In this document: one piece after another, positions 1 through 1,196 of the stretch
Layout: the number at the start of each line of letters is the position of its first letter
How positions within the stretch are numbered: the first letter of the stretch is position 1
NCBI GenBank assembly: GCA_000004985.1
Contig: GG739509.1
Strand: one strand, 5' to 3'
Length of the DNA: 1,196 nucleotides
Origin: Naegleria gruberi
Lineage: Eukaryota
The notes under the pieces: generated by a model
The model's input: only the letters and a program-made list of their open reading frames with translations
Database searches by the model: none
Told to the model about the DNA's origin: nothing
Program-made: the position numbers and the translations under genes

Positions 1-73
1 TTTGACATTGACAAGTATTATAATCAATACAAATACCATGTGAAGAACAAACTTGTGAGGAATTTGAGGAATT
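1..73 (-). CDS. Probable continuation of the same CDS in the -1 frame, completing EGF-like unit 5; the 3' end runs off the window at base 1. The frame break at about 73-75 indicates a frameshift, a sequencing error or a pseudogenised copy.
   Basis: Read with codon first bases at plus positions congruent to 1 mod 3 (73..71 = AAT), the translation is NSSNSSQVCSSHGICIDYNTCQCQ. This matches the consensus of the preceding units (SNSS.VCS.HG.C..YNTC.C). It also restores the exact 10-residue C1-C2 spacing when joined to ENTICFG, which ends at codon 75..73. The Gly codon 75..73 and the Asn codon 73..71 overlap by one base, as expected if a single nucleotide is missing. Neither frame has a stop before base 1. 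Confidence 0.55.
56..73. repeat. Perfect 9-bp tandem duplication, tgaggaatt x2 on the plus strand. It lies in codon register with the shifted frame and encodes NSS-NSS on the minus strand.
   Basis: Plus-strand bases 56-64 and 65-73 are identical (tgaggaatt). The second copy abuts the inferred one-nucleotide frame break at 73-75. An EcoRI site (gaattc, 69-74) overlaps the junction. Confidence 0.7.
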
Positions 74-1196
74 CCAAAGCAGATTGTATTTTCGCAATAC
101 TTTCCAAAGTAATTGGATTTACATTTACATGTTTCATACGAGGTACAAGGTCCTTTGGCATTACAGACAGTTGATGAATTTGAAAGTATAGAGCCACAAG
201 TTGTTACATTACAATTATGTCCATAATATTGAGAATCACAAACACATGTATCAGTTTCTACACATGCACCGTGTGAGCTGCAAACTTGGGAATACGTATT
301 TTGAAGTCCAAAACATTCTAAAACCTCACAATTACTACCTGAACTACCAGGAGCACAAACACAAGTGTTATATTCTACACATCTTCCATGTCTTGAACAA
401 ACATTAGAAGAATTGGAAGCAACACCACTACAATATGTATTTTCACAGTAAGCACCAAAATGGTTGCTATCACATTTACAAGTGTTATAGTCAATGCATT
501 TACCATTTCTCGAACATACACTCGTATTGGTAGCCATTATATCATAGCAGATAGGTTTACAAGTAAATCCACCATATCCTGTGGGACATGTTGCCTTAAT
601 AGATCTAATCAATCCATTTTTAGCATCTGCTATCAATAACTCATTGCCTGACAAGAACAATCCTGCAGGATCATCAAACTTGGCGTCACTCAATTCACTC
701 TGGTCTTGTGCAATATGCATTCCAATGGTTGAAAATTTTCCAGAAAGTATGTTAATAGTTTTTCCATCAGAAGAAACATATCTAATATAGTTTGATCCAG
801 AATCTGTGAAAATGATGGTTCCATCCTCAGCAACCGTTAATCCCTTTGGAGTATTTAAAGATGCACTTGTTGGTAATCCACCATCTTTACTCAAGGATTC
901 AGTAGTTGCTCGAACACCATTTCCAGCAATTGTTGAGATTTTACCAGTGGAAGCTGTTACAAGTCTAATTTTGTGGTTTAAGGTGTCTGTGAAATAAATG
1001 TCACCTCCATCTGTCACAAAAAGACCATTCGGAAGATTCAATTTAGCCATTGTTGCTAAACCGCCATCTCCACAACTACTAGATGAATTGCTACAAGTTT
1101 CACCAGTACCAGCTACTGTTATAATTGTTCCATTTGTCAAAATTTTACGAATACGATTATTACCACCATCACTGAAATAGATTGATCCATCCTTGT
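73..1196 (-). CDS. Partial CDS, with the N-terminal side running off the window at 1196. It encodes an extracellular-type protein with NHL-repeat beta-propeller blades followed by tenascin/teneurin-type EGF-like repeats.
   Basis: Reverse-complement frame with codon first bases at plus positions divisible by 3 (first full codon 1194..1192 = AAG). It stays open for about 373 codons in sequence of roughly 33% GC, where stops would be frequent by chance. Translation begins KDGSIYFSDGGNNRIRKILTNGTIITVAGTGETCSNSSSSCGDGGLATMAKLNLPNGLFVTDGGDIYFTDTLNHKIRLVTASTGKISTIAGNG and continues through ATCPTGYGGFTCKPICYDIMATNTSVCSRNGKCIDYNTCKCDSNHFGAYCENTYCSGVASNSSNVCSRHGRCVEYNTCVCAPGSSGSNCEVLECFGLQNTYSQVCSSHGACVETDTCVCDSQYYGHNCNVTTCGSILSNSSTVCNAKGPCTSYETCKCKSNYFGKYCENTICFG. 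The repeated domain motifs are listed in the two domain features below. The ORF is absent from the supplied track, presumably because it has no stop and no defined start inside the window. Confidence 0.88.
595..1196 (-). other. NHL-repeat region: at least four blades of a beta-propeller, the first cut by the window edge.
   Basis: Four units each show the P.GL(F/T) ... DG(G).IYF(T/S)D..N..IR.(I/V) ... G pattern that defines NHL repeats. Blade A is about 1102..1196 (DGSIYFSDGGNNRIRKILTNGTIITVAGTG). Blade B is about 916..1068 (DGGLATMAKLNLPNGLFVTDGGDIYFTDTLNHKIRLVTASTGKISTIAGNG). Blade C is about 739..903 (KDGGLPTSASLNTPKGLTVAEDGTIIFTDSGSNYIRYVSSDGKTINILSG). Blade D is about 595..708 (FDDPAGLFLSGNELLIADAKNGLIRSIK). 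Matching to this family is by eye from the motif; a profile search was not possible. Confidence 0.75.

What the first reader, a model, noticed from the sequence alone, without database searches (positions are those of the whole stretch)
1..1196. The dominant gene, a window-spanning minus-strand ORF, is missing from the supplied ORF track
The only long stop-free reading frame in the window is on the minus strand. It is recognisable as NHL beta-propeller repeats plus EGF-like repeats. Because it is open at both ends it is not listed, and the four listed plus-strand ORFs (60-69 aa) lie entirely antisense to it. Any annotation built on the track alone would miss the real gene and call spurious small proteins.
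Basis: seen in the sequence. Interest (0 to 1): 0.55.

Follow-up and report, generated by a model that had tools for sequence, protein, structure and literature searches.

The report
Naegleria NHL–EGF surface-protein gene fragment
The window is a small Naegleria gruberi contig filled by an internal piece of one already-deposited minus-strand gene for an NHL-propeller plus EGF-repeat surface protein, so the finding is correct but ordinary, and its last 72 bases are read in the wrong frame because one base is missing.

Summary
The minus frame starting at plus 1194 is stop-free for 398 codons (not ~373). Every other frame has 13-50 stops. The ORF lister omits the frame only because it is open at both ends, and its four >=60-aa entries are all plus-strand and antisense. 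Pfam passes its curated cut-offs for NHL, TEN_NHL, EGF_2 and EGF_Teneurin. AlphaFold/Foldseek confirm an NHL propeller for residues 1-200. The window is a whole 1,196-bp Naegleria gruberi contig. GenBank/RefSeq already hold a truncated 237-aa model of this gene (EFC35244.1 / XP_002667988.1, plus 340-1050). Two refinements: the deposited model stops three to four EGF units too early, and the last 24 codons of the open frame are not the real frame. Restoring one base at plus 71-75 gives a fifth EGF unit in exact 39-residue register, backed by 90 tblastn HSPs from eight relatives. The uncorrected tail mimics a transmembrane helix. Relatives are Heterolobosea-specific surface proteins (signal peptide, NHL head, EGF stalk, membrane anchor, some with kinase or 7TM-RGS ends), none characterised. 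The plus-strand ORFs are shadow ORFs, and their excess is largely explained by T|A codon-junction avoidance. Ordinary; low interest.

The parts
1..1194 (-). Stop-free reading frame of 398 codons, open at both ends. It is an internal fragment of one protein-coding gene with no start, no stop and no intron detected.
   Evidence: tblastn HSPs from relatives run from plus 1194 to plus 2.
595..1194 (-). NHL beta-propeller part (aa 1-200): about 3.5 blades of roughly 61 residues. The first blade is cut by the contig end.
   Evidence: Pfam NHL and TEN_NHL above cut-off. AlphaFold pLDDT is above 90 for most of aa 1-200, with repeated four-strand blades. Foldseek top hits are NHL propellers.
559..588 (-). 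Short Cys cap CPTGYGGFTC (aa 203-212) linking the propeller to the EGF array.
   Evidence: Read from the sequence.
433..549 (-). EGF-like unit 1 (aa 216-254), C-x10-C-x5-C-x5-C-x-C-x8-C.
   Evidence: Pfam EGF_2 best stretch aa 225-250.
316..432 (-). EGF-like unit 2 (aa 255-293). The deposited model ends inside it, at plus 340.
199..315 (-). EGF-like unit 3 (aa 294-332).
   Evidence: Pfam EGF_Teneurin best stretch aa 305-330.
82..198 (-). EGF-like unit 4 (aa 333-371).
2..81 (-). EGF-like unit 5, cut by the contig end. CFG is read in the main frame (plus 81-73) and NSSNSSQVCSSHGICIDYNTCQCQ in the neighbouring frame (plus 73-2).
   Evidence: Exact 39-residue register after the correction. 0 of 20,000 shuffled tails give the Cys pattern. 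90 tblastn HSPs in blast frame -2 over plus 2-97 from 8 relatives, up to 73% identity. The Pfam EGF_Teneurin stretch count rises from 4 to 5.
71..75 (-). Frameshift site. The minus strand reads GGAAT where GGAAAT (Gly-Asn) would keep the frame, so one base is missing. Whether this is a sequencing error or a real mutation is unresolved.
   Evidence: The Gly codon (plus 75-73) and the Asn codon (plus 73-71) share base 73.
56..73 (.). Perfect 9-bp tandem duplication (TGAGGAATT x2) encoding NSS-NSS, directly next to the frameshift site.
   Evidence: Tandem Repeats Finder.
340..1050 (-). Extent of the deposited partial gene model (EFC35244.1 / XP_002667988.1, 237 aa = aa 49-285 of the frame). It starts at an internal Met inside an NHL blade and ends just before the donor-like GGTAGTAAT (plus 339-331).
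201..407 (+). Shadow ORF, 68 aa, antisense to EGF units 2-3.
   Evidence: no Pfam hit.
581..790 (+). Shadow ORF, 69 aa, antisense to the NHL part.
   Evidence: no Pfam hit.
806..997 (+). Shadow ORF, 63 aa, antisense to the NHL part.
   Evidence: no Pfam hit.
998..1180 (+). Shadow ORF, 60 aa, antisense to the NHL part.
   Evidence: no Pfam hit.

Best explanation
The window is a complete 1,196-bp unplaced contig of the Naegleria gruberi nuclear genome. It is occupied end to end by an intron-free internal fragment of one minus-strand gene. The fragment encodes part of the ectodomain of a surface-protein family specific to Heterolobosea: the last ~3.5 blades of an NHL beta-propeller, then a short Cys cap, then at least five tandem 39-residue six-cysteine EGF-like units. 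Shown here: the domain identities, the repeat register, the family membership, and a one-base frame break at plus 71-75 that puts the last 24 codons of the open frame out of the true frame. Inferred from full-length relatives: the intact protein starts with a signal peptide, displays the propeller as a ligand-binding head on a disulfide-stiffened EGF stalk, and is held in the membrane by a C-terminal anchor. That anchor may carry a kinase or a 7TM-RGS signalling end. The ligand and the cytoplasmic end of this copy are unknown because both gene ends lie off the contig. The four plus-strand ORFs are by-products of the gene's codon structure.
For: Open frame and chance control. Identity of the contig and the deposited model: a 100%-identical 237-aa Naegleria gruberi partial protein on a 1,196-bp contig. 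Pfam above cut-off for NHL, TEN_NHL, EGF_2 and EGF_Teneurin. AlphaFold pLDDT above 90 over most of aa 1-200. Foldseek E 3e-15 to 1e-7 against NHL propellers, including teneurin-like protein 9ifo, SOQ1, NHLRC2, teneurins and PknD. Five EGF units at aa 216/255/294/333/372 in an exact 39-aa period. Four C-x-C-x5-G-x2-C signatures, only in this frame. Sequence match to the WIF-1 and reelin EGF arrays. The exhaustive HMMER search gives 1,544 relatives of the EGF half, 283 at E<=1e-30. Among the sampled hits, every one that carries an organism name is Heterolobosea: N. gruberi, N. lovaniensis, N. fowleri, Percolomonas, Acrasis. 22 relatives align across the NHL-EGF junction at 26-39% identity, including NAEGRDRAFT_59621, _70916, _53247, _82303 and _80558. 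Relatives show signal-like N-termini and a single C-terminal hydrophobic helix, or TM plus kinase (P0272), or ~7 TM plus RGS (P0171). PMC9283941 describes N. fowleri 7TM-RGS proteins with EGF/lectin ectodomains. Frameshift.
Against: No signal peptide, membrane segment or output domain lies in the window, so topology and function rest on paralogs that are only 26-39% identical. No member of the family has been studied experimentally (literature searches). The EGF half could not be modelled with confidence. N-glycosylation sequons are not enriched (8 against 7.0 +/- 2.2). A real frameshift would make this copy a pseudogene rather than a working gene.
Confidence: 0.88

Rival explanations
1. The one-base frame break at plus 71-75 is a genuine mutation, and this orphan contig is a decaying pseudogene copy of an NHL-EGF paralog rather than a working gene with a base-calling error. 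This rival concerns the status of the copy, not what it encodes.
For: The frame break is in the sequence as given. The contig is an unplaced fragment and no near-identical copy turned up; the best non-self relative is 39% identical. A 9-bp tandem duplication abuts the site, which suggests local slippage.
Against: There are no stops in 374 codons before the break or 24 codons after it. All 31 Cys of the EGF half keep the family spacing. Position-3 GC is 21% against 38-48% at positions 1-2. The break lies 73-75 bases from a contig end, in a run of A, where read quality is typically poor (my inference; no traces are available).
Confidence: 0.25
2. There is no frameshift. The open frame is correct to the end, and its hydrophobic tail (FVLHMVFVLIIILV) is the protein's real transmembrane anchor after four EGF units.
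For: The frame is stop-free to plus 1. The tail scores as a membrane helix (Kyte-Doolittle 2.93). Relatives do carry a C-terminal anchor.
Against: The neighbouring frame encodes a fifth EGF unit in exact register. That unit matches 8 independent relatives in 90 HSPs, up to 73% identity. 0 of 20,000 shuffles reproduce its Cys pattern. The tail would begin in the middle of an EGF unit, straight after its first Cys.
Confidence: 0.02
3. The contig is bacterial contamination of the assembly, or a recent bacterial transfer, because the highest-scoring database hits to the whole frame are bacterial NHL-repeat proteins.
For: Ranks 2-26 of the word-indexed search are NHL-only proteins; the few that carry a source name are bacterial (Telluribacter, Streptomyces, acidobacterial MAGs), at 32-47% identity. 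The best single HSPs to the NHL half are from this set.
Against: Those hits cover only about half the query. The NHL half is just as similar to Naegleria paralogs (38.7-39.9%) as to the NHL-only proteins (35-41%). In the sampled hits, the EGF half matches only Heterolobosea among named proteins, best a 4,968-aa N. gruberi protein with 24 matched stretches. The NHL-EGF junction is shared with N. gruberi, N. lovaniensis and N. fowleri proteins. GC is 36%.
Confidence: 0.02
4. One or more of the plus-strand ORFs is a real antisense overlapping gene.
For: There are four closed ORFs >=60 aa against 0.8-1.2 expected under base, codon and synonymous-codon shuffles (p 0.003-0.015). Plus frame +2 has 24 stops against 35.2 +/- 3.3 (p about 0.0003).
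Against: No Pfam hit. None is longer than the longest ORF in 43-58% of shuffles. The stop deficit tracks a general depletion of T|A codon junctions (52 against 69, z -4.0) with a C|A excess. TC|A, which also makes an antisense stop, is enriched (6 against 3.7), the opposite of what antisense selection predicts. A related gene in L001 also carries 62-72 aa antisense ORFs.
Confidence: 0.02

Closest known systems
Naegleria NHL-EGF paralogs: N. gruberi NAEGRDRAFT_59621 (XP_002670765.1), _70916, _53247, _82303, _80558; N. lovaniensis C9374_003885, C9374_010972, C9374_014632; N. fowleri FDP41_013523. All are 'predicted' or 'uncharacterized' proteins.
   Same: NHL propeller followed directly by the same 39-40-residue EGF unit. 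Single alignments run across the junction over essentially the whole window protein at 31-36% identity.
   Different: None is a close copy; the best overall relative is P0149, an unnamed ENA contig protein, at 38.6%. The paralogs are complete and show signal peptide, anchor, kinase or RGS ends that the window cannot show.
Teneurins and teneurin-like proteins (metazoan type II cell-adhesion proteins; PDB 9ifo, 8fia, 6ske, 6fay)
   Same: They use the same two building blocks. The Pfam TEN_NHL and EGF_Teneurin models pass their cut-offs. The best Foldseek hit is a teneurin-like protein at 34% identity over 221 columns.
   Different: Teneurins have an N-terminal cytoplasmic domain, a TM helix and then the EGF domains, and are type II (abstracts of PMC6428715 and PMC6433969). 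Here the order is NHL then EGF, and relatives are type I with an N-terminal signal and a C-terminal anchor. The whole-array model EGF_TEN scores 47.5-48.7 bits, below its 65-bit cut-off. No YD/RHS shell or toxin-domain family appears in the Pfam hit lists of the 12 full-length relatives scanned.
Naegleria fowleri seven-transmembrane RGS proteins with EGF/lectin ectodomains (PMC9283941)
   Same: [quoted passage not shown] The N. gruberi relative P0171 has NHL + EGF array + about 7 hydrophobic segments + an RGS domain.
   Different: The window contains no membrane or RGS part, so whether this copy belongs to that subclass cannot be told. Other paralogs carry a single anchor or a kinase instead.
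Mycobacterium tuberculosis PknD-type sensor (extracellular NHL propeller coupled to a Ser/Thr kinase; PDB 1rwl)
   Same: NHL propeller as an extracellular sensor head; Foldseek hit at rank 50. The N. fowleri relative P0272 couples NHL-EGF to a TM segment and a protein kinase domain.
   Different: PknD is bacterial and has no EGF stalk. This is an analogy of design, not a demonstrated relationship.
Animal EGF arrays (WIF-1 2ygq, reelin 2e26, tenascin)
   Same: Six-Cys EGF units with C-x-C-x5-G-x2-C. phmmer E 2.5e-6 to WIF-1.
   Different: The window's units have a longer first loop (C-x10-C), seen as 7-residue gaps in the WIF-1 alignment. They also have a fixed 39-residue period.

Membership tests
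NHL repeat / six-bladed NHL beta-propeller (Pfam PF01436, PF25021) | Sequence profile match at or above the curated cut-off | tested here: met
   NHL 35.7 bits (cut-off 20); TEN_NHL 49.2 bits (cut-off 27.1).
NHL repeat / six-bladed NHL beta-propeller (Pfam PF01436, PF25021) | Four-stranded antiparallel blades with the NHL propeller fold | tested here: met
   AlphaFold pLDDT above 90 for most of aa 1-200, with repeated strand quartets. Foldseek probability 1.00 to NHLRC2, SOQ1, teneurin NHL, Thin NHL and PknD.
NHL repeat / six-bladed NHL beta-propeller (Pfam PF01436, PF25021) | Six blades closing into a ring | not testable with these tools
   Only about 3.5 blades lie in the window; the rest is beyond plus 1196.
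EGF-like domain (Pfam PF07974 EGF_2, PF23106 EGF_Teneurin) | Profile match at or above the curated cut-off | tested here: met
   EGF_2 48.4-50.6 bits (cut-off 22.1), 4 stretches. EGF_Teneurin 42.7-46.4 bits (cut-off 24.3), 4 stretches, 5 after frame correction.
EGF-like domain (Pfam PF07974 EGF_2, PF23106 EGF_Teneurin) | Six cysteines per unit, including the C-x-C-x5-G-x2-C signature (pattern recalled from memory as the older PROSITE EGF_1 form) | tested here: met
   Four complete units with C-x10-C-x5-C-x5-C-x-C-x8-C and four signature matches, none in any other frame. A newer pattern form, also recalled from memory, gave no match.
EGF-like domain (Pfam PF07974 EGF_2, PF23106 EGF_Teneurin) | EGF fold with 1-3, 2-4, 5-6 disulfides | tested here: inconclusive
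   Both AlphaFold runs gave pLDDT below 50 for the EGF half. The only support is sequence-level alignment to the solved WIF-1 EGFs.
Teneurin | Type II topology with the EGF repeats on the N-terminal side of the NHL propeller | tested here: not met
   The order in the window is NHL then EGF. Relatives have an N-terminal signal and a C-terminal anchor. The teneurin layout is taken from PMC6428715 and PMC6433969.
Teneurin | Whole teneurin EGF-array profile (PF25024) at its cut-off | tested here: not met
   47.5-48.7 bits against a cut-off of 65.
Teneurin | YD/RHS shell and C-terminal toxin-like domain | not testable with these tools
   The gene's 3' end is off the contig. No such family appears in the Pfam hit lists of the 12 relatives scanned, which argues against it but does not test this copy.
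Heterolobosean NHL-EGF surface-protein family (unnamed) | A single alignment across the NHL-EGF junction to Naegleria proteins, plus the 39-residue EGF unit | tested here: met
   22 junction-spanning HSPs at 26-39% identity. Named members are N. gruberi, N. lovaniensis and N. fowleri. The EGF half gives 283 relatives at E<=1e-30.
Heterolobosean NHL-EGF surface-protein family (unnamed) | Signal peptide and membrane anchor (secretory-pathway ectodomain) | not testable with these tools
   Both gene ends are missing from the window. These features are seen only in relatives.
Naegleria 7TM-RGS receptors (PMC9283941) | Seven membrane helices followed by an RGS domain | not testable with these tools
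   Not in the window. Present in relative P0171. Other relatives have different back ends.

The most novel reading that the evidence does not exclude
The fragment belongs to an uncharacterised, Heterolobosea-wide receptor superfamily. In it, one stereotyped 39-residue EGF stalk is combined with interchangeable extracellular heads (NHL, Kelch, RCC1-like propellers, NPCBM/jacalin lectins) and interchangeable cytoplasmic outputs (plain anchor, Ser/Thr kinase, 7TM-RGS). That would be an independent, non-animal invention of teneurin- or adhesion-GPCR-like sensing of the environment or of prey. The window adds only one more partial member.
Probability: 0.45. Interest if true: 0.35.

Novelty: already known. 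Interest (0 to 1): 0.12.

Why it matters
This matters mainly as a quality-control lesson. On short contigs, a mechanical ORF list that drops open-ended frames hides the only real gene and shows only its antisense shadow ORFs. The deposited model for this contig (XP_002667988.1) could also be improved. It should extend to both contig ends, read through the false splice donor at plus 331-339, and carry a one-base correction or a frameshift flag at plus 71-75. Without that correction, the translated tail looks like a membrane anchor and would mislead topology prediction. Biologically this is one more partial member of a large, unstudied Naegleria surface-protein family.

Tried and rejected
- **Word-indexed protein search with the EGF half:** it returned only the self-hit, because too few exact words are shared. 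The exhaustive HMMER search replaced it.
- **Exact look-up of the deposited protein's contig:** not on record.
- **Literature:** no paper holds Naegleria together with NHL and EGF, or with 'NHL repeat'. Only general context was found. The polymorphic-toxin paper mentions Naegleria only for unrelated toxin and immunity domains.
- **Independent copy of the frameshift site:** a pattern allowing 0 or 1 extra base found nothing in the metagenome contigs, so error and mutation cannot be told apart.
- **Structure of the EGF half:** pLDDT was below 50 with the NHL-dominated alignment and 42 from the single sequence. Neither was used.
- **N-glycosylation sequons as an extracellular marker:** 8 against 7.0 +/- 2.2 in shuffles, not significant. 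Four of five units do place a sequon at unit position 7-8.
- **DNA-level tandem repeat search:** it did not detect the 117-bp EGF period, because the units are only 36-63% identical as protein.
- **RNA genes:** Rfam and tRNA scans found nothing.
- **Bacterial origin of the NHL half:** similarity to bacterial proteins and to Naegleria paralogs is the same, so there is no case for it.
- **Real antisense genes:** rejected after the junction-context test, with a small residual recorded.
Full report
**1. Observation**

- Six-frame translation shows that the minus frame whose first codon is plus 1194-1192 has no stop in 398 codons. The other five frames have 13-50 stops.
- Base shuffles give a longest open stretch of 76 codons on average, and never more than 181 in 2,000 trials.
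- The mechanical ORF list omits this frame because it runs off both ends. At >=60 aa it lists exactly four ORFs, all on the plus strand: 201-407, 581-790, 806-997 and 998-1180, of 68, 69, 63 and 60 aa.
- Codon-position GC in the minus frame is 38/48/21%, the periodicity of real coding sequence in an AT-rich genome.
The product is 398 codons, not about 373.

**2. What it is**

- Pfam passes its curated cut-offs for NHL (35.7 against 20), TEN_NHL (49.2 against 27.1), EGF_2 (48.4 against 22.1) and EGF_Teneurin (42.7 against 24.3).
- An AlphaFold model built with 44 homologs gives pLDDT above 90 for most of residues 1-200, with repeated four-strand blades.
- Foldseek matches that model to solved NHL propellers: a teneurin-like protein (9ifo, 34% identity), SOQ1, NHLRC2, teneurins, the Pizza designs and PknD.
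- The C-terminal half holds 31 cysteines. They are arranged as units of C-x10-C-x5-C-x5-C-x-C-x8-C starting at residues 216, 255, 294 and 333, an exact 39-residue period.
- Each unit carries C-x-C-x5-G-x2-C, and no other frame does. This half also aligns to the solved EGF arrays of WIF-1 and reelin.

**3. Origin**

- The best database hit is a 100%-identical 237-aa 'predicted protein, partial [Naegleria gruberi]' (EFC35244.1 / XP_002667988.1). Its only contig is 1,196 bp long, the length of the window. I infer that the window is that whole contig.
- The deposited model covers residues 49-285 of the frame (plus 1050-340). It starts at a Met inside an NHL blade and stops just before GGTAGTAAT, which looks like a splice donor.
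- The frame runs straight on through that point with the C-x8-C spacing and the 39-residue period intact, so I read it as exon, not intron.
- Homology to relatives also extends upstream of the model's Met, to plus 1194.
- Naegleria's nuclear genetic code is, to my knowledge, the standard one. Its stop codons are the same as in table 11, which the tools use.

**4.

- After the Cys-Phe-Gly that opens a fifth unit, the open frame reads IPQIPHKFVLHMVFVLIIILVNVK. The neighbouring minus frame reads NSSNSSQVCSSHGICIDYNTCQCQ.
- The Gly codon (plus 75-73) and the Asn codon (plus 73-71) share one base. One extra base (GGAAT to GGAAAT) joins the two frames and puts the fifth unit at residue 372, exactly in register with C-x10-C preserved.
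- None of 20,000 shuffled tails shows the Cys pattern in any frame.
- Eight independent relatives give 90 tblastn HSPs in that second frame over plus 2-97, up to 73% identity. All 133 other HSPs are in the main frame.
- Pfam's EGF_Teneurin stretch count rises from 4 to 5 after the correction.
- The uncorrected tail scores as a membrane helix, so it would produce a false anchor.
- A perfect 9-bp duplication encoding NSS-NSS abuts the site.
- I could not find an independent copy of the site. I lean towards a base-calling error near a contig end, at roughly 3:1 over a real mutation. That weighting is my inference.

**5. Family and likely function**

- An exhaustive HMMER search with the in-frame EGF half finds 1,544 relatives, 283 of them at E<=1e-30. 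They include proteins of 4,000-7,000 aa with 20 or more matched stretches.
- I looked up 20 of these hits. Every one that carries an organism name is Heterolobosea: N. gruberi, N. lovaniensis, N. fowleri, Percolomonas or Acrasis.
- Twenty-two relatives align across the NHL-EGF junction at 26-39% identity, five other N. gruberi genes among them.
- Complete relatives have signal-peptide-like N-termini and a single C-terminal hydrophobic helix with a basic tail.
- One N. fowleri member adds a protein kinase domain after the helix. One N. gruberi member has about seven hydrophobic segments followed by an RGS domain.
- Other members replace the NHL head with Kelch, RCC1-like or lectin domains.
- A JBC 2022 paper describes N. 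fowleri 7TM-RGS proteins with EGF/lectin ectodomains and compares them with adhesion GPCRs (PMC9283941).
- From this I infer, but have not shown, that the window encodes part of an extracellular ligand-binding head on an EGF stalk of a surface receptor or adhesion protein. The ligand and the output of this copy are unknown.

**6. The plus-strand ORFs**

- None has a Pfam hit, and none is longer than the longest ORF in about half of the shuffles.
- Their number, however, exceeds all three nulls. Four were observed, against 0.78 (base shuffle), 0.82 (codon shuffle, plus strand) and 1.24 (synonymous-codon permutation, p = 0.015).
- Plus frame +2 has 24 stops against 35.2 +/- 3.3.
- The junction-context test explains most of this. 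T|A codon junctions on the coding strand are generally depleted (52 against 69.0, z -4.0) and are replaced by C|A (z +2.7).
- TC|A, which also makes an antisense stop, is enriched. That is the opposite of what selection for an open antisense frame predicts.
- A residual remains: TT|A plus CT|A are at 0.57 of expectation, against 0.91 for AT|A plus GT|A. With 398 codons I cannot resolve it.
- A related gene in L001 also carries 62-72 aa antisense ORFs. I judge the four to be shadow ORFs.

**7. Comparison with known systems, and verdict**

- The protein uses teneurin-type building blocks but fails the teneurin tests that could be run here. The domain order is reversed, relatives have type I topology, the whole-array profile falls below its cut-off, and the relatives scanned show no YD shell.
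- It is a member of the unnamed heterolobosean NHL-EGF family.
- The gene is already deposited and its domains are standard, so this is already known, with minor corrections to the gene model.
- Interest is low. The useful points are the annotation lesson and the false membrane anchor created by the frameshift.

Noticed in passing
window 1-72 (minus strand, aa 375-398 of the open frame): The out-of-frame tail IPQIPHKFVLHMVFVLIIILVNVK scores as a transmembrane helix (Kyte-Doolittle 2.93). Real family members do carry a C-terminal anchor, so this artefact would be easy to believe.
   Followed up: yes
window 56-73: A perfect 9-bp tandem duplication (TGAGGAATT x2, encoding NSS-NSS) ends exactly at the frameshift site. 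With it included, the loop keeps the family's C-x10-C length.
   Followed up: partly
window 331-340: The deposited model XP_002667988.1 ends at plus 340, just before the minus-strand GGTAGTAAT (donor-like). The frame and the 39-residue repeat continue through it, so the model probably ends at a falsely predicted intron.
   Followed up: partly
window 1-1196, coding-strand codon junctions: There is strong avoidance of T|A across codon boundaries (52 against 69.0 expected from synonymous permutation, z -4.0), with excess C|A and T|G. This removes antisense stops and inflates the number of shadow ORFs. A residual deficit specific to TT|A and CT|A is unexplained.
   Followed up: partly
window 1072-1095 (aa 34-41): The first NHL blade in the window carries an insert, CSNSSSSC, holding the only two Cys of the NHL half, where bacterial relatives have the G-x-x-G-D-G-G loop. 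It may be a small disulfide loop.
   Followed up: no
L001 591-4410 (GCA_037189345.1, JBBCKJ010081751.1): Three adjacent called genes look like one split eukaryotic gene: 591-1997 (signal-peptide-like start plus NHL), 2039-3991 (NHL plus EGF) and 3988-4410. The middle ORF ends in a non-EGF tail right after a CP, while another frame carries on open. That suggests introns or frameshifts mis-called by prokaryote-style gene finding.
   Followed up: partly
Relatives P0172, P0128, P0125, P0253, P0272, P0171: The same EGF stalk is joined to different heads: Kelch, RCC1-like, or NPCBM with a sub-threshold Jacalin hit. It is also joined to different ends: a REJ domain plus Sel1 repeats, a Ser/Thr kinase, or ~7 TM plus RGS. 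This suggests extensive domain shuffling in Heterolobosea.
   Followed up: partly
window 595-1194 compared with hits: The NHL half is as similar to bacterial NHL-repeat proteins (35-41% identity over ~200 aa) as to Naegleria's own paralogs (38.7-39.9%). The propeller repeat is unusually conserved across domains of life, and nothing here argues for or against an old transfer.
   Followed up: partly

What the first reader, a model, noticed from the sequence alone, without database searches (positions are those of the whole stretch)
56..96. Single-nucleotide frame break inside EGF-like unit 5: pseudogene, sequencing error, or frameshift-created hydrophobic tail
Up to codon 75..73 the frame reads ENTICFG. 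The rest of the unit (NSSNSSQVCSSHGICIDYNTCQCQ, an unmistakable match to the repeat consensus) is only obtained in the -1 frame starting at 73..71. The two codons share base 73, so exactly one nucleotide appears to be missing. If the original frame is instead read through, it gives IPQIPHKFVLHMVFVLIIILVNVK, a run of 13 of 15 hydrophobic residues that could mimic a membrane anchor. Either way the locus is not a simple intact reading of the repeat array. The break lies at the edge of a perfect 9-bp tandem duplication and creates a GAATTC site, which could also point to a slippage or cloning/assembly artefact.
Basis: seen in the sequence. Interest (0 to 1): 0.6.

Follow-up and report, generated by a model that had tools for sequence, protein, structure and literature searches.

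The report
One-base gap in draft Naegleria gene
One base is missing from the fifth EGF-like repeat of a Naegleria gruberi surface-protein gene, 60-75 bases from the end of a tiny Sanger draft scaffold; it is most likely a sequencing error or a very recent inactivating mutation, and the "hydrophobic tail" is just what this gene looks like when read out of frame.

Summary
On the minus strand the frame is open from 1194 to 73 (NHL repeats, then teneurin-type EGF units). The rest of unit 5 is readable only in the -1 frame, and the unit period is 116 nt instead of 117.

The window is a complete 1196-bp Naegleria gruberi scaffold from a Sanger draft assembly. Its partial gene model (1050..340) does not reach the break.

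A profile of 1729 units from 149 heterolobosean relatives scores:
- the repaired unit at 43-50 bits
- the unrepaired reading at 2.9 bits
- intact units 1-4 at 34-42 bits

The lost base must lie between 79 and 49.

The hydrophobic read-through is a generic off-frame product, because third codon positions are 54% T. Unit 2 read at the same offset is equally hydrophobic. Paralogs carry a genuine TM helix, and often a kinase, downstream of the array. There is no slippery site and no downstream RNA structure.

Verdict: a single-base deletion in the record. It is most likely a base-calling or assembly error at a low-coverage contig end (about 0.6), otherwise a very young pseudogene or null allele (about 0.3). 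Only raw reads or resequencing can separate the two. Interest is low.

The parts
2..1194 (-). Open coding region of a Naegleria gruberi NHL + EGF-array surface protein. The main frame runs 1194..73 and the -1 frame 73..2. It is open at both contig ends, with no start or stop in the window.
625..1194 (-). NHL repeat (beta-propeller blade) region, about four blades.
   Evidence: Pfam NHL 35.2 bits (cut-off 20) and TEN_NHL 49.2 bits (cut-off 27.1). Bacterial NHL proteins match at 35-44% identity.
340..1050 (-). Extent of the public partial gene model P0001 (237 aa, 'predicted protein, partial [Naegleria gruberi]'). It ends 265 nt before the break.
85..552 (-). Four intact 117-nt (39-aa) teneurin-type EGF units: 552..436, 435..319, 318..202 and 201..85.
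   Evidence: Family profile scores 34-42 bits.
1..84 (-). EGF unit 5. It is truncated by the contig end after C5 and contains the frame break.
49..79 (-). Interval that must contain the missing base. It lies between the last base of the C1 codon (81..79, main frame) and the first base of the C2 codon (49..47, -1 frame).
   Evidence: insertion scans
63..72 (-). Best-supported position of the one-base loss. Repairs here give C-F-G-I-[L/P/A/S or P-Q]-(S)-N-S-S-Q-V-C. The sequence context is the short runs TT, CC and AAA.
   Evidence: 48-49.6 bits here against 43.0 at 76..74; 52-54.5 against 45.6 bits with the in-window profile. MAFFT places the gap between 70 and 69. Family loop position x3 is I/V/L/M/F/A in 70% of units and N in 0.9%.
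56..73 (.). Perfect 9-bp tandem (plus strand TGAGGAATT x2; minus strand AATTCCTCA x2) overlapping the break zone.
   Evidence: Period of 9 or more in 0.9-2% of shuffles.
69..74 (.). The only GAATTC site in the window, inside the palindrome GGAATTCC (68..75).

Best explanation
The sequence record lacks one nucleotide in the C1-C2 loop of EGF unit 5 of an otherwise intact Naegleria gruberi gene. The gene encodes an extracellular NHL propeller followed by a teneurin-type EGF array.

The most likely cause is a base-calling or consensus error. That would be an under-called short homopolymer (TT, CC or AAA at 72..63, or AA at 73..72) in the low-coverage, low-quality end of a 1196-bp orphan scaffold of the 2010 Sanger draft assembly.

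On this reading the real gene is in frame. It would read C-F-G-I-x-S-N-S-S-Q-V-C..., continue beyond base 1 with more EGF units, and then probably reach a genuine TM helix and possibly a kinase, as its paralogs do. The hydrophobic tail is not a product of the gene. It is the generic +1 off-frame translation of a T3-rich, Cys-rich repeat.

Shown here: the one-base deficit, its allowed interval, the coding signal moving to the -1 frame, the generic hydrophobicity of the off-frame, and the family architecture.

Inferred: that the deficit is an error and not a real mutation.
For: Source and position:
- The window is a whole 1196-bp contig of N. gruberi (P0001 at 100% identity, longest contig 1196).
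- That assembly is Sanger, with 1977 contigs and 784 scaffolds (PMC6125883; PMC9928731).
- The break lies within 49..79, so within about 80 nt of the contig end.

Exactly one base is missing:
- The unit spacing is 116 nt instead of 117.
- The Cys spacing is restored exactly by a one-base repair.
- MAFFT needs a single one-column gap.
- The best two-base removal scores lower, 39.1 bits against up to 49.6.

There is no other sign of decay:
- 374 codons upstream are open, while the other frames are full of stops.
- The 24 codons after the break keep all four expected Cys residues. The repaired unit scores 43-49.6 bits on the 1729-unit family profile, at least as high as intact units 1-4 at 34-42 bits.
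- The codon LLR of the -1 tail is +15.9 bits, within the in-frame range of 12.8 +/- 3.7.

Family norm:
- 82% of 2121 units have the 10-residue loop that the repair recreates.
- Dozens of relatives align collinearly through the repaired unit 5 to residue 397/398.

The hydrophobic tail is generic. A real TM helix lies downstream of the array in 116 of 149 relatives.
Against: - No raw reads, quality values or independent copy of the locus could be obtained. No protein of 50% identity or more exists other than the locus's own model, and two exact metagenome scans found nothing. Error and real mutation are therefore not directly separated.
- The break coincides with a perfect 9-bp tandem that is itself rare by chance (0.9-2%). 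That could point to a real templated or slippage mutation instead of a base-caller error.
- The homopolymer runs involved are short (2-3 nt).
- Large surface-protein families commonly contain pseudogenes.
Confidence: 0.6

Rival explanations
1. The one-base deletion is real in the NEG-M genome. It would be a very young pseudogene or a null allele of one member of a very large NHL/EGF receptor-like family. It may have arisen by misalignment between two near-identical adjacent 9-10-nt copies, so that the deletion 'perfected' the 9-bp direct repeat.
For: - The frame break coincides with a perfect 9-bp tandem that is rare by chance. Whichever position in 73..63 the base was lost from, the pre-deletion sequence would have been two copies differing by one extra base. 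That is a substrate for templated frameshifts.
- The family is very large (1534 relatives; several N. gruberi paralogs), so loss of one member would be tolerated.
- No expressed or independently assembled copy was found in the protein collection.
Against: - There is no second lesion in 1121 nt upstream or 72 nt downstream. The unit scores as well as the intact ones, and the codon bias is intact. If the deletion is real it must be extremely recent.
- It lies within about 80 nt of the end of a 1.2-kb orphan Sanger contig, which is where consensus errors concentrate.
Confidence: 0.3
2. The frameshift is functional. Read-through of the main frame would produce a truncated protein anchored by the hydrophobic segment FVLHMVFVLIIILV. 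Alternatively, a programmed -1 ribosomal frameshift or transcript slippage would restore the EGF frame.
For: - The read-through frame stays open for 24 codons to the contig end.
- It has a 13/15 hydrophobic run.
- By my own arithmetic from the translation, not a tool result, its best 19-aa Kyte-Doolittle mean is about 1.9, which is borderline TM-like.
Against: - The same offset in the intact units gives equally hydrophobic strings (unit 2: KD 1.59, 16/24 residues). The whole EGF region read at +1 has KD 1.04 against -0.32 in the true frame, because third positions are 54% T.
- Twenty-four open codons are unremarkable, since the off-frame has only 6 stops in 178 codons.
- The codon LLR of the read-through frame is -8.2 bits.
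- No X_XXY_YYZ heptamer and no homopolymer of 5 or more lies near the break.
- The downstream RNA fold has z = -0.33, and there is no Rfam match.
- Real family TM helices are stronger (KD 2.8-3.6), follow a completed EGF unit and are followed by basic residues.
Confidence: 0.03
3. It is a cloning or assembly chimera, or a mis-join at the GAATTC/palindrome site or within the 9-bp repeat.
For: - The only EcoRI site in the window, together with an 8-bp palindrome, lies exactly in the break zone.
- The break is near the contig end.
Against: - Both sides of the site belong to the same EGF unit, in the correct order and register apart from one base. A chimera would join unrelated sequence.
- The flanks do not resemble a vector polylinker. 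This is direct reading of the sequence and my own knowledge, not a tool test.
Confidence: 0.05

Closest known systems
Single-base indel errors at low-coverage contig ends of Sanger-era draft assemblies
   Same: One isolated one-base deficit in a short-homopolymer context, about 60-75 nt from the end of a 1.2-kb orphan scaffold. The gene is otherwise perfectly conserved on both sides.
   Different: This is not verified with reads. The coincidence with a perfect 9-bp tandem is not a typical hallmark of base-caller error.
Young frameshift pseudogenes or null alleles in expanded surface-receptor gene families
   Same: A single disabling frameshift in one member of a family with hundreds of members.
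   Different: No further lesions, no relaxed codon usage and no loss of conserved Cys residues. The position at the contig end is unexplained by this model.
Heterolobosean NHL - EGF array - TM - (kinase) receptor-like proteins (e.g. N. gruberi NAEGRDRAFT_70916 and NAEGRDRAFT_63569; N. lovaniensis C9374_010972)
   Same: Collinear alignment at 34-39% identity across the NHL blades and five EGF units. The 39-aa unit has the same Cys spacing 11,6,6,2,9,5 and the loop consensus C-F-G-I-L-S-N-D-S-S-V-C.
   Different: The closest relative is only 39% identical. The TM and kinase parts cannot be seen because the contig ends.
Metazoan teneurins and tenascins (teneurin-type EGF and teneurin NHL domains)
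   Same: The Pfam domain types match: EGF_Teneurin, EGF_2, TEN_NHL and NHL.
   Different: The domain order is NHL then EGF, the reverse of teneurins. No YD shell or toxin domain is seen in the window or in the four paralogs scanned. EGF_TEN scores 47.5 bits, below its cut-off of 65. This is not a teneurin.
Programmed -1 ribosomal frameshifting
   Same: The downstream frame is -1 relative to the upstream frame.
   Different: There is no slippery heptamer and no downstream stimulatory structure.

Membership tests
EGF-like domain, teneurin/tenascin type (Pfam PF07974 EGF_2, PF23106 EGF_Teneurin) | Pfam score above the curated cut-off. | tested here: met
   EGF_2 50.6 bits (cut-off 22.1) and EGF_Teneurin 46.4 bits (cut-off 24.3) on the repaired protein.
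EGF-like domain, teneurin/tenascin type (unit 5 specifically) | Six Cys residues at the family spacing, in one reading frame. | tested here: not met
   As recorded, C1 is in the main frame and C2-C5 are in the -1 frame. The criterion is met only after a one-base repair. C6 lies beyond the contig end.
NHL repeat beta-propeller (PF01436, PF25021) | Pfam score above the curated cut-off. | tested here: met
   NHL 35.2 bits (cut-off 20) and TEN_NHL 49.2 bits (cut-off 27.1).
Teneurin (metazoan) | EGF_TEN array above its cut-off; domain order TM-EGF-NHL-YD shell. | tested here: not met
   EGF_TEN scores 47.5 bits, below its cut-off of 65. The order here is NHL then EGF. No YD domain is found in paralogs.
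Heterolobosean NHL-EGF-TM-kinase receptor-like family | Collinear homology with named Naegleria members across the NHL-EGF junction and the EGF units. | tested here: met
   P0224 (N. gruberi) aligns at 36.8% over 400 aa, query residues 2-397. P0161 (N. lovaniensis) aligns at 33.9% over residues 2-398.
Heterolobosean NHL-EGF-TM-kinase receptor-like family | TM helix, with or without a protein kinase, downstream of the EGF array. | not testable with these tools
   The contig ends inside unit 5. Paralogs have these features.
Programmed -1 ribosomal frameshift site | Slippery heptamer X_XXY_YYZ at the shift point. | tested here: not met
   The only such heptamers are at 1145, 859 and 738. None lies near 49..79.
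Programmed -1 ribosomal frameshift site | Stable RNA structure 5-9 nt downstream. | tested here: not met
   MFE -7.3 kcal/mol, z = -0.33 against shuffles. No Rfam match.
Pseudogene | The disruption is confirmed in independent reads or DNA. | not testable with these tools
   No reads and no independent copy are available.
Pseudogene | Additional lesions or relaxed constraint (stops, lost Cys, decayed codon bias). | tested here: not met
   There is no other stop or indel. The unit 5 profile score is at least that of the intact units. The codon LLR is +15.9 bits.
C-terminal transmembrane anchor (read-through frame) | Hydrophobicity specific to this segment and not generic to the off-frame; the coding signal lies in that frame. 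| tested here: not met
   The off-frame readings of the intact units are equally hydrophobic. The codon LLR of the read-through frame is -8.2 bits.

The most novel reading that the evidence does not exclude
The deletion is real and the main-frame read-through is translated. This would give a truncated NHL + 4.3-EGF ectodomain anchored by a frameshift-born hydrophobic helix. It would be an example of a new membrane anchor arising from the intrinsically hydrophobic off-frame of a T3-rich Cys-repeat.
Probability: 0.02. Interest if true: 0.4.

Novelty: not a real feature. Interest (0 to 1): 0.08.

Why it matters
It matters little biologically.

In practice it flags a probable one-base error, or a young null allele, in an orphan scaffold of the N. 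gruberi reference. It also shows that the public gene model (1050..340) under-calls an ORF that is open across the whole contig.

There is one general lesson. Off-frame translation of T3-rich, Cys-rich repeats yields TM-like strings, so a hydrophobic tail after a frameshift should not be read as an anchor without a control.

The surrounding gene family is the more interesting object. It consists of giant heterolobosean NHL/EGF-array proteins, some receptor-kinase-like, for which I found no description. It is not the finding under review.

Tried and rejected
- Independent copies: the look-up of encoding contigs for P0001 found nothing on record. A protein search with the EGF half returned only the locus's own model. 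The full-length search returned no relative above 44% identity apart from that model. Two exact metagenome scans, one across the break and one beside it, gave 0 hits. Only family-level statistics were possible.
- Original genome paper: PMID 20211133 is not held. Literature searches for a description of the family gave nothing relevant.
- Programmed frameshift: rejected.
- Intron: rejected by reasoning. Both sides are contiguous parts of one 39-aa unit with only one base missing, and an intron cannot add a base.
- Two-base insertion instead of a one-base deletion: less good (39.1 bits, 9-residue loop). Only 2% of family units have a 9-residue loop.
- Alternate haplotype of an annotated gene: rejected, because no protein in the collection exceeds 44% identity to the window protein apart from its own partial model.

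Full report
**What is in the window.**

The coding signal is on the minus strand. One frame is open from 1194 to base 3 with no stop, while the other two frames are full of stops except at the 3' end.

The product has about four NHL blades, then a half-EGF (CPTGYGGFTC), then 39-aa EGF units. Pfam supports this: NHL 35.2 bits, TEN_NHL 49.2, EGF_2 50.6 and EGF_Teneurin 46.4, all above their cut-offs. EGF_TEN at 47.5 bits is below its cut-off of 65.

**Checking the observation.**

The main frame reads ...ENTICFG (Gly at 75..73) and then IPQIPHKFVLHMVFVLIIILVNVK. The -1 frame from 73..71 reads NSSNSSQVCSSHGICIDYNTCQCQ.

The other details also hold:
- The 9-bp perfect tandem is at 56..73.
- The only GAATTC is at 69..74.
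- The 13/15 hydrophobic run is present.

The deficit of exactly one base is shown three independent ways:
- The DNA start-to-start spacing of the units is 117, 117, 117 and then 116 nt.
- The Cys spacing 11,6,6,2,9,5 becomes exact through all five units after a one-base repair.
- MAFFT aligns unit 5 to units 1-4 with a single one-column gap.

A profile of units 1-4 scores the -1 tail at 42.1 bits, against -0.5 and -3.4 for the other frames. Shuffles of the repaired unit average -1.3 with a maximum of 7.8.

**Where it comes from.**

The best database hit is a 237-aa 'predicted protein, partial [Naegleria gruberi]' at 100% identity, whose longest contig is 1196 bp. The window is therefore an entire orphan scaffold.

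The model covers only 1050..340 and never reaches the break. The N. gruberi NEG-M assembly is Sanger-based, 40.9 Mb, 35% GC, with 1977 contigs in 784 scaffolds (PMC6125883; PMC9928731). The window is 35.7% GC.

**The family.**

An exhaustive search with the intact EGF part found 1534 relatives. Many are giant proteins of up to 7087 aa carrying as many as 25 copies of the matched stretch. The named ones come from N. gruberi, N. lovaniensis and Percolomonas.

Pfam and hydropathy scans of paralogs show this architecture:
- a signal peptide
- an NHL propeller
- an EGF array
- a strong TM helix (19-aa KD 2.8-3.6)
- a protein kinase in P0224 and P0207

A TM-like segment follows the last EGF unit in 116 of 149 relatives.

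Many relatives align collinearly with the repaired window protein over residues 2-398, the best at 39% identity. An in-frame unit 5 is therefore the family norm. No close paralogue or orthologue exists that could dictate the missing base.

**Where the base is missing.**

In 2121 units from the 149 relatives the C1-C2 loop is 10 residues in 82% of cases, with consensus C-F-G-I-L-S-N-D-S-S-V-C. Position x3 is I/V/L/M/F/A in 70% of units and N in 0.9%.

An insertion scan with the 1729-unit profile gives:

| Reading | Score (bits) |
|---|---|
| Insertion at 70..63 | 47-49.6 |
| Best two-base removal | 39.1 |
| Unrepaired | 2.9 |
| Intact units 1-4 | 34-42 |

The four-unit profile and MAFFT (gap between 70 and 69) agree.

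The hard bounds are 79..49 and the best zone is 72..63. There, restoring an A would give GGA AAT and a 19-nt perfect tandem (my reading of the sequence).

Whichever position within the first repeat copy (73..64) lost the base, the pre-deletion sequence would have been two 9-mers differing by one extra base.

**The hydrophobic tail.**

Third codon positions in the EGF region are 54% T. In the +1 offset these become second positions, which specify F, L, I, M or V.

| Reading | Mean KD | Hydrophobic residues |
|---|---|---|
| EGF region, +1 offset | 1.04 | not computed |
| EGF region, true frame | -0.32 | not computed |
| Unit 2, +1 offset | 1.59 | 16/24 |
| Unit 5 read-through | 1.58 | 16/24 |

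The off-frame has only 6 stops in 178 codons, so 24 open codons are unremarkable. The gene's own codon usage gives +15.9 bits for the -1 tail, within the in-frame norm of 12.8 +/- 3.7. It gives -8.2 bits for the read-through. The tail is a translation artefact and not an anchor.

**Programmed recoding.**

No X_XXY_YYZ heptamer and no homopolymer of 5 or more lies near the break. The downstream 70 nt fold no better than shuffles (z = -0.33), and nothing matches Rfam.

An intron cannot supply a base. A chimera at the EcoRI site is implausible, because both sides are the same unit in register.

**Error or real mutation?**

This cannot be decided without reads.

Evidence favouring an error:
- The break lies within about 80 nt of the end of a 1.2-kb orphan Sanger contig.
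- It is a single lesion in short runs (TT, CC, AAA).
- The sequence is perfectly preserved on both sides.

Evidence favouring a real event:
- The break coincides with a perfect 9-bp tandem that occurs in only 0.9-2% of shuffles. This is compatible with a templated frameshift between near-repeats.
- The family is very large and could tolerate losses.

My estimates are error about 0.6, a real young pseudogene or allele about 0.3, a mis-join about 0.05 and a functional frameshift about 0.03.

**Verdict.**

This is an ordinary single-base frame break in a draft record, and most probably not a biological feature. Interest is low. The only noteworthy by-product is the large, apparently undescribed heterolobosean NHL/EGF-array family, some of whose members look like receptor kinases, to which the gene belongs.

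Noticed in passing
window 73..675 (-) and relatives P0121-P0269: The gene belongs to a very large heterolobosean family: 1534 relatives at E<=1e-3, from N. gruberi, N. lovaniensis and Percolomonas. Members are giant proteins of up to 7087 aa built from a 39-aa teneurin-type EGF unit, 47 units in P0121 by a regex count. Several have the order signal peptide - NHL - EGF array - TM - protein kinase, so they look like receptor kinases. I found no paper describing the family.
   Followed up: partly
window 340..1050 (-): The public gene model is much shorter than the open frame (1194..73). It starts at an internal Met inside an NHL blade and stops just before GGTAGT at 339, perhaps a predicted splice donor. 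It omits EGF units 3-5 and most of unit 2.
   Followed up: partly
window 625..1194 (-): In the word-indexed search, every listed match to the NHL half other than the locus's own model was a multi-blade NHL protein at 31-44% identity. All the named ones are bacterial (Telluribacter, Streptomyces and various MAGs). The Naegleria paralogues appeared only in the exhaustive search. Whether this reflects database composition or a bacterial origin of the NHL module was not examined.
   Followed up: no
window 119..130 and 2..13 (-): There are two more perfect in-frame 6-bp tandems, TGTAAA x2 (C-K-C-K) and TGTCAA x2 (C-Q-C-Q), both at the C4-x-C5 motif of units 4 and 5. Tandems of period 6-15 occur in 35-50% of shuffles, so this is probably unremarkable.
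   Followed up: partly
window C1-C2 loops of all five units; family units: The C1-C2 loops carry N-x-S/T sequons in four of the five window units (NTS, NSS, NSS, NSS x2; unit 3 has none), and 53% of family units with a 10-residue loop have one. This suggests the loop is a conserved N-glycosylation site on an extracellular array.
   Followed up: no
window 68..75: GGAATTCC is an 8-bp perfect palindrome lying exactly in the break zone. Whether it could cause a local sequencing artefact was not testable.
   Followed up: no

Follow-up and report, generated by a model that had tools for sequence, protein, structure and literature searches.

The stretch of DNA considered here (the window) is an entire 1196-bp contig of Naegleria gruberi, and it probably encodes an internal piece of the ectodomain of a cell-surface protein that belongs to a large NHL-EGF family of the genus Naegleria. 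The gene has been catalogued before; the family is large, lineage-specific, uncharacterised and ordinary in kind. A first-pass annotation, made from the letters alone, had read the same DNA as a teneurin-like toolkit in inverted order, with an NHL propeller placed in front of an EGF array. What sort of protein is this, and how much should one make of its likeness to teneurins?

A single stop-free reading frame of 398 codons fills the minus strand (window 1-1194) and runs past the contig edge at either side; the remaining five frames are riddled with stops, the longest open reading frame on the plus strand being 69 aa, and an Rfam scan of both strands of the window gave no match. The AT-rich eukaryotic source that had been guessed from the letters is indeed the right one, namely N. 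gruberi (GC of the DNA, 36%; GC3 of the frame, 0.20). The frame matches “predicted protein, partial [Naegleria gruberi]” at 100%, and that public model (XP_002667988.1/EFC35244.1, 237 aa) spans aa 49-285 of the frame only. The protein is the sole member of its 90% cluster and the representative of its own 50% cluster, and it has no relative above 50% identity. On its own, the fragment is a predicted protein of an ordinary kind that has been deposited already, so that little is added by the fragment alone.

The N-terminal half is an NHL propeller. Pfam assigns it to TEN_NHL (E=5e-13, 49.2 bits against a cut-off of 27.1) and to NHL (E=7e-9, 35.7 bits against 20; the NHL repeat is PF01436/PF25021), and SGL/SMP-30 (17.2 against 26.3) and Vgb_lyase (17.1 against 50) both stay below cut-off in the window frame, so the scan does not move this half to another propeller family. 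About four blades lie on the contig, all on the minus strand: one partial, two full and a final one of three strands. The partial blade (aa 1-50, window 1045-1194), which is recognised by Pfam, sequence matches, alignment A1 and the structural model, contains a Cys34-x6-Cys41 loop (GETCSNSSSSCG) that adds five residues by comparison with 10 paralogues. The first full blade, LPNGLFVTDGGDIYFTDTLNHKIRLV... (aa 51-110, window 865-1044), has a Pfam NHL match at 52-76 and four model strands within 55-90; the second, TPKGLTVAEDGTIIFTDSGSNYIRYV... (aa 111-170, window 685-864), is seen by Pfam, sequence matches and the model, and it ends in an atypical loop (aa 153-170) of low model confidence. The last blade (aa 171-202, window 589-684) is drawn from model strands 176-200 and alignment A1, and because it is three-stranded, its fourth strand probably comes from the propeller's missing N-terminus.

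An AlphaFold2 run on the single sequence (aa 1-372) was unusable (pLDDT 38.5) and was superseded by a run with the 10 paralogue rows of alignment A1, which gave a mean pLDDT of 87.6 and blades of three to four strands. When this model was searched against the PDB with Foldseek, nearly all of the top 50 matches were NHL propellers, the best being a Bacillus teneurin-like protein (9ifo, E=2e-15), followed by SOQ1, teneurins, NHLRC2 and the Pizza designs. That is, the predicted fold matches solved NHL propellers, with about four of a presumed six blades on the contig. The first-pass annotation had proposed a domain scan and a structure prediction as checks, and both bear out its placing of an NHL propeller at the N-terminal side.

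The propeller gives way to EGF repeats by way of a half-repeat at the junction, C-PTGYGGFT-C-KPI (aa 203-215, window 550-588, minus strand), which is identified by Cys spacing and alignment, has the C5-x8-C6 spacing and has its Cys residues, C203 and C212, together with the following C216, invariant in all 11 of 11 aligned family members. From C216 onward, the Cys spacing is strictly periodic (11, 6, 6, 2, 9 and 5, which makes a unit of 39 residues with six Cys), so that the motif C-x10-C-x5-C-x5-C-x-C-x8-C-x4 occurs four times in the main frame. These are unit 1, CYDIMATNTSVCSRNGKCIDYNTCKCDSNHFGAYCENTY (aa 216-254, window 433-549), unit 2 (aa 255-293, window 316-432), unit 3 (aa 294-332, window 199-315) and unit 4 (aa 333-371, window 82-198), all on the minus strand and each supported by both Pfam and Cys spacing. 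Two Pfam families match, each in four stretches: EGF_2 (PF07974; E=1.2e-12, 48.4 bits against 22.1) and EGF_Teneurin (PF23106; E=5.9e-11, 42.7 bits against 24.3). The claim of EGF-like Cys repeats following the NHL part, with 6 Cys per 39 aa, thus holds in the Pfam scan, in the spacing and in the structure.

In EGF repeats of the tenascin type, the loop between C1 and C2 is short. No such short loop is present here, where the loop is 10 residues long, and EGF_Tenascin (PF18720) stays under its cut-off (18.3 against 25 bits). The closest solved EGF sequences are the repeats of WIF-1, reelin and HHIP, with which the window's units align; the WIF-1 repeats have a loop of three residues, against which the loop of the window is a 7-residue insertion. 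The long loop had been called unusual, and it is real; it is not peculiar to this protein, since it recurs in 79% of 2512 EGF units of the family and, on sequence comparison, marks the Naegleria EGF family as a whole. A glycosylated character had also been read from about eight N-x-S/T sequons, and here the count does not carry the argument. The main frame holds six (eight if a fifth EGF unit, hidden by a frameshift, is added), and composition shuffles give 6.3 +/- 2.1, so that an excess of sequons was set aside as an argument for glycosylation. The loop of unit 3 has no sequon (NTY).

How far does this architecture extend beyond one contig? When aa 150-372 served as the query of an exhaustive HMMER search, 1956 cluster representatives passed E<1e-3 and 287 passed E<1e-30, and among the best 149 representatives, NHL is also present in 20, in about 15 of which it lies N-terminal to and adjoining the EGF array. 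At least 20 cluster representatives align from end to end (aa 2-372, the NHL-EGF junction included) at 30-37% identity, and every cluster that carries a source name (17 of 17) comes from N. gruberi, N. lovaniensis or N. fowleri. In alignment A1 (11 sequences), all 29 Cys columns are invariant. The N. gruberi paralogues XP_002673894.1 (P0213), XP_002674235.1 (P0270) and XP_002670765.1 (P0221) have the same domain order and junction as the window, as has N. lovaniensis XP_044556015.1 (P0173), and the 39-residue EGF unit with its 10-residue loop is shared at 30-37% identity over the fragment; the window protein differs from them in being divergent and in having the extra Cys34-Cys41 loop. The closest family member seen is about 37% identical, and its architecture may for that reason not transfer exactly.

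Other searches yielded less. A word-index search with the junction and EGF half (249 aa, frameshift-corrected) returned the window's own entry and one insect WIF-1 only, and when JGI metagenome contigs were scanned for a flanked and longer copy, NHL-only relatives and no close one came up, the two furthest-extending matches (L006 and L016) being bacterial NHL proteins without EGF. A homologue search with the profile of alignment A1 was dominated by NHL proteins of bacterial origin, about 700 aa in length and probably with about 12 blades, and gave no taxonomy for the EGF family. In the papers searched on Naegleria together with NHL, EGF or teneurin, there was neither a description of the NHL-EGF family nor experimental data on any member of it.

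The full-length paralogues suggest what the contig cuts off. They begin with a signal-peptide-like segment, continue with one to three NHL propellers and the EGF array, and end in a single C-terminal hydrophobic helix followed by a short K/R-rich tail. In three of them (P0213, P0218 and P0241), a Pkinase domain stands after the transmembrane helix in place of the short tail, and another (P0162) combines RGS with about seven hydrophobic segments; 7TM-RGS proteins whose ectodomains carry EGF repeats have been described from N. fowleri (PMC9283941). It is through these paralogues (signal peptide, transmembrane helix, kinase or 7TM-RGS) that the earlier suggestion of a lineage-specific extracellular protein of adhesion or receptor type finds its support. 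For the window's own gene, with the contig ending on both sides, a signal peptide and a membrane anchor are likewise inferred from the paralogues. The layout would then be a signal peptide, one to three six-bladed propellers, an array of 39-residue EGF units, a single transmembrane helix and, beyond it, a tail that is short and basic or else a signalling module. The disulphide-rich EGF array would form a stiff, often glycosylated stalk that keeps the N-terminal propeller off the plasma membrane; the propeller would be the ligand- or partner-binding head; and binding would serve adhesion or relay a signal, according to the cytoplasmic part.

The protein might instead be secreted and soluble, part of a matrix or cyst wall, or GPI-anchored rather than a transmembrane receptor, which we think unlikely. 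Some paralogues do point this way: three (P0160, P0221 and P0264) have no cytoplasmic tail and close with a hydrophobic, GPI-signal-like stretch, the models of three others (P0147, P0174 and P0204) lack an anchor, and the window itself has no transmembrane helix. Against this, in most of the paralogues that are complete, a single, internal transmembrane helix on the C-terminal side precedes a basic tail or a kinase, and the anchorless models also lack a signal peptide, so that they are probably incomplete. (The window's hydrophobic tail FVLHMVFVLIIILVNV was tried as a transmembrane helix and rejected; it is a frameshifted EGF unit.)

That frameshift needs a word of its own. Near window 73-78 on the minus strand, the sequence (TGC TTT GG^A ATT...) appears to have lost one base, and the loss masks a fifth EGF unit; adding one base restores the 10-residue C1-C2 loop of the family. 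The unit, C-F-G-(x)-NSSNSSQVCSSHGICIDYNTCQCQ (window 1-81, minus strand), is cut by the contig end and is legible only after the shift of one base, and the 26 residues that close the main frame (IPQIPHKFVLHMVFVLIIILVNVK) are a frameshift read-through of it and not real sequence. A perfect 9-bp tandem duplication, TGAGGAATT twice over on the plus strand (window 56-73), encodes NSS-NSS in the corrected minus-strand frame. One could take the shift, 73-78 bases from the end of a contig of only 1196 bp with a partial gene model, as the mark of a pseudogene or of a low-quality unplaced assembly fragment whose protein is not made as read. We consider this improbable: the 372 codons before the shift are open in DNA of 36% GC, the family-invariant Cys and Gly are all retained, and the shift lies near a contig end, where base-calling errors are likely to be common.

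Is the protein, then, a teneurin relative, as the names of the Pfam families would invite one to believe? A true relative of teneurins or of bacterial teneurin-like proteins, its domains reshuffled, would have their origin in common and perhaps a toxin-cage machinery too, and the top Pfam models (TEN_NHL, EGF_Teneurin and EGF_TEN) do bear teneurin names, just as the best PDB match by both sequence and fold is the Bacillus protein 9ifo, followed by teneurin-2 and teneurin-4. Yet EGF_TEN itself is under its cut-off in the window frame (48.7 against 65), and the closest solved EGF sequences are those of WIF-1 and reelin, not of a teneurin. The propellers of SOQ1 and NHLRC2 match about as well as those of metazoan teneurins, and ordinary bacterial NHL proteins match better than any of these. 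The blades had been described as close to a teneurin or bacterial-toxin-like flavour, and the scores say otherwise, since the best single stretch reaches 32.7 bits against teneurin-4 and 62 bits against a bacterial teneurin-like protein, compared with 114-119 bits for the window's NHL part against ordinary bacterial NHL proteins; judged by sequence, the blades are of a generic type, most similar to those bacterial proteins.

Teneurins are type II proteins with the order TM-EGF-TTR-FN plug-NHL-YD shell-ABD-Tox-GHH (PMC13018210). Among the parts of this superfold, Pfam finds NHL alone within the window, and at E<=1e-5 the YD/RHS shell, FN-plug, TTR, ABD and Tox-GHH occur in none of 12 full-length paralogues. 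Absence of the YD shell, FN-plug, TTR and Tox-GHH from those 12 means that these proteins are not teneurins, and we regard a teneurin ancestry as very improbable. The resemblance that remains is one of modules and geometry. Like the teneurins and teneurin-like proteins (PDB 6fb3, 7bam and 9ifo), the window has a TEN_NHL propeller and EGF units matched by EGF_Teneurin, and both groups hold an extracellular EGF array between the membrane and a distal propeller; unlike them, the Naegleria family is type I (SP-NHL-EGF-TM) and has no superfold or toxin parts. Because teneurins are type II and the Naegleria proteins type I, the “inverted” order keeps the same membrane geometry; that is, the order follows from type I topology, and the idea of a teneurin toolkit turned around falls away.

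Bacterial contamination of the Naegleria assembly has practically no chance of being right. It is true that the NHL half alone shares 37-40% identity with many NHL proteins of bacteria, which are thus as close as, or closer than, the Naegleria paralogues; but the frame continues into the EGF array, whose relatives, where named, are Naegleria proteins throughout, encoded on scaffolds that measure 35 kb to 1 Mb. GC3, moreover, is 0.20, and the bacterial loci recovered have no EGF part.

In our preferred reading, the window is a fragment of a Naegleria surface protein. The genus, the pathogen N. fowleri included, has a large surface family that makes a candidate repertoire for sensing or adhesion in this deep-branching eukaryote. 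In this family one sees again that the combination of propeller and EGF in an ectodomain, known from animal receptors and teneurins, originates repeatedly through domain shuffling, with no bearing on the origin of teneurins. A bolder proposal, which we hold to be rather doubtful, is that Naegleria independently built an ectodomain with an NHL head on an EGF stalk and joined it to a single-pass tail, a receptor kinase and a 7TM-RGS module, the NHL part perhaps being bacterial. If this were true, the proteins would form a lineage-specific system of surface recognition (for instance of bacterial prey, of self or mates, or of host surfaces in the case of N. fowleri), and an NHL module acquired from bacteria would have its counterpart in the bacterial origin of teneurins on the choanoflagellate/animal line.

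Known systems offer partial parallels to each half of this design. Plant SOQ1 and human NHLRC2 have the same NHL subtype as the window (E of about 2e-17 and 4e-14 by sequence, and 1e-12 to 1e-10 by Foldseek against the model), but their fusion partners are thioredoxin-like rather than EGF, and they are lumenal or cytosolic. In Mycobacterium, PknD-type kinases (PDB 1rwi; E=9e-5 for PknD against the window) place NHL outside the cell as the head of a kinase that spans the membrane once, comparable to the NHL-EGF-TM-Pkinase order of Naegleria P0213, P0218 and P0241, although PknD is bacterial, lacks an EGF stalk and has its kinase N-terminal, in the opposite polarity. Comparable in layout among metazoan proteins are HHIP, with a propeller and then two EGFs, and the YWTD-EGF modules of the LDL receptor, which are secreted or type I and, as here, have the propeller directly before EGF; HHIP and WIF-1, moreover, have EGF repeats among the closest solved sequences to the window. 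These metazoan ectodomains part from the Naegleria proteins in that the propeller families are others, the EGF units far fewer and the 10-residue C1-C2 loop absent.

Read on the minus strand from window position 1194 to 1, the stretch, an entire small scaffold of 1,196 bp in the assembly of the heterolobosean Naegleria gruberi, is a single open frame of 398 codons with zero stops, open at both ends; the remaining frames carry many stops (the longest plus-strand ORF has 69 aa), GC is 36% with GC3 at 0.20, and a search of both strands for RNA families matched none. A protein search returned EFC35244.1/XP_002667988.1, a 237-aa "predicted protein, partial [Naegleria gruberi]" that is 100% identical to our protein and spans only aa 49-285 (window 340-1050, as against 1-1194 for the frame), from an internal Met at aa 49 to a point within EGF unit 2. 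Because the frame and the EGF periodicity both run on past its two ends, this public model is under-extended. A metagenome scan for a longer copy of the gene, whose ends lie off the contig, found none.

What does the frame encode? Pfam matches, cysteine periodicity, the AlphaFold2 model and Foldseek agree on an NHL propeller part followed by an EGF array, as the first-pass annotation had proposed. TEN_NHL (E=5e-13) and NHL (7e-9) map to about aa 1-200, and EGF_2 (1e-12) and EGF_Teneurin (6e-11) to aa 216-372, in four stretches each; EGF_TEN and EGF_Tenascin fall under the Pfam cut-offs, as do the propeller families Vgb_lyase and SGL/SMP-30, the latter having been named in advance as an alternative. 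From C216 on, the cysteine spacing is 11, 6, 6, 2, 9, 5, repeated four times—a 39-residue unit, C-x10-C-x5-C-x5-C-x-C-x8-C-x4, with exactly the six cysteines and the 10-residue C1-C2 loop that had been read from the DNA—and a half-EGF, C-PTGYGGFT-C, forms the NHL/EGF junction (aa 203-215). AlphaFold2 gave no usable model from the single sequence (pLDDT 38.5); with ten paralogue rows, it reached 87.6 and built three- to four-stranded blades, then EGF-like hairpins. The best PDB fold matches are NHL propellers, first the Bacillus teneurin-like protein 9ifo (E=2e-15), followed by SOQ1, teneurins, NHLRC2 and Pizza designs, and only about four blades are present on the contig.

Some blade loops deserve separate mention. 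At aa 34-41 (window 1072-1095), a loop of one NHL blade has gained an additional Cys-x6-Cys loop with a sequon, ETCSNSSSSCG, which is missing in all 10 aligned paralogues, and paralogue P0210 has another Cys-rich insertion one blade beyond that position. The loop connecting blade 3 to blade 4 (aa 153-170, window 685-738) reads KFSTIGMHIAQDQSELSD, without the usual G-x-G-x-x-G-x-x-GDGG-x-A motif, and is the sole low-confidence stretch of the model (pLDDT <50 at aa 157-163).

The main frame ends in 26 hydrophobic-looking residues, IPQIPHKFVLHMVFVLIIILVNVK, and this tail (FVLHMVFVLIIILVNV) could be taken for a transmembrane helix; it is an artefact of a 1-base frameshift. The adjacent minus-strand frame over window 1-81 reads NSSNSSQVCSSHGICIDYNTCQCQ, a perfect continuation of the array into a fifth EGF unit, and with one base inserted after GG (window 74-75) the sequence reads C-FG(x)NSSNSSQV-C, the 10-residue loop being exactly regained. 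At 73-78 bases from the contig end, the shift could stem from faulty base calling or from a true lesion. Within the same unit, window 56-73 is a perfect 9-bp tandem duplication (TGAGGAATT twice). It codes for NSS-NSS, giving the C1-C2 loop of this unit two sequons in place of one; a single copy would leave a loop of 7 residues against the family's 10. The roughly eight sequons first counted are reached only with this hidden unit. Six are in frame, and, as same-composition shuffles hold 6.3 +/- 2.1, sequons are not enriched.

Searched alone, the EGF half matches EGF repeats of WIF-1, reelin and HHIP, its C1-C2 loop being 7 residues longer than in WIF-1. That loop had been called unusual, but it is not peculiar to this protein: among 2512 EGF-like units in the 149 top relatives, 79% have a 10-residue loop (consensus C-[FY]-G-[IV]-x-S-N-[DN]-S-S-V-C, with a sequon in 55% of such loops), which is therefore a family hallmark. 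Our exhaustive HMMER search with aa 150-372, counted in cluster representatives, matched 1956 at E<1e-3, of which 287 reached E<1e-30; many are very large proteins (2000-7000 aa), in which as many as 25 stretches match at ~40% identity. Giants such as P0122 (N. gruberi XP_002674088.1, 4968 aa) and P0127 (7087 aa), with up to 25 matched 39-residue EGF stretches, gave no NHL match in a local phmmer scan. The 39-residue variant is massively expanded and presumably joined to other head domains. By the same local method, NHL repeats also occur in 20 of the 149 top relatives, and in about 15 of these the NHL region begins at residue 30-60 and directly adjoins the EGF array. At least 20 representatives are colinear with the entire fragment, junction included (BLASTP, 30-37% identity), and every cysteine column is invariant in an 11-sequence alignment.

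All 17 source-named clusters come from N. gruberi, N. lovaniensis or N. fowleri, titled "predicted protein" or "EGF-like domain-containing protein," and the others are metagenome proteins; among named members, the suggested lineage specificity holds. The architecture may reach past the named species, given the domain order at a distant relative's locus on a 4412-bp contig (JBBCKJ010081751.1 of GCA_037189345.1, 42% GC; 29-32% identity): its adjacent ORFs, 591-1997 and 2039-3991, read together across the break between them, appear to specify about 18 NHL blades, preceded by a signal-peptide-like start and followed by EGF units of the same C-x10-C type. We found no description of this large NHL-EGF family in the searchable literature, though it is present in databases.

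Full-length paralogues begin with a hydrophobic, signal-peptide-like segment, continue through NHL regions of ~330, 640 or 1000 residues (one, two or three propellers), and have a single strongly hydrophobic helix near the C-terminus, then a K/R-rich tail; a few instead have a GPI-signal-like hydrophobic stretch at the very C-terminus. The window fragment belongs to an extracellular module in which NHL precedes EGF, and which in paralogues sits between signal peptide and membrane anchor, and the extracellular character first proposed is thereby upheld. In P0213, P0218 (the XP_002676784.1 cluster) and P0241 (N. fowleri), a protein kinase domain lies C-terminal to the helix, so Naegleria has NHL-propeller receptor kinases. 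In paralogue P0162, the same ectodomain is fused to seven hydrophobic segments plus RGS, in agreement with the many N. fowleri 7TM-RGS proteins that carry EGF-repeat ectodomains (PMC9283941). The EGF array would form a rigid, disulphide-locked, often glycosylated stalk, with the propeller at its tip as a putative binding surface (by analogy with the NHL domains of teneurins and the sensor domain of PknD) and with output presumably set by the cytoplasmic part.

How close, then, is all this to teneurins, of which the first-pass annotation saw an inverted version with teneurin-flavoured blades? The best stretch of the window NHL scores 32.7 bits against teneurin-4 and 62 against a bacterial teneurin-like protein, and SOQ1 reaches 66 summed over the whole protein, whereas ordinary bacterial NHL proteins give best single alignments of 114-119 bits (~39% identity); the blades thus show no specific likeness to those of teneurins. 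The NHL half (window 595-1194) scores 84-109 bits against Naegleria paralogues; taken by itself, it is at least as similar to the bacterial proteins as to its own paralogues, a likeness that might arise from repeats close to the consensus or from a module of bacterial origin. Propeller-then-EGF layouts are known in HHIP and LDL-receptor modules. Teneurins are type II proteins (ICD-TM-EGF1-8-Cys-rich-TTR-FN plug-NHL-YD shell-ABD-Tox-GHH) defined by an FN plug/NHL/YD superfold (PMC13018210); RHS/YD repeats, FN-plug, TTR, ABD and Tox-GHH are absent from all 12 paralogues scanned. Because the Naegleria proteins are type I, the reversed order yields the same spatial layout, EGF membrane-proximal and propeller distal. 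The suggestion of a special, inverted kinship with teneurins is wrong. With this fragment, a known type of modular surface protein gains a new and divergent member, within a large Naegleria family; its receptor kinases recall bacterial PknD, but with opposite polarity, and what it has in common with teneurins is two widespread modules, NHL and EGF, and nothing more.
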